This document shows, one piece after another, positions 1-64,000 of a stretch of DNA of 64,000 bases. Source of the stretch: an uncultured Candidatus Rokubacteria bacterium (GTDB lineage Bacteria; Methylomirabilota; Methylomirabilia; Rokubacteriales; CSP1-6). The stretch spans positions 2,496,001 to 2,560,000 of the forward strand of contig CAVYTA010000006.1 in the NCBI GenBank assembly GCA_963771355.1. Reading direction: 5' to 3'. The notes below the pieces were generated by a model. It ran no database searches and was not told where the DNA came from. It saw nothing but the letters and a program-made list of their open reading frames with translations. Every line of letters starts with the position of its first letter. Position 1 is the stretch's first letter. Both the position numbers and the translations under genes were made by a program.

Positions 1-198
1 AGCGAGGCTGAATGGGACGATGATGTACCAGCCGATGAACTCCATCGAGAGGTAGGCGGCACGCACCATCTGAGCACTGTGGCTGGTCAGACCGACGATG
101 GATAGAGCGAGGTAGGCAACGACCGCGCCGAGCCAGCCGACCGACAAAATGATATGCGCGGTGAGCGCGAACTTGCGAAGACTTGGTGTCATGGTCAT
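1..198 (-). CDS. DUF2269-like membrane protein, 5' part (runs off window); third integron cassette
   Basis: Hand translation MTMTPSLRKFALTAHIILSVGWLGAVVAYLALSIVGLTS...; hydrophobic; ATG lies 10 nt after the attC R' site; absent from the ORF track. Confidence 0.7.
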   Translation of the reverse strand, partial: MTMTPSLRKFALTAHIILSVGWLGAVVAYLALSIVGLTSHSAQMVRAAYLSMEFIGWYIIVPFSLA

Positions 199-208
199 GC
201 CTTATGCG

Positions 209-295
209 GGCTAACGCTGCCAGTGAGCGGCGCGGTCTCCGGCCGCTACATCGCCCCTCACCGTTCCCCGCGGCCGCTCGATTGGCTGGTTAGAG
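209..295 (-). mobile_element. attC: integron attC site (87 bp)
   Basis: Minus strand: R'' CTCTAAC, 5 nt, L'' AATCGAGC ... L' GCTCACT, 6 nt, R' GTTAGCC; L'' has one extra base relative to L'; lies just downstream of a stop codon. Confidence 0.88.
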
Positions 296-313
296 GTTGC
301 GATGACGGAGGCG

Positions 314-1303
314 CTACTCAATGACATGGTCTGCTAGGGCCAGCAACGAGGGTGGGATCGCGAGGCCGAGCGTCTTTGCGGCCCGAAGGTTGATGACCAG
401 CTCAAAGTGGATCGGTTGCTCCACGGGGAGTTCAGCGGGCTTGGCGCCCTTCAGGATCCTGTCAACGTAGCTGGCGGCCTGCCGAAACTGTTCCGTCAGC
501 TTCGGCCCGTATGACAGGAGTCCCCCCGCCTCAACATTCTCACTGCGCTGGAATATGGTTGCGAGTCGGGCCTGCCGGGCCAACTCCGCAATTTGCCGGC
601 GCTCACTTATGAACAGTGGATCGGGGAGGATCACGACGCCTGCCACGCCAGCACGGGCTATTGCTGCAAAGGCCGATCCCAATTCCTTCGGCTCTCTGAC
701 CGCGACATGCTGGAGCTGTATCCGCAATGACTCGGCGGCGACCTGGGTATCTCGCCACATGAGCGCAGACCCAGGATTCGTTGTGTTTCGCAAGACGGCG
801 AGCCGTGTCGCAGCGGGGCGGACCTCCTTGATTAGCTGCAGTAACTTGCCGCTGACATCTCGGGAGACATTGCTGACGCCGGTGACGTTCCCGGCAGGTC
901 GCGAGAGGCTAGCCACCAGCCCACTCCCGACCGGATCGCCGACAGAGACCATAACGATCGGAATGGTGCGAGTCGCGCGCTTGGCGGCAAGCGTCGCCGG
1001 CGTGGTCCACGCGACGAGAACGTCCACTTTCGAGCGGACGAGATCGGTAGCCAGGCGGTCCAATTCGGGTTCAGCGCCCGCGCTCGATCTCAGCTCCAAG
1101 ACGAGATTCTGTCCCACGGAGTATCCGAGCTCCCGTAACCGCCCTCGCAATGGCTCGACGTGCTGCGCGGCCGCTGTCGCCGGGACCGGGAGGAGTACAC
1201 CGACCCGGTACTCCTGCGCGGCTCGCGGCGCATCGGCCAGGAGCGACGCGGCGAGAATCCCGGCAAGGGCGACGACGATCGTGACGATGGGTCTAACCGT
1301 CAT
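314..1303 (-). CDS. ABC transporter substrate-binding protein (ABC_sub_bind family); second cassette
   Basis: Signal peptide MTVRPIVTIVVALAG; family motifs DPVGSGLVASLSRPAGNVTG, GGLLSYG, ILKGAKPAELPVEQP; start moved to 1303 because the longer ORF crosses an attC. Confidence 0.9.
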   Translation of the reverse strand: MTVRPIVTIVVALAGILAASLLADAPRAAQEYRVGVLLPVPATAAAQHVEPLRGRLRELGYSVGQNLVLELRSSAGAEPELDRLATDLVRSKVDVLVAWTTPATLAAKRATRTIPIVMVSVGDPVGSGLVASLSRPAGNVTGVSNVSRDVSGKLLQLIKEVRPAATRLAVLRNTTNPGSALMWRDTQVAAESLRIQLQHVAVREPKELGSAFAAIARAGVAGVVILPDPLFISERRQIAELARQARLATIFQRSENVEAGGLLSYGPKLTEQFRQAASYVDRILKGAKPAELPVEQPIHFELVINLRAAKTLGLAIPPSLLALADHVIE

Positions 1304-1348
1304 GACTCGCTTTGGTAGCACTCCAACCGGATGAGGCAATCCATGAAC

Positions 1349-1403
1349 CTCTAACGCACCATTCAGCGGCGGCGGAGCCGTCCGCTGCAATAGGCAGTTG
1401 TCC
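1349..1403 (-). mobile_element. attC: integron attC site (55 bp)
   Basis: Minus strand: GGACAAC-TGCCT-ATT(G)CAGC-GG(A)CGG...CCGCC-GCTGAAT-GGTGC-GTTAGAG; canonical R''/L''/L'/R' layout with two extrahelical bases. Confidence 0.92.
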
Positions 1404-1437
1404 GACCGCAGGCAACTGTACGCCCCCTCGTCCGTGA

Positions 1438-2412
1438 TCACTCGATCAGCCGATCAGCGCGCAGGAGCACCGCCGGCGGGAACGTGACGCCTTGAGCTTT
1501 TGCCGTCTTGAGATGAAGGACCAACTCGAAGTGCGTCGGCTGCTCAACGGGGAGCTCGGCTGGGTTTGCGCCTCTCAGGATCTTGTCGATGAAGGTGGCG
1601 CCGGAGCGGTACTGCTCGATCGTGCTGAAGGAGTACGACATCAGGCCGCCTGCGTCCGCAAATTCATTCTGCCCGTACACGGCAACCTGACGCTGGGCGT
1701 TCACCAATTCCACAATACGTCCGCGTTGGGAGACGAAGAACGCGGCTGAGAGGACATAGAGCACGTCTGGCCGCTCGGACTTCAGCACCTTGAAAGCGGC
1801 GATCAGATCCTCCGGTGATCGCGCCTCGATCATCCTCAGGTTCAGTGCGAGTGTCGCCGCCGCCTGCTTCAGAGTGGGAAGCATTCGTACTAGGGGCAGG
1901 TTCGTCGGGTCGTGCAGCAGCGCCACACGCGAGGCCGAGGGGAACACTTCTTTGAGGAGCTGCAATATCTTGATCTGAAACTCCTCCGCCTGATTGCTGA
2001 GCCCGGTCGCATTGGTCCCCGGCCGTCGCAACGCCTTGATGATCCCAATCCCTACCGGATCTGAGACGGCGACGAACACGATCGGGATCGTCGTCGTCGC
2101 CTTGGATGCCGCGAGGGTCGCTTGAGAGCCGGCCGCGAACAAGACATCGGGCCTGAGCGCGACCAGTTCCGCGGCCAGCGCGGACAACCGGTCGAACCGC
2201 CCCTCCGCGAACCGCCGCTCGACCACAAGGTTGTGTCCCTCGCGGTAGCCGAGCTCGGCGAGCGCCCTGAACAGGGCTCGTTGATTCGGCGCATTGACCG
2301 CCGGTGAAGCCGGGACTAGGTAGGCCAGCCGGTGGGGGCGCTGCTCTGCACTCGCCCATGCGGTCATTGCGAACGAGGCTGCGCCCGTCAGAATCTCCCT
2401 GCGCGTGGTCAT
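1438..2412 (-). CDS. ABC transporter substrate-binding protein (ABC_sub_bind family); first cassette
   Basis: MTTRREILTG Tat-like leader; DPVGIG..LRRPGTNATG, GGLMSYS, ILRGANPAELPVEQP. Confidence 0.9.
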   Translation of the reverse strand: MTTRREILTGAASFAMTAWASAEQRPHRLAYLVPASPAVNAPNQRALFRALAELGYREGHNLVVERRFAEGRFDRLSALAAELVALRPDVLFAAGSQATLAASKATTTIPIVFVAVSDPVGIGIIKALRRPGTNATGLSNQAEEFQIKILQLLKEVFPSASRVALLHDPTNLPLVRMLPTLKQAAATLALNLRMIEARSPEDLIAAFKVLKSERPDVLYVLSAAFFVSQRGRIVELVNAQRQVAVYGQNEFADAGGLMSYSFSTIEQYRSGATFIDKILRGANPAELPVEQPTHFELVLHLKTAKAQGVTFPPAVLLRADRLIE

Positions 2413-2442
2413 ACGACGAGACAAATCTTCATCGGTCGTGGT

Positions 2443-2466
2443 TCGGACAACTAGAATTATCTAGTT
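2443..2466 (-). mobile_element. putative attI site at the head of the cassette array
   Basis: Minus strand AACTAGATAATTCTA-GTTGTCCGA; the core is the exact complement of R'' of the 1349-1403 attC; AT-rich; no attC arms upstream. Confidence 0.6.
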
Positions 2467-2669
2467 CTGTGTAGCGCTGGGGACGGTGCGGGCGGGGCCC
2501 AGATCGCATGGAGGGGTGAGTTCCCTGCCGGTCGAGGATGGCTGCTCGGGCGCGCAGTTGAGAAGGTGCGGGCGCCGCGGGGCGCCGGGATAGGCAGACC
2601 GGTGTAGCGCGGTGTACGCCGCGGGCTCGGCGGCGGGCGGGAGGGCGGCGCACCGCGGCCGCCACGGGC

Positions 2670-3539
2670 TTAGATCATCTCCGCCTGGGCGCTCATGGCG
2701 ACTGTGCCCGCGGGCGTGACGGCCCAGAGCTCGCAGCCGCGGCCGTCGGCGGTGGGGCGGCCGCGCAGCTCGAAGGGGGCGCCGAGGAAGAGCGGCGCGC
2801 GCGCCTGGGTGGTGTAGGAGCGGAAGGGGCGGCCGGGGTTCGCGTCGCGGGCGAAGTCGATGAGGAGCGTAGAGGTCAGGGGGCCGTGGACCACCAGCTC
2901 CGGGTAACCCTCCACGTCCATCGCCCAGGCGCGGTCGTAGTGGATGCGATGGCTGTTGAACGTCAGCGCAGAGAACCGGAACAGGAGCACGGGGTCGGGC
3001 TCCACGCGGCGACGCCAGGGGACGTCGGTCGGCGCCTCCTCGCGGCGCGGTGCCTGGTTCCGGTCGCCGGCCTTGACCTCCTCGCGGAACACCGTGCGGC
3101 GCTCTTCCTCGATGGCGAGGCCCTCGGGCCCGAAGATGCGGTTGACCACGGTGGCGAAGACGAGGGGGCCGGTGCCGCCCTCCTTCATCGAGATGTCGCG
3201 GAGCTCGGACTCGCGCCGGAGCTGATCGCCCACGCGAAGGGGCCGCTGGAAGAGGAAGCGCTCGCCGGCGAACATGCGGCGCGGGAGCGGCATGGGCGGC
3301 ACCACGCCGGCGTCGCGGGGGCTGCCGTCCGGATGTAGCGCGTCGGGCCCGAAGCGCGGCAGGAAGTACAGGATGTGCCAGCCTGGCGGCAGCGCGTCGC
3401 CCGACGCGAGCTCGGGCCCGGACCGCCCGAAGGTCAGGCGCAGAAGGTTCGCCGGCGCGGCGGTGACGACGTCGCTGGAGACGACGCGCCGTCCGATATG
3501 GGCCTTCAGGCTATCGAGGTCGAGAGCGATCTTGGCCAT
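2670..3539 (-). CDS. MaoC/HTD2-like double hot-dog acyl-CoA hydratase/dehydratase
   Basis: LPRRMFAG, LFRFSALTFNSHRIHYD, LVVHGPL motifs. Confidence 0.85.
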   Translation of the reverse strand: MAKIALDLDSLKAHIGRRVVSSDVVTAAPANLLRLTFGRSGPELASGDALPPGWHILYFLPRFGPDALHPDGSPRDAGVVPPMPLPRRMFAGERFLFQRPLRVGDQLRRESELRDISMKEGGTGPLVFATVVNRIFGPEGLAIEEERRTVFREEVKAGDRNQAPRREEAPTDVPWRRRVEPDPVLLFRFSALTFNSHRIHYDRAWAMDVEGYPELVVHGPLTSTLLIDFARDANPGRPFRSYTTQARAPLFLGAPFELRGRPTADGRGCELWAVTPAGTVAMSAQAEMI

Positions 3540-3832
3540 GGGGCGACAGTAGCACGCCGCTCAGGAAAGGCAGGATTCGCGCCAAGCGGGGCCGGGGGCG
3601 CGCTCCGGCCAAGTGTGCGAGAAAGCATGAACTGTCTCAGCACATCTCCGAAGGTCAGGTGGCGTCCACTGCCCCGTCGGCGGGGCAGCAGCCCCCGCGA
3701 GGATGGGGCCGGCGGGGTGAACGTCCGGCGTGACGGGCATTTAGAGCCGATGCCCAGTGGGGGGTGCACAGCGGGGGGCAAAGTGCAGCCTTCGTCCGCT
3801 CCCCGGCCATCGCGATGTCGTATGCTCCCGCC

Positions 3833-4581
3833 ATGGCGCGACGGCCCCGGTTACGGTCCTGCTTGCTGCTGGGACTTGCCGTGACCTTCGCCGTTCCTGC
3901 CTGCGCCACGCTCGAGCGGGCCGGCGCGAATTACTGGGAGCTGTCGAGCGAAGCCTCGGGGCAGGCGCCAGATCCCGCCGCGACGCCGGAGCCGGTGATC
4001 CAGGTCTACGCGGCGCGCACCGTGGGCTGGCGCGGGCTGGTGGGCGTGCACACGTGGATCGTGCTCAAGCCGGCGGAGGCGCCCACCTATACGCGCTACG
4101 AGGTGATGGGCTGGGGCGTCGGATCGGGGCGGCCGGCGATCCGTGTGAACCGCATGGGGCCGGACAACCACTGGTTCGGGAGCCGTCCCGACCGCCTGGT
4201 AGACCGGCGCGGTCCCGAGGTCGGGGCGCTTTGATCGAGAAAGTCGACGCGGCCATCAAGGACTATCCGTATCCTGATCGCTATCGCTCCTGGCCCGGGC
4301 CCAACAGCAATACCTTCCTCGCGCACATCGGCCGCGCGGTGCCGGAGCTGCGGCTGGATCTGCCGTCCACCGCCATCGGCAAGGACTTCTTGCCCAATGG
4401 CGACCTCACCGCGCTGGCGCCGAGCGGTACCGGCGTGCAGGTCTCGCTGTTCGGGCTCGCGGGTCTCCTGGTGGGGGTGGAGGAGGGGCTCGAGGTGAAT
4501 CTCCTCGGGCTCTCCTTCGGCCTCGATCTGAACCGGCCCGCGCTGCGGCTTCCCGTCGCGGGGCGGCTCGGCTTCCCGTGA
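3833..4581 (+). pseudogene. DUF3750-like protein with frameshift near 4225-4234
   Basis: N-half (VIQVYAAR..VHTWIV..RYEVMGW) stops at 4234; C-half (YRSWPGPNSNTF, LPSTAIGKD) continues in another frame; may be an assembly error. Confidence 0.75.
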
Positions 4582-4596
4582 GGCGCAGCGGGCGGA

Positions 4597-5028
4597 TCAG
4601 GCCTCGGGCGGCACGCGCCGCCTGAACACCTTGGCGAGCGCCTCGGGCGCGAGCCCGAGCTGGACGAAGGCCACGCCGGTATCGGCGTACTCGCGATAGG
4701 CGGCGATCTTGCCGCCCGCGAGATCGAACACGCTCATCCCCTTGAAGCGCACCGGCTTGCCCGCGCTGCGCGGGATCGCGTCGGACACCGTGTAGGAGAA
4801 GCGCCACTCCCCCGCCGCGCGGCGGGCATCCTCCACGACATGGGTGAACTCCCAGCGATAGCCCTTGCCCTCGTGGAACATGCGCTCGAACATCTCCCGC
4901 AGCTTCGCGCGGCCCGCGTGGGGGCCGAAGAAGATGTCGTCGTAGCTCCCGTCCTCGGTGAAGCAGTCGACGAGGGCATCCACGTCCTGGCGGTTGAAGG
5001 CGTCGGCGAAGCGGGTGACGATGCTCAT
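4597..5028 (-). CDS. NTF2/SnoaL-like protein
   Basis: RFADAFNRQDVDALVDCFTED ... GKIAAYREY. Confidence 0.85.
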   Translation of the reverse strand: MSIVTRFADAFNRQDVDALVDCFTEDGSYDDIFFGPHAGRAKLREMFERMFHEGKGYRWEFTHVVEDARRAAGEWRFSYTVSDAIPRSAGKPVRFKGMSVFDLAGGKIAAYREYADTGVAFVQLGLAPEALAKVFRRRVPPEA

Positions 5029-5516
5029 GGCTCTCTCCCTAGCAGGCGGGGCACCGCCTTCTCGAGGCAGCGGAGGATCTCGTCGCGGCAGAGGCGAAAG
5101 GCGGTCTCACCCTCGCCGGCGGGATCGGCGATGTCGCCCTCCTCGTCCACGAACTCGCGCAGGGTGACGATGCGCCGGCCCGCCGCCTCCGCGAAGGCGT
5201 CGAGCATGAACTTCTGCTGGACGGTCATGGTGAGGATGAGATCCGCCTCCGCGATGAGGTGCCGGTGGCGCTTGAGGTCGGTGGAGGTCATGTCGTCCTC
5301 CCCCAGGTACACGCCGATCTCCTTCAGCGCCAGCCGCGCGTCCAGGGACGGCAGCATGCCGTCGCGGCAGTAGGTGGCGATGCCGCCCGAGCGGATGCGG
5401 TACGGGTGGCGCGCGTCGCGCTCGGTCAGCATCTTCTCGAGGAGGACCTGGGCCATCACGCTGCGCGCGGTATTGGCGTGGCAGACGACCAGCAGCTTCT
5501 GCTCCCCGTCGATCAT
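5025..5516 (-). CDS. low-molecular-weight phosphatase / ArsC-like protein
   Basis: P-loop CHANTARS (CX5R), DLILTMT, DIADP; ATGA overlaps with both neighbours. Confidence 0.85.
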   Translation of the reverse strand: MIDGEQKLLVVCHANTARSVMAQVLLEKMLTERDARHPYRIRSGGIATYCRDGMLPSLDARLALKEIGVYLGEDDMTSTDLKRHRHLIAEADLILTMTVQQKFMLDAFAEAAGRRIVTLREFVDEEGDIADPAGEGETAFRLCRDEILRCLEKAVPRLLGREP

Positions 5517-6568
5517 CCCTTGGTGTCGGGCAGCGGCCGGTAGTACGGGTTCCCCTGCCCCACCCACTCGCCCAGCATGGCGCGGAACTGGGGGCCCATG
5601 GGGTCGATGCCGCGCATGGGCATGGTGCCGCGGCGGATGGTGAAGTCATGCGGGGCCAGCTCGCCGCCGCGGACGAAGTGGCGCTCGGCGGCATCTGCCC
5701 GGCCCTGGCGGTAGAGCCACTCACCCAGCCCGAACTCGGCGCGCGCCTGCTGGTCGGCCTCGCCGGGGAGGGGCTGGAGCTCCCGGGCGGAGGCGCCCGC
5801 GGGCAGAGCCGGCGCCTCGCCCCGCACCCAGGCCCGCAGCGCGCCCAGATGCCGGGCCGACTCGAGCCCGGTGATGTGCTTGAAGGTGTCGGTGCCGAAG
5901 GCCACGTCGTTCGGCCGCACGATGCGGCCGGCCTCGTCGATCCAGAACACGGTCGGCACGTTGACGATGTTGTAGAGATCGGCCAGCACGTGGCCCGTGT
6001 CCACCAGCGAGGGATGGCGCGGGCGCGCCGCCTCGATCCAGGGCCGCGCATCCTCCGGGCTCTTGTCCAGCGCCACCGTGATCACCGTGAAGCCCGCGCC
6101 GCCCAGCTCCTCGAAAAGCGCCTGCCAGACCGGCAGGTCGAGGCGGCACCCTCACCAGGACGCATAGGCGACGAGGAGAACCTTCTTGCCGCGGTGCTCG
6201 CGCAGCGAGTGGAGCCGCCCGTCCAGATCGGGCAGCGTGAAGTCGGGCGCCTCGAGCGCGGCCAGGGCGCGCGCGCGGTCGCTCGCGCCCACGCCGAGAT
6301 AGGCCGCCCGCTCCGCGGGGTCGAGCGCGAGGGGCCGGCCCAGCGCCGCCGCCACGGCGGCCAGGTCCACGCCGTCCGCGCTCTCGAGCGCGGCGCCCGG
6401 CCGTACCGGCACGCAGAGCGCGCCGCGGCAGAGGCCCTCGGGCTTGAGCGTCCAGCCGGTGGCCCGCTCGAGCGCCTCGCGCGTGAGGCGGATGGTGTCG
6501 CCGCTCACGCGCGCGGGCACCGTCGCGGGCTTCCCCTCATCGAGGATGGTGAATGTCGAGTCGGTCAT
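5513..6568 (-). CDS. selenoprotein, ResA/TlpA-like thioredoxin fold, YASW-U-GC motif (Sec at 6152-6154)
   Basis: ORFs 6152.. and 5513..6085 are in the same frame: APDFTLPDLDG...AYASW[TGA]GCRLDLPVWQ; AGGAG before ATG 6568; hairpin after the UGA. Confidence 0.88.
6109..6143 (-). promoter_or_regulatory. bacterial SECIS-like hairpin
   Basis: CCUCGA-CCUGCC-GGUCU-GGCAGG-..-UCGAGG just downstream of the UGA; GGUCU loop as in the E. coli fdhF SECIS. Confidence 0.75.
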
Positions 6569-6614
6569 GGCGTGGCTCCTGGGCGCCGCGGCTTGGGGCG
6601 CGTCCGGATCGTGG

Positions 6615-7247
6615 TCAGCGCCACGCCCAGACGGGCTGCTCGAAATGATACACGCGCGTCGCGCGCCCGTGCATCGCCACCTCGCGCGTCTGGTAGACCA
6701 CCGCCGCGGTGGGCGCATGGACCAGCGTCTCGAGAATGGGCAGCTGGATGACGGGGCGGTCGCTCTCGGGGATGGAGATGAGCCGGGGGACGTCGGGACG
6801 CTCGAGCTCGTCCCAGGGCACGAGGTGGGCACTCGCCACCTCGGCCGGGTTCGGGACGAGGGGATTGGAGGCGTCCCACCACACCACCACCGGCGTGATG
6901 AGGAAGCCCGAGCGGGTGGGATAGTCGTCGAGGAGGCCCAACACCGCGTCGGGCGCCAGCGTGAGCCCGAGCTCCTCGGACAGCTCCCGCAGCGCCGCCC
7001 GCTCCGGCGTCTCGTCGCGATCCAGGCGCCCGCCGGGCAGCGCCCACTGGCGCGCGTGCGCGCGGAGGCCCGCCGCGCGGCGCGTGATGAGAAAGCACGC
7101 GCGCCCGGCCTCGTCCGGCAGCAGCACCACCGCCACCGCGGCGGGGCGCAGGCCATCGGGCGCGGCGGCGCGGCGCTCGAAGCCGATCAGATGCGCGCTG
7201 GCGCGGGCGCGGAGCGCGTCGTCGAAGCGATGGGGAGCGGCGGCCAC
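6615..7247 (-). CDS. Nudix hydrolase, CoA pyrophosphatase-like
   Basis: LRAHARQWALPGGRLDRDETPERAALRELSEELG Nudix box; NPAEVA; start approximate. Confidence 0.85.
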   Translation of the reverse strand: MAAAPHRFDDALRARASAHLIGFERRAAAPDGLRPAAVAVVLLPDEAGRACFLITRRAAGLRAHARQWALPGGRLDRDETPERAALRELSEELGLTLAPDAVLGLLDDYPTRSGFLITPVVVWWDASNPLVPNPAEVASAHLVPWDELERPDVPRLISIPESDRPVIQLPILETLVHAPTAAVVYQTREVAMHGRATRVYHFEQPVWAWR

Positions 7248-7286
7248 TCCTGCACGACACCGCAGATTCGCGGTAGTGTCAAGGTC

Positions 7287-8147
7287 ATGCCCATCAAGCT
7301 CGGCCTCTTCTCGATGAATCAGGACGCCTGCAGCTACCCCGAGACCGCCGCCCGCGTGGCCCGGGCCGCGGAGGCGGCGGGCTTCGAGTCGCTCTGGTGC
7401 GGCGAGCACGTGGTGCTCCCCGATCCGCAGGCGCCACCCTCGCCGATGGCCCCGCGCGATCGCATTCTCGATCCGGTGGTGGCGCTCACCTTCCTCGCCG
7501 CCCATACGAGCCGCCTGCTCCTGGGCACCGGCATCATCATCCTCCCGCAGCGCAATCCTCTGGTCCTCGCCAAGGAGCTGGCCAGCCTCGACGTGCTCTC
7601 GGGCGGCCGCCTGCTCTTCGGCATCGGCGTGGGCTATCTCGAGCCCGAGTTCCGCGCCGTGGGCGCGCCCTATGCGGCGCGCGGCGCCGTCACCGACGAG
7701 TACCTCGAGGCCATGCAGGCGATCTGGAGCCAGGCCGAGCCCGCCTACGCGGGCCGCCATGCCGCCTTCTCCCACGTGCAGGCGCATCCCCAGCCCGTGC
7801 AGCGCCCCTGGCCGCGCGTCATCGTGGGCGGGCGCTCCCCCGCCGCCTTCCGCCGCGCGGTCTCGCGCGCGCATGGCTGGTATGGCTTCGGCCTCGACCC
7901 CGCGGGCGCGGCGACGGCGCTCGCGGGACTGCGGGAGGCGACGAAGCAGGTGGAGCGGCCCGCCGCGCTGGGGCCGCTCGAGATCAGCCTCACGCCCCGC
8001 GGCTGGGGACTCGAGCGCGCGACCGCAGCGGAGTTCGCCGCGCTGGGTGTTCAGCGCCTGGTGGTACGCGCGCCACGCGATCTGGACGCCGCGGGGCTCG
8101 AGACCTTCGTCGGCCGCTGCGGCGAGGATCTCGTCGGCGAGGTGTGA
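7287..8147 (+). CDS. LLM-class, probably F420-dependent oxidoreductase
   Basis: AEAAGFESLWCGEHV, LAKELASLDVLSGGRL, GIGVGY. Confidence 0.85.
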   Translation: MPIKLGLFSMNQDACSYPETAARVARAAEAAGFESLWCGEHVVLPDPQAPPSPMAPRDRILDPVVALTFLAAHTSRLLLGTGIIILPQRNPLVLAKELASLDVLSGGRLLFGIGVGYLEPEFRAVGAPYAARGAVTDEYLEAMQAIWSQAEPAYAGRHAAFSHVQAHPQPVQRPWPRVIVGGRSPAAFRRAVSRAHGWYGFGLDPAGAATALAGLREATKQVERPAALGPLEISLTPRGWGLERATAAEFAALGVQRLVVRAPRDLDAAGLETFVGRCGEDLVGEV

Positions 8148-8148
8148 C

Positions 8149-8589
8149 GTGGCCGCCACCTATCGCCTCGGCGCCGCTCGCCGGCTCGCCAATGCGCTGA
8201 TCCGCGCACTCCTGCGCGTCGGCCTGGGCCCGCCGCGCACCTATCTCCTCACCGTGCGCGGCCGCAAGACCGGCCGGCCGCTGTCCACCCCGGTGACGCT
8301 CGTCGAGGCGGAGGGACGGCGCTGGCTCGTCAGCCCCTACGGCGAAGTCGCGTGGGTCCGCAATACGCGGGCGGCGGGGCGCGTCACGCTGGCGCGGGGC
8401 CGACACGCGGAGTCGGTGGCGGTCCGCGAGCTCGCGCCCGCGGAGAGCGCGCCCGTGCTGAAGCGCTATGTCACCGAGGTCCCCATCACGCGGCCGTACT
8501 TCGACGCGCGGCCGGACTCCCCGCTAGCTGCCTTCGTCGCCGAGGCCCCCCGCCACCCTGTGTTCCTGCTCGAGCCCACGACGCGTTGA
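8149..8589 (+). CDS. deazaflavin-dependent nitroreductase-family protein
   Basis: LLTVRGRKTGRPLSTPV, WVRN, HPVF motifs. Confidence 0.85.
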   Translation: MAATYRLGAARRLANALIRALLRVGLGPPRTYLLTVRGRKTGRPLSTPVTLVEAEGRRWLVSPYGEVAWVRNTRAAGRVTLARGRHAESVAVRELAPAESAPVLKRYVTEVPITRPYFDARPDSPLAAFVAEAPRHPVFLLEPTTR

Positions 8590-8615
8590 CCAGCGACGCT
8601 GACATGGTGTAGATT
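8586..8615 (+). promoter_or_regulatory. sigma70-type promoter, probably leaderless transcript
   Basis: TTGACC-N18-TAGATT; ATG 7 nt after the -10 box. Confidence 0.55.
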
Positions 8616-8622
8616 CCGCGCC

Positions 8623-8859
8623 ATGGCAAAGAAGAAGACGGTCAAGCGCGCAGCGAAGAAGGTTTCGGCGAAGAAGGCCTCGGCGAAGAAGGTCTCGGCC
8701 AAGAAGGTCGCCGCCAAGAAGCCGGCGGCGAAGAAGGCCCCCGCCAAGGCCCAGGCGGCCAAGCCGGCCAGGATGGCGCCGGCCACCCCGGCCCCGACCC
8801 CGTATACGCCCCAGCCCATCTCGGGCATCGGCTGGGCCCCCTTCCGCTACCCCTCGTAG
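8623..8859 (+). CDS. histone H1-like Lys/Ala-rich protein
   Basis: AKK pentapeptide repeats plus Pro/aromatic tail; codon usage fits neighbours. Confidence 0.8.
   Translation: MAKKKTVKRAAKKVSAKKASAKKVSAKKVAAKKPAAKKAPAKAQAAKPARMAPATPAPTPYTPQPISGIGWAPFRYPS
8653..8742 (+). repeat. six imperfect 15-bp coding tandem repeats (AKKxx)
   Basis: gcgaagaaggtttcg / gcgaagaaggcctcg / gcgaagaaggtctcg ... Confidence 0.85.
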
Positions 8860-8867
8860 CCCGCGGC

Positions 8868-9671
8868 GTGCCGAACCCGCTCGCGCTCCATACGTGGACG
8901 CTGGACTCCACGCCGCTCCTGGAGGCGCTGGCGGTGGCCAAGCGCACCGGCTGGGACGCGGTGGAGCTGCGCCGCATCGACTTCATCCGCGCGCGCGAGG
9001 CGGGCAAGACCGATGCGGACGTGTGGAGCTGGGTCAAGGCCTCTGGGCTGACGGTGGCCTGCGTGGGCGTGGAGATGGGTTGGCTGCACGCGGAAGGCTC
9101 AGAGCGGGCGCGGCTCCTCGGGGTATTCGCAGAATCGTGCGCCACGGCCAAGGCCTTCGGCTGTCCGCGCGTGATGAGCGCGGTGGGCCCCGGGCAGGGC
9201 GAGCTGGCCGCCTCCGCCGCCACCGTCCGCGAGGCCGCGGGCATCGCCCAGGCGCTGGGGGTGCGGCTGGCCTTCGAGTTCGCCTATAGCGCCGCCCAGC
9301 TCAACACGCTCGCACGCATGCGCGAGCTGCTGGCGCGAGCGGGGCATCCGGGCGCGGGGCTCCTGCTGGACACCTACCACATCGTGCGTAGCGGGGGCAG
9401 CGCGCGGGATGTCGAGGACGTGGCGCCGTCGGAGATCGTCTACGTGCAGTTCAGTGACGTGCCCAAGGGCGCGCTGGATCCCAAGCAGGCGCTGAACCGG
9501 CTCCCGCCCGGCCAGGGTGTGGTGCCCTTCCGCGAGCTCTTCGGAGCCTTCGTGGCCAAGGGCTACACGGGTCCCTTCAGCTATGAGGCGCCCAATCCCG
9601 CGGCCTGGGCGCGGCCCGCAGACGACGTGGCGCGCGAGGCCCTCGCCGCCAGCCGCGCCGTGCTCGCCTAG
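8868..9671 (+). CDS. sugar-phosphate isomerase/epimerase (TIM barrel)
   Basis: LAFEF, LLLDTYH, VQFSD, RLPPGQG, SYE metal motifs. Confidence 0.85.
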   Translation: MPNPLALHTWTLDSTPLLEALAVAKRTGWDAVELRRIDFIRAREAGKTDADVWSWVKASGLTVACVGVEMGWLHAEGSERARLLGVFAESCATAKAFGCPRVMSAVGPGQGELAASAATVREAAGIAQALGVRLAFEFAYSAAQLNTLARMRELLARAGHPGAGLLLDTYHIVRSGGSARDVEDVAPSEIVYVQFSDVPKGALDPKQALNRLPPGQGVVPFRELFGAFVAKGYTGPFSYEAPNPAAWARPADDVAREALAASRAVLA

Positions 9672-9763
9672 AGCCTCGCGGAAAAACCTGCCGAGCCGAG
9701 CCGCATCCGATCACGTTGCCTTCATTCTTGTGAACGCGAACCCCCTCTAGTACACTCGCCCGC

Positions 9764-10999
9764 ATGCGTGGGCCGAGGCTCCGCAGGCCAGTGGCACGCT
9801 GCCTCGCGATTGTGTTCTGCGCGGGGGTCCTCGGCGGCACTGCTGGCGTCGCGCTGGCCCGCGACGGCGACGAGCTCCGCGGCTACCTGAGCATCCGCGG
9901 GTTTGGCTCGAATCCGGGGACAGAAGTCCACGATTTCTGGGGCGCCGCGCTGGGCGCGAACTTCAATCGCTATCTCGGGGCCGAGCTGTCCGCCGAAGTG
10001 TTCGAGCGCCGGCTCCACGTCGACGGCTTCGACTCGGTGGGCGAGTACGGCATCACGGCTCTGGTGCCCCAGATCCGCCTGCGCTATCCCCTCTTCGGGG
10101 GCCGGCTGACCCCCTATGTCGTGGCGGGCGCGGGGGTCGCCCTCGGCGAGTTCAACGATCGAAAGGCCGGCACTTTCGGCAAGTCCGTGGACGTGGAGAG
10201 CACCATGGCCGTCGGCACGCTGGGCGGCGGGCTCGAGTACTTCATCGCCGATACCGTGGCGGTCGGCGTCGAGGTCAAGTACCTGTTCGCCGGCAGCCAG
10301 GATATCCGCATCGACGGCATATCGCATTCGAATTCGATCGATTCTCTCTTCGCGTCGTTCGGACTCCGGCTGTTCTACCCCGAACGCCCGACGGCACCGC
10401 CGCTCGAGGCGCAGGGGGGTCCGCCACGGCGCCTGTACCTCGTCCTGCACCTGGGAGGCGCGATCGTCACCGACCCGCACATCTCGTCCGAGCTCGAGAG
10501 CCGGCCGGAGCCGCCCGCGATCGGCCCGCTGAACCAGTACTTCGGCGGCGCGTTCGGTCTCGATATCGGCCGGTATTTCGGGGTCGAGCTCGGGTTCGAG
10601 GGGTACGAGACGAACCTGGAGCTGGAGGGCGTCGGCAGCGTGAGCGAGTACGCGGTGTACATGGCCGTGCCGCAGGCGCGGTTCCGCTATCCGCTCCTCG
10701 GCGGGCGGCTCGTCCCCTACCTGCTCGCGGGCGTCGGGGCGGCCAGCGGCGAGATCAATGACCGCAAACCGAAGGGCGAGGGAGTGCAGATCCGCGGGAC
10801 AGGCGGGATCGGCCTGGCGGCAACTGTCGGCGGCGGGCTCGAGTACCTGTTGACCCGGAACGTGGCGCTCGGGGTGGAGAGCAAGTACCTCTACACGCAC
10901 GGGCTCACGCTCAAGCTCGCCGGCGGTACGACACACGACGCCAATCTGGGCACGGTGCTCGTCTCGCTCGGGCTCCGCGTCTATCTCGCCGATTTCTAG
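9764..10999 (+). CDS. outer-membrane protein with two tandem beta-barrel domains
   Basis: Signal peptide; internal duplication (PQIRLRYPLFGGRLTPY vs PQARFRYPLLGGRLVPY); C-terminal Phe. Confidence 0.75.
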   Translation: MRGPRLRRPVARCLAIVFCAGVLGGTAGVALARDGDELRGYLSIRGFGSNPGTEVHDFWGAALGANFNRYLGAELSAEVFERRLHVDGFDSVGEYGITALVPQIRLRYPLFGGRLTPYVVAGAGVALGEFNDRKAGTFGKSVDVESTMAVGTLGGGLEYFIADTVAVGVEVKYLFAGSQDIRIDGISHSNSIDSLFASFGLRLFYPERPTAPPLEAQGGPPRRLYLVLHLGGAIVTDPHISSELESRPEPPAIGPLNQYFGGAFGLDIGRYFGVELGFEGYETNLELEGVGSVSEYAVYMAVPQARFRYPLLGGRLVPYLLAGVGAASGEINDRKPKGEGVQIRGTGGIGLAATVGGGLEYLLTRNVALGVESKYLYTHGLTLKLAGGTTHDANLGTVLVSLGLRVYLADF

Positions 11000-11052
11000 C
11001 CCGTCCCGCGGGAACCCCTCCGCATGAAGCGCGCGACCCCGGACCGGCTCGG

Positions 11053-12303
11053 GTGCTGAGCCGTCGCGCTCTCCTCGCGGGGGCAGGCGCGACGGCGCTC
11101 GCCGCGCTGGGCGGCGGGCAGCGGCGGGCGGAGGCAGCGCCTCTCCTCGACGACGGGTTGCGCAATCCGTGCCTCGACAGCCGGCTGCCGGAGCGCCTCG
11201 CCCGGCACGAGATCGTTCGAGCGGCCTGGGAAGGCATCGATCCCGCCCGCGTCTGGGACGTGCACGTCCACCTCGTGGGTGACGGCGACTCCGGGCAGGG
11301 GCCGTGGCTTCCCGCGGAGGCGCGGAGTCTCCGGCATCCCGTCGCCTACATCCGGCGGTTGACGCTGATGAACGCCGGGTGCGTGAACCCTCAGGCGGTG
11401 GACCGGAGCTACGTCGATCGTCTGCTCGCGCTTGTCGAGGTGTTCCCGCCGGGCGCCCGGTGCCTGCTGCTCGCCTTCGACTACCACCACGACGCCGACG
11501 GGCGCGCGGTGCCCACGCGCTCGTCGTTCCACGTGCCCGATCAGTACGCCGCCGGGGTGGCGGAGCGCTTTCCGCATCGCTTCGAGTGGGCGGCGAGCAT
11601 TCACCCCTACCGCCGGGATGCGGTGGCAGCCCTGGAAGCGGCGCGGGGCCGGGGAGCGCGGGCGGTGAAGTGGCTGCCCAATTCCATGGGCATCGACCCC
11701 GCCGCTCCGCGCTGCGACGACTTCTATGCGGCGCTCGCGCGGACCGGCACGCCGCTCCTCACCCACGCCGGCCACGAAGGCACCGTCGACGCCGGGGCGG
11801 GCGGGCAGGACCTCGGCAATCCGCTGCGGCTCCGCCGGGCCCTGGACCACGGCGTGCGCGTGATCGTCGCCCACTGCGCTTCGGTGGGGAAGGGTGTGGA
11901 TCTCGACGTGGGGCCGAACGGCCCGCGGGTCGGCAACTTCAGCCTCTTCGCCCGACTCATGGAGGACCCGCGCTACGCGCGGCTCCTGCACGGCGACATC
12001 TCCGCGCTGGTGCAGCGCGACCGCGCCGCCGTCGCTCTTGCCGCCCTCCTGACCCGCGCTGACTGGCACGGTCGCCTCCTCTGGGGCTCCGACTATCCCT
12101 TGCCAGGGGTCATGCCACTGATCAACGTGCACGCCATCGCCGGTCTGGGTCTCCTCGACCCGCGCGAGGTGCCGGTGATCGTGGAGATCCGCCGACACAA
12201 TCCGATCCTTTTCGACTTTGTGCTGAAGCGGCGGCTGGCCGCGGACGGGCGGCGCTTCGCCCCCGGGGTCTTCGAGACGCGTGAATACTTCGTGGCGGCC
12301 TGA
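11053..12303 (+). CDS. amidohydrolase-family protein with Tat signal
   Basis: SRRALL leader; DVHVH, THAG, VAHCA, WGSDYP. Confidence 0.85.
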   Translation: MLSRRALLAGAGATALAALGGGQRRAEAAPLLDDGLRNPCLDSRLPERLARHEIVRAAWEGIDPARVWDVHVHLVGDGDSGQGPWLPAEARSLRHPVAYIRRLTLMNAGCVNPQAVDRSYVDRLLALVEVFPPGARCLLLAFDYHHDADGRAVPTRSSFHVPDQYAAGVAERFPHRFEWAASIHPYRRDAVAALEAARGRGARAVKWLPNSMGIDPAAPRCDDFYAALARTGTPLLTHAGHEGTVDAGAGGQDLGNPLRLRRALDHGVRVIVAHCASVGKGVDLDVGPNGPRVGNFSLFARLMEDPRYARLLHGDISALVQRDRAAVALAALLTRADWHGRLLWGSDYPLPGVMPLINVHAIAGLGLLDPREVPVIVEIRRHNPILFDFVLKRRLAADGRRFAPGVFETREYFVAA

Positions 12304-12321
12304 GCCGCACAGGGGGCGGAC

Positions 12322-13431
12322 GTGAGGACGAGAGCGACGGTGGGTGCAATGCTGGGCGCGATGCTGCTCCTCATCGGCGGAGTCGGCGGCGTGGACGCGG
12401 TACCCACCGACGATGCGTACGTGGCCGGCTATGCCACGGCCATCCTGGAGCGCGAGTTTCGCGTTTCGGTGCCGTCCCTGGTGGTGCGCGACGGGGTGAT
12501 CACCTTCGCCGCCGGCGATCTGGCGGGCGCGGACCGGCTCGCGGTGGAGGCCTCTCTGGGACGCATCCGCGGAGTGCGGCGCGTGATCGCACTGAGCGCG
12601 CCCGCCGCCGCGGCCTCGAGCGCCGAGCCAGCCGGGGGAACGTCGGTGGCGGCGGTCACCGAGGCGTCAAGCTTCGAGGTGCTGCCCGCCGGTCTTCTCT
12701 TCCGCCCGCTCATCGCCGATCCACGCTGGCCGGCCTTCGGCACCACGGTCCGCCACTACTTCGACGACCAGCGGTGGACCTCCGTCGCCGCGGTGGCGCT
12801 CGGCGACATGTTGCCGATCGTGCGCGGGCGGATCGGCGAGAGCCTCCAGTGGGAGGCGGGGCTCTTCGCGGCCGTGTGGGGGCTCTTCGACATGGACACG
12901 GAGTCGGGGGACCTCATCAGCATGGACTACGTGGTGGGCGGGTTCGGGAGCCTCCGCCAGGGCCCGTGGTCCGGTATCGCGCGCGTCTTACACCGCAGCA
13001 CGCACCTCGGCGACGAGGAAGTCATAAACCGTGGCACCACCCGGGTGAACTTCAGCTACGAGAGCGCGGACGCCCGCGTCGCCTACGAGCCGTTCGAGTG
13101 GCTTCGCGTCTACGGGGGCGGCGGGTACGTTCTCCGCGTCGAGCCGAAGAACTACGCGCCCTGGAGTCTCACCCTGGGCGGCGAGCTCCGCAGCACCTGG
13201 ACCCTGCCGGGACGTCTGCGGCCGATATTCGGCGTGGACGTCCAGTCGCGCGAGGAGCATAACTGGGAGCCTCAGCTCTCCGTCCGCGCCGGCCTCGAGC
13301 TGGAAAGTGTCGCCGTGCTGGGCCGGCGGATCCAGCTCCTCATCGAGTACTTCAACGGGCACTCGATGGACGGTCAGTTCTACACGCGCGACGTCGAATA
13401 CCTCGGGCTCGGCGTGCACTTCAAGTTCTGA
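12322..13431 (+). CDS. DUF1207-like protein, probable outer-membrane barrel
   Basis: LFRPLIADPRWP, HRSTHLGDE, EYFNGHS..GQF; C-terminal Phe. Confidence 0.75.
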   Translation: MRTRATVGAMLGAMLLLIGGVGGVDAVPTDDAYVAGYATAILEREFRVSVPSLVVRDGVITFAAGDLAGADRLAVEASLGRIRGVRRVIALSAPAAAASSAEPAGGTSVAAVTEASSFEVLPAGLLFRPLIADPRWPAFGTTVRHYFDDQRWTSVAAVALGDMLPIVRGRIGESLQWEAGLFAAVWGLFDMDTESGDLISMDYVVGGFGSLRQGPWSGIARVLHRSTHLGDEEVINRGTTRVNFSYESADARVAYEPFEWLRVYGGGGYVLRVEPKNYAPWSLTLGGELRSTWTLPGRLRPIFGVDVQSREEHNWEPQLSVRAGLELESVAVLGRRIQLLIEYFNGHSMDGQFYTRDVEYLGLGVHFKF

Positions 13432-13468
13432 GTCGCCGGCGCCGCGCGCTCCCGGCGGGTCACCGCCT

Positions 13469-14554
13469 CTACCGGGGGACCATGCCCGTGAAGCGGGGCA
13501 TGACCTCCTTGGCGAGCAGCTCCATCGAGTGGTGCCAGGCCTTGGGATTCTCGCTGTAGTCGAAGCAGAACACGAGCAGGGTGCCGAAGCCGCCCACTTC
13601 CTCGTAGAGGCGGTTGAGCTTGTCCGACACGGTGGCCGGCGATCCGATGAGCCAGTTGTGCTTGGCGCAGTACTCGGGGGTCACGTCGGAGTCGGGCACC
13701 GCCGGATCGTGCTTCAGGTACTCCGTGAAGCCGAAGGCGGCCAGCAGCGGCAGGAAGTACTCGGTCATCATGCGGCCCATCATGCCGCCCGCCGAGAGGC
13801 GCAGCGCCTCCGCATCGGTATCGGCCACGAAGACCTCGCGGACCATCCGCCAGTCCGAACGCTTGGGGGTGCGCTTGCTCCGCGCCGCGCCCTCCTCCAC
13901 CGCGTCCCAGTGGCTCGACACGTACCCCGGGTTCAGGTTGAGGCTCATCGGCCAGAACCCGCGCTCGCCCGCCAGCTTGAGCGTGTCCGAGCCCTTGCTG
14001 AGCCCGGCGACGCCAATCGGCGGGTGCGGCTTCTGGAAGGGAAAGATGTGCGGCCGGAGCGTGCCGAACATCGTGCCGGTCTTGGTGACGTGCCAGAACT
14101 TCCCCTTGTAGTCGAACTCGGGCTCGTCGCTCCAGAGGCGCAGGATGATGTCGAGCGCCTCGCGCGTCATCTCCCGGTTCTGCCCCGACATGCCGTCCAC
14201 GTTGAACAGCGACCAGTCGCTCGGCAGCCCGCTGGCGGCCACCCCGAAGTTGAGCCGACCCTGGGCGAGATGGTCGAGCATGGCCACCCGATTGGCCAGC
14301 TCGGCCGGGTGGTGGTACGGCATCAGGAAGCCGCCGGGCCCGATGCGCATGCGCTTGGTCTGCATCAGCGCCTGGGCCACCAGCAGGTCCGGCGAGGGAT
14401 GCGGCTCCCAGGGCGCGGTGTGGTGCTCGCCGATCCAGGCCTCGCTGAAGCCCAGCTCGTCCGCCCAGCGGAGCTGCTGGAGATCCCACTGGTGCCCGTC
14501 GAAGAGCTTCCGCTCCGGCGGGTGTGAGGGCATGGTGAAGAGACCATAGTCCAT
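13469..14554 (-). CDS. LLM-class flavin-dependent monooxygenase
   Basis: ADELGFSEAWIGEHH, YHHPAELANRVAMLDHL. Confidence 0.9.
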   Translation of the reverse strand: MDYGLFTMPSHPPERKLFDGHQWDLQQLRWADELGFSEAWIGEHHTAPWEPHPSPDLLVAQALMQTKRMRIGPGGFLMPYHHPAELANRVAMLDHLAQGRLNFGVAASGLPSDWSLFNVDGMSGQNREMTREALDIILRLWSDEPEFDYKGKFWHVTKTGTMFGTLRPHIFPFQKPHPPIGVAGLSKGSDTLKLAGERGFWPMSLNLNPGYVSSHWDAVEEGAARSKRTPKRSDWRMVREVFVADTDAEALRLSAGGMMGRMMTEYFLPLLAAFGFTEYLKHDPAVPDSDVTPEYCAKHNWLIGSPATVSDKLNRLYEEVGGFGTLLVFCFDYSENPKAWHHSMELLAKEVMPRFTGMVPR

Positions 14555-14599
14555 GGCGTGCCTCCTCGTGCTCAGGGAAAGCGCGGCCGCCGTCGCTTG

Positions 14600-14953
14600 C
14601 TAGCGCGCGGCCAGCAGCTCCACCTCGAAGATCAGGGTCGCGCCGGGCGGAATGACGCCGCCGGCGCCCCGGTCGCCATAGCCCAGCGCGGCCGGAATGA
14701 TGAGCTTCCGCTTCCCTCCCACCTTCATGGTCCCCACGCCCTCGTCCCAGCCCTTGATGACCTGGCCGCGCCCGATAGGAAACTCCAGCGGCTGGCCGCG
14801 ATCCACCGAGGAGTCGAACTTCTTGCCGCTCTCGAGCCAGCCGGTATAGTGCACGCTGACCGTCTGACCCGGCGTGGGGGTGGCGCCTTTGCCCTCGGCC
14901 AGCTCGACATAGCCGAGCCCGGAGGCGGTGCGAATGACGTTCTCGTCGGCCAC
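14600..14953 (-). CDS. FKBP-type peptidyl-prolyl isomerase
   Basis: [30 protein letters not shown]. Confidence 0.95.
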
Positions 14954-14967
14954 GGCAGCTGCCCCCC

Positions 14968-15294
14968 CTACTGCATCGGCGAGTAGACGGTGGGCTTGAG
15001 AATCTGCGCCGTGAGGCGGGCGACCAGCGGGCCGTTCTTCTCGGTCTCCGCGAACTTGGCCAGACGCTCCTTGTCGGTGAAGAACCCCGCCCACTTCTTC
15101 TCCCGGTCGGCCAGGCTGTCGTAGGCGAGGATGTAGAGGAGCTGGTCGGACGAGCCGCCGAGCTCATTGGTCCAGAAGCCGACGACCTGGATATTGTGCT
15201 TCTTGAAGAAGTCCATGGTGATCTCGGCAAAGCGGCGGTTGAGGTCAGGCAGACGGCCCGGCATGGCATGATAGGTGCGGAGCTCGTAGATCAT
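14968..15294 (-). CDS. NIPSNAP-family protein
   Basis: MIYELRTY ... LKPTVYSP. Confidence 0.9.
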
Positions 15295-15371
15295 GGCTGG
15301 CGGCGCCTCCATTGGCGTGGGCCCCGGCGCGGGGCCCGGCGTGGGTTGGTGAAGCGAGCGATCACCGGGCG

Positions 15372-15400
15372 ACTCTAGGCGCGCGTCTGACCGCTGTCAA
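15372..15400 (-). promoter_or_regulatory. sigma70 promoter for the NIPSNAP-FKBP-LLM genes
   Basis: TTGACA-N17-TAGAGT. Confidence 0.7.
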
Positions 15401-15444
15401 GGCGCCGGTTGCCACCTCGCTTCAGACGCAGTATTGTTCCGCGC

Positions 15445-16482
15445 ATGACGCCACCCCGATACGTGACCCTGCCGGAGATCCGCGAGGCCGCCCGCCAGAA
15501 GCTTCCCCGGGATGCGTGGAATTTTGGCGACGGCGCCGCCGAGACCGAGACCACGCTGCGCCGGAACCGCGAGCACCTGGACCGGCTGGCCATCCGCCAG
15601 TCGGTGCTGGTGGACGTGCGCAAGATCGATCTCTCCACCACCTTCCTGGGCAAGCCGCTGACCTGGCCGGTAGCGGTGGCGCCCATGGGCGGGCTCATCC
15701 TCTTCCACCCCGAGGGCGACTGCGAGATGGCGCGCGGCTGCGCGCAGGGCGATACGCTGCAGTTCCTCTCCGGCGCCACCGGCTGGCCGGTGGAGGACGT
15801 GGCGCGGGCGGCGGCGGGGCCGAAGGCGTTCCAGCTCTATCACCACGGGGATCGCGGGTGGGTGGGCGAGCTCATGCAGCGGGTGGAGGCCTCGGGCTAC
15901 AACTCGGTGACCTTGACGGTGGACGTGCAGTGGTACGGGCGCCGCGAGCGCGACATCTTCAACCGCTTCGTGCCGCGCGAGGCCATGTCCAAGGCCCCCA
16001 ACCCGCGGGGGCCGGACCAGACCTACCAGGCGCGCCTCACCTGGGACGACGTGGAGTGGCTGCGGAAGACCGTCCGCCTGCCCATCGGGGTGAAGGGCAT
16101 CATGACGCCCGACGACGCGCGGCGCGCGGTCGAGCGCGGGGTGGAGATCATCTGGGTGTCGAACCACGGGGGCCGGCAGCTCGACCACACGCAGAGCACC
16201 ATCGACGCCCTGCCGCCCATCGTGGATGCAGTGGCGGGGGCGGCCACCGTGATGGTGGACGGCGGCTTCTGCCGTGGCACCGACGTGGCCAAGGCCCTCG
16301 CGCGCGGCGCCAGCCTCGTGGCCATCGGCCGCACCGCGCTCTGGGGCCTCGCCGCCGACGGCGCCGCCGGCGTCGCGCGCGTGATGGAGATTCTCCGGGA
16401 GGAGCTCTCCACCACCCTCGCGCTGTCCGGTCAGACGAGCGTCAAGGGCCTCAAATCAGACTACGTGTTCCGGGTCGACTGA
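15445..16482 (+). CDS. FMN-dependent alpha-hydroxy-acid oxidase/dehydrogenase
   Basis: FQLY, LTVD, VKGI, SNHGGRQLD, DGG, IGR. Confidence 0.92.
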   Translation: MTPPRYVTLPEIREAARQKLPRDAWNFGDGAAETETTLRRNREHLDRLAIRQSVLVDVRKIDLSTTFLGKPLTWPVAVAPMGGLILFHPEGDCEMARGCAQGDTLQFLSGATGWPVEDVARAAAGPKAFQLYHHGDRGWVGELMQRVEASGYNSVTLTVDVQWYGRRERDIFNRFVPREAMSKAPNPRGPDQTYQARLTWDDVEWLRKTVRLPIGVKGIMTPDDARRAVERGVEIIWVSNHGGRQLDHTQSTIDALPPIVDAVAGAATVMVDGGFCRGTDVAKALARGASLVAIGRTALWGLAADGAAGVARVMEILREELSTTLALSGQTSVKGLKSDYVFRVD

Positions 16483-16517
16483 CACGCGGTGTCGACTGAC
16501 TCCCGCCGTCGATCGAG

Positions 16518-16655
16518 CTACTTCGTCACCTTGTCCACGGCCTTATCGACCTTCTCCCCGGCCTTCTCCATGGGGCCCTTCTCGCACCCCACGACCCCGA
16601 GCGCCGTCACCAGTGTGACCACGGTCGCGAGCGCGCGCACCCGGGGCAGCCTCAT
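16518..16655 (-). CDS. small lipoprotein (45 aa)
   Basis: Hydrophobic leader with VVG-C lipobox, then EKGPMEKAGEKVDKAV; TAATG coupling. Confidence 0.75.
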   Translation of the reverse strand: MRLPRVRALATVVTLVTALGVVGCEKGPMEKAGEKVDKAVDKVTK

Positions 16656-16729
16656 TACCTGAGCCCGAGGAAGCCGAGGATCGCGACGATCACCACGACG
16701 ACGCCGATGATGTAGAAGATATTGCTCAT
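16655..16729 (-). CDS. 24-aa single-pass membrane peptide
   Basis: AGGAGG 8 nt before ATG; MSNIFYIIGVVVVIVAILGFLGLR. Confidence 0.75.
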   Translation of the reverse strand: MSNIFYIIGVVVVIVAILGFLGLR

Positions 16730-16756
16730 GGCTGTGTCCTCCTGACGGGGGGCTAC

Positions 16757-16772
16757 TGCAACTCGCGTTCCG
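16757..16772 (-). promoter_or_regulatory. sigma54 -24/-12 promoter
   Basis: CGGAAC-GCGAG-TTGCA (GG-N10-GC) just upstream of the RBS. Confidence 0.6.
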
Positions 16773-16892
16773 GGAGCGGGCGGGCAGGCCGAGCACGGAA
16801 CTGGCCGACTTTTCAGCACTCTTCTCGAGCCCGTGGTTTCCCGCCTGATCGCGACCGAGTAAGAATGGGCCGGTGAGAAGTATCGGCGCGGC

Positions 16893-17783
16893 TCAGCGGC
16901 CCGTTTCCCGCTGCTCCAGCGCGGTGTGGACGACGAGCGCGGCCAGGATGATGGCGCCGCCGACCAGGGCTGCGGGCGCGGGCGTTTCCCCGAGGGCCAG
17001 CCACACCCACACCGGGCCGAGCACGCTCTCGAGCACGGCGATGAGCGAAGCGTCCGCGACGGGGATGAGACGCGCCCCCGCCGTGAAGAGCACGAGGCCG
17101 AATCCGAGCTGGGCCGCGCCGAAGAGCGCGAGCAGGGCAAGGTCGGCGGGCCCGGCCTCGAGCGGCCTGGCCGGGTGCCACGCGAAGAGGGCGGAGAAGA
17201 CGCTGGCCAGCCCCGCCGCCGCCGTCATCCGCACCTCGCGATGCCGCCGGACGATCACCGTGGCGGCGGCGAAGGCGATGGCGGTGACCAGCGCGAGGAG
17301 GTCGCCGCCGATCGAGCCCGCGCCCCACGAGTGCGAGGCCATCACGGTGGCGCCCGCCAGCGCCGCCGCCATGGCGAGCCAGCTCCGGCGCCGCACGCGC
17401 TCGCCCAGCCACGCCCAGCCCAGGAGCGCCGCGATGAAGGGCGAGGTGCTCTGGATGATGAGAGTGTTCGCCACCGTCGTCCGCGCCAGCGCGTTGATGA
17501 AGCACGTGGAGGCGGTGGCGAAGCAGACCGCCATCGCCACGCCCGGCCAGCCCATGCCCCAACCAATCCGATGGAGCCGCGCCCAGCCCGCGCCGCGCTC
17601 CTGGAAGACGGTGACACCGAGCAGGAACGCGGCCGCGAAGATGGAGCGCCAGAACACCGTGGTCCAGGTGTCGGTGGCCACCAGCCGCGCCAGCAGTCCC
17701 CCCAGGCTCCAGCAGAGGGCCGCCGCCGCGACGAGAACGACGCCGCGCGAGCGCTCAGCCGCCGAGGCGGCCGTAGAGGACAT
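16893..17783 (-). CDS. DMT/EamA-family transporter
   Basis: About 10 hydrophobic segments; LGERV, LESVLGPVWVWLALGE. Confidence 0.9.
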   Translation of the reverse strand: MSSTAASAAERSRGVVLVAAAALCWSLGGLLARLVATDTWTTVFWRSIFAAAFLLGVTVFQERGAGWARLHRIGWGMGWPGVAMAVCFATASTCFINALARTTVANTLIIQSTSPFIAALLGWAWLGERVRRRSWLAMAAALAGATVMASHSWGAGSIGGDLLALVTAIAFAAATVIVRRHREVRMTAAAGLASVFSALFAWHPARPLEAGPADLALLALFGAAQLGFGLVLFTAGARLIPVADASLIAVLESVLGPVWVWLALGETPAPAALVGGAIILAALVVHTALEQRETGR

Positions 17784-18111
17784 GCCGCCGGTTCTTGGTG
17801 TACTGACGCACCTGGCCCGGCCAGCGCCCCTCCTCCACGGCGCGCGCCCACGCGTCGGACACCAGGACCTCGGGGCTCTCGATCTCGTAAAGCGCGCCGT
17901 ACCGTGGCTCGTTCTCGATCACGATCCGCTTGCGCTCGCCGCCGATGGACAGCGTGAGCTCTTCCGTCTTGAAGCGCGCCACCGCGATCACGCCGGGCAC
18001 TTTCAGGAGATTGGGCACGTGCTCGGTGTCGTACACCTCGTTGAAGAGGGCTTCCTTGGCGGGCTCCACGTCCATGGACGCGCTGAAGACATACCGGCTC
18101 TTGATGGGCAT
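17755..18111 (-). CDS. EthD-like dimeric alpha+beta barrel protein
   Basis: FNEVYDTEHVPNLLKVPGV, YGALYE. Confidence 0.65.
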   Translation of the reverse strand: MPIKSRYVFSASMDVEPAKEALFNEVYDTEHVPNLLKVPGVIAVARFKTEELTLSIGGERKRIVIENEPRYGALYEIESPEVLVSDAWARAVEEGRWPGQVRQYTKNRRHVLYGRLGG

Positions 18112-18434
18112 CAGCGGGCTCCTCCGGGTGCGGGGGTGGGGGTCTTGAGCTCGATCTCCACGAAGACGAACTCGAAGGCGTTCGCGTTGCGCACGTCGTG
18201 CTCGGCGCCGGCCGGCCGGTAGTAGGCCTGGCCGATGACGAGATCGCCGCTGGCGTCGCCGGCGGCGGCGGTGAGCGCGAGCCGCCCCGTCGTCATCGGC
18301 ACCACCACGTAGGGATACTCGTGACGGTGATGGCCCGTGGCCGCGCCGGGCGCGAAGCGCCACTCGGTGACACGCACCATCTCGTTGTCCACCTGAACGG
18401 TCGGCACCGCGCGCGGATCGATGGGTTTGGACAT
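18111..18434 (-). CDS. cupin-domain protein
   Basis: TGHHRHEYPYVVV, GAEHDVRN. Confidence 0.88.
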   Translation of the reverse strand: MSKPIDPRAVPTVQVDNEMVRVTEWRFAPGAATGHHRHEYPYVVVPMTTGRLALTAAAGDASGDLVIGQAYYRPAGAEHDVRNANAFEFVFVEIELKTPTPAPGGAR

Positions 18435-18481
18435 GGGCGGAAGCCTAGCACACGCCTGCCGCGCAGGGGTATGCTGCCGCC

Positions 18482-19225
18482 ATGGTCACCACGGTCGTGA
18501 CACGCGCGGGTCTGGCCCTCGCGCTGGCCAGCGCGCTGACGCTGGCGCTCGCCGGCCTCGGGCACCGGTGGAGCTGGTGGGGCGTGGCCGCGAGCTTCAG
18601 CGTTTTGCGCATAGCGGGCTTCGCCGCCGCGGGCGTGGCGGTGCTCGCCCTCGTCGGCATCGGCCTCGCTGCGGTGGGACGCCGCTGGCCCGCCCTCGTC
18701 ATCGCGGTGGTGGCGCTCGTCTTGGCGCTGACGGTGGTGTGGGTCCCCCGCAATCTCCAGGCGATGGCGCGAAGCGTGCCGCCCATCCACGACATCAGCA
18801 CCGACACCGAGAACCCGCCCGCCTTCGTGGCGGTCGCGGAGCGCCGGCGCGGCGCGCCGAATCCCGCTGCCTATGACGGTCCCGAGGTCGCCGCCCAGCA
18901 GAAGAAGGGCTATCCCGACCTCGGCCCGCTGACTCTCCCCGCGCCACCGGATCGCGCCTTAGCCGCCGCGGAGGCGGCCGCGCGGAAGCTTGGCTGGGAG
19001 ATCGTCGCCGTCGTGCCCGCCGAGGGCCGGCTCGAGGCCACCGCCACCACGCCCTGGTTCGGCTTCAAGGACGACGTGGTGGTCCGCCTCACGCCCGCGG
19101 GCACCGGCAGCCGTGTGGACGTGCGCTCCAAGTCGCGCGTGGGGCGCAGCGATCTCGGCGCCAACGCCAAGCGGATCCGCGCCTTCCTCGCCGAGCTGTC
19201 CGCCCGTCTGTCGACAGCCGCCTGA
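18482..19225 (+). CDS. DUF1499-family membrane protein
   Basis: PPIHDISTD, FGFKDD, RSKSRVGRSDLGANAKRI. Confidence 0.88.
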   Translation: MVTTVVTRAGLALALASALTLALAGLGHRWSWWGVAASFSVLRIAGFAAAGVAVLALVGIGLAAVGRRWPALVIAVVALVLALTVVWVPRNLQAMARSVPPIHDISTDTENPPAFVAVAERRRGAPNPAAYDGPEVAAQQKKGYPDLGPLTLPAPPDRALAAAEAAARKLGWEIVAVVPAEGRLEATATTPWFGFKDDVVVRLTPAGTGSRVDVRSKSRVGRSDLGANAKRIRAFLAELSARLSTAA

Positions 19226-19229
19226 GCCG

Positions 19230-19988
19230 CTACTCCACCCCCGTCGCCGCGAACACCGCGCGTGACGCGGGCGTGGAGATGTGGCGGACGAAGGCCGCCG
19301 CCGGCCCGGGCGCCGCGCTCTTCGTGAGGACGGCCGCCACGTAGGTGGTGTGGTTCTGAATGGGCGCGGGCAGCGGTCCCACGAGCCGGATCCCCTTCGC
19401 CTCGTAGGGGCGGATCTCGGTCACGGGCCCGATGCCGATCTCGTAGCCCCGGCCGCGGATCACGTGCTCCATCACCGTGGTGCCGTCGGGATAGCGCGTG
19501 GTCTTCGCGGCCACCGCCTCGGCGATGCCCAGGCGGTCCAGTACCCGCTCGAAATAGGTGCCGGTGGACGCGCGGTTGAAGACCAGCGACTCGCAGTCCA
19601 GCAGAGCCTGGCGCAGGGCCTCCGGTGTCGCGACGTCGGGCACGCGCGCCCCCGCGCGCACCACCACCGCCACGCCGACCTTGCCCACCGTCTCGCGCGG
19701 GCTGTCCACGAGGGCGCCGGCGCGGGCGAGGGCCTCCATCACCGGCACGGGGGCGATGAGCACGTCGGGGGTCTCCCCCGCCTCGACGCGCCGGCGCAGG
19801 AGATTGGGCACCGCCACCGTGAGTCGCACCGCATGCCCCGACTCGCGCCGGAAGGCCTCGATGAGCGGCCCGAGCCCCGCCTCCATCGCGCCCGCGCTGT
19901 ACACCGAGAGCTCGGCGGCGGCGCCGATGGCCGGCGCGGCGAGCCATCCGAGCCAGAGCGCCAGGATCAGGCCGCGGCGGCGCCTCAC
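19230..19988 (-). CDS. ModA-like substrate-binding protein
   Basis: ELSVYSAGA, ASTGTYFERVLDRLGI, VGPLP; GTGA overlap at start. Confidence 0.8.
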   Translation of the reverse strand: MRRRRGLILALWLGWLAAPAIGAAAELSVYSAGAMEAGLGPLIEAFRRESGHAVRLTVAVPNLLRRRVEAGETPDVLIAPVPVMEALARAGALVDSPRETVGKVGVAVVVRAGARVPDVATPEALRQALLDCESLVFNRASTGTYFERVLDRLGIAEAVAAKTTRYPDGTTVMEHVIRGRGYEIGIGPVTEIRPYEAKGIRLVGPLPAPIQNHTTYVAAVLTKSAAPGPAAAFVRHISTPASRAVFAATGVE

Positions 19989-20869
19989 GGCTTGCCGATC
20001 ACGCGCAGCACGGCGGTGTAGTAGTGCTCCGCGTAACCGGCGGCGGCGGTGCGCTCCATGAGGCGCTTGGTGGTCTCCGCCTGTTCCAGGGTAATGCCCG
20101 CTGACTCGGCCAACCCCAGCGCGTACGCCAGGTCCTTGATGATGTAGCTCGTGGGGAAGGCGCCCTCGGTCGGGTGGCGATCGGGAAGCAGCGACTTCAT
20201 GCCGTGATTGCGGAGCACGAAGCTGTCGGCGGAGCCCTTGGTGAGGGTCTCCAGCAGCACGCCGGGATCCACCGCGCCCGAGGCCCGCGCCACCACGAGG
20301 GCCTCCGCCAGGGCGACGACCGTCTGCGCCACCACCATGTTGTTCATGAGCTTCACCGCCTGCCCTGCGCCGACGGCGCCGCAGTGGGTGATCTCGGCGC
20401 CCATGCAGGCCAGATAGGGCCGGAGCCGCGCGAAGAGGGCGGGGTCGCCGCCGACCATGATGCTGAGCGTGCCGTCGCGCGCGGCCTGGGCGGTGCGCGC
20501 CACCGGCGCGTCGGCGAACTGCGCGCCGCGCGCCGCGAAGGCGGCGGCCAGCTCGCGCGCGAGCGCCACCGGACAGGTGCTCATGTCCACCACCGTCTGG
20601 CCCGGCCGAACCATCGAGGCGAGCCCGCCCGCACCCAGGCACACCGCCCGCACCTGCGGCTCGCCGGGGAGGCAGAGAAAGATGATCTCCGCGCGCGCGA
20701 CCAGGTCGGCCGTCGACGGCGCCGCCGTCACGCCGTCCCGGCCCAGCGCCTCCAGCGGGCCCGGCCGCGTGTCGTGCGCCACGACCGCCGCGCCGGACTT
20801 CTTCGCGAGGTTGCGGCACATCGCTTCCCCCATCACCCCCAGCCCGATGAATCCCAGCGTGGTTGCCAT
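19985..20869 (-). CDS. beta-hydroxyacid dehydrogenase (3-hydroxyisobutyrate dehydrogenase family)
   Basis: GFIGLGVMG, DAPV, GAGQAVKLMNN, KDL. Confidence 0.9.
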   Translation of the reverse strand: MATTLGFIGLGVMGEAMCRNLAKKSGAAVVAHDTRPGPLEALGRDGVTAAPSTADLVARAEIIFLCLPGEPQVRAVCLGAGGLASMVRPGQTVVDMSTCPVALARELAAAFAARGAQFADAPVARTAQAARDGTLSIMVGGDPALFARLRPYLACMGAEITHCGAVGAGQAVKLMNNMVVAQTVVALAEALVVARASGAVDPGVLLETLTKGSADSFVLRNHGMKSLLPDRHPTEGAFPTSYIIKDLAYALGLAESAGITLEQAETTKRLMERTAAAGYAEHYYTAVLRVIGKP

Positions 20870-20879
20870 CGCTCCTCCT

Positions 20880-21395
20880 CTATCGCCAGACCCAGCCGGC
20901 GAGCCCGGCCGCCAGCACCACCGCGACGGGCGGCACCGGCCGTAGCGCGAGCGCGATCGCCGCCGCCGCCGCGACGGCCCCGGTGAACGGATCGTGAATG
21001 GCCGAGCGCGCGAGCGTGTAGACCCCGCCCGCCATGAGCCCGATGCCGATGGGGGCCAGAGTACGCTCCGCCGCCATCGCCCAGGGGCGTCCCCGCACCC
21101 GGCGCCAGCGCTGCGCGACCACCGCGGTGACGATGGCGGGCGGCACGAACATGGCGAAGGCCGCGAGGAGCCCGCCCGCGAGGCCGTGGGCCCGATAGCC
21201 GATGAAGGCGGCCACTTTCATGTTGGGCCCCGGTGTGAGCTGGGCCAGCGTGTAGCCGTCCAGGAACTCGCGCGCGGAGAGCCAGTGGTGCACGGTCACC
21301 GTCTGGCGCTCCAGCTCGGGGATGATGCCCAGCCCGCCGCCGATGCAGAGAAAGGACAGCCAGAGAAAGGTCCACGCCAGGCGCAGGAGGTCCAT
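20880..21395 (-). CDS. short-chain chromate transporter subunit
   Basis: IGGG, AQLTPGP. Confidence 0.88.
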   Translation of the reverse strand: MDLLRLAWTFLWLSFLCIGGGLGIIPELERQTVTVHHWLSAREFLDGYTLAQLTPGPNMKVAAFIGYRAHGLAGGLLAAFAMFVPPAIVTAVVAQRWRRVRGRPWAMAAERTLAPIGIGLMAGGVYTLARSAIHDPFTGAVAAAAAIALALRPVPPVAVVLAAGLAGWVWR

Positions 21396-21958
21396 CAGGC
21401 GCCGCCCCGGGGCGTGAGGGCGTCGGAGGCCCGGGGCCGGTGGAGCCAGAGACCGACCGCGCTGGCGGCGGCGATGACCCACACCGTGGGCAGGCCGAGC
21501 GGGCCGACCGCGACCGCGGTGGCGGCGGCGAGGAGCACCGCCAGGCGCCCGCGTAATCCGGCGCGGATGATGCGCGTGGACATGACCGCGACGAGCCCGA
21601 CCACCGCCGCGCCCATCCCCTGCATCGCCGAGCCCGCCCCCGCGGTGAAGCCGCCGCGCAGGTAGATGGCAGCGAGGGCGAGGAGGATGACGACGCCGGG
21701 CAGGACGAGGGCGACGAGCGCGCAGGCGGCGCCCGCGAACCCCGCGAGACGAAACCCCAGCGCCACCGCCAGATTGGAGAAGTTGGGCCCGGGGAGGATC
21801 TGGCTGATGGCGAGGTCCTGGAGGAACTCCTCGTCGCTCAGCCAGCGCCGGCGGGTCACGAGCGCGTCGTGGAAGTAGGCGCTGCGGCCGCCGCCCAGGC
21901 TGGCGAGGCCCACCCAGGCGAAGACCGCGGTGAGCCGCCCGAGCCCCGGGCGCGTCAC
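21395..21958 (-). CDS. short-chain chromate transporter subunit
   Basis: LGGG, SQILPGPN. Confidence 0.88.
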   Translation of the reverse strand: MTRPGLGRLTAVFAWVGLASLGGGRSAYFHDALVTRRRWLSDEEFLQDLAISQILPGPNFSNLAVALGFRLAGFAGAACALVALVLPGVVILLALAAIYLRGGFTAGAGSAMQGMGAAVVGLVAVMSTRIIRAGLRGRLAVLLAAATAVAVGPLGLPTVWVIAAASAVGLWLHRPRASDALTPRGGA

Positions 21959-23022
21959 CCGCCGGCGTCCAGGCTCACCGGTCCCCAGAACACCGGCTCG
22001 GGGGTGAGGCGGACGCCGAAGCGGTCGGCCACGCCGTCGCGCACCCGGCGCGCGAAACCGGCCACGTCGCCGGCGCGCGCGCCGTCGTGGCAGACGATGG
22101 CGAGCGTATGCCGCGTGGAGAGCCCCACCGGACCCGCGCGCTCGCCGCGGCGGAAGCCGGCTCGCTCGATGAGCCAGGCCGCCGAGAGCTTCACGCGCCC
22201 GTCCGGCTCGGGCCAGCGCGGCATGCCCGCCTCGGCGCCGACGAGCGCCTCCACGCGCGCCACGTCCGCGGCGGCCAGCACCGGGTTCACGAAGAAGGAG
22301 CCGCAGGAGCGCCGGTTCGGGTCGCCGGGGTCGAGCACCATGGACTTGGCCCGGCGGATCTCGATCACGCTCTGGCGCACGTCCGCGAGCGTGGGGGCGG
22401 CGAGGCCGCGGCCTTCCAGGTGCCGCGTCAGCTCGGCATAGCGCACCGTGGGCGCCCCGCCGGGACGCAGGCGATAGGTCACCGCAAGGACGACGAAGCG
22501 CTCGGGCTCGGCGCTACGGAACAGGCTGTCGCGATAGCCGAATCGGCACTCCGCGGCGGACAGCGTGACCACGCGCCGGCTCGCGCGATCCACCGCGCGG
22601 AGCCCGGTGACGGTCTGGCTCACGTCCTGACCGTAGGCGCCCACGTTCTGTATGGGCGTGGCGCCCACCAGCCCGGGGATACCCGACAGGCACTCGAGCC
22701 CGGCCCACCCCCGCGAAACCGCGTGGTCCACGAGCTCGTCCCAGGGCTCGCCCGCCGCGGCGGTGAGCTCCACCGCACCCGCGGCCTCCCGCGCCTCTCG
22801 GCCCCGGAGCGCGACCTGGATCACCAGCGCCTCGAGGCCTTCGTCGGCGACCACCACGTTGGAGCCGCCCCCGAGCACGCGGACCGACACGCCGCGGGCG
22901 GCCGCCCAGTCCAGCGCGTCGACGATCTCCGCCTCCTGGCGCGCCTTCACGAACCAGCGCGCGGGCCCACCCACACCGAGCGTGGTCCGCGAGGCGAGAG
23001 AGACCCGCTCGAGCACGGCCAT
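21955..23022 (-). CDS. murB: UDP-N-acetylmuramate dehydrogenase
   Basis: LGGGSN, GIPGLVGATPIQNVGAYG, FGYRDS, GSFFVNP, LTPEP. Confidence 0.95.
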   Translation of the reverse strand: MAVLERVSLASRTTLGVGGPARWFVKARQEAEIVDALDWAAARGVSVRVLGGGSNVVVADEGLEALVIQVALRGREAREAAGAVELTAAAGEPWDELVDHAVSRGWAGLECLSGIPGLVGATPIQNVGAYGQDVSQTVTGLRAVDRASRRVVTLSAAECRFGYRDSLFRSAEPERFVVLAVTYRLRPGGAPTVRYAELTRHLEGRGLAAPTLADVRQSVIEIRRAKSMVLDPGDPNRRSCGSFFVNPVLAAADVARVEALVGAEAGMPRWPEPDGRVKLSAAWLIERAGFRRGERAGPVGLSTRHTLAIVCHDGARAGDVAGFARRVRDGVADRFGVRLTPEPVFWGPVSLDAGG

Positions 23023-23088
23023 CGTCTCCATTCTATCTTGACAGCGGCCGAGCCCGCGTGGCTCGCTAGGCCCCCAGGAGGCCTCACC

Positions 23089-24093
23089 ATGCGATTCGGA
23101 ATCGGGCTGTCGGTGCAGCACCGGCCGGAGGAGCCGCAGCCCCGGCGGTTCGCGGAGCACCTCGAGCAGGTGCGGCTGGCGCGCCAGGTCGGCTTCGCGT
23201 CCATCTGGGCGAGCCAGCACTATCTCTCGGATCCCTTCACGTATTTCCAGCCCATCCCGACCCTGGCCCGCGTCGCCGCCGAGGCCCCCGGCATGACGCT
23301 CGGCACCGGCGTCATCCTCTTGCCGCTCCATCATCCCGTCGAGCTGGCCGAGCAGCTCGCCACGCTGGACGTCATCACCGACGGCCACTTGATCGTCGGG
23401 CTGGGCCTGGGCTATCGCGACGCCGAGACCCTCGCGCTCGGGCTGGACCCGAAGGACCGGGTGGGACGCCTGGTGGAAGGCCTGGAGGTGCTCGAGCGCG
23501 TGTGGTCGGGCGAGCCCGTGGACTACGAGGGCAAGCACTTCCGCCTTCACAATGTCCGCCTGTCGATGCCCCCGGTGCAGCGCCCGCGCCCGCCCATCTG
23601 GCTCGCCGCCAACGGCGACGTGGGCGTGAAGCGGGCGGCGCGGCTCGCCGACACCTGGCTGATCAACCCGCACACCGCGCTGCCCACCCTCGAGCGCCAG
23701 CTCGCGCTCTTCCACGCCGCTCGCCGGGACGCCGGTCGCGCGCCCGCCGCAGAGGTGCCGCTGATCCGCGAGTGCTACGTGGCGGAGAGCGCGGCCACCG
23801 CCTTCGAGGAGGTGCGCCCCTACCTCGAGCCCAAGTACCAGGCGTATCGGCAGTGGGAGCAGGAAAAGGCGCTGCCGGAGGGCGAGACCTGGAGCTCGGC
23901 CTTCGCGGAGCTTGCCCGGGACCGCTTCATCATCGGCGATCCCGTGCGGGTGCGCGAGGAGATCGCGCGCTATCGCGAACGGCTGGGCGTCACCTCGATG
24001 ATGTTCCGCCTCCAGTGGCCGGGGCTGGACCAGGCCCGCGTGCTCCGCTCCATCCGGCTCTTCGGCGAGCAGGTCCTGCCCCACTTCTCCTGA
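23089..24093 (+). CDS. LLM-class flavin-dependent oxidoreductase
   Basis: AGGAGG RBS; LPLHHPVELAEQLATLD, PVQRPRPPIW. Confidence 0.9.
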   Translation: MRFGIGLSVQHRPEEPQPRRFAEHLEQVRLARQVGFASIWASQHYLSDPFTYFQPIPTLARVAAEAPGMTLGTGVILLPLHHPVELAEQLATLDVITDGHLIVGLGLGYRDAETLALGLDPKDRVGRLVEGLEVLERVWSGEPVDYEGKHFRLHNVRLSMPPVQRPRPPIWLAANGDVGVKRAARLADTWLINPHTALPTLERQLALFHAARRDAGRAPAAEVPLIRECYVAESAATAFEEVRPYLEPKYQAYRQWEQEKALPEGETWSSAFAELARDRFIIGDPVRVREEIARYRERLGVTSMMFRLQWPGLDQARVLRSIRLFGEQVLPHFS

Positions 24094-24108
24094 TCGAAGG
24101 GCTCCGCC

Positions 24109-25194
24109 TCAGGGGAAGTCGAGAATCTCCACCCAGTTCGGGTTCTGGCCCATCGGATACTCCTTCAGCTTGGTCAGCTTGCCGCTCTCCGGATCGATGC
24201 GATAGCTCGAGAGCGCGTGAGAGAGCTGGCCGACCGCGAGTAGATAGCGTCCGGTGGAGTCGATATTGAAGCCGCGCGGCTGCTTCTCCGTGGCCACGCT
24301 CCCGATGGCGGTGAGCGTGCCGTCCGACGGATTCACCCGGAAGCCGGCCAAGGTGCTCGACGTCCGCTCCGAGCCGTAGAGGAAGCGGCCGTCGGGCGTC
24401 ACGTGAAGGTCCGCCGCCGACGGCTTGCCCTGGAAGTCCGGCGGGAGCGCGCTCACGCTCTGCTTCTGCTTGAGCTGGCCCCGGGCGGCATCGTAGTCGA
24501 ACACGTAGACGAAGCCGTCCAGCTCCCCGATGAGATAGACGATGCGGCCATTGGGATGGAACACGAAGTGGCGCGGGCCGGCTTTTTCCTTCACGCTCAC
24601 CGACGGCGGGCTGGCCGGCGCGAGCTGGCCGGTGGTGGGATCGAGGTCGAACTGGTTGACCTTGTCGTTCCCCAGCGTGGGGACGAGCACGTGCCGGTTC
24701 CCGGCGTCGACGAGAATGGCGTGCGCGTTCGGATGATCGGGCAGGATCTGCTGGGCCGGCTGCACCGTCCCCGGCGGTCCGATGGGGCTCACGGTGACCT
24801 TGTGCCCCGGATACGAGGCGCCGAGCAGGTAGCGCCCGGTACGATCGGTGGAGATATACGCCATGCTGTCGGGCAAGGGCCCGCTGGCGAGGTGCTTGAG
24901 CCGGCCGCTCGCGGGATCGATGGCGAAGCCGGCCACGATCTTCGGCTCGCCGCGCGTCCCCACGTAGAGGATGCGGCGATCCGGGCTCACCGCCATCGGC
25001 GTCGAGTTACCGGGCTTGGTGATGCCGGGGATGCCGACCTTCTCCACCACGGTGAGGTCGCCGCTCGGCCGGTCGAGCGCGAGCACCCACACCTCGTTGC
25101 TCTCGGCATTGCCGACATAGACGAAGGTGGCGGCGGGGGCTGGCGTTGCGGTCATGGTGACGGCCATGAGGACGGCGAGAAAGATTCCACGCAT
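24109..25194 (-). CDS. lactonase-family beta-propeller (6-phosphogluconolactonase-like), exported
   Basis: Signal peptide; GPRHFVFHPNG, QPRGFNID. Confidence 0.9.
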   Translation of the reverse strand: MRGIFLAVLMAVTMTATPAPAATFVYVGNAESNEVWVLALDRPSGDLTVVEKVGIPGITKPGNSTPMAVSPDRRILYVGTRGEPKIVAGFAIDPASGRLKHLASGPLPDSMAYISTDRTGRYLLGASYPGHKVTVSPIGPPGTVQPAQQILPDHPNAHAILVDAGNRHVLVPTLGNDKVNQFDLDPTTGQLAPASPPSVSVKEKAGPRHFVFHPNGRIVYLIGELDGFVYVFDYDAARGQLKQKQSVSALPPDFQGKPSAADLHVTPDGRFLYGSERTSSTLAGFRVNPSDGTLTAIGSVATEKQPRGFNIDSTGRYLLAVGQLSHALSSYRIDPESGKLTKLKEYPMGQNPNWVEILDFP

Positions 25195-25217
25195 GGGGCC
25201 CTCCTCTGAATGCTGTG

Positions 25218-26384
25218 CTAGACCACCTTGTCCGCGCGCAGCGTCTTGATCTCGTCCGCGGAGAATCCGAGCTCGCCCAGGATCTCGTCCGTGTGCTCGC
25301 CGGGATCCGGCGAGTGGAGACGCACGGACGCGGGCGTCCGCGACAGTGTGACCGGGGGCGCCTGCACGCGCACCTCGCCCAGCGCCGGATGCTTCACCGG
25401 CACCGCCATCTGGAGATGCTGCACCTGTTCGTTCTCGAACATCTCCTTCACGTCCAGGATGGGGCCGGACGGCACGCCCTTGGCGTTGAGAAGCTCCACC
25501 CAGTCCGCGCTGGTGCGCGACACGAAGGCCTTCTCCAGCTCCACCGCCAGCGCCTTGCGATTCTTGGAACGGTCGGGCGCGGACTTGAAGCGCGGGTCGT
25601 TCAGGAGCGGCTCCGTGCCCAGCGCCTCGCAGAGGCGGCGGAACATGTTCTGCCCGGAGGCGGCGATATTGATGTGGCCGTCCTTGGTGCGGAAGACGCC
25701 GGTGGGGATGGCGGTGGGGTGATCGTTACCGGCCTGGGGCGGGATCTCGCCTGCGATGAGCCAGCGCGCGGCCTGGAAGTCCAGCATGGTCATCATGGCC
25801 TGCAGCAGCGAGGTGTGCACCCACTGGCCCTTGCCCGAGCGCTCCCGCTCCAGCAGCGCCACCAGGATGCCCTGCGCCAGGAAGATGCCCGCGGTGAGAT
25901 CGGCTACCGGGATGCCCACGCGCACCGGTCCCTGGCCGGGCAGGCCGGTGATGGACATGAGCCCGCCCATGCCCTGGGCGATCTGGTCGTAGCCGGGGCG
26001 GTCGCGATAGGGCCCCGTCTGGCCGAAGCCCGAGATGCTGCCGTAGACGAGCCGGGGGTTGAGCTTGCTCAGCGTGTCGTAGTCGATGCCCAGGCGCGTC
26101 TTGACGTCGGGGCGGAAGTTCTCGACCACCACGTCGGCCTTGGCGATCAGACGCTTGAGGATGTCGATACCCTTGGGGGACTTCAGATCGAGCGTGAGCG
26201 ACCGCTTGTTGCGGTGGAGATTCTGGCTGTCGAAGCCGCGGCGGGGAAAGTCGCCCTCCACGTCCTCGCGCGCGGAGATCTGGATGACGCGCGCCCCCAT
26301 GTCCGCGAGCTGGCGGACGGCGGTGGGGCCGGAGCGGGCGCGGGTGAGGTCGATCACGGTATAGGGCGAGAGCGGCAGCGTCAT
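25218..26384 (-). CDS. CaiB/BaiF class III CoA transferase
   Basis: RNKRSLTLDLK, ENFRP, GFGQTGPY, GYD. Confidence 0.95.
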   Translation of the reverse strand: MTLPLSPYTVIDLTRARSGPTAVRQLADMGARVIQISAREDVEGDFPRRGFDSQNLHRNKRSLTLDLKSPKGIDILKRLIAKADVVVENFRPDVKTRLGIDYDTLSKLNPRLVYGSISGFGQTGPYRDRPGYDQIAQGMGGLMSITGLPGQGPVRVGIPVADLTAGIFLAQGILVALLERERSGKGQWVHTSLLQAMMTMLDFQAARWLIAGEIPPQAGNDHPTAIPTGVFRTKDGHINIAASGQNMFRRLCEALGTEPLLNDPRFKSAPDRSKNRKALAVELEKAFVSRTSADWVELLNAKGVPSGPILDVKEMFENEQVQHLQMAVPVKHPALGEVRVQAPPVTLSRTPASVRLHSPDPGEHTDEILGELGFSADEIKTLRADKVV

Positions 26385-27277
26385 TTCCGGGCTCCTTGAT
26401 CGGGAGGAAGGATGGCCGAGCCGGACACCGACCGGGGATTCCGCAGCGGCCAGCGGCCGGCATCCACCGCGGTGAGGAAATCGAGCACGCCGCGATTGAA
26501 GGCGTCGGGCTCTTCGAGATTGATGGCGTGCCCGGTCCTGGGCAGCACCAGCAGCCCCGAGGACCGGATCTTCCGCTTGAGGTACAGCGCCGGCTCCAGG
26601 CACGGCTCGTCCTCGTCGCCGGTCATGATGAGCGTCGGCACCTCCAGCCGCTCCAGCTCGCGCTCGAGCTCGTACACCGACGGTCGCGTCATCTGCACGC
26701 CCTGCATGGTCAGCGCGTGCCCGCGCGCGGACTGGGCCACGAACTGGTCGTACAGCTCCTGCCAGCCCTTGGGGTCCTTGTCCATGAGCTGCACCCGCGT
26801 GGGGCCCTTGGTGTAGAAGTCCGCCACCGCCACGATGCCGTCGTCGAGGAAGCGCCGCGCCGTCTCCTCGACGTCTTTCTGGAAGCGCGCCCGCTCACCG
26901 GGCACGCTGCCATAGCCCGCGCCGGCGACGACGAGGGACCGGGCGCGTTCGGGATGGCGAATTCCGAAGTGGAGCGTGGCATAGCCGCCCATGGACAGCC
27001 CGCAGATATGCGCCCGATCGATGCCCAGCGCGTCGAGCATGCCCCGGATGTCCTCCACCGCCTGGTCCTGGGAATAGGCGGCGGGGGTCTCGGGCACGTC
27101 GGAGGGCGGATACCCGCGGGCGTTGTAGGCGATCGTGCGGTAGCGGCGGGCGAAGAACCTCACCTGTAGATGCCAGCTCTGATAGTCACCGGCGAACTCG
27201 TGGACGAAGACGAGGGGGACTCCCGCCCCGAACTCTTCGTAGAAGAGGCCGATACCGTTGACGCGCGCGGTGGGCAT
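26381..27277 (-). CDS. alpha/beta hydrolase
   Basis: GLSMGG nucleophile elbow; GDED; GHAINLE. Confidence 0.92.
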   Translation of the reverse strand: MPTARVNGIGLFYEEFGAGVPLVFVHEFAGDYQSWHLQVRFFARRYRTIAYNARGYPPSDVPETPAAYSQDQAVEDIRGMLDALGIDRAHICGLSMGGYATLHFGIRHPERARSLVVAGAGYGSVPGERARFQKDVEETARRFLDDGIVAVADFYTKGPTRVQLMDKDPKGWQELYDQFVAQSARGHALTMQGVQMTRPSVYELERELERLEVPTLIMTGDEDEPCLEPALYLKRKIRSSGLLVLPRTGHAINLEEPDAFNRGVLDFLTAVDAGRWPLRNPRSVSGSAILPPDQGARK

Positions 27278-27329
27278 GCGAGCCGCAGTGTACTCCAGCG
27301 CGCCGATGGGCTCAACGCCCGGCGCCCCG

Positions 27330-28466
27330 TCAGCCCGCGGGCGTGTCCGGCCGCAGGAGCGCCCGCATCGCCGCCGCCAGGGCGGCGACGTGCACGGTGA
27401 TGCACGTGAGATGCGCGCCGGGCACCAGCACCGCCCGGCGCTGCGGCACCGCCTGGCGCCACCAGCGGTCGGAGCCCCGCCGAAGGCGCTCGGGCTCCGC
27501 CTCCGGCCACAGGATGTCGACGGGCCCTCGGTACGCGCCGGGCCGGTAGGCGCGCATCACGGGACGATACGCCTCGAACACGGCCGTCCGTCCCGACGCC
27601 GAGGTCGCGCCACGCGCGGCCCGACGAGCAGATGGCGCAGCCTTCGCCGCCAGCCCCGCGCGACGCGCGAGCGCCCGGAGCACGGCGGCCGCGCGGGCGC
27701 GCCCGTCCAGGCGACCCAGCGCACGCAGGCGCGCCTGGTAGTACCAGCCGAGCTCCTCGAGCCGCCCGAGCGGGCCTCCGGAGGACGGCGTCTCCGCCGC
27801 CGGCAGCACCGGCGCGACGAGCACCAGCCGCTCCACACGCTCGCCCTGCGCCTCGAGCAGCCGCGCCATCTCGAAGGTGACGTGGGCGCCGTGACAGAAC
27901 CCGCCGAGCCAGTAGGGGCCTTGCGGCCGCAGCGCGCGGAGCATCTCGAGGTGGGACACCGCCATGGCCTCGATGTTGGGCGGCAGGGGTCGGCCGTCCG
28001 CGCCATGCGAGGGCAACGCGTAGAAGGGCTGATCCCCGCCGAGATGCCCGGCGAGGCGCAGGCAGTAGAAGCCGCCGCCGTTCACATCCCCGTGGGCGAA
28101 GAAGAAGGGCACGACGCCGCCCGCGGCGGAGTCGGCGTCGAGGTTGCGCGCGACGATCACCCGGGGGCGGCTGGGCCCCGCCGCCTGCTTGAGGAGCTCG
28201 GCGAGGCGCTCCACGGTGAGGTCCAGGCTCAACGCCTCCCCGGGCAGGCGCTGGCCGCACGCCTTCTCCACGCGGTCGACCATGCCCGCCGCGAGCGTGG
28301 CGTCACCGCCGAGAGCGGCGAAGGACTGGCTCACGCCGATGGGCCGGCGGCCGAGCACGTCCTCCCAGATGCGGGCAAGGATGATCTGCAGGGGATCGCG
28401 CGGCCGCACGAGAGGCCCGTCGCCGGCGTGCTCCGAGGGCCTGGCCGCGGGGTCGCCCGGAGTCAT
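27330..28466 (-). CDS. carrier-like domain (GGDA, no Ser) fused to thioesterase (GFCHG)
   Basis: IWEDVLG...SFAALGGDATLA; PQGPYWLGGFCHG; VPGAH. Confidence 0.8.
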   Translation of the reverse strand: MTPGDPAARPSEHAGDGPLVRPRDPLQIILARIWEDVLGRRPIGVSQSFAALGGDATLAAGMVDRVEKACGQRLPGEALSLDLTVERLAELLKQAAGPSRPRVIVARNLDADSAAGGVVPFFFAHGDVNGGGFYCLRLAGHLGGDQPFYALPSHGADGRPLPPNIEAMAVSHLEMLRALRPQGPYWLGGFCHGAHVTFEMARLLEAQGERVERLVLVAPVLPAAETPSSGGPLGRLEELGWYYQARLRALGRLDGRARAAAVLRALARRAGLAAKAAPSARRAARGATSASGRTAVFEAYRPVMRAYRPGAYRGPVDILWPEAEPERLRRGSDRWWRQAVPQRRAVLVPGAHLTCITVHVAALAAAMRALLRPDTPAG

Positions 28467-28729
28467 GTCCCCGCGATGCGGGCGCTGATGCACGCGGCGA
28501 AGCTTCCGACCGTGAGCAGCGGCGCCTCGTCGAAGTCCCGCGTGGGATCGAACTCCACGCCGAACTCGGTCTCGGCCGCGACGATCAGCTCGAGCAGCGC
28601 CACCGAGTCGAGCCAGAAGCCGCCCTCACGGAGGGGAGTCTCCGGGCCGGCGTCCGGCGGCGTCCGGTCCGCGCCGGCCGTCTGGGCGCAGAGAGCAAGG
28701 AGGCGCCCGAGCACCGGGTCGCCCGTCAT
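28463..28729 (-). CDS. acyl carrier protein
   Basis: LDSVALLELIVAAETEFGVEF; ATGA overlaps at both ends. Confidence 0.85.
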   Translation of the reverse strand: MTGDPVLGRLLALCAQTAGADRTPPDAGPETPLREGGFWLDSVALLELIVAAETEFGVEFDPTRDFDEAPLLTVGSFAACISARIAGT

Positions 28730-29667
28730 CGCCGCCCCTCGCCCGCCGCCCTTTCCGCCGCCATCACTTCGTGTGCGTAGGCGGTGTTGACCAGGGCGCC
28801 GTACGGATGCGCGCGCTGGATGAAGCGCCCCGCGAGGAGGATCTCCTGAAGGTAGGCATAGCCGCCGCGCCGTAGCAGCGGATCTCGGGACCAGGTGTGC
28901 TGGCGCATGAAGCGCGCGGCCGCCCGACCGAGCAGGCCCGTCTCGACCGTCGGGAAGGCCGGCGCCACCACCCGCGCGACGTCGGCCGCCTCGCTTCCGG
29001 CCAGCCAGCGCTGGGTGCGGTACACGGCCCGGACGAAGCGGCGGACGAGCTCGGGCTCGCGCGCCAGGAGCTCCGGCGTGGCCATGTAGGAGGTGAAGGG
29101 CACGGGGCCGGTGGCCTCGCCCATGGACACCGCCACGTGGGCCACACCATCGGCCACCAGCTCCTCCACCGCGGGCTGGGTGGTCTCGAGGAAGTCGCCC
29201 TCGCCGGCGCGGAAGGCGGCGATCGCGTCGGCCAGGGGCCGGTCGCGCTCGATGCGCACGCGGGCGGGATCGACGGCGGCGCGCCGCAGGACGGTCAGCA
29301 GGCACTGCCACGGCGTGGGCGCCTCCGCGAACCCGATCACCGTCTTGCCGATGAGATCCCGGAACGTGAAGCGTGGCATCGGCCGGCGGGCCAGGAGGAA
29401 GAAGCCGCTCCGGCTGCACACCTCCGCGAAGTGCGTGACCACCTGGCCGGTGCGATCGGCCAGCTCGAAGCTTCGCATGAGCCCGCCCAGGCAGATCTCG
29501 ATCTCCCCATCGAGCAGCGCCTGCATGGTCCCGCGCGGATAGGCCGCCGCGGGCGCCACGGTCACGTCGAGGCCCTCCTCCGCGAAGTGCCCGAGCGCGA
29601 CGCCGGCGACGAGCGGCGCGTAGAAGGGGGTGGGGAAGGGCATCGGCACGGTGACGGCGCGGGCCAT
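28726..29667 (-). CDS. NMT1/THI5-like substrate-binding-fold protein
   Basis: FYAPLVAG..LGHFAEEGLDV; no signal peptide seen. Confidence 0.8.
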   Translation of the reverse strand: MARAVTVPMPFPTPFYAPLVAGVALGHFAEEGLDVTVAPAAAYPRGTMQALLDGEIEICLGGLMRSFELADRTGQVVTHFAEVCSRSGFFLLARRPMPRFTFRDLIGKTVIGFAEAPTPWQCLLTVLRRAAVDPARVRIERDRPLADAIAAFRAGEGDFLETTQPAVEELVADGVAHVAVSMGEATGPVPFTSYMATPELLAREPELVRRFVRAVYRTQRWLAGSEAADVARVVAPAFPTVETGLLGRAAARFMRQHTWSRDPLLRRGGYAYLQEILLAGRFIQRAHPYGALVNTAYAHEVMAAERAAGEGRR

Positions 29668-29675
29668 GGACGCTC

Positions 29676-30528
29676 CTACTGCACGCGGAGGCGCGGGTCG
29701 AGGAGGTCGCGCAGGCCGTCGCCCAGAAGATTCAGGCTGAGCCCGGCGAGGGTGAGGGCGACGCCGGGGCAGAGGCTCACCCAGAAGGCCTCGCGGATGA
29801 CGTTCTTCCCGCTGGCGATGACATTCCCCCAGGACGGGACGTAGGGCGGCACGCCCACCCCGAGAAAGCCCAGGATGGCCTCGGCGAGGATCGCGTAGGC
29901 GAAGATGAAGCTCCCCTGCACCAGCAGCGGGCCCACGCAGTTCGGCAGGATGTGGCGGAAGGCGATGGTGAGGTCGCGCCGGCCGAGCGCGCGCGCGGCC
30001 TGGATGTAGTCGAGGTCGCGGATGCCGAGCACCGTGCTGCGGATGAGAATGGCGGTGCGCGGCATGTAGACGATGGACAGCGCGAGGATGACGTTCCACA
30101 CTCCCGGGCCCCGCGCGGCCATCAGCGCGATGGCGAGAAGGATGGCGGGAAAGGCCATCATCCCGTCCATGATCCGCATCACCACCGTCTCGAGCCGCCG
30201 GTTGAAGCCGGCCACCAGGCCCACCGCCACGCCGCCCAGCGAAGTCAGGAGCATGGTGGTCACCCCCACCAGGAGCGAGACGCGGCTGCCGTGCACGATC
30301 AGGCTGTAGACGTCGCGCCCGAACTCGTCGGTGCCGAGGAAGTGCTCCGCCCCCGGCGGCCGCAGCCGGCTCCCCGGCACGAGGCGGGTGGGATTGTGGG
30401 TGGAGATGAGATCGGCCAGGAAGGCGGCCAGCACGAAGACGAGCAGGATGGAGGCCCCCGTGACGACGTTGGGATGTCGCGCCATCCGGCGCAGCGTCCC
30501 CCAGCCCGTGCGCGCGCTCGCCTGCGGC

Positions 30529-30536
<8 letters not shown>
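29676..30536 (-). CDS. peptide/nickel ABC permease (DppC-like)
   Basis: LGTDEFGRD, AARALG, HILPN, PSWG. Confidence 0.95.
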
Positions 30537-31473
<937 letters not shown>

Positions 31474-31521
31474 TGGCGAAGGGCGGGGCCGCCGCGGGGC
31501 GACCCCACCCGCATCAGCGCA

Positions 31522-33087
31522 CTACTTCTCGAGCCACACGTTGTAGAAACGGAGCCGCTCGTTGCTCTCGTCGAAGCCCTTGACGGCATTCCGCGCGGCC
31601 CTGAGCCCGAAGAGGTCGCCGTAGCGGATCACCGGGACTTTCTCGTAGAACAGACGGGTCTGCTGCTCCCACAGCGTCATGCGGCGCTTCGGGTCGGTCT
31701 CGCGCGCGAGCTCGGCGGCGATGCCCAGCATGGTCTCGTCATTGTTCCAGCCCGGCCAGGCCGGCGAGAGGTAGACGTGGTGAGTGGGGTCGTAGGCGCT
31801 GCCGATGCCGGTGGTGAAGGCGTCGTACTCCTTCGGGTTGTTCCGCCGCTTCACCAGGGTCGCCCAGTCCACCACCTGGAGATCGATGTTGAAGCCCACG
31901 TCCTCGAGCTGCTGCTTGGTGAGCAGCGCGAAGTCGTACATCCACTTGTACTCCTGGGTGGTCATGAAGCGGATCGGCTCCTTCTTGTAGCCGGCCTCCT
32001 GGAGGAGCCGCTTGGCCTTGTCCTTGTTCCGCTCGTTCCAGGGCAAGCCCTGGAGCTTGGTGTGCCAGGCGGTGATCTCGGCGGGGGAGAGGCTATTGTC
32101 CATGCGATAGAACTCGCTCTTGCCGCCCGCCACCGTCTTCATGATCGGCTCGATGTCGATGGCGGCCTGCCAGGCCTGACGGAGCTTCTGGTTCGTCATC
32201 AGGCCTTCCTTCTTGTTGAAGACCGCGACGAGCCAGTAATAGGGCTTGGCCACGATGGGCCGCGCGGCGGGATTCCGCTTGAGCCGGTCGAAGGCGTCCA
32301 GGTTGAGGTCGTCGGCGAAGTCCAGCTCGCCGGTCTCGACCTGGGCGACCCGGGTCGCGACCTCGGGCACCGGCACCCAGCGGATCTCGTCCACATAGGC
32401 GGTCTTGCCGCCGCCGTAGCCGTTCGGCTTCTCGTTGCGCGACTTGTAGTCGTCGAAGCGCACCATGCGGATGTACTGGTCGGGCTTCCACTCCGCGAGC
32501 TTGTAGGGGCCGGTGCCGATGTACTCGGTGGCCTTGACCGCGGGCTCGAACTTCTCGGCGATCTCCTTGGGATAGATGGCTCCGAAGTTGTTGGGCACCC
32601 CGAGCGAGATCAGCACGATGGCGGACTTCTCCTTCAGCCGCATGTCCACGGTGTACTTGTCGACGGCCTTGACGTCGGTGACCTGGGCGAAGAGCGCCTT
32701 GCCATAGATGGACTGCTTGCCCCACCGGACGAGCGAGGCCACCACGTCGTCGGACGTCATCTCCTTGCCGTTGTGGAACTTGATGCCCTGGCGCAGCTTG
32801 AAGGTGTAGACGAGACCGTCCTTGCTCACGGTATGGCTCTCCGCGAGCATGGGGATGGGCTTCTTGTCCTTGTCCAGGCTGTAGAGGCCCTCGTAGATGT
32901 GGTTGGTGAGGGTCTCGGTGATGCTGGCGGTGGTCCAGTGGGCGTCCAGCGCGGGCGGCTCGCCGAGATTGCCGACGCGCATGACGCCCCCCTTCACCTG
33001 GGCGAGGGCGGCGCCGGCGGCGCCGGAGACGAGGACGACGGCGGCGAGAGCGATCAAGGCTTTTCGGATCACGACCGAAGCCAGCAT
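31522..33087 (-). CDS. family 5 ABC substrate-binding protein
   Basis: YTFKLRQGIKFHNG, IGTGPY. Confidence 0.95.
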   Translation of the reverse strand: MLASVVIRKALIALAAVVLVSGAAGAALAQVKGGVMRVGNLGEPPALDAHWTTASITETLTNHIYEGLYSLDKDKKPIPMLAESHTVSKDGLVYTFKLRQGIKFHNGKEMTSDDVVASLVRWGKQSIYGKALFAQVTDVKAVDKYTVDMRLKEKSAIVLISLGVPNNFGAIYPKEIAEKFEPAVKATEYIGTGPYKLAEWKPDQYIRMVRFDDYKSRNEKPNGYGGGKTAYVDEIRWVPVPEVATRVAQVETGELDFADDLNLDAFDRLKRNPAARPIVAKPYYWLVAVFNKKEGLMTNQKLRQAWQAAIDIEPIMKTVAGGKSEFYRMDNSLSPAEITAWHTKLQGLPWNERNKDKAKRLLQEAGYKKEPIRFMTTQEYKWMYDFALLTKQQLEDVGFNIDLQVVDWATLVKRRNNPKEYDAFTTGIGSAYDPTHHVYLSPAWPGWNNDETMLGIAAELARETDPKRRMTLWEQQTRLFYEKVPVIRYGDLFGLRAARNAVKGFDESNERLRFYNVWLEK

Positions 33088-33128
33088 GCCGGGACCTCCT
33101 GCAAGGGGAAGTTGCGTCAGGTGGGTAG

Positions 33129-33158
33129 ACTTTGCTCGACGGGGGGCAGGCTTGTCAA
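33129..33158 (-). promoter_or_regulatory. sigma70-type promoter of the peptide-ABC operon
   Basis: TTGACA-N18-CAAAGT. Confidence 0.5.
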
Positions 33159-33179
33159 CGGGGCTCCCGCAGCGTCCCG

Positions 33180-34635
33180 CTAGTCGAAGCCCGGCGGGGG
33201 AACGAAGCCCTGGAACTCACGCTCGAGCTGCTGGGCCAGCGCGATGCAGCCGCGATCGCCGTACTGTGGGCCCACGATCTGCGCCCCCACCGGTAGCCCA
33301 CCCGGGGTGAAGCCCGCCGGCGCCACCGTGGACGGCAGATAGGCCATGCCGGAAAAGCCCGCCCAGAAGAGCTGATCGGTGGTGGGCACGCGCCGGCCGT
33401 TGACGGTGATGGTGCGCTCGTGCCGCTCGCCCGCCTGATCATGGGGGAACGCGGCGGAGGCGGCGGTGGGGCAGAGGAGCACGTCCCACTCGCGGAAGAA
33501 CTCCGCCCAGCGCAGACGCATCCGGTGGCGCGTCTCGTTGGCGGCGAGCCAGTCGCGATGCGGCAAGACATTGGCTCGCATCATCCGCGCGTAGTACCGC
33601 TCGTCGCCGGGCGACAGCCCGGCCGCGATGGTGCGGTTGACCTCGAACTCCGCGTCCGTCTGCCGCGCGGAGGTCGCCGCGCGCAGGAGCTGGATGTACA
33701 CGCGATTGGCCTCGCCGGTGTCCACCGCGGGGCGCGCGCGATCGCTCACCTTGGCGCGCCGGCGTCCCAGGAAGTCGGCGAGGGCCTGGAGGCGATCCTG
33801 CACGTCTCCGTCCACTCGCGCCACCGGATCGTCGAGCATCACGGCGACGCGCCAGTCGCGCAGCGCGCGGCGGCGGGGCGCGGGCAGGCGAAGCTGCCAC
33901 CCCGCGCCGTCGATCTCGTCGCCCCCCGCCATCGCGGCCAGGCCGAGGGCCAGATCGTCGGCGCTGCGCGCCATCGGTCCCACCACCGCGATGTCGGTTT
34001 CCGCGACACGGCCGGGCAGGGCCTGGCCGCGCGGCGACACGATGCCCCAGGTCGGCTTGTGTCCGTAGACGCCGCAGAAGTGCGCGGGATTGCGGATGGA
34101 GGCGCCGATGTCGCTCCCCGCCTCGAGGCCGGTGAGGCCCGCGGCCAGCGCCGCCGCGGAGCCGCCGGAGGAGCCGCCGGGGGAGCGGGTCACGTCCCAG
34201 GGATTGTTGGTGGTGCCGTAGATCGCGTTGAAGCTCTGCCAGTCGCCGAGATGCAGCGGCACGTTCGTCTTGCCGAACAGCACGACGCCGGCGGCCAGGA
34301 GCCGGCTCACCGCCAGCGCGTTCTCGCTGGGATAGTTGTCCTTGAGGTCGGCGATGCCCCAGGTGGTGGGCATGCCCACCACGTCGTAGGACTCCTTCAC
34401 CGTCATGGGCACGCCGTGCAGCGGGCCCCACACCTGCCCCTTGCGGAGCGCGGCGTCGGCGGCGCGGGCACGCTTGCGCGCGGCCTCGAGGTCGGTGACC
34501 ACGATGGCATTGAGCCGGGGGTTGTGCCGCGCCATGCGCGCGAGATAGAGGTCGAGCAGCTCGAGGCAGCCGATCTTGCGCGCGGCGAATCAAGGACGCG
34601 AGCTGTTTCGCCGACCGGAACGGGATGTCCTGCAT
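33180..34635 (-). pseudogene. amidase-signature enzyme with one extra base near 34580
   Basis: MQDIPFRSAKQLASLIRR then RKIGCLELLDLY in the next frame; GGSSGG and GSDIGASIR intact; span is 3n+1. Confidence 0.8.
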
Positions 34636-34675
34636 GCACGGCCTCCTTGGCCGCCGCGGGCGCGGGGTCCACCGG

Positions 34676-34704
34676 ACTCTAGGCGGGGCTACGGGGGCTG
34701 TCAA
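34676..34704 (-). promoter_or_regulatory. sigma70 promoter for the amidase
   Basis: TTGACA-N17-TAGAGT. Confidence 0.7.
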
Positions 34705-34739
34705 GGCCGGCGCCCGCAAGACGTGTATGATGCCGGGCG

Positions 34740-35807
34740 ATGGGCGCAGCCACCGTCACGCGCGCGCGGAGCCTCGCCACGGCGGCGCTCACGCTCGTCC
34801 TCGTCGGCGCGCCGGCTCTTTCGCTCGTGTCTCCCGCGCCCGCGGAAGCGGTGGAGGCGACCTGGGACATCCGCCTGCTTTCCGTCGACGACCGCCGCCG
34901 CCTCCTGGCGGGGGAGACGGTCCCCTTCCCCGTGACCGAGCGCACCGACCGGGATCTGGCCGGCGGCGTGATGCTCTTCGTGGCCGCGCCCTTCGCCCGT
35001 GTGGCCGAGTACCTCGCGGAGAGCGAGCTCGCGGTGCGCGAGCCCGGCATCCTGGGGTGGGGCGCGCTCCCCGAGCGCGCGGGGCCGGACGCGCTGGCGC
35101 GGCTGCGGCTCGGCCCCGCGGAATCCGACGAGCTCCTGGACGCGCGCCCGGGCTCGGTGTGGAATCTCTCCGGCGCGGAGATGGATGGGCTGCGCGCGCT
35201 TCGGCCTCGCCTCGGGCAGGCCGCGAAGGCGGCGCAGGTGGAGGCGGCGAGCGTCCAGTACCGCGCGCTGCTGCTCCAGCGGGCCCAGGCCTTCCGGGCG
35301 CGCGGGCTCGGCGGCATCGAGCCCTACGCGCGGCGCGGCGGAACCGCCGCCGATCCGGGCGGCGAGCTCCGTCTGGCCGCGGAGGACGCGCGGCCGCTCG
35401 TCGCCTCGGCGCCCGCCCTCCCCGAAGCGCTGCTGAACTTCCCCGCCCTCCAGCATGCCGAGCGGGTCAGCCAGATCTACTGGGTCGAGCGGCGCCTGCA
35501 GGGCCGCGTCACGCCCATCCTGGTCCATCAGATGGTGGAGGTCCGGCCGGAGCTGGCGCTGCACGTGGAGCGGCACTTCTTCGTCGCTCACGCCTATAAC
35601 TCGAGCCAGACCCTGACCGGAGCCTTCCCGTGGGGCACGGGCACCCTGCTGTTCACGGTGGCCCGGGTGTCCACCGATCTCGTGTCCGGGCTCGGCGGCG
35701 ACATGAAGCGCGCCATCGGCCGCCGCCAGCTCCGCGGCGATCTCGGCGGACGCCTGGAGCGCCTCCGCGGCGCGGTGGTGAAGGCCCAGCCGCCCCAGAG
35801 CCCCTAG
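34740..35807 (+). CDS. exported hypothetical protein
   Basis: Signal peptide ending AEA; codon usage fits neighbours; no motif recognised. Confidence 0.7.
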   Translation: MGAATVTRARSLATAALTLVLVGAPALSLVSPAPAEAVEATWDIRLLSVDDRRRLLAGETVPFPVTERTDRDLAGGVMLFVAAPFARVAEYLAESELAVREPGILGWGALPERAGPDALARLRLGPAESDELLDARPGSVWNLSGAEMDGLRALRPRLGQAAKAAQVEAASVQYRALLLQRAQAFRARGLGGIEPYARRGGTAADPGGELRLAAEDARPLVASAPALPEALLNFPALQHAERVSQIYWVERRLQGRVTPILVHQMVEVRPELALHVERHFFVAHAYNSSQTLTGAFPWGTGTLLFTVARVSTDLVSGLGGDMKRAIGRRQLRGDLGGRLERLRGAVVKAQPPQSP

Positions 35808-36302
35808 TGGTGTGAGGGGCCATCGGCGGCATTCACGCCGTGGGTGGCGCCCAGCGACTTGGCGTCTCGAGCTTGGCGGCGGAGACGTCCACCGCGATGA
35901 TCATGCGGGCGCCGGCGATCACCGCCCCTGGATGGCGGCGAGCCCGACGCCCCCGGCGCCGTAGACGGCCACCGTGGTGCCGGCCTCGACGCGCGCGGTG
36001 TTGAGCACCGCGCCCACCCCGGTCGTCACCCCGCACCCGATCAGCGCCCCGCGGTCGAGCGGCATGTCGTCGCGCACCTTCACCAGGCCGCTGTCGTGCA
36101 CGAGCATCTGCTCGGCATAGCTCGACAGGTTGGCGAACTGGTTGACGGGCGCGCCCTTCCACGAGAGCTTCGGCGGCTCGGTGGTCGCGCGCACGGGCCG
36201 GCTCTGGCACAGGTGGGTGCGCCCGGTCAGGCAGTACTCGCAGTGCCCGCAGAAGACCGACAGGCAGGCGATGACGTGATCGCCGGGCTTGAACTCGTCC
36301 AC
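35805..36302 (-). pseudogene. internal fragment of a Zn-dependent alcohol dehydrogenase
   Basis: GDHV..CGHCEYC, CGVTTGVGA, GAGGVG; GHE N-terminus and C-terminus missing; two frameshifts. Confidence 0.85.
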
Positions 36303-36352
36303 GTGGGGGCACCGCCAGGTCGTCGTACCATCCGCGCATACGGGAGGCGCCC

Positions 36353-37873
36353 ATGAGACTGCCGCTCGCCGTCGTGTCGCTGCTCGTTGCTCTGGCCGGA
36401 CCCGCCGCGGCGGCGCCCGAGGGGACCCTCACCTGGGGGCTCCACGTCACGCTGGCCTCCAAGTGGCTCGACCCCGGCGACACCGAGGCGTTCATCAACC
36501 CGTTCATGGTGCTCTACGCCGTCCACGACGCGCTGGTGAAGCCGATGCCGGGCGGCGACAACACGCCGAGCCTGGCCGAGTCGTGGACGGTCTCCAGGGA
36601 CGGGCTGACCTACGAGTTCCTCCTCCGCAAGGGGGTGAAGTTCCACAACGGCGACCCCGTGACGGCCGACGACGTGAAGTTCTCCTTCGACCGCTACCGC
36701 GGCGCCGCCGCCAAGCTGCTCAAGGACCGCGTGCGCGAGGTGCAGATCGTCGACCCCGGCCGCGTGCGTTTTCTCTTGAAGGAGCCGTGGCCGGACTTCA
36801 TGACCTTCTACGGCACGTCCGCCACCGGGGCGGCGTGGATCGTGCCCAAGCGCTATGTCGAGAAGGTGGGCGACGACGGGTTCTTGAAGGCGCCGATCGG
36901 CGCCGGGCCCTATCGCGTGGTGAGCTTCAATCCCGGCGTGGATCTCGTCATGGAAGCCTTCGAGGGTTACTGGCGCAAGGTCCCCTCGGTCAAGCGGCTG
37001 GTCTTTCGCAGCATGTCGGACGAGACCACGCGCGCCGCCGCGCTCAAGGCGGGCGACGTGGACATCGTCTATCTGCTCAGCGGTCCGACCGCGGAGGAGA
37101 TCAAGCGGACGCCCGGGTTCAAGCTGGTGGCGGCGCGGCCGCCCGGCGTTCCCTACCTCGACCTGCCCGAGCAGTGGGATCCGAAGTCGCCGTGGCACGA
37201 CCGGCGCGTGCGCCTGGCCGCCAGCCATGCCCTCGATCGCCACGCGCTCAACCAAGCCGAAACGCTGGGGCTCTCACGTCCGACGGGGGGCCTCATCCCG
37301 CGCGTCCTGGACTTCGCTAAGGTGTACGAGCCGCCGGCCTACGATCCGGCCCGGGCCCGGAGGCTGCTGGCCGAGGCGGGATACCCGAACGGCTTCGACG
37401 CGGGCGACCTGACCCCGTTCCCGCCGTTCTTCGGTCTGGCCGAAGGCCTGGTGAACTATCTGCAGCAGGTGGGCATCCGCACGCGCATGCGCTCGATGGA
37501 GCGTGCCGCGTTCCTGAGCGCGTGGCGGGAAAAGAAGCTCAAGGGTGTGATCATGGGTCTCGGCGCCCCCGCCGGCAACGCGGCCACGCGCATCGAGGTC
37601 TACGTCACCAAGAGTGGCATCTACTCGTCGGGGGTGGTGCCCGAGATCGAGGACCTCTTCCAGCGCCAGGCCCGCGAGCTCGACCGCAAGAAGCGCGAGG
37701 CCCTGCTCCACCAGATCCAGGACATCATGGTCGACCGCGTGATGCACGTGCCGATCTACGAGCTCGCGTTCCTGTGGGGGGTCGGGCCGCGGGTGGAGGA
37801 AGCCGCCGTCGATCACATCAAGGGATTTTCCTACTCCGCCCCCTACGAGGACCTGAAGCTGAAGGGGCGCTGA
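36353..37873 (+). CDS. family 5 ABC substrate-binding protein (orphan)
   Basis: GGAGG RBS; LRKGVKFHNGDP, PIGAGPY, LLAEAGY. Confidence 0.95.
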   Translation: MRLPLAVVSLLVALAGPAAAAPEGTLTWGLHVTLASKWLDPGDTEAFINPFMVLYAVHDALVKPMPGGDNTPSLAESWTVSRDGLTYEFLLRKGVKFHNGDPVTADDVKFSFDRYRGAAAKLLKDRVREVQIVDPGRVRFLLKEPWPDFMTFYGTSATGAAWIVPKRYVEKVGDDGFLKAPIGAGPYRVVSFNPGVDLVMEAFEGYWRKVPSVKRLVFRSMSDETTRAAALKAGDVDIVYLLSGPTAEEIKRTPGFKLVAARPPGVPYLDLPEQWDPKSPWHDRRVRLAASHALDRHALNQAETLGLSRPTGGLIPRVLDFAKVYEPPAYDPARARRLLAEAGYPNGFDAGDLTPFPPFFGLAEGLVNYLQQVGIRTRMRSMERAAFLSAWREKKLKGVIMGLGAPAGNAATRIEVYVTKSGIYSSGVVPEIEDLFQRQARELDRKKREALLHQIQDIMVDRVMHVPIYELAFLWGVGPRVEEAAVDHIKGFSYSAPYEDLKLKGR

Positions 37874-37888
37874 GCGGACGGAGCGGCG

Positions 37889-38926
37889 CTAGACGGGAAT
37901 GGCGACGCGGGCGAGGACGGCGGGCTCGGCCAGCAGGCGGCCGGCCCCGCGGACGACGCAGGTGAGCGGATCGTCGCTCACCGAGATGGGCAGGTCGGTC
38001 TGGCGATGCAGGAGCTCGGCGAGGCCGGGCAGGAGCGAGCCCCCGCCGGTGAGCTTGATCCCGTTGTCCACGATGTCGGCGGCCAGCTCGGGCGGCGTGC
38101 GCTCGAGACAGCCGTGCATGGCCTCGATGATGGCCTCGATGGGCTCGCGCAGGGCCTCCCGCACCTCGGCCCCACTCACATAGACGGTGCGCGGCAGCCC
38201 CGCGGTGAGGTCGCGCCCCTTCACCGCGAGGGTCTCGGTGTCGCGCCCGCTCGGGTACGCGGAGCCGATGGCGAGCTTGATCTCCTCCGCGCGCCGCTCC
38301 CCGATGAGGAGCCCGTGGGCCTTGCGCACGTGCTGGGTGATGGCGTCGTTCATGTCGTCGCCCGCGATGCGCAGCGAGGAGGAGAAGACGATGCCGGACA
38401 GCGAGATCACCGCGACCTCGGTGGTGCCGCCCCCGATGTCCACGATCATGCTGGCGCCCGGCTCCGAGATGGGCAGCCCCGCGCCGAGGGCGGCGGCGGT
38501 GGGCTCGGCGATGAGGAACACGCGCCCCGCGCCGGCGTGGCCGGCGGACTCCACCACCGCGCGGCGCTCCACCTGGGTGATGCCGGACGGCACGCAGATG
38601 ACCACGCGCGGATGCACGGGGCTTCGCCGCGGCTGCGCGCGGCGGATGAAGTGGTACAGCATCTTTTCCGTCGTGTCGTAATCCGCGATCACCCCGTGGC
38701 GCAGCGGGCGCACCACCTCGATGGTGCCCGGCGCACGGCCCAGCATGGCCTTGGCCTGGGCGCCCACTGCCAGCACCGATCGGTCGCTGGTGTTCAGCGC
38801 CACGATGGACGGCTCGTTGAGCACGATCCCCTGGCCGGGGGCATACACCAAGGTATTGGCGGTGCCCAAGTCCACGGCGAGATCGTTCGGGAAGAGACGG
38901 CTCAGCGTACGGGCGAAGAACGACAT
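37889..38926 (-). CDS. mreB: MreB/Mbl actin-like protein
   Basis: DLGTANT, EPS, RPLRHGVIAD, DIGGGTTE, LTGGGSLL. Confidence 0.92.
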   Translation of the reverse strand: MSFFARTLSRLFPNDLAVDLGTANTLVYAPGQGIVLNEPSIVALNTSDRSVLAVGAQAKAMLGRAPGTIEVVRPLRHGVIADYDTTEKMLYHFIRRAQPRRSPVHPRVVICVPSGITQVERRAVVESAGHAGAGRVFLIAEPTAAALGAGLPISEPGASMIVDIGGGTTEVAVISLSGIVFSSSLRIAGDDMNDAITQHVRKAHGLLIGERRAEEIKLAIGSAYPSGRDTETLAVKGRDLTAGLPRTVYVSGAEVREALREPIEAIIEAMHGCLERTPPELAADIVDNGIKLTGGGSLLPGLAELLHRQTDLPISVSDDPLTCVVRGAGRLLAEPAVLARVAIPV

Positions 38927-39133
38927 CGTATCCCGGAGACGCAACGGGTGTGCCACCGCGGGGGCGAGGAGGATCCGCCCACCCTGCGCCGCATATATGG
39001 GTGGTTGTTGGGCATCTCGGGAACCGAGCGCCGCGCCTGACGGCGCGCCCGCGTCACGAGCGCAACACTTACACGGAATTCATGTAGGGATTACACGGGC
39101 CCGCCCGGTCTGCGCTTGAACTAGACTGTGGCC

Positions 39134-40021
39134 GTGGACACCGTCACTCTCGGCACCGCGACCCCCGGCGGCGGCTTCCCCGTCTACGGACAGGCATTCG
39201 CGGAGACGATCGGGGAGACGGATCCAGCCCTCACGGTACGCACCCAGCACACCAAGGGGAGCACGGAGAACGTGCCCCTGCTCGAGGCGGGCCGGCTCGA
39301 CCTCGCCCTGGTCCAAGGCGAAGTCGCCCACGAGGCCCTCTCGGGCATCGGGCGGCCGCCCGCCGATCTCCGGATCCTCGCCGCGATGTACTCGACCCCC
39401 GGCATGTTCGTGGCGCGCGCCGATTCCGAGTACCGCGTCATCGCGGATCTGACCGGGCGCCATGTGGCGTTCGGCGCCCGCGGCTCCGGGCTCGTGATCC
39501 TCGCGCGCTATGTGCTCGACGGGCTCGGACTCGATCAGGCGCGCGACTTCCACCCCGTCTTCCTCGACGCCGCCGGGGATGGCCCCGCCATGGTGCTGGA
39601 CGGACGCGTGGCCGCGCTCTGGGGTGGCGGCATCGGCTGGCCCGGCTTCACCGCGGTGGCGCGCGGCCCCGCCGGGGCGCGCTTCATCGTGCCCGACGCC
39701 GACGGCATCCGCCGCATCCTGGCCAAGCACGCCTTCCTCAAGCCGATGACGGTGCCGGCCGGCTCTTATCCGGGGCAGAGCGGGGCCATCGCCTCGGTGG
39801 GCTCGTGGAGCTTCGTCATGGCGCGCCCCACCCTGGACGAGGCGCTGGCCTATCGCCTGGCGCGCGCGCTGCACCGCGGGGAAGCCGCCCTCGGCGCGCG
39901 CCTGGCCCAGGCCCGCGAGACCACCGCCGCCAATACCGTGGCCGCCGCGCCCCGAGTCGAGCTCATCCACCCCGGCGCGCGGCGCTACCTCCGCGAGATC
40001 GGGCTCCTGCGCGCGGAGTGA
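39134..40021 (+). CDS. TAXI-family TRAP solute-binding protein, no signal peptide
   Basis: LGTATPGGGFPVYG, TKGSTEN, IHPGARRY; start at 39128 or 39134. Confidence 0.85.
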   Translation: MDTVTLGTATPGGGFPVYGQAFAETIGETDPALTVRTQHTKGSTENVPLLEAGRLDLALVQGEVAHEALSGIGRPPADLRILAAMYSTPGMFVARADSEYRVIADLTGRHVAFGARGSGLVILARYVLDGLGLDQARDFHPVFLDAAGDGPAMVLDGRVAALWGGGIGWPGFTAVARGPAGARFIVPDADGIRRILAKHAFLKPMTVPAGSYPGQSGAIASVGSWSFVMARPTLDEALAYRLARALHRGEAALGARLAQARETTAANTVAAAPRVELIHPGARRYLREIGLLRAE

Positions 40022-41060
40022 CGCGCTGACCCAGGAGCGCGGGGAAGCCGGCCCGGCCTCCCGCCCGCACCTGGTCCAGCGTGCACTGGCGCGGCGCCTT
40101 GTCGGGCCGCCAGCGCAGGAAGCGGGTGCCGTGGCGGAACCGCCCTCCCGTGAAGTGGTCGTAGCCCACCTCCGCCACCAGTTCCGGCCGCAGCGGCTCC
40201 CACTCCGCCGAGCGGTCCGTGCTCCAGCGGCTCGGTCCACCCGGCGCCTGGCCGGTGAAGCCGGGCGGCGCGATGAGCGGACGCAGCCGCTCGAGCAGCG
40301 CCTTGCGCTCCGGGGCGGAGAAGCTGGAGGTGAACCCCACGTGGTGCAGCAGGCCCTGCGCGTCGTAGAGCCCCAGCAGGAGCGACCCCACCACGCGCGC
40401 GCCGGAGGCATAGCGGAACCCGCCCACCACGCAATCCACCGTCCGGGCGCGCTTGACCTTCTCCATCCCGGTGCGGTCGCCGGAGCGATAGTCGAGATCG
40501 AGGCGCTTGGCGATCACGCCGTCCACCGCGCCGCCCGCGCCGGAGAGCCATGCGCGGGCCACCGCCGCGTCGGTGGAGGCGGGCGACAGCGCGAGTCCGG
40601 CCGCGTCCGCCAGGTGCTTCCGTCCGAAGGCCTCGAGCCGCCGGCGGCGCTCGCGCAGCGGCCGGTCGGTGAGCCGGCGGCCCTCGGCGTCCACCAGGAG
40701 ATCGAACACGACCAGCACCGCGGGGGACTCGCGCGAGAGCCGCTCCACGCGGCTCGGCGCCGGATGGATGCGCTGAAGCAGGTCGTCGAAGGAGAGGCCG
40801 GCCCCCTTCGGCACCACCAGCTCGCCGTCGAGGACGAACCGGCGGGCCTTGAGTGCGCGGAGCGCCGTCACCACCTCGGGGAAATACCGCGCCAGCGGCT
40901 GGCCCGACTTCGACTGGAGCTCCACCCCGTCTCCGTCCCGGAAGGCCACACAGCGGAAGCCGTCCCACTTGGGCTCGTACTGCCAGGCCGGCCCAAGCGG
41001 GAGCTCCGTCACCAGGCGCGCCTCCATGGGCGGATACGGCGGCGCCAGCGGCAGCGTCAT
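39963..41060 (-). CDS. ligC: ATP-dependent DNA ligase, LigC-like
   Basis: EPKWDGFR, LDGE, VFDLL, DGVIAK, FRHG...WRPDK. Confidence 0.92.
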   Translation of the reverse strand: MTLPLAPPYPPMEARLVTELPLGPAWQYEPKWDGFRCVAFRDGDGVELQSKSGQPLARYFPEVVTALRALKARRFVLDGELVVPKGAGLSFDDLLQRIHPAPSRVERLSRESPAVLVVFDLLVDAEGRRLTDRPLRERRRRLEAFGRKHLADAAGLALSPASTDAAVARAWLSGAGGAVDGVIAKRLDLDYRSGDRTGMEKVKRARTVDCVVGGFRYASGARVVGSLLLGLYDAQGLLHHVGFTSSFSAPERKALLERLRPLIAPPGFTGQAPGGPSRWSTDRSAEWEPLRPELVAEVGYDHFTGGRFRHGTRFLRWRPDKAPRQCTLDQVRAGGRAGFPALLGQRVTPRAGARSRGGSAARRGG

Positions 41061-41079
41061 GCGAGCGCCCGCGGCCGCG

Positions 41080-42024
41080 TCATCCTGCACTCTTCAGCCG
41101 ATGCCGGCCGCGCCGGGCGAGCACCGGCGCGAACAGGTCGCCCACGCGAGCGAGCCGGGCGGGCACGTTGTCGAGGCGGAAATCTTCCAGCTTGGCCCCG
41201 CGCTCGACTTCCTGCCAGGTCAGCGGCGTGGACACCGCGGCCCGGGGCGACGGCCGCACCGAGTAGGCCGAGGCCAGCGTGCGGCCCCACGCGTTCTGGT
41301 TGTAGTCGACGAGGACGCGCCCGGCGGGCCGGCGGGCCACGCGATACTCCGCGGTGACGAGCGTCGGATGACGCGCGGCGAGGGCGACGGCGAGCGCCTT
41401 GGCCTCCGTCCACACCGCCTTCTGGGTGGGCCCGCGGACGATGGGCACGTAGACGTGGATGCCACGCGAGCCGGTGGTCTTCGGGAAGGAGGGCATGCCC
41501 AGGCGGTCCAGCGCCGTCCGGAGCAGGAGTGCGACCGCCCGCACCGTCTCGAAGTCGGCGCCGCGGACCGGATCCAGGTCGAAGTGGAGATAGTCCGGCC
41601 GCTGCACGTCGTCGCAGCGCGCGTACCACGGGTTCAGGTCGATGCAGCCGAGATTGACCAGCCACAGCAGCGAGAGGAGGTCCTGGACCATCGGGTACTC
41701 GATCACGCTGCCGGAGCCGTGCTCGATGGCGCAGGTCTCGATCCAGGGCGGGCGTGACGCGGGCGCGCGCTTCATGAAGAAGAAGGGGCCCCCGGCGCCG
41801 CCGGGGTAGCGTTTCATCACCATGGCCCGGTCCCGGAGATGCGGCAAGAGCTCGGGCGCCACCGCCAGGTAGTAGCGCAGCAAGTCGCCCTTGGTGAGCC
41901 CGAGGGCCGGCCAGAACGGCTTGCGCAGGTTGGTGAGCATGGTGCTCCGGCCGCGCAGCCGCACCTCCGCGGTGTCGCGATCGGCGGGGATCACCCGCGC
42001 CGCCGGCGGCGCGGCGGGGCTCAC
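41080..42024 (-). CDS. stand-alone LigD-type primase-polymerase (Prim-PolC-like)
   Basis: TKGDLLRYY, KRYP, FDLDP, KTTGSRGIH, DYNQN, YSVR. Confidence 0.92.
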   Translation of the reverse strand: MSPAAPPAARVIPADRDTAEVRLRGRSTMLTNLRKPFWPALGLTKGDLLRYYLAVAPELLPHLRDRAMVMKRYPGGAGGPFFFMKRAPASRPPWIETCAIEHGSGSVIEYPMVQDLLSLLWLVNLGCIDLNPWYARCDDVQRPDYLHFDLDPVRGADFETVRAVALLLRTALDRLGMPSFPKTTGSRGIHVYVPIVRGPTQKAVWTEAKALAVALAARHPTLVTAEYRVARRPAGRVLVDYNQNAWGRTLASAYSVRPSPRAAVSTPLTWQEVERGAKLEDFRLDNVPARLARVGDLFAPVLARRGRHRLKSAG

Positions 42025-42632
42025 GGTCGCGGGGCCAGGCGCGCCGGCCGCGGGCCCCGCCGCCGCGCCCCCGCCACGCCGATGTACTCGAGCTCGCGGC
42101 CCGCGCGCACGCTGCGGAGCAGCAGTCCGCCGCGGCTCATATCGCCCCGGCCCACGAAGTCGGCGGGGAAGCGGAGCCGCTCGCCGAGCACGCCGAGGAG
42201 CGGCTCCAGATACTTCCCGGTGGCCACGCTCCCCAGCAGGACGACCTCGCACTCGGCCCCCGCGGCGCGGGCGAGACGGCGCGCGTCGCGGAGCAGCGGC
42301 ACCCGGTAGCGGCGGTCGTCCGCGGCGATGTCGACCTGCGCGTAACGCCGGAGCCGGCTCAGGTCCACCGGCTCGTCGGCGGGCCGCAGCCCTTCGGCGG
42401 GGGTGATGACGAGCACGCCGGGCACCCCGGCGGGGGGCCGCGCGAAGGCCTCCGCGTAGGCGAGCTTGCCGCGGAAGTAGAGGCCGCTGAGAAAGGAGAA
42501 CACGTCGCCCAGCGGAGCGCCGGGGGCGGCGCGCACCCGCCGCGCCAGGTCGAAGCGGGCGCGCGCGTCGAAGACGAGCCCCGCCCGCACGCCGCCACAG
42601 TGCGCGGGGGACAGCAGGAAGATACGGCTCAC
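42021..42632 (-). CDS. uncharacterised 203-aa protein in the DNA-repair operon
   Basis: GTGA overlaps at both ends; IFLLSPA, SGLYFRGKLAYA, VVLLGSVATGKY, GRGDMSRGGLLL. Confidence 0.8.
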   Translation of the reverse strand: MSRIFLLSPAHCGGVRAGLVFDARARFDLARRVRAAPGAPLGDVFSFLSGLYFRGKLAYAEAFARPPAGVPGVLVITPAEGLRPADEPVDLSRLRRYAQVDIAADDRRYRVPLLRDARRLARAAGAECEVVLLGSVATGKYLEPLLGVLGERLRFPADFVGRGDMSRGGLLLRSVRAGRELEYIGVAGARRRGPRPARLAPRP

Positions 42633-44344
42633 CGGCGGGCCCCCGGCGCCACCGCGCGCGCGAAGGCCTCCGGGCCGCGCGTGTTGAGCACCTCGCCGCG
42701 CCGCACCCACCCGCGCCGCGCCATGGCCACCCCGTAGCGGAGATTCGCCAGCTCGTCGGTGGCGTGCGCATCGGTGGAGATCACGAAGGGGATGCCCCGC
42801 TCGCGCGCGGCCCGGATCCAGCGGGGCGGCAGGTCGAGCCGGTTGGGGTCGCCGTTGATCTCCACCGCCGCGCGGGAGGCGGCCACCACGTCCAGGATCT
42901 CCTCCACCCGGCAGTCGATGGGCGGCCGCGAGAGCACCAGCCGGCCCAGGGCATGACCCCAGACCTTGAAGCAGGGATGCGCCATCGCGCGGGCGATCCG
43001 CCGCGTCATCTCCTCCGCGCCCATGCGATGGCGGGCGTGCACGCTCGCGATCACGATGTCGAGGCGCTCGAGCACCGAGTCGGGATAGTCCAGGCCGCCG
43101 TCGGCGAGGATATCCGACTCGGTCCCCCGCAGGAGCCGCACCGACACCGTTTCCTGGACGCGCGCGATCTCCTCCCACTGCGCCTCGAGCCGGTCCACCG
43201 AGAGCCCGCCCGCGTAGGACGCGGTGGGCGAGTGATCGGTGATGGTCAGATAGCGCAGGCCGCGCGCCTCCGCCGCGCGCGCCATCTGCGCCACCGAGTG
43301 CCGACCGTCCGAGTACACGGTGTGGCAGTGGACGGCGCCCTGGACATCCTCCATGCGGACCAGGTCCGCCGGAAGACTGCCATCCGCCGCCGCCTCGATC
43401 TCGCCCGCCTCCTCGCGGAGCTCGGGCGGCACGTAGGCGAGGCCGAGCCGGCGGTAGATCTCGGCCTCGGTGGCAAAGCCGGCCTCGTCGAGGCGCAGCC
43501 CGCGCGCCTCCGCGAGCCGGCGCAGATGCGCCACGTGCGCCGGCGCGCCGGTGGCGTCCAGCAGCGCGGCCGCGTAGCGCTCCGGCGGCACCACCCGCAG
43601 CTCGAGACCGAGGCCGGTGGCGAGGGTGGCCCGCGCCGAGTCTCGCCCGCGCGCGCCGGCGGCCGCGATCAGCGGCGAGGCGAGTGCGCGCTCGAGTGCC
43701 GCCGCAGGCCGGCTGGAGCCCAGCACCACCACCAGCGATTCGACGGTCTCCGTGGTGCGACGGAGGTCGCCCGCGTAGTCGGCCTGGGTGACCCCGGGCG
43801 CCGCACGCACGTGGGCGAGCAGCGGCTCTGCCACGGCCAGCGCGTCGGGGAGCAGCACCCGGGTCTGCCTCGGCTCGTCGAGGGCGCGAATCTGCTCCAG
43901 GAGCCGCCGCTCCGTCTTCTCGCCCATCCCTTTCACTGCCCGCACCCGTCCGGCCTCGCAGGCCGCCCGGAGCTCCGCGACCGAGGTCACCCCCAGCGTC
44001 CGGTTCAGCGCGGCGATCTTCGCGAGCCCGAGGGAGGAGAGGCGGCTCAGCTCACCCGCGCCCGCGGGCAGCCGCTCGTTGAGCTGCTCCAGCGCCCGGC
44101 AGGCGCCGGTCTGGTGCAGCTCGGTGATCATGGCGGCGAGCCCAGGGCCAACCCCGCGGAGCTCGGTGAGCCGGCCCTCGGCCACGAGCGCGGCGAGCGC
44201 ATCGTCGTCCAGGCGCTGCACGACCTCGGCCCCGCGGGCGTAAGCCCGCGAGCGGAACGGCGTCTCCCCCAACAGCGCGGTGAGGCGCGCCATCTCCTGC
44301 AGGGCGGCGGCGACATGGGCGGACCCGTAACGCTTGGCCTTCAT
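42629..44344 (-). CDS. polX: PolX-PHP protein with degenerate polymerase active site
   Basis: HhH motifs, YVPPELRE; PHP motifs HCHT..SDG, TDHS, STDAH; GDLRR..ETVESLVV where GDxD is expected. Confidence 0.92.
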   Translation of the reverse strand: MKAKRYGSAHVAAALQEMARLTALLGETPFRSRAYARGAEVVQRLDDDALAALVAEGRLTELRGVGPGLAAMITELHQTGACRALEQLNERLPAGAGELSRLSSLGLAKIAALNRTLGVTSVAELRAACEAGRVRAVKGMGEKTERRLLEQIRALDEPRQTRVLLPDALAVAEPLLAHVRAAPGVTQADYAGDLRRTTETVESLVVVLGSSRPAAALERALASPLIAAAGARGRDSARATLATGLGLELRVVPPERYAAALLDATGAPAHVAHLRRLAEARGLRLDEAGFATEAEIYRRLGLAYVPPELREEAGEIEAAADGSLPADLVRMEDVQGAVHCHTVYSDGRHSVAQMARAAEARGLRYLTITDHSPTASYAGGLSVDRLEAQWEEIARVQETVSVRLLRGTESDILADGGLDYPDSVLERLDIVIASVHARHRMGAEEMTRRIARAMAHPCFKVWGHALGRLVLSRPPIDCRVEEILDVVAASRAAVEINGDPNRLDLPPRWIRAARERGIPFVISTDAHATDELANLRYGVAMARRGWVRRGEVLNTRGPEAFARAVAPGARR

Positions 44345-44374
44345 GTCCCCGGCTACTTCAAGAGCTGTGCCACC

Positions 44375-45598
44375 TCAGACCGGTGCCACGTCTTCCTGGA
44401 GCAACGGGCGCAGGTCCACGCGGCGTCCCTCGGCGGCAGAGAGATAGGCGCCGTAGATCACGGCGGTGACGTCGCGGGCGAGCGGGCCGCCGGAGAGCGG
44501 CTCCCGACCGAAAACGACGGCTTCCATGAAGTCCTGGATCTCCTGCGGATAGCCCGACGTCCAGTCCTCGTCGGGTTGTGGGCTCGACCAGCCGGCCTTG
44601 GTCTCGAGCTTCTCCACCAGGTACTCATCGCCGAACACCGCGCCGTCGGGCGCATAGGCCTGGACCACGTTGTTCGGGTTGATATTGCAGATCACCATGG
44701 CGCGGGCCCCGTAGGCGATGAGCTGATTGCGGATGCCGCCCAGGACGGTATCGGCGGCGGCGATCTGCGCCACGGTGCCGTCGTCGAACCCGATCAGCAT
44801 GGCGCCCCAATCCTCGACGTCGGCGCCCGCCACCGTCTTGAGGAACTGCGGCCCGGCGACGCGAAAGGTCTCCGTGGCCACGAGATTCGCCGTCTCCGCG
44901 CTCACCGAGACGGGGCGGATGGGACGGCCCCGCAGTCGGAGGCCCTCGTCCGCCTTGAGATAGAGCGCGGCCCCGAGCGGATGGCAGCCCTTTCCGAGCA
45001 GGGAGCCGCCCCCGCCGGTATCCCAGCGCTTGTTCACCGGCGCATGGGTGCCGGAGTGGCTTTCCTCCCCGACCAAGCGCAGGATCGGGCCTCCGGCGGC
45101 GGTGAGCAGGCGGCGCGCCTTCTGTACCGGCGGCGCGTACACCCAGTTCTCGGCGTAGCAGAGGCGGACCTTGGCTTCGCGGCAGGCGGCGAGCACCGCG
45201 TCGGCGGACGCGAGTGCGCGCCGGAGCATCTCGTCCCGCGGGGTGGCGGCGGGACCGAAGAAGCCGGTGAGGGGCTTCTCGACGATGACATGTTTCCCCG
45301 CGCGCGCGGCGGCCACCGCCATCTCCGCGTGGAGATACGACGGCGCGCAGAGATCCACGACGTCCACGTCTCCCGCCGCGGCCACGGCGGCGAGATCCGC
45401 TTCCACACGGCCCACGCCGAATTCGTCCGCGAACTGCTTGGCCCGCTCCGGCCGCGCGGCCGCCACGCAGGTGAGCTCGACGTCGAGCCCGTGCACGTGG
45501 CGGTACGCCTCGGCATGCAGCCGGGCCACGAAGCCTGCACCCACCAGCCCCACCCGCACGCGCCGCCTCTCCGTACCTCTACGACCGCTACCGCTCAT
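44375..45598 (-). CDS. Gfo/Idh/MocA oxidoreductase
   Basis: GLVGAG, HVIVEKP, GGGSL. Confidence 0.92.
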   Translation of the reverse strand: MSGSGRRGTERRRVRVGLVGAGFVARLHAEAYRHVHGLDVELTCVAAARPERAKQFADEFGVGRVEADLAAVAAAGDVDVVDLCAPSYLHAEMAVAAARAGKHVIVEKPLTGFFGPAATPRDEMLRRALASADAVLAACREAKVRLCYAENWVYAPPVQKARRLLTAAGGPILRLVGEESHSGTHAPVNKRWDTGGGGSLLGKGCHPLGAALYLKADEGLRLRGRPIRPVSVSAETANLVATETFRVAGPQFLKTVAGADVEDWGAMLIGFDDGTVAQIAAADTVLGGIRNQLIAYGARAMVICNINPNNVVQAYAPDGAVFGDEYLVEKLETKAGWSSPQPDEDWTSGYPQEIQDFMEAVVFGREPLSGGPLARDVTAVIYGAYLSAAEGRRVDLRPLLQEDVAPV

Positions 45599-45681
45599 CG
45601 AGTCCTCCGGACAGGGTGAAACGACCTGGGCCCGGTGCGGGCCGGGCCCAGTCTACCCGGAGACGGCGCGTGCGAGGAGTC

Positions 45682-45963
45682 TTAGCACTTCGGGAGCGGA
45701 CGGAGCGTCGCTTCGATCTTGTCGCCGATCTTCAGGTCACGGATCGTCTCGGCGCTGGCCTGGAACTCGTGGGTGGCGCCGGCCGTGTCGCGCACCTTGA
45801 TCCTTTCCTGGGTAGCGCTCATCTCGACCACCTGGCCCTCGACGCGCTGGGGCGCCTTGGCGGGCTGGCACTGCTTCGGGGCGGGCTGCTGCGCGGCCAC
45901 GGAGCCGGCAGCGACCAGCCCGGCCAGCGAGAGCGAAAGCATGCTAACGGCAAACGTCTTCAT
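45682..45963 (-). CDS. small exported protein
   Basis: Signal peptide; two Cys; beta-rich pattern. Confidence 0.7.
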   Translation of the reverse strand: MKTFAVSMLSLSLAGLVAAGSVAAQQPAPKQCQPAKAPQRVEGQVVEMSATQERIKVRDTAGATHEFQASAETIRDLKIGDKIEATLRPLPKC

Positions 45964-45996
45964 TAGGGGTCTCCCGTGTCCTAGGATTGGTCTGCT

Positions 45997-46209
45997 CTAG
46001 TTCTTCTTGGTGATGTCGTAGATGGCCCCGCCCACCGCGCCGACGCCGGCTCCGATGAGGGCGCCCTTGCCGGCACCATAGCCGGTACCCGCGCCGACCG
46101 CCGCGCCCGCGCCCGCGCCCACCGCGGTGCCGGTGACCGTTCCGCAGCCCGCCGGCGCCACTGCCAGGGCGGATAGGGACACGACTGCCATGATCCTTCG
46201 CAGCGTCAT
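45997..46209 (-). CDS. glycine-zipper lipoprotein
   Basis: GGAGG RBS; AG-C lipobox; GAGAGAAVG...GALIGAGVGAVGG. Confidence 0.85.
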   Translation of the reverse strand: MTLRRIMAVVSLSALAVAPAGCGTVTGTAVGAGAGAAVGAGTGYGAGKGALIGAGVGAVGGAIYDITKKN

Positions 46210-46257
46210 ATAGAGCCTCCTCCGAGAGAGTCTGAACTGCTCCTCCCCCCGGGGGGG

Positions 46258-46272
46258 GCAAGCGGCGTGCCA
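46258..46272 (-). promoter_or_regulatory. sigma54 -24/-12 promoter
   Basis: TGGCACG-CCGC-TTGC, a consensus match. Confidence 0.8.
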
Positions 46273-46420
46273 CGCTACGCACGCCAGACGGCGCGCAGAA
46301 TCGACGCCATACGCGCTCCCGCCGAGGGTCGGCCACATACGCGGGAGTTTCTACCCGTTCGGATGGTTCCCATTTCCCGGTGTAGCGAGTCTCACCGCGG
46401 GCTCGGTGAAGAGCTGACGC

Positions 46421-47740
46421 CTACTTCCCCATCAACCGCGCGGGAAGCCAGGTGGCCAGCCCGGGGAAGAGCGCCACCAGCAGCAGCATCACCAGCCCCA
46501 GTATCACGTAGGGGGTCACCGCGCCGCAGACCTGTCCCATGGTGATGGACCGCGGCGCCACGCTCTTCATGGTGAAGAGGAGCATGCCGAAGGGCGGCGT
46601 GAGCAGGCCGAGCTGCATGCAGATGAGGAAGAGCACGCCGAACCAGACGGGGTCGAACCCGTAGAGCGTCACCAGCGGCATGAAGAACGGCAGCGTGATC
46701 AGCATCATGCTCACCTGGTCGATGAAGCAGCCCAGGACGAGCAGGATGAGCATCATGACGGTGAGGACCGCGGCGGGGCCGAACTGGGCGTCCTGCACCG
46801 CCGCCACCAGCCCGTTGGTCGCCCCCGAGAACGTCAGGATCTGGGAGAAGGTGGTGGCGCCCACGATGATGAAGAGGATCACCCCGGAGATGCCCGCCGT
46901 TCCCAGCAGGGCCTTCAGCAAGCCGTCCCAGGTCAGCGCGCGGTACATCGCCGCCACCAGCACGGTGGCCACCGCGCCGATGGCGGCGGACTCGGTGGGA
47001 GTGGCCCAGCCCGCGGCCATGGCGAGGATCACCACCACGAAGATGATCACCAGCGGCAGCACGTACACCACCAGGGGCCGCCAGCGGACCCAGCCGCGGA
47101 CCGGCTCGTGCGCGAAGGCCGGCGCGAGCCGTGGATCGAGCACGGCGCGGACGACGATATAGCCCACGAAGGAGGCGGCGAGGAGCACGCCGGGCACGAT
47201 GCCGGCGAGGAGGAGCCGCGAGATGGAGATGCCGGCCAGGCTGCCGAGGAGCACGGTGAGCGCGGAGGGCGGGATGAGCATGTCCACGCCCCCGATGGCC
47301 ATGATGGGGCCCATCGCCATCCCGGGCTGATAGCCGCGCCGGAGCATCTCGGGAAGCAGGAGGCTGCCCAGCAGCGCGGTGGTGGCGATGGTGGAGCCGG
47401 AGATCGCCGAGAACACCGTCCCCGCCACCACCGCCACCACCGAGAGACGCCCGGGGACGCGGGCGATGAGCCGGTCGATGGCGTCGATGGCCTTCATGGC
47501 CACCCCGGTGTGGAAGAGCACCTCCCCCATGAGCACGAAGAACGGGATCGGCGTGAGGGAGAAGCTCGCGATGGACGCCACCCCGTTCCGGATCATCTGC
47601 ACGAGGCCGGCGTCCCCGCCCAGCCACACCCAGGCGCCCACCACGTTGATCGCGAGGAACGCGAAGGCCGCCGGGAGGCCGAAGGCGAGGAGCACCGACA
47701 GGAGGCCGAAGAGAAGGGTCGCCGCGAGCCACCAGACCAT
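46421..47740 (-). CDS. dctM: TRAP transporter large permease
   Basis: IPFFVLMGE, LIPPS, TPTESAA, LTPPFG. Confidence 0.93.
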   Translation of the reverse strand: MVWWLAATLLFGLLSVLLAFGLPAAFAFLAINVVGAWVWLGGDAGLVQMIRNGVASIASFSLTPIPFFVLMGEVLFHTGVAMKAIDAIDRLIARVPGRLSVVAVVAGTVFSAISGSTIATTALLGSLLLPEMLRRGYQPGMAMGPIMAIGGVDMLIPPSALTVLLGSLAGISISRLLLAGIVPGVLLAASFVGYIVVRAVLDPRLAPAFAHEPVRGWVRWRPLVVYVLPLVIIFVVVILAMAAGWATPTESAAIGAVATVLVAAMYRALTWDGLLKALLGTAGISGVILFIIVGATTFSQILTFSGATNGLVAAVQDAQFGPAAVLTVMMLILLVLGCFIDQVSMMLITLPFFMPLVTLYGFDPVWFGVLFLICMQLGLLTPPFGMLLFTMKSVAPRSITMGQVCGAVTPYVILGLVMLLLVALFPGLATWLPARLMGK

Positions 47741-47766
47741 GAAGGAACCGGGGGACGAGCGCGCCG

Positions 47767-48261
47767 CTAGGCGTGCGGCCCGCTGCCCTCGAGGGCCCCG
47801 CCGAGCAGAAGGCGCCGCACGAACTCCACCCCGAGCACGGCGAAGCACACCGGCACCGGGGCATAGAGCCACCATTCCGGGAAGACGACCGCCTTGATCA
47901 CCATGGAGCCCTGCTGGGCCGAGCTGGCGATGGCCCGCGCGCCATAGATGACGAAGACCGTGGAGACGGCCAGCCCCACCAGGTCCGAGAGCCGCTCCAG
48001 CGCGCGCGCGGCGGGCCCCGGCAGCGAGGTGAGCAGGACGTCGAGCCGCACGTGCTCGTTCCGGTGGAGCAGCCACGGCGCCACCAGGAAGGTGGCGAGG
48101 GGAAGGCTATACTCCGAGACCTCGATGATCCAGGGCAGGGTCCCGAGCCCGAGGTTCCGGGCGAGGACGTCTCCGGTCACCAGGAGCGCCAGCACACCGA
48201 GGAGAAGCGCGGCCGCCACCGCCCCCGCGCGCAGCAGCCCCCGGTAGGCCCGCCCGAGCAT
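47767..48261 (-). CDS. dctQ: TRAP transporter small permease
   Basis: Four hydrophobic segments; EHVRLD. Confidence 0.88.
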   Translation of the reverse strand: MLGRAYRGLLRAGAVAAALLLGVLALLVTGDVLARNLGLGTLPWIIEVSEYSLPLATFLVAPWLLHRNEHVRLDVLLTSLPGPAARALERLSDLVGLAVSTVFVIYGARAIASSAQQGSMVIKAVVFPEWWLYAPVPVCFAVLGVEFVRRLLLGGALEGSGPHA

Positions 48262-48267
48262 CGCGCG

Positions 48268-50358
<2,091 letters not shown>

Positions 50359-50359
<1 letters not shown>

Positions 50360-50898
50360 TAACTCGCCGCCTTTACGGTAACCGCTTTGACCACGAGGTC
50401 GATGACCAGCTCCGCCTTCTTCAGCACCTCGTCCTCACGGATCCCGCCGAGCGGATGCGGGATGAGCGCGAGGGGGAGATCCGCCATGCCGCGGTTCTTG
50501 GCCTCCAGCTTGGCGAGCTGCTCGAACTCGAAGGTCCCCAGGACGACGGACGGGATCCCCTTCTGCTCCAGCACGATGGCGCCGTGGATACTCCACGACG
50601 TGCACGACCCTCAGTCGGCGCTGCCGACCAGGGCGAAGTCGCACTGGGTGAGCGCGTCGAGGATGGTGGGCGACGGCGCCCCCGCGATGCCCTTCTCGCG
50701 CTTCACGATCTCGCCCACGCCGTACTGCTCCTGGAGCCGGCGCGCTACCGTCAGCATCAAGAAGCCGGCATTGGCCTTGCTGTTGTCGAGAATGGCCACC
50801 TTCTTGCCGCGCAGGCTCGAGAGCCGCTGGGCGAGGCCCGCGGCGAGGATGCGGGGCTCGGCGGTGGGATCGTAGAGGACCACTTCCTTCGCGCTCAT
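50359..50898 (-). CDS. UGSC-family selenoprotein (Sec at 50611-50613)
   Basis: Two ORFs join in frame as VGSAD[TGA]GSCTSWSIHG...EQKGIP, giving a UxxC motif. Confidence 0.92.
50580..50600 (-). promoter_or_regulatory. bacterial SECIS-like hairpin
   Basis: CGUCGUGGA-GUA-UCCACGGCG, starting after a 10-nt spacer from the UGA. Confidence 0.75.
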
Positions 50899-51031
50899 GC
50901 CTCACGCCCTCCGATTCATGGGGGTGAACAACCGGCCCCGCCCGCGGACGCCGCCGGGCGTGCTCGCCCATTAAAGCACGAGTCCGCCGCCGCCCGCCCG
51001 GCCGGGATTCGGAGTAGCATGTTGTCCGCCC

Positions 51032-51937
51032 ATGAGTCCCGGCGCCACGCCGATCCTCGAGCTGAGAGAGCTGACCAAGCGCTACGGCGAGGTGGAGGCC
51101 CTGCGCGGCATCAGCCTCGCCATCGCCGCCGGCGAGATCGTCGCCATGCTGGGCCCCAACGGCGCGGGCAAGACCACCTCGATCAGCCTCATGCTCGGAT
51201 TGCGCCGGCCGAGCTCCGGCGACGTCCGCCTGTTCGGTCTGCCTCCCACCGACCGCCGAGCGCGGAGCCGGGTCGGCGTGATGCTCCAGGAATCCGGCGC
51301 CCCCGGTGTCCTCACCGTCCGCGAGCTGATCGGGCTCTTCGGCACCTACTATCCCGCGCCCCTGCCGGTGGCGCAGGCCCTCGCCATGGCCGGCCTGGAG
51401 GACAAGGCAGACGCGCGCGTGGCCACGCTGTCGGGCGGGCAGCGCCAGCGGCTGTACTTCGCCCTCGCCGTGGGCGGCAATCCCGAGGCGCTCTTCCTCG
51501 ACGAGCCCACGGTGGGCATGGACATCGAGGCGCGCCGGGCCTTCGTGACCGCCATCCAGGCGCTCGCCGCCGCCGGCAAGAGCGTGATCTTCACCACGCA
51601 CTATCTCCGGGAGGCGGAGGAGCTCGCCACCCGCATCGTGGTCATCGATCGCGGGATCGTCATCGCCGACGCGGCGCCGCGGGTGCTCATGTCGCGGGTG
51701 GCGGGCAAGCGCGTGGCCTTCACGGTGGCGCGGCCCCTGCCCGCCGACGCCTTCGCCGGGCTGGTCGTCACCGCCCTGGACGTGTCCGACGGGCGCGTAC
51801 GCTTCCTCACCAGCGAGCCGGAGACCGCGTTGCGCCGGCTCTTCGAGCGGGGGGTGGAGCCGCACGACCTCGAGGTGGCGGGAGCCGACCTCGAGGAGGC
51901 GGTGCTGAGCCTGACCCGGCGACCGGAGCGCGCGTGA
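51032..51937 (+). CDS. ABC exporter ATP-binding protein
   Basis: GPNGAGKT, LSGGQ, FLDEP. Confidence 0.95.
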   Translation: MSPGATPILELRELTKRYGEVEALRGISLAIAAGEIVAMLGPNGAGKTTSISLMLGLRRPSSGDVRLFGLPPTDRRARSRVGVMLQESGAPGVLTVRELIGLFGTYYPAPLPVAQALAMAGLEDKADARVATLSGGQRQRLYFALAVGGNPEALFLDEPTVGMDIEARRAFVTAIQALAAAGKSVIFTTHYLREAEELATRIVVIDRGIVIADAAPRVLMSRVAGKRVAFTVARPLPADAFAGLVVTALDVSDGRVRFLTSEPETALRRLFERGVEPHDLEVAGADLEEAVLSLTRRPERA

Positions 51938-52701
51938 CCGCGCCGCTGCTCCGGATGCTGGGCGCGCAGACCCTGGCCGAGCTGCGCGCCCGCTGGCGTG
52001 TCGCCGCCTTCAGCATGACGAGCCTGGCGCTCCCCGTGGTGTTCTTCACCTTCTTCGGACTGCCGTTCGCGGGCCAGACCTTCCCCGACGGGGTGAGCGT
52101 GGGCGCGTATCTGCTCGTCTCCTTCGCCGCCTACGGCGTGGGGAACGTGATGGTGTACGGCTTCGGGATCGGCGTGGCCAACGAGCGCGGCATGAAGGTC
52201 GATCTCCTGATGCGCGCCACCCCGCTGCCGCCCGCGGTCGCGGTGCTCGCCAAGGTGCTGGTAGCGCTGGCCTTCGCGCTGGTGTCGATCGTGGTGCTGA
52301 TCGTCTACGGCGTGGTGGTGGGCGGGGTGCGGCAGGACCTGACCGTCTGGCTGCAGGTCATCGTGCGTCTCCTCGCGGGCTCGCTGCCCTTCGTGGCGCT
52401 CGGGTTCGCCATCGGCTACACCGCGGGCCCCCACGCGGCGCCCGCGCTCGCCAACCTCATCTATCTCCCGCTGTCCTTCGCCTCGGGGCTGTTCATGCCG
52501 GTGAGCCAGCTGCCCGGCTTCGTGCAGCGCGTGGCGCCCTATCTGCCGTCCTACCACTACGGCCAGCTGGCGTGGAGCGCGGTGGGGGCGCGGGCGGAGC
52601 CGCTCGTGGTGAGCCTGGCCTGGCTGGCCGGCTATACCGTGCTCTTCCTCGCCATCGCCGTGCGGGCCTACCGACGGGAGGAATCGCGGAAGTTCGCCTA
52701 G
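51934..52701 (+). CDS. ABC-2 type permease
   Basis: About six hydrophobic segments; SGLFMP; GTGA overlap. Confidence 0.9.
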   Translation: MTAPLLRMLGAQTLAELRARWRVAAFSMTSLALPVVFFTFFGLPFAGQTFPDGVSVGAYLLVSFAAYGVGNVMVYGFGIGVANERGMKVDLLMRATPLPPAVAVLAKVLVALAFALVSIVVLIVYGVVVGGVRQDLTVWLQVIVRLLAGSLPFVALGFAIGYTAGPHAAPALANLIYLPLSFASGLFMPVSQLPGFVQRVAPYLPSYHYGQLAWSAVGARAEPLVVSLAWLAGYTVLFLAIAVRAYRREESRKFA

Positions 52702-54036
52702 CCCGCCTGCACCGTCTCCACCAGCCACTTCGCGGTGCGCAGGAGCCGGGCGTCGCCCAGCCGCGGCCCCACCAGCTGCACGCCCAGCGGCAGGCCGTTC
52801 TCGCCCTGCATGAGCGGGACGCTGAGCGCGGGCATCCCGCAGAGGGTCCACACCGAGTTGAAGGCGGGATCCCCCGTCGACTCGAGGCCGCGGGGCGCGG
52901 TGCCGCTGGCGGCGGGAGTGAGGATGGCGTCGTAACGCTGGCCGAACAGCTCCTCGAACCCGGCGTTCAGGGCCGGCCGTCGCGCGAGCGCCTGGAGGTA
53001 GTCGCGGGCGCGCACCTCGCGGCCGCGGGCGAGACGCTCCACCATGGAGGGCGAGAGCTGCGCGCGCCCACGCTCCCACGCCCAGTCGAGGTTCGCCGCC
53101 ATCTCCGAGTCGAGGATGAGCCGGTGCCACTCCAGCGCCTGGACTCACGGGCTCGCCGAGGTCCAGCTCCTCCACGCGATCGCCGAGAAAGTCCACCAGC
53201 TCCGCGAAGGCCTCGCGGGCGTCCCCGTCCACGTGCTCCCAGCGCGCCGTCTTCACGAAGGCGAAGAGCGGCGGGATGGGGGGCTCCGAGGCGGCGATCT
53301 CTCGGTAGCGCGGATACGCCGAGGCGCGCGAGTCGGGATCGCGCGCGTCGTACCCCACCAGCACCTCGGCCAGCAGCGCCACGTCCTCGAGGGTGCGCGC
53401 GAACACGCCCACGTGATCGAGCGAGCGCGAGAGCTGGAACATGCCGTGGCGCGAGATCAGGCCGTGGGTGGGCTTGAAGCCGAAGACGCCGCAGTAGGTG
53501 GCGGGCCGGATCACCGAACCGCCGGTCTGGCTGCCCACCGCCAGCGGCACCTGGCTCGCCGCCACCGCCGCCGCCGAGCCGCTGGAGGAGCCGCCGGGAG
53601 TATGCGCGGGGTTCACCGGATTGCGCGTCTTGCCCGGCGCGCGCGCGGCGAACTCGGTGGTCACCGTCTTGCCCAGGAGCACCGCGCCCGCCGCGCGCAG
53701 CCGCTCCACCACCGCGGCGTCCCGCGTGGGCACGCGGCCGGCGTGCAGCGGCGAGCCGTTCTCGGTCGGCATGTCCGCGGTGTCGATGATGTCCTTGAGG
53801 CCCACCGGCACCCCGTGGAGCGGTCCGGTGGGCGCGCCCGAGCGGCGCGCCTCGTCGGCCGCGCGCGCCTGCGCGAGCGCGTGCTCCGGATCCAGATAGG
53901 TCCAGGCCTGGAGCTCGGCTTCCGTCGCCTCCACCCGGGCCAGGCAGGCCTCGATCAGGGCGGTGGAGTCCAGCGCCCCTTCACGGATCAGGCGGGCGGC
54001 GGCGGCGGCGGACAGGCGGTGGAGGTCAGTTTCCGT
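52698..54036 (-). pseudogene. amidase-signature enzyme with one extra base near 53145 and no standard start codon
   Basis: GPLHGVPVGLKD, PGGSSSGS, GSQTGGSVIRP; C-half (GLPLGVQL) is in the next frame. Confidence 0.8.
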
Positions 54037-56110
54037 AGAGGAATTCCGGCAGCCAGAGCGACATGCCCGGCCAGATGTACATGAACACGAGGCAGATGAG
54101 GACGATGATCATGTAGGGCATCATGCCGGCGAAGATCTGATTCAGGGTGACGTGCTTGGGTGAGACGCCCTTGAGATAGAACGCGGACATCGCCACCGGC
54201 GGCGACAGGAAGGCGGCCTGGAGGTTCACCGCCACCATGGTGCCGAAGAGGATGGGGTCGATCTGGAAGTGGCTCAGCAGCGGAATGAAGATCGGGCAGA
54301 AGATCACGAGGATCTCGGTCCACTCCAGCGGCCAGCCGAGCAGGAAGATGATGAGCTGGGACACGATCAGGAACCCCAGCGGCGAGAGGTTCCAGCTCAG
54401 CACCCAGCGCTCGATGAGCCCCTGGCCCCCGTGCAGCGCGAACACCGCGGAGAAGAGCGCGGAGCCCACGAAGAGCCAGCACACCATGGCGGTGGTCTTG
54501 GCGGTGAGGAAGGTGGACTGCTTGAGGTTCGTTCGCAGCTCCGGCGAAGTCCGGAGGTTCCACAGGAAGGGCACCACCGTGCCCAGGAAGGTCCCCCCGA
54601 TGAAGGCCGCCACCAGCATCGACGCGAAGGGCTCCCCCTCGTACCAGCCGAGCGCGAACCCCAGCACCGCGCCCACCAGGCTCCACCACCAGACCGATCG
54701 CGCGAAACGCGCCATCACCGCGAGATACAGCGCGCCCAGCGCGCCGATGCCCGCAGACTCGGTGGCGGTGCAGATGCCGAAGAGAATCACCGCCAGCACG
54801 ATGGCGGTGAGCACGCCGAGGGGCACCACGGAGGCGATGAGCTCCTTGAGGATCTGGAGCTGCTCGCCGTCCATGTGCCAGAAGTAGTACAGCAGCACCA
54901 AGGTGGAGGCGGCGGCCAGCCCCCAGAACCAGCCGTAGAAGTGCGCGGGGATCTTCCCCACGCCGGGGGCCGCGGTCGACGAGCGGAGCGAGGACATCTC
55001 CTCCGGCGGCCCCTCGGTCTTGGTACCCGAGGCCGCAGAGGGGGGATCGCCGGCGGCCCCGAGCTCCTGGGGCTTGTCGGAGTCGGGGGCCGAGGAGTCG
55101 CCCGCCGCGCCGAGCTCCTGCGGCTTCTCCTCCGCGGAAGGCGCGGGGGCTGGGGCCGTGGGCGCGAGCGGCGCCGGGGCGGTGATCGGCGCGGCCGGCG
55201 CCAGCGCCGCCGCCTTGGCGGCGACCGCCTCGGGCGCGTTGTAGACGACCACGTACCACCAGGCGGCGGCGAAGGTGCCCACCGTCAGCATGAGGGGCAC
55301 CGCCACCACGCCCACGCTGCGCATCAGCGCGCGATAGCCCAACCGGCGCGCGAGGGCGGGCCGGAAGAGGGCGGCGAGGAGCCCGGGCACCACGCTGCGT
55401 GAGGGCCCGCGCTCCAGCGCCCGCAGGTACTCGGGCACCTCCACGCGGTACTGGTCGGGGGGCAGCTTGGGCGCGATCTTCGGGTTGATGATCGCCCAGC
55501 CGAGGATGTAAACCAGGTAGAGGAAGGTGAGGAAGAAGCCCGGCAGCATGGCCGCCGCGTACAGCTTCACGATGGACTGGCCCGCCACCGCCGCGTAGAC
55601 GATGAGCATCACCGACGGCGGGATGAGGATCCCGAGCGTGCCCCCTGCGGTGATGGCTCCCGCGGCCAGCCGCACGTCGTAGCCGGCGTTGAGCATGGGG
55701 CGCATGGCGATGACACCCATGAGCACCACCACCGCGCCCACGATGCCGGAGGCGATGCCCCAGAAGGCGCAGACCAGGAGGGTGGTCACCGCCAGTGAGG
55801 CCGGCACGCGCCGGAAGGCGAGCTGCACGCTGTGGAACATGCGGTCCACCAGCGCGGCGCGCTCCATGATGTAGCCCATGAAGACGAAGAGCGGGATGGA
55901 CAGCAGCGTGTCGTTGGTCATCACGCCATAGGTCCGCTGCACGATGAGGTCGAACGCGCGGTTGTCGTACCAGTGCTGGCCGGGAGTCCAGAAGGCGATG
56001 AAGCCGAAGATCATCCCCAGGCCCATGAGCGTGAAGGCGGTGGGGAATCCCATCATGATCGCCACCACGATGAGGCAGAGCATGGTGAGCCCGAGAGACG
56101 GATCGCTCAC
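54026..56110 (-). CDS. dctM: TRAP large permease with large internal insertion
   Basis: IPLFVFMG, GILIPPS, TATESA, FLSPP; Pro/Ala-rich insert. Confidence 0.9.
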   Translation of the reverse strand: MSDPSLGLTMLCLIVVAIMMGFPTAFTLMGLGMIFGFIAFWTPGQHWYDNRAFDLIVQRTYGVMTNDTLLSIPLFVFMGYIMERAALVDRMFHSVQLAFRRVPASLAVTTLLVCAFWGIASGIVGAVVVLMGVIAMRPMLNAGYDVRLAAGAITAGGTLGILIPPSVMLIVYAAVAGQSIVKLYAAAMLPGFFLTFLYLVYILGWAIINPKIAPKLPPDQYRVEVPEYLRALERGPSRSVVPGLLAALFRPALARRLGYRALMRSVGVVAVPLMLTVGTFAAAWWYVVVYNAPEAVAAKAAALAPAAPITAPAPLAPTAPAPAPSAEEKPQELGAAGDSSAPDSDKPQELGAAGDPPSAASGTKTEGPPEEMSSLRSSTAAPGVGKIPAHFYGWFWGLAAASTLVLLYYFWHMDGEQLQILKELIASVVPLGVLTAIVLAVILFGICTATESAGIGALGALYLAVMARFARSVWWWSLVGAVLGFALGWYEGEPFASMLVAAFIGGTFLGTVVPFLWNLRTSPELRTNLKQSTFLTAKTTAMVCWLFVGSALFSAVFALHGGQGLIERWVLSWNLSPLGFLIVSQLIIFLLGWPLEWTEILVIFCPIFIPLLSHFQIDPILFGTMVAVNLQAAFLSPPVAMSAFYLKGVSPKHVTLNQIFAGMMPYMIIVLICLVFMYIWPGMSLWLPEFLYGN

Positions 56111-56814
56111 GGCTTCTTTCGCCCGTCGTCCTCGGGGGCCTTGTCGTGCACGATCTCCTCATCCATCACGCTGCGGTGGCGGGCGGCGTCGTCGATGGCC
56201 TTGGCGCCCTCCATGACGGCGAGCCGTGACTCCTCGTCCACGTACTGGCTGTGCCCGAGCTGGGTGTCGAGCACGTCGATCTCCTCGACGTCCTCGAGCC
56301 GCGGCGGCCAGGCCCCGGTGCGCAGGCAGACGACGCAGCGGAGGATTTCCGCGAGCCCCTGCAGCATCACCAGCGCGCCCGCGAGCGGGATCACCGCCTT
56401 GAACTGGTACACCGGCGGCCCTTCCGCGGTGACGGTGGAGTGCTCGCCGATGCGCCAGGAGTCGGCGGCGAAGCCCGCCCCCGCGTAGATCAGGCCCAGG
56501 ATTCCGGGGATGAAGAAGAGGAGGTAGAGCGCCAGGTCCAGGGCCGCCTGGCCCCGCGGCTTCATGTAGATGTACACGAAGTCCGCGCGCACGTGGCCGG
56601 CGGCGGCCAGCGTATAGGCGCCGCACATCATGAACAGCGTGCCGTACAGCATGCTGTTGAAATCGTAGATCCACGCGGTGGGCGCGTTGAGGATGTACCG
56701 CTTGAAGACCTCGATGGAGACGACGAAGGTCAGGGCGACGATCAGCCAGGCGAAGATCTTGCCGGACGCGTAGCTGATGGAGTCGACGATGCGGAGGAGG
56801 CGCGCGGCGCTCAT
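56107..56814 (-). CDS. dctQ: TRAP small permease
   Basis: NAPTAW, GHVRAD. Confidence 0.9.
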   Translation of the reverse strand: MSAARLLRIVDSISYASGKIFAWLIVALTFVVSIEVFKRYILNAPTAWIYDFNSMLYGTLFMMCGAYTLAAAGHVRADFVYIYMKPRGQAALDLALYLLFFIPGILGLIYAGAGFAADSWRIGEHSTVTAEGPPVYQFKAVIPLAGALVMLQGLAEILRCVVCLRTGAWPPRLEDVEEIDVLDTQLGHSQYVDEESRLAVMEGAKAIDDAARHRSVMDEEIVHDKAPEDDGRKKP

Positions 56815-56889
56815 GGCCGGTGGGGCCGGGCCGGCCGCCCGACGATCGCCGGATGGCCGACCCGATGGAACGGCGGGAGTCACGTGTCG

Positions 56890-58023
56890 CTAGCTCTTCT
56901 TGGGCCCGAAGTAGTGGTTGTAGGCCATGCGGCGGGACACGTTGGTGTCCAGGTCCCACTTGACCGCCCGGGCCGCGAACACCTTCTGCGACTCGGCGAT
57001 CTCCTTGAAGAGCGGGTTGTCCGCGGACTTCTTGTCCGCCACCGTGTCGTAGATTTCGAGCTGCTTCTGCAGCACGGAATCGGGCGTCTTGTAGAAGCGC
57101 ACCTTGTCCTTGGTCTGGAGCTCGATGTAGTCCTTCGAGTAGCGGTCGATGGCCTTCCAGGACATGTCGGCGGAGGCCGCCTCCACCGCATTCTCGATGA
57201 TGGCCTTCATCTTGTCCGGCAGGGCGTCGAACTTGGTCTTGTTGAACGTGATCTCGAGCTGCTCGGCGTTCTGGTGATAGCTCTGCAGCATGCACACCTT
57301 GGAGACGTCGGCGAAGCCGAGGATGCGGTCCGAGGAGGCATTGTTGAACTCGGCCGCGTCGAGGAGGCCTCGGTCCATGGCGGGCACGATCTCGCCGCCG
57401 GGCAGCGCGTTCACGGCCGCCCCCAGCCCCGTGAACACGTCGATGGAGATACCCACCGTCCGGAACTTGAGGCCCTTGAGGTCATCGGCCTTGGTGATGG
57501 GCTTCTTGAACCAACCCAGTGGCTGGGTCGCCATCGGGCCATACGGGAAGGACACCACGTTCATCCCGATGGAGGCGTAGAGCTTCTGGAGCAGCTGCTT
57601 GCCCCCGCCGTACTTGTGCCAGGACAGCAGCATGTTGGCGTCCATGCCGTAGCCGGGGCCCGAGCCCCAGAGGGCCAGCGCGGTCTGCTTGCCGTAGTGG
57701 TACACGAGCACGCCATGGCCGCCGTCGAGCGTGCCCTTGGACACCGCGTCGATGAGGCCGAAGGCCGGCACCACCGCGCCCGCCGGCAGCACCTCGATCT
57801 TGAGGTCGCCGCCGGTCATGTCGTTCACCTTCTTGGCGAAATCGTTCGCGTACTCGTGGAAGATGTCCTTCTGCGGCCACGTGCTTTGCCAGCGCATGCT
57901 GATGGGGCCTTGCGCCTTCACCACGGTGGGGAAGGTGAGCGCGGCCACGCCGGCGGCGGCAGCGGCGGCGCCCTTGAGGAACCGGCGACGCGGGGCTTGG
58001 AGAGCGGATTGCGTATCACTCAT
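56890..58023 (-). CDS. dctP: TRAP solute-binding protein, TakP-like, Tat signal
   Basis: RRRFLKG; RWQSTWP; LKGLKFR. Confidence 0.93.
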   Translation of the reverse strand: MSDTQSALQAPRRRFLKGAAAAAAGVAALTFPTVVKAQGPISMRWQSTWPQKDIFHEYANDFAKKVNDMTGGDLKIEVLPAGAVVPAFGLIDAVSKGTLDGGHGVLVYHYGKQTALALWGSGPGYGMDANMLLSWHKYGGGKQLLQKLYASIGMNVVSFPYGPMATQPLGWFKKPITKADDLKGLKFRTVGISIDVFTGLGAAVNALPGGEIVPAMDRGLLDAAEFNNASSDRILGFADVSKVCMLQSYHQNAEQLEITFNKTKFDALPDKMKAIIENAVEAASADMSWKAIDRYSKDYIELQTKDKVRFYKTPDSVLQKQLEIYDTVADKKSADNPLFKEIAESQKVFAARAVKWDLDTNVSRRMAYNHYFGPKKS

Positions 58024-58227
58024 GGTGACGCCTCCTGGGGTCGGTCGTTGAAGTGGCCACATTGCGACTCCGAGCGATTCCGACGCAAAGCCCGGCTCCT
58101 CTCTTGCGGAGGGCTCCTTGGGCCGGTCCGGTCGGACCATCGAGCCAGCGGCAATTTTACAGGCCGCTGCCCCTCCAGGTAAAGGCTCTTGAAGGCTATA
58201 ATGGCGTCCCCGAAAGGAGAGTTCCCC

Positions 58228-59067
58228 ATGAGAGCCCTGGCCGAGCGGATGAACGCGCTATGCGATGCCCTGCCCTTCCAGACCAGCTGGTACCTCCAGA
58301 GCCTCGGCACCGGCGAGCGGGCGGACCGGCTGGGCGACCTCCCCGTGCCGTCCGCCAGCACGCGCAAGATCTCCATCCTCATGGCGGCGCTCAAGGCCGT
58401 GGCCGACGGCAAGCTCGCCCTCGACCAGAAAGTGACCGTGGACGCCCGGTATCAGGACAATGATTCCGGGACCTTCCAGCACCTCACCCCCGGCTTCTGG
58501 ATCACCCTCCGCGACGCCCTGGTGATGATGATCATCGTGAGCGACAACACCTGCACCGGGACGGTGGTGGACCTGGTGGGGCTGGGGGAGATACAGCGCC
58601 TGTGCGAGTCGGTCGGGATGTCTCGCACGGTCCACCGTTACGGCATCCCGCCGCGGCTGCCCGCCGATCACGGGCTCGAGCAAGTCACCTCCACCACCCC
58701 GCGCGACCAGGGACTGCTCCTGGACCTCATGCTCCGCGGGGCGGACGACACCGCGACGGCCGCGCAGCTGGGCTCGACCCCCGCACTCTGCCGGCTGGGG
58801 CTGGACATCCTGTCGTGGCAGAAGCTCAAGACCCGCCTGCCCTCGCTCTTGCCGCTGGGCACCAAGGTCGCGCACAAGACGGGGACGGGCTCGCGCGGCT
58901 ACATGGATGCCGGCATCGTCTACAAGGAGGGCCGCCCGCTCTTCATCCTCACCGCCTATACGGACGGCGTGCCCGCCGCGCTGCCCGACGGCATGCCCGG
59001 CTTCGCCGCCGCCAACCAGGTCATCGGCCGCATGGCGCGGCTGGCCTGGGACGACCTCGGGGGCTGA
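58228..59067 (+). CDS. serine hydrolase with class A beta-lactamase-like fold
   Basis: STRK, SDN, HKTG; AAAGGAG RBS; no signal peptide. Confidence 0.88.
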   Translation: MRALAERMNALCDALPFQTSWYLQSLGTGERADRLGDLPVPSASTRKISILMAALKAVADGKLALDQKVTVDARYQDNDSGTFQHLTPGFWITLRDALVMMIIVSDNTCTGTVVDLVGLGEIQRLCESVGMSRTVHRYGIPPRLPADHGLEQVTSTTPRDQGLLLDLMLRGADDTATAAQLGSTPALCRLGLDILSWQKLKTRLPSLLPLGTKVAHKTGTGSRGYMDAGIVYKEGRPLFILTAYTDGVPAALPDGMPGFAAANQVIGRMARLAWDDLGG

Positions 59068-59073
59068 GCGGGG

Positions 59074-60103
59074 CTAGCTCGTCTTCCCCGCGTAGCCCTG
59101 GCGGTGGAAGTAGTTGGCGTTGTAGAAGGCCAGGACGAGGTCGCGGTAGACGGCGGGGGGATAGCGCGGCGGATCATCCGCGCTCGTGCAGCTCGGCACG
59201 CATTCGATGACCGAGTCCACGTTGGGGCTGTAGAAGAAGGCGATGGAGTAGCGGTCGTTCCCCGAGTCGTTGAGCACCCCGTGCGGGGTCGAGTGGAAGC
59301 GGTCGTTGGACCACCGCTTCATCATGTTGCCCAGGTTGACCAGGAAGGTCCCCTCGATCAGGGGCGGCGCCAGCCACTCCCCGCTGGGCAGCCGCACCGC
59401 CAGCCCCGGCACCTCGGTGCGCGCCAGGATGGTGATGAAGGAGTTGTCGGTGTGCGGCCCCTGCCCGAACTGCTCGTCGTCCTCCACCTCCTGCGGCGGG
59501 TAGTGCAGGAAGCGCAGGTTGATGTGCGCCTCGCCGGCGAAGAAGGGCGCGAACCAGTCGGCGGGCAGGTCCAGCGCGCGGGCGAGCACGGGCAGCATCT
59601 TCTCGCCCACCGCTTCCAGCGTGGTGAAGTAGGCGACCATGGCCGCCCGCATCTCGGCCATGGCCCGCCGGCCACTGGTTGCGGCCGCGGAGCGTCTCGC
59701 CGTTCACGATGGCGGGATGGTCGGGCCCGCGGTCGTGGCTGATGAAGAAGCTCTCGTTGTAGTTCGGCCGGGTGGCCTTGTGGACGGTGGAGGCGCCCTG
59801 GATGCTCTCGTTGGGCGCGAGGTAGCCGATATTGTTCTCGTTGATGGCGAGGCCCCGCTTGACCGCGTCGGGCAGCGCGTGGAACTCGCGGGAGGCGGCG
59901 AAGGCCGCGTCCACCACCGCGTCCGGCACGCCGTGGCCGGCCAGGTAGAAGAACCCGATCTCCTCGCTGGCGCGCCGCACCTGCCGGGCCACCGCCTCGA
60001 GCCCGCCCGGCTCGCCGCGGAACGCGGGGCCGAAGTCGATCACGGGGATCGCCCGCGTCACCGCCTCGGGGTCCTTCACCGCCATCGCCTTGAAGATATT
60101 CAT
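59074..60103 (-). pseudogene. isopenicillin-N-synthase-family 2OG-Fe(II) oxygenase with one extra base near 59663
   Basis: IPVID, GFFYL, NQWP, then LHYP, HTD, HGV, RYS in the next frame; span is 3n+1. Confidence 0.82.
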
Positions 60104-60258
60104 CACGCCTCCCGTGAGCGGCCGGCTGGCCCGGCCGCCCCGAGCATACGCCGCCCCCGCTGCCGTTGCCAAGCCCGCCGCCGTTGCCAAGGCAGAAGCG
60201 CTGGTCTATTCTCGGGGCCCGAGAAGCCTGAACCCACCCCCGCGTCGGAGGACCGAGC

Positions 60259-61098
60259 ATGGCAGCAGCGGTGAACTGGCCCGGCGGCGCGCGCTGCGCC
60301 ATCATGATGACCTTCGACCTCGACGGCGAGAGCCCGTGGATACACCGCGACGCCGCCCTCGCCGACCGGCCCCTGCACATGTCCATGGGCGCCTATGGCC
60401 CCAAGACCGGGATGCCCCGGATCCTCGACGTGCTGGACCGCTACGGGCTCAAGACCTGCATCTTCATCCCCGGCTGGATCGTCGAGCGCTACCCCGCGCT
60501 CTGCGAGGAGGTGTTACGCCGCGGGCACGAGGTCGGCCATCACGGCTACCTGCACGAGAAGCCCTTCTTCATGAAGAGCCGCGAGGAGGAGGAGGAGCTC
60601 CTCGTCAAGAGCCTCGACATCTTCAAGAAGATCCTGGGCGTCAAGCCGCTGGGCTCACGCTCGCCCTCCGCCGACCCGAGCCACCACACCATGGCGTTGC
60701 TCAAGCAGCACGGCTTCCTCTATCACAGCAATGCGCTGGATACCGACCTGCCCTACTGCCACGACACACCCCACGGCCCGCTCGTCGAGTTCCCGACCGC
60801 CTGGTGCAACAACGACGCGCCCTTCTTCATGTTCAGCGCGGTGCCGCCGGTCGGGCACGGCATCTGGAGCCAGCAAGACGTGTGGGAGATCTGGTCGGAG
60901 GAGTTCGAGGGCATGTACGCGGAGGGCGGCTTCTTCAACTGGCTCGGCCACCCGCAGATCATCGGCCGGCCCTCCCGGATGCGCATGGTGGAGCGGCTGA
61001 TCCAGCGCATCCTCGGCAAGAAGGACGTGTGGTGGCCCACTCCGGTGGACCTCGCGCGGTTCTGGCTGGCGCAGAGCCAGCCCGCCACGCGCGCCTGA
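60259..61098 (+). CDS. polysaccharide deacetylase family (PuuE/PgdA-like)
   Basis: TFDLD, HGYLHE, HPQIIGR. Confidence 0.9.
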   Translation: MAAAVNWPGGARCAIMMTFDLDGESPWIHRDAALADRPLHMSMGAYGPKTGMPRILDVLDRYGLKTCIFIPGWIVERYPALCEEVLRRGHEVGHHGYLHEKPFFMKSREEEEELLVKSLDIFKKILGVKPLGSRSPSADPSHHTMALLKQHGFLYHSNALDTDLPYCHDTPHGPLVEFPTAWCNNDAPFFMFSAVPPVGHGIWSQQDVWEIWSEEFEGMYAEGGFFNWLGHPQIIGRPSRMRMVERLIQRILGKKDVWWPTPVDLARFWLAQSQPATRA

Positions 61099-61794
61099 TG
61101 GCGGCCGGCCGCCTGGAGGGACGGGTCGCCCTCGTCACCGGGGCGAGCCGCGGCTTCGGCCGCGCCATCGCCCTGGCCTTCGCCCGCGAGGGCGCCCGGC
61201 TCGTCGCGAACTTCTTCGCCAGCGAGCGCGAGGGGAAGGAGGTGGCCGCGGAGGCGGGCCGCCTGGGGGCAGAGGCCATCGCGCTGGGCGGGGACGTGTC
61301 CCGCGAGGACGACGCGCGCGCCCTCGTCAAGGGGACGCTCGACCGCTTCGGGCGCCTCGACATCCTCGTCAACAATGCCGGCATCATGGTGGGGGCCGCG
61401 ACTCCGCGGACGGCACCGGCGCATGCCACGTGACGGCAACGGCCGCATCATCAACCTCTCCTCCCAGCTCGCCCAGCGCGCGGTGGGCGGGGGCGGCTTT
61501 GCCGCCTACGCCGCCACCAAGGGCGCCATCGAGTCGCTCACCCGCGCGCTGGCCTCGGAGGTGGGCGGCCACGGCATCACCGTGAACGCGATCGCGCCGG
61601 GCGGCATCGAGACCGACATGAGCAAGGACGTGATGACGCCGGAGTACCGCGCGCGGCGGCTGGCCGAGTTGCCGCTCCGCCGGTTCGGCGACGTGGCCGA
61701 CGTGGCCTACTGCGCGGTGGTGCTGGCCGCCGACGAGGCCGGCTATCTCACCGGCCAGATCCTGCATCCGAGCGGCGGCTGGGTCAGCGGCTGA
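61098..61794 (+). pseudogene. SDR oxidoreductase with internal deletion and frameshift
   Basis: TGASRGFG and NNAG in one frame; IINLSS and YAATK in another; the intervening helix is missing. Confidence 0.8.
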
Positions 61795-61820
61795 GCCGCC
61801 TCGCCGACAAGGAGAGCTCC

Positions 61821-62714
61821 ATGCGCTACCGGTGGCCGGATGGCAAGCAGTCCGCCGCGGTCCTGTCCTTCGACTTCGACGCCGAGTCGGGCTTTCTCTT
61901 CCGCGAGCCCGAGAAGGCGAAGCGGAGCCTGGGCGATCTCGAGGAGCGCCGCTTCGGCCCGCGCGTGGGCGTGGATCGCATCCTGCGGCTGATGGACCGG
62001 CTCAAGCTGAAGGCGAGCTTCTACATCCCCGGCTGGACGGTAGAGAACCACCGGGCGCCCTCCCTCCGCATCCGCGACGCCGGCCACGAGGTCGGCGCCC
62101 ACGGCAACGTGCACGAGGCGGTGAGCTTTCTCGACGCGACCCAGGAAGAGGAGATCATGCGCCAGCAGCTCGCGATCCTGAAGTCAGGGCTCGGCGTCAC
62201 TCCGGCGGGCTATCGCTCGCCGTCGTGGGACGTCAATACCTGGACCCCGGGCATCCTCAAGCGCCACGGTTTTCTCTACGACTCCTCCCTCATGGGCAAT
62301 GACGTGCCCTACGAGGTGCCCAGCGAGGAGGGTCCGCTGATCGAGCTGCCCATCCAGTGGCTGCTCGACGACGCGCCGCTCTTCCGCCACGTGTACGGCT
62401 CGACCAATGCCATCGCCGATCCCGGGCGGGTGCTCCAGATGTGGAGCAAGGAGTTCGCGGCCATGCACGCGGAAAATGGCTGCTTCATCCTCACCTGCCA
62501 TCCCTTCGTGAGCGGGCGGGCCTCCCGCGTCCAGCTCCTGGAGGACCTCGTGGGCTTCATGCGGAAGTTCCGGGGCGTGTGGTTCACCACCTGCGAGGAG
62601 ATCGCGCGCTGGCACGCGAGCGGGAACGGCCGGGTGGACTCGCCCAACGGGAGGTCCGCGGCGGCGAAGCGGCCGCCGGCTAGCCGGCGCCGGGCGGCGC
62701 GGGCGCGTCGCTGA
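61821..62714 (+). CDS. polysaccharide deacetylase family (PuuE/PgdA-like)
   Basis: SFDFD, HGNVHE, GYRSP, YDSS, HPFVSGR. Confidence 0.9.
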   Translation: MRYRWPDGKQSAAVLSFDFDAESGFLFREPEKAKRSLGDLEERRFGPRVGVDRILRLMDRLKLKASFYIPGWTVENHRAPSLRIRDAGHEVGAHGNVHEAVSFLDATQEEEIMRQQLAILKSGLGVTPAGYRSPSWDVNTWTPGILKRHGFLYDSSLMGNDVPYEVPSEEGPLIELPIQWLLDDAPLFRHVYGSTNAIADPGRVLQMWSKEFAAMHAENGCFILTCHPFVSGRASRVQLLEDLVGFMRKFRGVWFTTCEEIARWHASGNGRVDSPNGRSAAAKRPPASRRRAARARR

Positions 62715-63456
62715 GGATCTCGGCCAGGCGCGGGTAGGCGTCGGGAGTGAGGCAGCCGCCGATGACGAGCGGGCGCGCCGCTCCGGCGGCGAGCAGGCGC
62801 GGGATCGCGAGGCCCGTCTCCAGCTTGCCGTGAAGCCAGGGCAGCAGCGAGGCGCCGAAGCGCGCGCGGAGCGCCTCGAGGGCCCGCGGGAGGTATGCCG
62901 CGCCCTCCGGCGCCTTGGCCTCGATCTCCACCTCGTGATGGCGGACGGCGCCCGCGTCCAGTCGATAGGTCACCGCGTCGATGGCCAGCTCGGCGAGGAC
63001 GGCACCCCCCTCGCCCAGCGCGTTCCGGAGCCGCCGGTGCGTCGCGCGCTCCTGTAGCGCCTCGAGCCCCATCGCCCGCAGCGCCGCGACGGGCTCTCCC
63101 GCCGCCGGCGCCACTCCGAGGGCGATCCCGCGGGCGGCGAGGAGCGCCCGCAGGCGATCGAGCGCCGCGGCGGACCAGGGCTCCTCGATCTCCTCGCGCT
63201 CGAGCACGCCGGGGTCCACCTCGCGGCTGGACCCCTTCAGCGTGAGCAGCGTTTCGTCGTCCGCCACCCGCACCCGCAGCGCGTCCCCCCGGCGGCTCAG
63301 CGCGCGCGCCGGCGTATCGAGGTACACGTCGCGGAGCGCGACCTCGCCGGCGGAGACGAGACGCGCCCCCGCGAGATGATCCAGGGCCGCGACGGCGTCC
63401 GCGATGGCCTCCGGCCGCGCGTCGCGGATGACGAGCTTGGCTTCACGCTCCGCCAA
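62680..63456 (-). CDS. CYTH-domain protein
   Basis: EREAK, DVYLDT, LRVR, LTLKG, EVEIE. Confidence 0.88.
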   Translation of the reverse strand: MAEREAKLVIRDARPEAIADAVAALDHLAGARLVSAGEVALRDVYLDTPARALSRRGDALRVRVADDETLLTLKGSSREVDPGVLEREEIEEPWSAAALDRLRALLAARGIALGVAPAAGEPVAALRAMGLEALQERATHRRLRNALGEGGAVLAELAIDAVTYRLDAGAVRHHEVEIEAKAPEGAAYLPRALEALRARFGASLLPWLHGKLETGLAIPRLLAAGAARPLVIGGCLTPDAYPRLAEILSDAPAPPGAG

Positions 63457-64000
63457 GGGCTGTCACGCGCGGCATCACCTCGGCGGCGAAGAGATCGATG
63501 GAGGCGGCGGCCCCCTCCTCGCTCATCTCGCCGAACATGAGCCGGCAGGCGAAGTAGGTGCAGCCGCTGTCCGTCACCTGGCGCTCGATCTCCTCGCGCA
63601 CGCGCGCGGGCGTGCCCGCGATGGCCACGCCGCGCTGGCGCGCCTCGTCGAAATCCCGGGCGAAGCGGAAGGGCACCGCGCCGTAGTCGCGCCAGAGCTT
63701 GGTGAGGTTCGCGTACCAGGCGGCATAGGCGGGGCGGGCCAGCGCCTCCGCCGCCGCCTCGGTGGGCGCCACCACCACGTGGCGCGACATGCCGAGCCGC
63801 GGCAGGGGCGCGCCACCGTGCTTGCGCTGCCAGGTCTCGCGATAGCGCTCGAAGAGCGGGCGCGAGGCCTCGCTGGGGCTATTGCTGATGACGTTGACGC
63901 GGTTGGTGGCCGCCCAGTCCGCGCCGGCGGCATGACCGAGCCCGTACCACAGCGGCGGGTGCGGCTGCTGGAAGGGACGCAGCACCATGGGGACTTTCCG
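63443..64000 (-). CDS. LLM-class oxidoreductase, 3' part
   Basis: PFQQPHPPLWYG, AGTP, LFAAEVMP. Confidence 0.85.
   Translation of the reverse strand, partial: RKVPMVLRPFQQPHPPLWYGLGHAAGADWAATNRVNVISNSPSEASRPLFERYRETWQRKHGGAPLPRLGMSRHVVVAPTEAAAEALARPAYAAWYANLTKLWRDYGAVPFRFARDFDEARQRGVAIAGTPARVREEIERQVTDSGCTYFACRLMFGEMSEEGAAASIDLFAAEVMPRVTALGGA

Follow-up and report, generated by a model that had tools for sequence, protein, structure and literature searches.

By established integron chemistry, the integrase IntI joins attI, as double-stranded DNA, to the folded bottom strand of an attC site, the exchange falling at G|TT; attI1 carries accessory IntI sites, and class 2 integrons are rescued in trans by other integrases. 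Arrays without such a gene are termed CALINs (attC site clusters that lack an integron-integrase), with intI loss among four listed origins (Cury et al. 2016, PMC4889954; this and all further sources are described from their accessible text). In the inverted-integrase integrons of Treponema, intI is transcribed toward attI, sharing its direction with the cassettes, and at the syntenic place in T. phagedenis an array has remained after loss of intI (Wu et al. 2013, PMC3607928). In Xanthomonas, whose ilvD integrons form a platform behind a dehydratase gene, intI is often truncated or deleted, CALINs lie at several conserved loci, and species with no functional intI have singleton cassettes (bioRxiv 10.1101/2025.06.18.660453). 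Archaeal integrons have a putative attI immediately downstream of intI, and the cassettes of archaeal CALINs can, according to that study, be excised or captured in trans (Ghaly et al. 2022, PMC9668308). In class 2 integrons with a truncated IntI2, attI and the array outlive the functional integrase (PMC8876359). The locus described here resembles these systems in the features named, and it is like CALINs in having several attC sites with no intI nearby in a genome without intI. In the accessible text of these sources, intI loss, several CALIN loci and in-trans mobilization are already in print (PMC4889954, bioRxiv 10.1101/2025.06.18.660453, PMC9668308). A literature search made largely without subscription papers and supplements found nothing on Rokubacteria integrons or on intI-less attI sites as cassette recipients.

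The locus opens a window of 64,000 nucleotides (G000:C6:2496001-2560000) from the genome G000 (5.5 Mb, 8 contigs, 99.77% complete), and near-identical DNA is present in soil and rhizosphere metagenomes from several studies. For comparison we used same-genus genomes, including G002 and G003, metagenome contigs, including L112 and L114, and the soil runs X1, X3, X7, X9 and X12. We conclude that the window holds an integron array behind an intact-looking attI and leader, in an integrase-free assembly, that was probably loaded and reshuffled in trans by an IntI from another locus. The array is a CALIN that kept its attI; its loading in trans is likely, with activity deduced from sequence comparison. 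The features are listed along the minus strand, scored where applicable with the covariance model R1 described below.

2670-3539, minus strand: host gene for a MaoC/FAS1-type dehydratase ("hydratase"), 289 aa (PF13452, E 7e-10), its stop abutting the platform
2635-2669, minus strand: spacer from the hydratase stop to the leader, common to G003, L112 and L114 and shortened in G002
2476-2634, minus strand: conserved leader, homologous to the spacer between intI stop and attI of the intI-linked platform
2449-2475, minus strand: conserved span of the attI core, with the crossover G|TT at 2451|2450
1356-2451, minus strand: cassette 1, 1096 bp, with a 9-base run between core and R''
1438-2412, minus strand: ABC-type substrate-binding protein gene of cassette 1, 324 aa (PF04392, E 1e-42)
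1349-1403, minus strand: attC1, 55 bp, with R'' at 1403-1397 and R' at 1355-1349 (30.9 bits with R1)
216-1355, minus strand: cassette 2, 1140 bp, with a 10-base run between core and R''
314-1303, minus strand: ABC-type substrate-binding protein gene of cassette 2, 329 aa (PF04392, E 5e-47)
209-295, minus strand: attC2, 87 bp (42.1 bits with R1)
1-215, minus strand: start of cassette 3, 871 bp in all, crossing the window edge
starting at 198, minus strand: membrane protein gene of cassette 3, 197 aa

The order, strands and coordinates that the initial annotation had given for the attI-like site, the two cassettes with substrate-binding protein genes, the two attC sites and the third gene were re-derived unchanged, and the array region is less GC-rich than the rest of the window, as had been noted (63.1% versus 71.2%). 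Two extents changed: the array, placed at 1-2466, is correct within the window but continues past its start to about C6:2487000, with six more attC matches to R1, up to C6:2489927; and the attI-like site, placed at 2443-2466, is real by homology but has a conserved span of 2449-2475 and a leader reaching about 2634. The DUF2269-like label of the 197-aa membrane protein is a lead only, with no Pfam match; the protein falls in one Atlas cluster, in which 16% of members carry PF10027. The two substrate-binding proteins share 41% identity, and no cognate permease gene lies beside that of cassette 1. Distal gene content comprises GNAT, AHSA1, SMI1/KNR4, DUF1801, DUF2071, LysE, DUF2314 and a third PF04392 gene. 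G000 has 49 PF04392 matches in all; the idea that most are old cassettes was rejected, attC following only 5 of the 35 long copies. In 6 of 11 genome arrays, scored partly by eye, a PF04392-type gene comes first, with no permease genes alongside (G000 C6a, G000 C4, G002 C20, G002 C3, G003 C51 and G006 C13). A lone attC match of 35.6 bits (L074, G000:C5:1000227-1000280) lies amid fragmented PF04392 genes, with no leader or attI nearby. Elsewhere in the window, a thioredoxin-fold gene at 5513-6571 (minus strand), presumably AhpC/TlpA-like, forms one 352-aa frame if its in-frame TGA encodes selenocysteine (motif W-U-G-C), and a DUF3750 gene at 3757-4581 (plus strand) is split into two frames overlapping near 4234 by a frameshift or an assembly error.

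To score attC sites, we built R1 from 23 sites at relatives' intI-linked loci, with no G000 site included. Both sites proposed in the window scored, at 42.1 bits for 209-295 (E 7e-7) and 30.9 bits for 1352-1400 (E 2e-4), with 16.6 bits for the best other match in the window; the whole array gave eight matches at 23.9-50.1 bits, clustered on one strand. Genome-wide R1 searches, scoring 150 candidates, missed both window sites, and an unfiltered local search recovered both. The covariance model was used because a looser attC script returned 149 genome-wide candidates, mostly noise; a strict script found only one site, since the cores here are off-consensus. The sites have R''/R' cores, complementary L boxes with an extra base and a bottom-strand hairpin, in attC1 with unpaired bases. 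With folding z values of -2.1 for attC1 and -0.6 for attC2, folding by itself is weak support. Each cassette core is complementary to its own R'' in the circular form: the runs of 9 and 10 bases annotated for cassettes 1 and 2 are there, and cassettes 1-6 match at 9, 10, 9, 10, 8 and 10 of 10 bases, against a background of 18,755 arbitrary GTT/AAC pairs from this 12-kb stretch, of which 49 attain at least 9, true pairs included. Neither the attC1 R'' (GGACAAC) nor the core of cassette 1 follows the usual consensus, which we take to be RYYYAAC for R'', yet the two are complementary to each other. The distal array has decayed, as its last two intervals match at only 6 and 5 of 10 bases and hold several genes; attC4 reads GCT in place of GTT, and some distal genes lack an attC.

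No IntI in G000 passes the TIGR02249 cut-off (82 of 265 bits at best), and positions 182-236 of this profile are skipped by the matches. None of the 11 PF00589 (tyrosine-recombinase) matches is an IntI, and tblastn, blastn and nhmmer searches with relatives' IntI returned only scraps of 70 nt (C4:240569) and 55 nt (C6:1214066). IntI over the cut-off occurs in 15 of 61 genomes (60 relatives and G000), but only one of the seven other genus genomes has a match. With no intI adjoining attI, at least two attC clustered on one strand and no intI in the assembly, the locus has the composition of a CALIN and not of a complete integron, which bears out the initial annotation of an array with attI and without adjoining integrase. 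That annotation had offered three accounts: service in trans, loss of intI, or an intI at the far array end. The last is rejected, there being no IntI anywhere in the G000 assembly. Loss is shown for two other G000 platforms by the scraps there; between hydratase and leader, alignment and blastn detected no remnant (best E 0.08), and local loss at the hydratase locus is for this reason something that we only infer.

The leader connects the locus to integrase-bearing relatives. In G002, intI is co-oriented with its array of at least 20 attC sites, and the same attI lies 190 bp past the intI stop. Because of this match, the stretch described at first as only about 200 bp of non-coding DNA beside the hydratase 3' end, correctly as regards the missing intI, can be recognized as the conserved intI-attI leader; the hydratase gene ends at the point where intI ends in the intI-linked form. 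Among 17 intI loci scanned in relatives, eight had attC calls outside the ORF, all downstream on the intI strand. In this lineage intI is co-oriented with the cassettes and ends about 190 bp before attI, an inverted-integrase layout found in relatives and, by remnants, at G000 C4; the window locus has the leader only. Identity of the window leader is 86% with the leader behind the G003 hydratase, 65-68% with the other three copies in G000 and 57% with the G002 intI-linked leader. Across 19 aligned leaders, short GCTACAC-type blocks and the core are conserved and the spacers drift; in the window, the motif block at 2589-2608 is well kept and the middle block decayed. The blocks may be accessory IntI sites, a cassette promoter or both; no sigma-70 consensus promoter was found in 2380-2800. 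Conservation ends exactly at GTT in all platform copies compared, and together with homology to the G002 intI-linked site this identifies the predicted attI-like site at the array head as an attI with a G|TT crossover.

G000 has four copies of the 13-nt attI core, all of them at array heads, and the core was found in 4 of 8 genus genomes and 12 metagenome contigs, with 0 occurrences in the 60 family genomes drawn. Six genome-collection matches to the attI pattern include three labelled Rokubacteria and one labelled Methylomirabilota, and four of the six repeat platforms already counted. One record labelled Gemmatimonadota (L079) has a similar attI core and a 111-nt intI remnant, which extends the site type beyond a single phylum. 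Viral contigs gave 0 matches, and carriage of the platform on phages was rejected. A palindrome, GT(A/C)TC-N6-GA(T/G)AC, was seen by eye at the predicted intI promoter in L020, L025, L026 and L036 and at the L071 array head, and has 19 matches in G000; an SOS box was rejected, no match being seen in the lexA and recA upstream regions inspected, and it is possibly an operator of IntI or of another repressor. At L071 (G006:C13:234900-241300), the array follows this intI-upstream palindrome with no intI, leader or attI detected, and the whole platform seems to have been deleted.

G000 has four leader-attI platforms, each heading an array; two keep intI scraps and the window platform none. The C4 platform is the orthologue of the G002 intI locus (flank 92%, panE and DUF2277), and intI at this locus is found in five different states: full-length with three frameshifts in G002, 723 nt in L107, a four-piece mosaic in G003, 163 nt in L113 and 70 nt in G000. 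The G002 frameshifts cannot be told apart from assembly errors, the background being 0.9-2.3 short gaps per kb. Intact intI genes tied to this attI type did not turn up: that of G002 is frameshifted, and none of the 12 metagenome loci, three of which have too little flank, shows one. In a tree of a short alignment, the G002 intI-linked leader groups apart from other panE-locus leaders, which hints at re-import of intI.

All seven other genus genomes have the hydratase gene, and two have the platform behind it; in four of the remaining five, an ORF that we read as synthetase-like from its sequence overlaps the hydratase stop. An intI-free hydratase-leader junction is common to G000, G002, G003, L112 and L114, and behind it stand four different first cassettes. 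The first cassette of the G002 hydratase array encodes a PF04392-like protein only 44-47% identical to the two in the window. L112 and G003/L114 have hydratase genes 98.6-98.7% identical and the same array from cassette 2 on (95.6% over 1457 bp), and cassette 1 differs exactly from G|TT; in both L112 and L114, the alternative first cassette fits its own R''. Cassette 1 likewise differs between L105 and L110, 96% identical at another intI-free locus. Since first cassettes vary among close relatives that have this integrase-free site in common, it was likely loaded repeatedly by an integrase encoded at another place, and service in trans, the remaining account of the three, is supported by this turnover. 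Cassettes are also shared among arrays: a 933-bp cassette is 96.7% identical between the G002 intI-linked and orphan arrays, three are common to the G003 hydratase array and the G000 C4 array (79-94%), and one is common to G000 C6b, G002 C14 and G004. In runs X3 and X9, soil contigs stop or branch off exactly at 2449, and one of them runs on into a G002 cassette from the intI-linked array (24/25 bases); this is weak evidence because their overlaps with the window span only 30-42 bases. Missing coverage of cassette 1 in part of run X3 was left out of account, since such a gap proves nothing, as were contig joints that connect paralogous substrate-binding protein genes. In soil runs of other studies (X12, 2396-2571, 0 differences; X1), the junction of attI and cassette 1 is unchanged, so turnover is slow or has stopped.

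In the mechanism that we propose, the platform would at first have been a complete co-oriented integron, or a copy of such an integron, and would later have lost intI by deletion; the leader would mark the limit of such deletions because recombination or cassette expression depends on it. The IntI that served the hydratase-locus attI in trans would have come from the panE-DUF2277 locus or been imported, and would have bound this attI as double-stranded DNA, inserting or excising cassettes at G|TT via folded attC bottom strands. As no intI is left in the genome, the four arrays of G000 are probably frozen now and decaying, unless an integrase is re-imported.

Several alternatives bear on this account. 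If the hydratase locus had possessed its own intI, which loaded each lineage's cassettes and was then deleted independently in each, no service in trans would be required; independent deletions did occur at the panE-DUF2277 locus, with its five intI states. Those deletions gave different junctions each time, though, whereas here G000, G003, L112 and L114 have the same spacer (86-100% identical) and G002 is one deletion away, which makes loading purely in cis highly improbable. We consider it very unlikely, too, that the platform is dead and that first cassettes differ through ordinary deletion or homologous block exchange and not through IntI at this attI. In its favour, a soil contig of run X7 joins half an attI to the attC4 end by a non-canonical deletion that removed cassettes 1-4, attC sites of G003, the first one included, have collapsed, and GCT at attC4 and attC-less distal genes occur in this array itself. 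Against a dead platform stand the sharp limit of conservation at GTT in every copy and the fit of the L112 and L114 first cassettes to their own R''; block exchange, moreover, only moves variants that some recombinase made first.

It is somewhat more conceivable, and still quite unlikely, that the leader-attI unit itself moved to new loci by site-specific recombination and never had intI there. Counting flanks mapped on G000, platforms occupy 10 different chromosomal loci; that on C6b is an insert of 6.7 kb whose site is empty in four of six relatives, and that on C8, with a leader 86% like the C4 leader and sister to it in the leader tree, is absent at the orthologous site in the six relatives having the flank. 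The upstream boundary is ragged: in some copies it lies about 0-35 nt ahead of the first motif, in others 50-723 nt inside intI. Deletion explains this better than a fixed crossover would, and intI scraps persist at C6b and L106. A further alternative, unlikely but deserving some weight, alters only the view that the G000 arrays are now frozen: an intact intI may fall within a gap of the assembly, or be carried by a plasmid or phage of the organism that was not binned. The eight contigs leave gaps, soil contigs branch at the crossover, and a quarter or so of the related genomes encode an IntI over the cut-off; yet the genome is 99.77% complete, the orthologue of the intI locus was assembled with only 70 nt of intI, and viral contigs lack the attI. 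Loading in trans from another locus remains our preferred reading. An extension of it, which we regard as possible though doubtful, is a distributed integron: the genus would seed its chromosome with attI docking platforms kept under selection, and the integrase would be a visitor, repeatedly deleted and re-imported, that loads all platforms from one shared cassette pool while present.

Set against the accessible descriptions, the locus departs from each known system. It keeps attI and leader, in four copies per genome, unlike CALINs (PMC4889954), and no attI is described for the distant CALINs of Xanthomonas, where strains with the same intI lesion usually have identical arrays (bioRxiv 10.1101/2025.06.18.660453, citing Gillings 2005). 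The T. phagedenis remnant, one locus with one gain and one loss, is called static (PMC3607928); here, across 10 loci in close relatives, intI was lost repeatedly and cassettes went on changing. For archaeal integrons, the accessible text describes no intI-less attI platforms in multiple copies (PMC9668308). Class 2 integrons still have the integrase gene, interrupted by a stop codon, and it travels on a transposon (PMC8876359), whereas here intI is physically absent and the sites are chromosomal and multiple. CALINs were speculated to be cassette donors (Cury et al. 2016, PMC4889954), while the intI-less site here seems to act as a recipient whose position 1 turns over.

The case addresses whether integrase-less arrays are fossils or in use, a question on which the accessible text of Cury et al. 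2016 only speculates. For an uncultured soil lineage it supplies a defined attI, together with natural pairs of strains differing at position 1 of a site without intI and an intI deletion series, and loading in trans is directly testable with a 190-bp fragment. It also carries a warning that CALIN counts hide retained attI sites; to our knowledge, current tools detect attI only for classes 1-3. For these bacteria, it shows one route for the spread of PF04392 binding-protein genes, and if the distributed integron proves true, CALINs would be active recipients and not only decaying donors.

Follow-up and report, generated by a model that had tools for sequence, protein, structure and literature searches.

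Two consecutive genes near the start of the window (the whole 64,000-nucleotide stretch analysed, part of contig C6 in a 5.5 Mb genome that is 99.8% complete) encode divergent PF04392 binding proteins, and the anatomy of their attC sites confirms both as true integron gene cassettes, with putative excision and insertion by IntI. The same family is the commonest cargo in the arrays examined from this lineage. Cassette cargo usually consists of resistance, toxin-antitoxin, defence, detoxification or unknown genes. The explanation that we favour, with a confidence that falls a little short of even, is that the cassettes head a chromosomal array without an integrase and that the proteins of this orphan family would serve as exchangeable periplasmic ligand detectors on a shared dCache kinase.

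Both cassettes lie on the minus strand, which is the top strand of their attC sites. The gene of cassette 1 (1438..2412) encodes a PF04392 protein of 324 aa assigned by Pfam, with an attC at 1349..1403 (minus strand) that scores 51 bits under a covariance model partly built from this site. The gene of cassette 2 (314..1303), assigned by Pfam and a structure model, encodes a PF04392 protein of 329 aa, and its attC (209..295, minus strand) was delimited from the box anatomy read from the sequence; the start of a third cassette gene, for a product of 197 aa without Pfam match, occupies 1..198 of the minus strand, and the array goes on past the window. The two binding proteins match PF04392 with E-values of 1e-42 and 7e-47 (160 and 147 bits against a gathering threshold of 25.9) and are 40% identical to each other. 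Judged by eye, the leader of protein 1 begins with T-R-R-x-I-L and is twin-arginine-like, and that of protein 2 is a plain hydrophobic leader of Sec type. The initial annotation had described two consecutive cassettes carrying divergent members of one family, one with a Sec-type and one with a Tat-like leader, and both descriptions hold. It had overlooked the attI at 2449-2476, the leftward extension of the array with its third PF04392 gene, and the lack of an integrase.

Each attC carries R''-L''-L'-R' boxes with a 5-nt spacer after R'' and an extra-helical base in L'', and its R'' is the reverse complement of the first nucleotides of its own cassette (9 nt in cassette 1 and 10 nt in cassette 2). 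A match of at least 9 nt between R'' and the 5′ end was found in 24 of 52 adjacent pairs, against 1% of 5322 mismatched pairs. The folding energy is not significant for the site at 209–295 (z −0.3) and is modest for that at 1349–1403 (z about −2), so the evidence for the attC sites lies in the box anatomy and the end match. The attC alignment also shows covariation, though it was fitted to the model and leans toward it; an Rfam search returned no attC family match, and a generic repeat finder missed the sites. A sister of cassette 1 was found in another genus (G071; 86% body identity, dN/dS 0.195), and a sister of cassette 2 with a similar attC in the complete integron of L111 (73–74%, dN/dS 0.17); these sisters are alike in 5′ start and attC and stand among different neighbours. 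The L111 record is labelled Nitrospirales, its genome has a RecA 69% identical to that of the present genome (85–91% within the family), and its IntI is 93% identical to the IntI of a Rokubacteriales genome; misbinning and recent transfer both fit, and transfer of cassettes across phyla is not claimed. The same complete integron holds an NMT1/THI5-like binding protein with a twin-arginine-like leader as a further attC cassette (L111:6572-7615).

The head of the array is formed by an attI-like site of 28 nt (2449..2476, minus strand; crossover G|TT at 2451/2450), recognised from where it lies and how well it is conserved, and by a conserved leader of about 190 nt upstream of it (2477..2650, minus strand), delimited from alignments. 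The 28-nt site has four matches in the genome, each preceding an attC array, and none in the reversed control; the leader is common to four arrays of the genome, with 68–70% identity (blastn) between the window copy and the three other loci. In G002, a genome of the same genus, the shared leader directly follows the 3′ end of a frameshifted, co-oriented intI and the same attI-like site is present, which identifies the 28-nt site as attI. The four units of attI and leader lie at window 2449-2650, C4:240799, C6:1214300 and C8:125033, each heading a separate array, and G002 has at least three attI-led arrays, one of which alone adjoins intI. The leader and attI unit has apparently spread by copying to further loci, as satellite integron platforms.

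A core gene for a FAS1-like dehydratase (2670..3539, minus strand) flanks the array and serves to identify the orthologous locus in G002 and G003, where the cassettes differ from those found here. The GC content of the first 2.5 kb of the window is 0.63–0.64, against 0.73 in this core gene. A search of window 1-2800, leader included, for promoters of the sigma-70 consensus type found none. Soil and rhizosphere DNA runs from five studies, one of which may be the source of the assembly itself, contain at least half of the words of the cassette stretch, and contigs from four runs cover both cassette genes with few differences; an assembly artefact is thereby ruled out. Only 5–11% of the words were found in the six runs catalogued as RNA. 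Two contigs of one soil run (X3) break at window 213, inside the R' box of the cassette 2 attC, and run into unrelated sequence beyond it, possibly as a result of an element inserted in the attC or of a rearranged array in that strain. Elsewhere in the window, a DUF3750 gene (3764-4581) is seemingly split in two frames near 4230, by a frameshift or a sequencing error, and a short Lys/Ala-rich, histone-H1-like ORF with 15-nt tandem repeats lies at 8623-8859.

To the left of the window the array continues for about 9 kb with at least six more attC sites, and its cargo there includes GNAT, AHSA1, SMI1, DUF1801 and LysE genes and a third PF04392 gene that is without its own attC. The whole array, with at least eight attC sites and no intI, is a CALIN as defined for IntegronFinder (PMC4889954); it retains attI, derives from a co-oriented integron and belongs to a known class. 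No intI was detected in this genome by tblastn or with the TIGR02249 profile, which stayed below its cut-off genome-wide, and the only trace is a 16-residue C-terminal intI remnant at the C4 array. Since intI has been lost from the genome, cassette shuffling here would need an incoming integrase. Among the 41 relatives searched, only nine have an intI over the cut-off, and in G002, G010, G016, G020, G035 and L111 it lies 5′ of attI and is co-oriented with the cassettes; an IntI of this orientation would have moved the cassettes.

Own attC sites were assigned to 5 of 34 full-length PF04392 copies in this genome, using a profile made from its own copies and a two-arm attC scorer that gave one score >25 on the reversed genome. 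The corresponding counts are 4/21 in G002 (one copy called by the covariance model), 2/31 in G006 and 1/17 in G007, with regions fetched for most, not all, copies of these three genomes and frameshifted copies excluded, so that 12 of 103 copies (about 12%) are cassettes in the four same-genus genomes pooled. A pattern joining the last codons of the family to the left arm of attC matched 26 of 251 genomes of the phylum and none in the reversed control; 30 of the 36 matches came with loci, and 23 of 31 occurrences inspected, in 21 genomes, consist of a PF04392 tail and a full attC. A scan of metagenomes with such a pattern, run without a control scan, gave 68 loci, of which 43 were confirmed and 30 are distinct. 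On this count, at least 21 other genomes of the phylum carry binding-protein cassettes. The initial annotation had named a near lack of other attC-associated members as the sign of a one-off capture, and the counts speak against such a capture.

In arrays found through intI or attI, PF04392 genes make up 11 of 72 cassettes (6 of 52 leaving out this genome), and as the largest cassette family they account for 10 of 70, the next family having three. They occur at 1.85 per 10 kb within arrays and at 0.18 per 10 kb in low-GC DNA elsewhere (p 9e-5), a test that counts the two discovery copies. One 6.8 kb contig (C251 of G141; L258/L119) carries seven cassettes in a row, five of which hold a PF04392 gene with an attC of its own. 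Decayed forms were also seen: in a second C6 array (L008:9027-9464), a truncated PF04392 gene of about 145 codons stands right after an attC as a decayed cassette, and a lone attC (C5:1000227-1000280; score 32) precedes a PF04392 3′ fragment by about 300 nt, where several decayed copies of the family are clustered in one region.

Integrons hold about 12% of the family and are therefore a side channel of its expansion, not the main cause. The initial annotation had suggested that integron shuffling could help explain the expansion; given the small share of cassettes, and the finding that none of 89 non-cassette copies carries the cassette 5′ frame or an attC arm, integrons do not explain most of it. 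These copies likewise oppose the idea, which we hold to be very improbable, that the family radiated inside cassettes and that chromosomal and tandem copies are escaped cassettes. That idea would fit the interleaving of cassette and non-cassette copies on a 145-protein tree (FastTree) and the 19 of 54 cassette copies that match a non-cassette copy at ≥60%, in some cases with unlike signal peptides; however, attC is absent from 20 of the 22 closest relatives of protein 2 in GTDB, and expanded-type copies, counted irrespective of attC linkage, are also multi-copy on rhizobial plasmids. A tree of cassette and non-cassette copies, as proposed at the outset, shows the cassette copies scattered: on a 104-protein tree (quick IQ-TREE), 13 cassette copies need 13 changes, at least six of them forced by strong branches. 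No direction of transfer is claimed, because both trees are unrooted.

A shared frame was observed around these scattered copies. One attC subtype occurs at 43 of the 63 sites linked to the family and at 3 of 43 scan-motif-matched others, most of the family-linked sites in this count having come from pattern scans, and in arrays not chosen by pattern it occurs at 5 of 20 family-linked sites against 1 of 73 others; cassettes bearing it also have a common 5′ start, and the two window cassettes do not carry it. Identity of at least 80% in spacer and attC was found in 203 of 1378 cassette pairs, and in 172 of these 203 the bodies are <55% identical with four-fold sites saturated. Sister pairs made up of a cassette and a tandem copy, at 75–83%, differ in signal peptide. 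The simplest reading is that coding bodies would move into an existing frame via recombination in conserved ends, and would in this way be exchanged between cassettes and the chromosomal or tandem copies; alternatively, the shared frame may reflect an old attC under strong constraint. The route by which new cassettes arise is called unknown in PMC4889954, and the common frame around unrelated bodies offers a concrete handle on how they form. A broader proposal, which we regard as rather unlikely, is that rokubacterial integrons are a shuffleable receptor library in which the frame is reloaded from the paralog pool and each cassette plugs a ligand specificity into a shared dCache kinase; if true, reloading would be a visible, testable route for making cassettes, and the integron would diversify sensing rather than resistance or defence.

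A recombination signature specific to cassettes was sought in the 3′ tail and rejected. Four-fold-site identity over the last 20 codons is 0.51 in cassette, 0.54 in non-cassette and 0.63 in tandem copies; the rise is no evidence for such a signature, because it occurs in all classes and the scan pattern fixes part of it. A raised synonymous identity in the tails of all classes speaks for a view that we consider unlikely, namely that the genes are mere passengers of a very abundant family that recombines at its conserved ends and so often reaches integrons, without special adaptive meaning. About 88% of copies lie outside cassettes, many in attC-less tandems with 5′ and 3′ remnants, and the loss of intI from this genome agrees with it as well. 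The ten-fold higher density in arrays than in other low-GC DNA argues against it, as do purifying selection on cassette orthologs across genera (dN/dS 0.16–0.29 in 8 of 8 pairs) and the first place behind attI that PF04392 genes hold in two of four arrays here and two of three attI-led arrays in G002. The attC-less tandems, with overlapping stop and start codons, were located at C7:711919-717479, C7:777150-779140, C8:131-2124 and C6:981238-989133; these regions also hold isolated 5′ or 3′ PF04392 remnants, and the tandems often stand behind the 3′ end of a histidine kinase or a common short upstream ORF.

The AlphaFold2 model of protein 2 (pLDDT 96) superposes on 3LKV, 3LFT and 6HNI with TM 0.92–0.94 (0.94 for 3LKV and 3LFT), which are aromatic amino-acid binders (PMC6816091). 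The window proteins score 146 and 107 bits against the TrpX equivalog NF041285, whose cut-off is 390, and the canonical aromatic-binder motifs are replaced in them by hypervariable loops. With cleft positions assigned through alignment to these motifs, cleft-loop identity among paralogs is 16–18% against 43–53% elsewhere, and it reaches 86% among close orthologs. Loops that diverge in paralogs and are kept in orthologs suggest that PF04392 lineages may bind different, selected ligands, and each lineage would then recognize a different small molecule. The initial annotation had proposed that integrons supply swappable binding specificities; the scattered cassette copies, purifying selection and variable cleft loops favour this part of the proposal, and the missing intI of this genome counts against it.

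The same proposal left open whether a transporter or a sensor is shared. The idea that the cassette proteins deliver ligands to a promiscuous importer, of ABC or other type, whose genes lie at another locus is improbable in our view, although the nearest solved relatives belong to ABC importers (PMC6816091). No importer permease or ATPase was found among the five ORFs scanned up to window 6085, in agreement with the initial observation that none lies nearby. Around 25 of the 28 non-array copies, the 46 neighbours examined include three histidine kinases and no importer permease. A canonical permease used as a single query had no matches in this genome or in G004, and in three others its E-values were 1e-4 to 2e-7. 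Beyond the end of the array, 9–15 kb to the left of the window, lie two fused ABC proteins (ABC_membrane+ABC_tran and SbmA-like). Such fused and SbmA-like types work without binding proteins. Together with the low TrpX scores and the canonical pocket motifs that are not kept, these results oppose a shared transporter, and the window proteins are, as judged from sequence comparison, PF04392 members rather than TrpX importers. The suggested search for a cognate partner thus came back empty for the permease, with one query, and yielded a candidate among kinases.

This candidate is a dCache-HAMP-GAF kinase, whose gene forms an operon with one conserved PF04392 copy. The kinase family is present in 46 of 61 genomes of the order. 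A PF04392 gene lies directly upstream in 14 of 14 loci of one receptor clade, the partner being a separate conserved PF04392 subclade and not the cassette copies, and in 3 of 16 loci of the other clade. This genome has one kinase of each receptor clade, the two dCache domains being encoded at C6:1253142-1255655 and from C6:310196 onward; the second, orphan dCache kinase has no binding-protein gene in the surrounding 14 kb and is followed by a receiver-adenylate cyclase. On a Rhizobium plasmid, an expanded-type PF04392 copy is coupled to a dCache-HAMP-adenylate cyclase. Complex prediction for protein 2 with the orphan dCache domain of this genome gave weak support, with 0.60 against 0.29 for the best control; 18 of 157 solved complexes passed with a score of 0.60 or less, and so did both passing mismatches (2/215). 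Three docking runs gave 0.59–0.61 with at least 80% of contacts agreeing, and the partner had a pLDDT of 89. By the tool's own counts such a pass would be wrong oftener than right unless the pairing was likely beforehand, and it may echo solved complexes of binding proteins with dCache domains. Activation of dCache receptors by binding proteins is established for other families (PMC8050422). The conserved dCache kinase is thus tentatively the best partner candidate: the cassette proteins would dock on the dCache-HAMP-GAF kinase, behind which receiver and receiver-adenylate cyclase genes lie. For the proposal of a shared transporter or sensor, this means that the sensor part gains a candidate and the transporter part does not.

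That the exported proteins act on their own, with no dedicated partner, by binding up small molecules that are toxic or scarce in the periplasm, strikes us as distinctly unlikely. The neighbouring cassettes do carry detoxification cargo (GNAT, SnoaL, AHSA1, RibD_C, HAD and nitronate monooxygenase), and detoxification and secreted proteins are enriched in cassette cargo (PMC10661359); nevertheless, members of the family are paired with dCache receptors in a conserved operon, and the docking pass, weak as it is, points the same way.

A search of the open literature yielded no paper on PF04392 cassettes or on integrons of Rokubacteria or Methylomirabilota. The words 'ABC' and 'substrate-binding' occur zero times in the main text of PMC10661359 and one of its supplements gave no match, though its figure lists of Pfams and secreted functions may include the family. 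As far as the open literature shows, one orphan binding-protein family as the leading cassette cargo is new, and so are a cassette frame linked to a family and several attI-led satellite arrays per genome. Within the arrays examined from this uncultured soil lineage, a single paralogous family of ligand-binding proteins leads the cargo, and a named candidate partner now exists for the function of this family, which has dozens of orphan copies per genome. Should the proteins serve one and the same kinase, shuffling by integrons would rearrange what the cell can sense; if they are passengers, the cassette content and the attI-led satellite arrays are still a new record.

Among known systems, Bug/TctC proteins are expansions of orphan binding proteins with dozens of paralogs per genome. 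The PF04392 family resembles them in the number of orphan paralogs, but a subset of it is packaged with real attC sites behind attI. TrpX, CD0873, VC_1101 and SP1069 (PF04392; 6HNI, 3LKV, 3LFT; PMC6816091) share the Pfam family and the fold (TM 0.92–0.94), whereas the window proteins are 24–31% identical to them, score below the TrpX cut-off, have replaced pocket motifs and lack an adjacent permease or ATPase. LuxP-LuxQ, HptA-HptS and ChvE-VirA (PMC8050422, a review whose main text holds no mention of PF04392 or ABC_sub_bind) place a periplasmic binding protein on the dCache domain of a kinase, as is proposed here; in contrast to them, one or two receptors would serve a large set of mobile paralogs, with binding weakly predicted. 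Treponema-type integrons (PMC3607928) likewise have an intI transcribed toward attI and co-oriented with the cassettes, and in them too the array may persist at a syntenic site after loss of intI; the present ones belong to a different phylum and have several attI-led satellite loci per genome. Sedentary chromosomal integrons and CALINs (PMC4889954) are similar in their attC-bounded single-gene cassettes, their attI crossover G|TT and their clusters without neighbouring intI, with an intI remnant at one locus here. In contrast to these systems, four arrays of this genome each keep attI and a common leader, one protein family makes up about 12–15% of the cassettes, and one attC subtype tracks the gene family across hosts.

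What the first reader, a model, noticed from the sequence alone, without database searches (positions are those of the whole stretch)
39963..44344. Four-gene repair operon: degenerate PolX, unknown protein, Prim-Pol, LigC
Seen: the first three genes are joined by GTGA overlaps and ligC starts 19 nt later; there is no Ku in the window. Established: mycobacterial Prim-PolC and LigC act in excision-repair gap filling, and PolX PHP domains carry 3' exonuclease/phosphatase activity. Inference: a self-contained trim-fill-ligate pathway with an uncharacterised fourth component. I do not know of this combination having been characterised.
Basis: partly seen in the sequence, partly recalled or inferred. 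Interest (0 to 1): 0.72.

Follow-up and report, generated by a model that had tools for sequence, protein, structure and literature searches.

The report
DNA-repair operon with unnamed YaaA-fold partner
Four coupled genes in a soil bacterium encode a polymerase-dead PolX that keeps its nuclease site, a repair polymerase, a small DNA ligase and an unnamed protein predicted to fold like the DNA-binding protein YaaA, and together they likely mend nicks and short gaps in damaged DNA.

Summary
Observation confirmed: polX, a 203-aa unknown gene (U), a Prim-Pol and ligC lie on the minus strand, with two GTGA overlaps and a 19-nt gap. PolX has lost its polymerase triad but keeps all nine PHP residues: a known noncanonical type. 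LigC passes its family cut-off. The Prim-Pol is catalytically intact but lacks Loop 3, so it is not a Prim-PolC proper. U belongs to a large unnamed basic family whose model best matches YaaA/DUF6884. The full array is rare (8 of 119 loci, all in the window's phylum); 74 of 119 keep an in-order sub-array across several phyla. Elsewhere U is fused to a polynucleotide kinase or lies beside a LigD phosphoesterase or full LigD. Ku is within 5 kb in only 2 of 119 loci, but this genome has two Ku and two LigD-type loci, and 45 of 46 U-bearing relatives have Ku, so independence from Ku is not shown. Best reading: a split heal-fill-seal repair module with U as lesion-binding partner. This scan found the same operon and family before on other DNA.

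The parts
42629..44344 (-). Noncanonical PolX-PHP, 571 aa: polymerase triad replaced (S203/V205/E248), HhH lysine replaced (M72), PHP metal ligands intact (H339 H341 H371 E409 H436 H464 E495 D525 H527); predicted 3'-end healing nuclease/phosphatase
   Evidence: PMC9226535 sections 11 and 13
42021..42632 (-). U: 203-aa basic protein (pI 11.2) of a large unnamed family; predicted YaaA/DUF6884-type fold; invariant S8 P9 A10, S49 L51 Y52 F53 R54 K56 Y59, G81, L133 G134 S135, R167
41080..42024 (-). Stand-alone LigD-type Prim-Pol, 314 aa: N32 K35 K45 and D149 D151 H190 D240 intact; short C-terminal tail, no Prim-PolC Loop 3
39963..41060 (-). LigC-type minimal ATP-dependent DNA ligase, 365 aa, KxDG motif at K31; its 3' end overlaps a convergent gene by 59 nt
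42629..42632 (-). GTGA overlap: polX stop / U start
42021..42024 (-). GTGA overlap: U stop / Prim-Pol start
41061..41079 (-). 19-nt spacer between Prim-Pol stop and ligC ATG

Best explanation
The four genes form a coupled operon that likely works as a split 'heal, fill, seal' module for single-strand nicks and short gaps: the polymerase-dead PolX would clean blocked 3' ends with its intact PHP site, the Prim-Pol would fill the gap, LigC would seal it, and U, predicted to have a YaaA/DUF6884 fold, would bind the damaged site and hold it for the enzymes. Shown: gene structure, loss or retention of catalytic residues, conserved order, U's recurring neighbours and kinase fusions. Inferred: every activity, the substrate, and U's role. 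U may supply what two partners lack: the Prim-Pol has no gap-gripping Loop 3 and the PolX has no lyase lysine.
For: PolX: 0 of 31 clade rows keep DDD against 10 of 10 control PolXs; PHP consensus is complete in the 30 of 31 rows that cover it; 0 of 29 have the HhH lysine against 6 of 10 controls (4 have R). Noncanonical PolXs of this kind act as 3'-5' exonucleases (PMC9226535). Prim-Pol and LigC catalytic residues are intact. In 121 genomes of the phylum, 18 of 18 with this PolX type, 35 of 36 with this Prim-Pol type and 19 of 20 with this LigC type also have U; the exception G060 has the Prim-Pol at a contig edge. 74 of 119 U loci carry an adjacent in-order sub-array. The slot in front of U can hold a LigD 3'-phosphoesterase instead of PolX (L094 with a GTGA overlap; L239 in two pieces). 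U is fused to a PNKP-like kinase in 113 of 120 listed longer homologues, 86 N-terminal and 27 C-terminal, and L223 reads Prim-Pol, ligC, U, kinase. Fold: the best viral-library hits are YaaA (E 3.7e-4) and DUF6884 (E 4.2e-4), 4 of the top 7 so named; YaaA ties first among 48,161 solved chains at Z 5.4, rmsd 5.1, 159 aligned. The DUF6884 member YfjM is enriched on abasic and ribonucleotide lesions (PMC10220248; PMC11701544). Ku lies within 5 kb in 2 of 119 loci.
Against: No activity was measured. Ku is in 45 of 46 U genomes of the phylum against 23 of 35 U-less genomes of the same two families, and in 45 of 50 genomes from other phyla. U also lies directly behind full-length or partial LigD (L043, L044, L075, L205, L207, L211, L212, L214). 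Loop 3, which ties Prim-PolC to short gaps, is missing. 45 of 119 loci show U without an adjacent same-clade partner (one, L158, is a frameshifted U-Prim-Pol pair misfiled there). The YaaA link is weak by sequence (hhalign probability 1.5%; 1 of 89 members hits DUF6884 at E 0.024) and Z 5.4 is under the tool's own caution level of 8. Related genomes are not independent.
Confidence: 0.55

Rival explanations
1. The operon is an auxiliary arm of Ku-dependent end joining: a LigD split into nuclease (PolX-PHP), Pol and ligase genes that uses Ku encoded elsewhere, with U as an end-binding or end-cleaning accessory.
For: Two Ku genes in this genome, one with no LigD among the ORFs within about 7 kb; Ku in 45 of 46 and 45 of 50 U genomes; the Prim-Pol lacks Loop 3 as NHEJ Pol domains do and passes the ligD_pol cut-off, 227.3 against 214.7; Ku stimulates Agrobacterium LigC2 and LigC3 (PMC1920237); noncanonical PolX genomes are enriched for NHEJ and PolX neighbours LigD in Alphaproteobacteria (PMC9226535); U behind full LigD in some loci.
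Against: Ku is adjacent in only 2 of 119 loci and 0 of 80 metagenome loci, many of them short; the genome already holds a complete Ku-LigD pair; the Prim-Pol scores slightly closer to Prim-PolC (193 bits) than to NHEJ Pol domains (176, 151, 105 bits); Ku is common in these families anyway (68 of 81); G012 (94% complete) has U, Prim-Pol and LigC without a Ku match.
Confidence: 0.27
2. U is a general oxidative-stress DNA-binding or protecting protein, like YaaA, that is only co-regulated with repair genes; the four-gene array is a lineage-specific gathering of stress genes, not one pathway.
For: U stands without these partners in 45 of 119 loci; the full array is limited to 8 loci of one phylum; YaaA acts in the peroxide response with unknown molecular function (PMC4834066).
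Against: Translational coupling to four different repair genes (PolX, Prim-Pol, PE; LigC close behind) and kinase fusions in both orientations; sub-arrays keep the order in Acidobacteriota, Verrucomicrobiota and others.
Confidence: 0.13
3. The module repairs RNA or RNA/DNA junctions (ribonucleotides left by the Prim-Pol, or broken RNA), as kinase-ligase healing systems do.
For: The fused kinase also resembles bacterial Pnkp kinase domains weakly (E 5e-5); YfjM is enriched on ribonucleotide-containing DNA; Prim-PolC fills gaps with rNTPs.
Against: The ligase is a LigC DNA ligase; the kinase is far closer to mammalian DNA-repair PNKP (E 2.5e-11); no RNA ligase was seen among recurring neighbours.
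Confidence: 0.05

Closest known systems
Mycobacterial LigC / Prim-PolC excision-repair complex (PMC5663958, PMC7442782)
   Same: Stand-alone Prim-Pol next to a minimal LigC, no Ku at the locus; top structural and sequence match of the Prim-Pol is Prim-PolC.
   Different: No Loop 3 extension; two extra coupled genes (PolX, U); no glycosylase gene seen among recurring neighbours.
Noncanonical PolX-PHP exonucleases (PMC9226535)
   Same: Scrambled polymerase triad, complete HHHEHHEDH PHP site, association with LigD-type genes.
   Different: Here in an operon with a stand-alone Prim-Pol, LigC and U; the paper's text and its one supplementary file do not name this phylum; the HhH lysine is also lost.
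Ku-LigD non-homologous end joining (PE-ligase-Pol)
   Same: The same three kinds of step (3' healing, filling, sealing); a PE gene can take PolX's place in front of U.
   Different: Split into separate genes, Ku not at the locus, U added; the genome has an ordinary Ku-LigD pair elsewhere.
YaaA (PF03883) / DUF6884 (PF21818, B. subtilis YfjM) 'cantaloupe' fold
   Same: Best fold matches; similar motif order in a joint alignment; strongly basic.
   Different: No Pfam cut-off reached; CxxxK reads SPAxxxG and LSAxxG reads ITPxxG; kinase fusions and ligase/Prim-Pol operons are not described for these families in the passages read.

Membership tests
Noncanonical PolX | PolX domain order (8-kDa HhH, fingers/palm/thumb, C-terminal PHP) | tested here: met
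   (E 1.4e-100 to T. thermophilus PolX)
Noncanonical PolX | Catalytic triad partly or wholly lacking acidic residues | tested here: met
   S203/V205/E248 against DDD; 31 of 31 clade rows altered, 10 of 10 controls DDD
Noncanonical PolX | Intact PHP HHHEHHEDH site | tested here: met
Noncanonical PolX | 3'-5' exonuclease activity without polymerase activity | not testable with these tools
   needs biochemistry
LigC | Minimal nucleotidyltransferase + OB ligase without accessory domains, over the family cut-off | tested here: met
   NF006078 458.8 bits against 296; only PF01068 and PF04679; KxDG motif
Prim-PolC | LigD-type AEP core with catalytic aspartates and 5'-phosphate pocket | tested here: met
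   (TM 0.86 to 5op0); residue roles read from the alignment and recalled
Prim-PolC | Stand-alone gene in an operon with ligC | tested here: met
Prim-PolC | C-terminal extension with Loop 3 (residues 294-336) | tested here: not met
   alignment ends at 300 against 290 of 6sa0 with 14 residues left; median 19 residues from D296 to the stop in 55 rows; definition in PMC5663958 and PMC7442782
Prim-PolC | Preference for 1-3-nt gaps and partnership with glycosylases/AP endonucleases | not testable with these tools
   needs biochemistry
Ku-LigD NHEJ | Ku gene at the locus | tested here: not met
   not in the window; 2 of 119 loci
Ku-LigD NHEJ | Ku in the same genome | tested here: met
   two copies; 45 of 46 and 45 of 50 U genomes
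Ku-LigD NHEJ | Ligase and polymerase fused in one LigD | tested here: not met
   separate ORFs; the fused LigD is elsewhere
DUF6884 / YaaA families (for U) | Pfam match over the cut-off | tested here: not met
   0 for the window protein; 1 of 89 members at E 0.024
DUF6884 / YaaA families (for U) | CxxxK and LSAxxG motifs | tested here: not met
   equivalent places read LLSPA and ITPxxGL; hhalign aligns only the second, probability 1.5%
YaaA/DUF6884 fold superfamily (for U) | 'Cantaloupe' alpha/beta fold | tested here: met
   Foldseek viral library E 3.7e-4 and 4.2e-4, probability 1.00, TM 0.48-0.64; modest support from solved YaaA, Z 5.4, rmsd 5.1, 159 aligned; Foldseek PDB gave YaaA only E 0.35
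YaaA/DUF6884 fold superfamily (for U) | Positively charged DNA-binding cleft | tested here: inconclusive
   pI 11.2 and invariant R54, K56, R167; the model's surface could not be inspected

The most novel reading that the evidence does not exclude
U is an undescribed DNA end-processing enzyme or lesion sensor of the YaaA/DUF6884 fold: it recognises or flips out an abasic, ribonucleotide or blocked end, possibly removing it with its invariant lysine, and so stands in for the Loop 3 missing from this Prim-Pol and the lyase lysine missing from this PolX. It would be the hub of a modular, Ku-independent single-strand-break repair pathway (PHP or PE for 3' ends, kinase for 5' ends, Prim-Pol, LigC) spread through abundant uncultured soil phyla, and would give the first defined biochemical role for the YaaA fold.
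Probability: 0.3. Interest if true: 0.8.

Novelty: new variant of a known kind. Interest (0 to 1): 0.56.

Why it matters
The molecular function of YaaA-fold proteins is open in the papers read here. This family ties the fold, by operons and fusions, to defined end-healing, filling and sealing enzymes, so a four-protein reconstitution makes the question directly testable. It also shows a stand-alone Prim-Pol/LigC pair of a type other than mycobacterial Prim-PolC, and a polymerase-dead PolX placed where LigD's phosphoesterase can sit. Three of the four parts are known kinds of enzyme, which limits the surprise.

Tried and rejected
Complex prediction of U with the Prim-Pol gave 'no answer' (score 0.00); it is no evidence either way, and U with LigC was not tried (one job only). 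Foldseek against the PDB gave no match at E<=0.001 for U; an HMM search of PDB sequences gave only chance-level hits. Profile comparison with a small YaaA-like alignment was weak. U was not found in plasmids, phages or viral contigs, nor in PADLOC: no support for a mobile or defence role. Expression: RNA-library contigs from 4 of 16 listed runs cover pieces of the genes, but none spans the operon and DNA carry-over is not excluded: inconclusive. No sigma-70 promoter match and one chance-level terminator. The upstream oxidoreductase (45598-44375) was rejected as a member: it precedes polX at about 80% identity in only 4 distinct loci. Single long proteins joining U to PolX, PE, Prim-Pol or a regulator (P0271, P0272, P0275, P0335, P0377) have garbled stretches and are read as frameshift artefacts of neighbouring genes, not fusions. 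The careful tree of U domains did not finish; the quick tree places C-terminal kinase fusions in several spots but does not prove several origins. The YaaA structure paper (Prahlad 2020) is not held. Literature searches that found no description of this operon or of U: (open-access library only).
Full report
Observation. The four genes are as described: polX 44344-42629, U 42632-42021, Prim-Pol 42024-41080 and ligC 41060-39963, all on the minus strand, with GTGA overlaps at the first two junctions and 19 nt before ligC. Codon bias supports all four. The window is G000:C6:2496001-2560000 of a 5.5-Mb, 99.8% complete genome. Close homologues of U are labelled Methylomirabilota/Rokubacteria, so the host is taken to be of that phylum (inference).

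Genome context. Ku is absent from the window but present twice in the genome: one copy divergent from a fused PE-ligase-Pol LigD on C5, one with no ligase or Pol hit near it on C6. A second PE-ligase ORF followed by a Pol domain lies on C7 and a longer ATP-dependent ligase on C5. The window's PolX is the genome's only PolX match. Ordinary end joining is therefore encoded elsewhere, and this operon is an additional module.

PolX. Against T. thermophilus PolX the triad reads S203/V205/E248. Among distinct loci, 31 of 31 rows of this clade have an altered triad, each differently scrambled, while 10 of 10 more distant PolXs from the phylum have DDD; the PHP ligands are complete in the 30 of 31 clade rows that cover them (three duplicate and two unpublished loci dropped). 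The HhH position that is lysine in T. thermophilus PolX is M72 here and lysine in 0 of 29 clade rows against 6 of 10 controls, the other 4 having arginine. That this position equals the Pol beta lyase nucleophile Lys72 is recalled; the role of Lys72 is from PMC5537341 (passages). Polymerase-dead, PHP-active PolXs are a described class, shown to be 3'-5' exonucleases and found with LigD in Alphaproteobacteria (PMC9226535: abstract, passages, sections 11, 13 and the second part of 15, and a word search of its one supplementary file).

Prim-Pol and LigC. The Prim-Pol keeps N32, K35, K45, D149, D151, H190 and D240 across the clade and is nearest to M. smegmatis Prim-PolC by sequence (193 bits against 176, 151 and 105 for NHEJ Pol domains) and about equally near Prim-PolC and the Methanocella enzyme by fold. 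It lacks the Prim-PolC extension with Loop 3 (residues 294-336; PMC5663958 and PMC7442782, passages): 14 residues remain after the aligned core, and the clade ends a median 19 residues after D296 (55 rows, which include three duplicates and one unpublished locus). It works like a LigC-linked Prim-Pol but is not a Prim-PolC by the defining feature. LigC passes NF006078 with an intact KxDG motif.

U. The family is large: 7998 of 7998 scored candidates and 1557 representatives at 50% clustering; the Atlas returns only unnamed clusters. The model is confident (pLDDT 97). Its best matches are phage YaaA and DUF6884 proteins (E 3.7e-4, 4.2e-4) and, among 48,161 solved chains, AF0587 and E. coli YaaA tied at Z 5.4, which alone would be weak; Foldseek on the PDB found nothing at E<=0.001. 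Sequence support is faint, though a joint alignment puts the motifs in the same order. U is thus a separate family of that fold, not a member of PF21818 or PF03883. DUF6884 and YaaA share a basic cleft, and B. subtilis YfjM was enriched on abasic and ribonucleotide lesions (PMC11701544 passages; PMC10220248 one table); YaaA co-purifies with DNA and limits peroxide damage (PMC4834066 passages). No acidic residue is invariant (D164 85%, E180 88%), whereas R54, K56 and R167 are, which fits binding, or lysine chemistry, better than a metal nuclease (inference).

Conservation. U was found in 46 of 121 genomes of the phylum, in two families only. In 119 distinct U loci (40 of 48 phylum matches plus 4 fetched later, and the best 80 of more than 600 GTDB matches, minus 3 duplicates and 2 unpublished): polX-U-Pol-ligC 8 (all this phylum), polX-U-Pol 7, U-Pol-ligC 10, U-Pol 27, U-ligC 18 (all Verrucomicrobiota), polX-U 4, U alone 45; none out of order; Ku within 5 kb in 2; LigD-type parts nearby in 10 (phyla from record titles). 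polX-ligC and Pol-ligC pairs also occur. The GTDB set is biased to the closest matches. In 80 metagenome loci fetched with a kinase fusion as query, 34 had a Prim-Pol or LigD Pol domain, 11 PolX, 10 a ligase, 6 PE, 10 the kinase and none Ku; many are short. One is rearranged: Prim-Pol, ligC, U, kinase (L223). By genome, this PolX type (18 of 18), Prim-Pol type (35 of 36) and LigC type (19 of 20) nearly always come with U, but U does not need any single one: among 48 genomes of other phyla the Prim-Pol type was found in 15 and a LigC in 42. Kin are not independent, so no statistic is given.

Fusions. Of 341 longer homologues, 120 were listed; 113 carry a P-loop kinase, 86 in front of U and 27 behind, most like the kinase domain of mammalian PNKP (E 2.5e-11). 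A stand-alone LigD phosphoesterase overlaps U's start in L094. U therefore travels with enzymes that heal 3' ends (PHP, PE) and 5' ends (kinase), fill and seal.

Ku. At genome level U and Ku go together: 45 of 46 in the phylum, against 23 of 35 U-less genomes in the same two families, and 45 of 50 in other phyla (43 of 48 without the unpublished G129 and G136, on which no other claim here depends; they are also inside the raw counts). Ku can stimulate LigC in trans (PMC1920237 passages).

Mechanism. Most likely (0.55) a nick/short-gap repair module: PHP heals the 3' end, Prim-Pol fills, LigC seals, U binds the lesion. All activities are inferred from homology. Rivals: an auxiliary Ku-dependent arm (0.27), mere co-regulation of a protective DNA-binding protein (0.13), RNA-junction repair (0.05).

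Novelty. Three parts are known kinds; the combination and U's family were not found in ten searches of the open library; subscription papers, including the YaaA structure paper, could not be read. PMC10140301 and PMC4770248 (passages) added nothing on this operon. Earlier notes of this scan report the same family and operon on other genomes; their claims of kinase fusion, YaaA/DUF6884 likeness and ligase/polymerase neighbourhood were tested here and hold. Added here: the missing Loop 3, the lost lyase lysine, the PE-for-PolX exchange and the genome-level Ku counts. Verdict: real, new variant of a known kind, interest 0.56.

Noticed in passing
window 44375-45598 (-): Gfo/Idh/MocA oxidoreductase ending 30 nt before polX on the same strand; may share the transcript, but precedes polX in only 4 distinct close loci.
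   Followed up: partly
window 39128-40021 (+): NMT1/TAXI-type solute-binding gene converging on ligC with a 59-nt overlap; LigC's basic low-complexity tail lies in the overlap.
   Followed up: no
window 37889-38956 (-): mreB, downstream of the operon also in 4 close loci.
   Followed up: no
G000 C7:594883-597119 and C5:121897-126346: A second LigD-type locus with the PE-ligase ORF ending just before a Pol domain (split or broken); on C5 the Ku-LigD pair is followed by a convergent gene that looks like DUF72 (name recalled).
   Followed up: no
L223:24-5076: Prim-Pol, ligC, U, stand-alone kinase directly behind a gene that reads like a DnaE2-type polymerase C-terminal part (name recalled), suggesting a damage-inducible context.
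   Followed up: partly
L069:6078-6578: A conserved ORF of about 166 aa of unknown family recurs near U-Prim-Pol in 19 loci of the phylum.
   Followed up: no
L043, L205, L207, L211, L214: U directly behind a full PE-ligase-Pol LigD, a second way of coupling U to end-processing enzymes.
   Followed up: partly
L158; L076; L047: Frameshifted U (L158), frameshifted Prim-Pol and ligC (L076) and broken polX (L047): decay or assembly errors.
   Followed up: no
L154:1276-1923: A small YaaA-like family (PF03883, 12 homologues found) in one other family of the phylum, where U was not found.
   Followed up: partly
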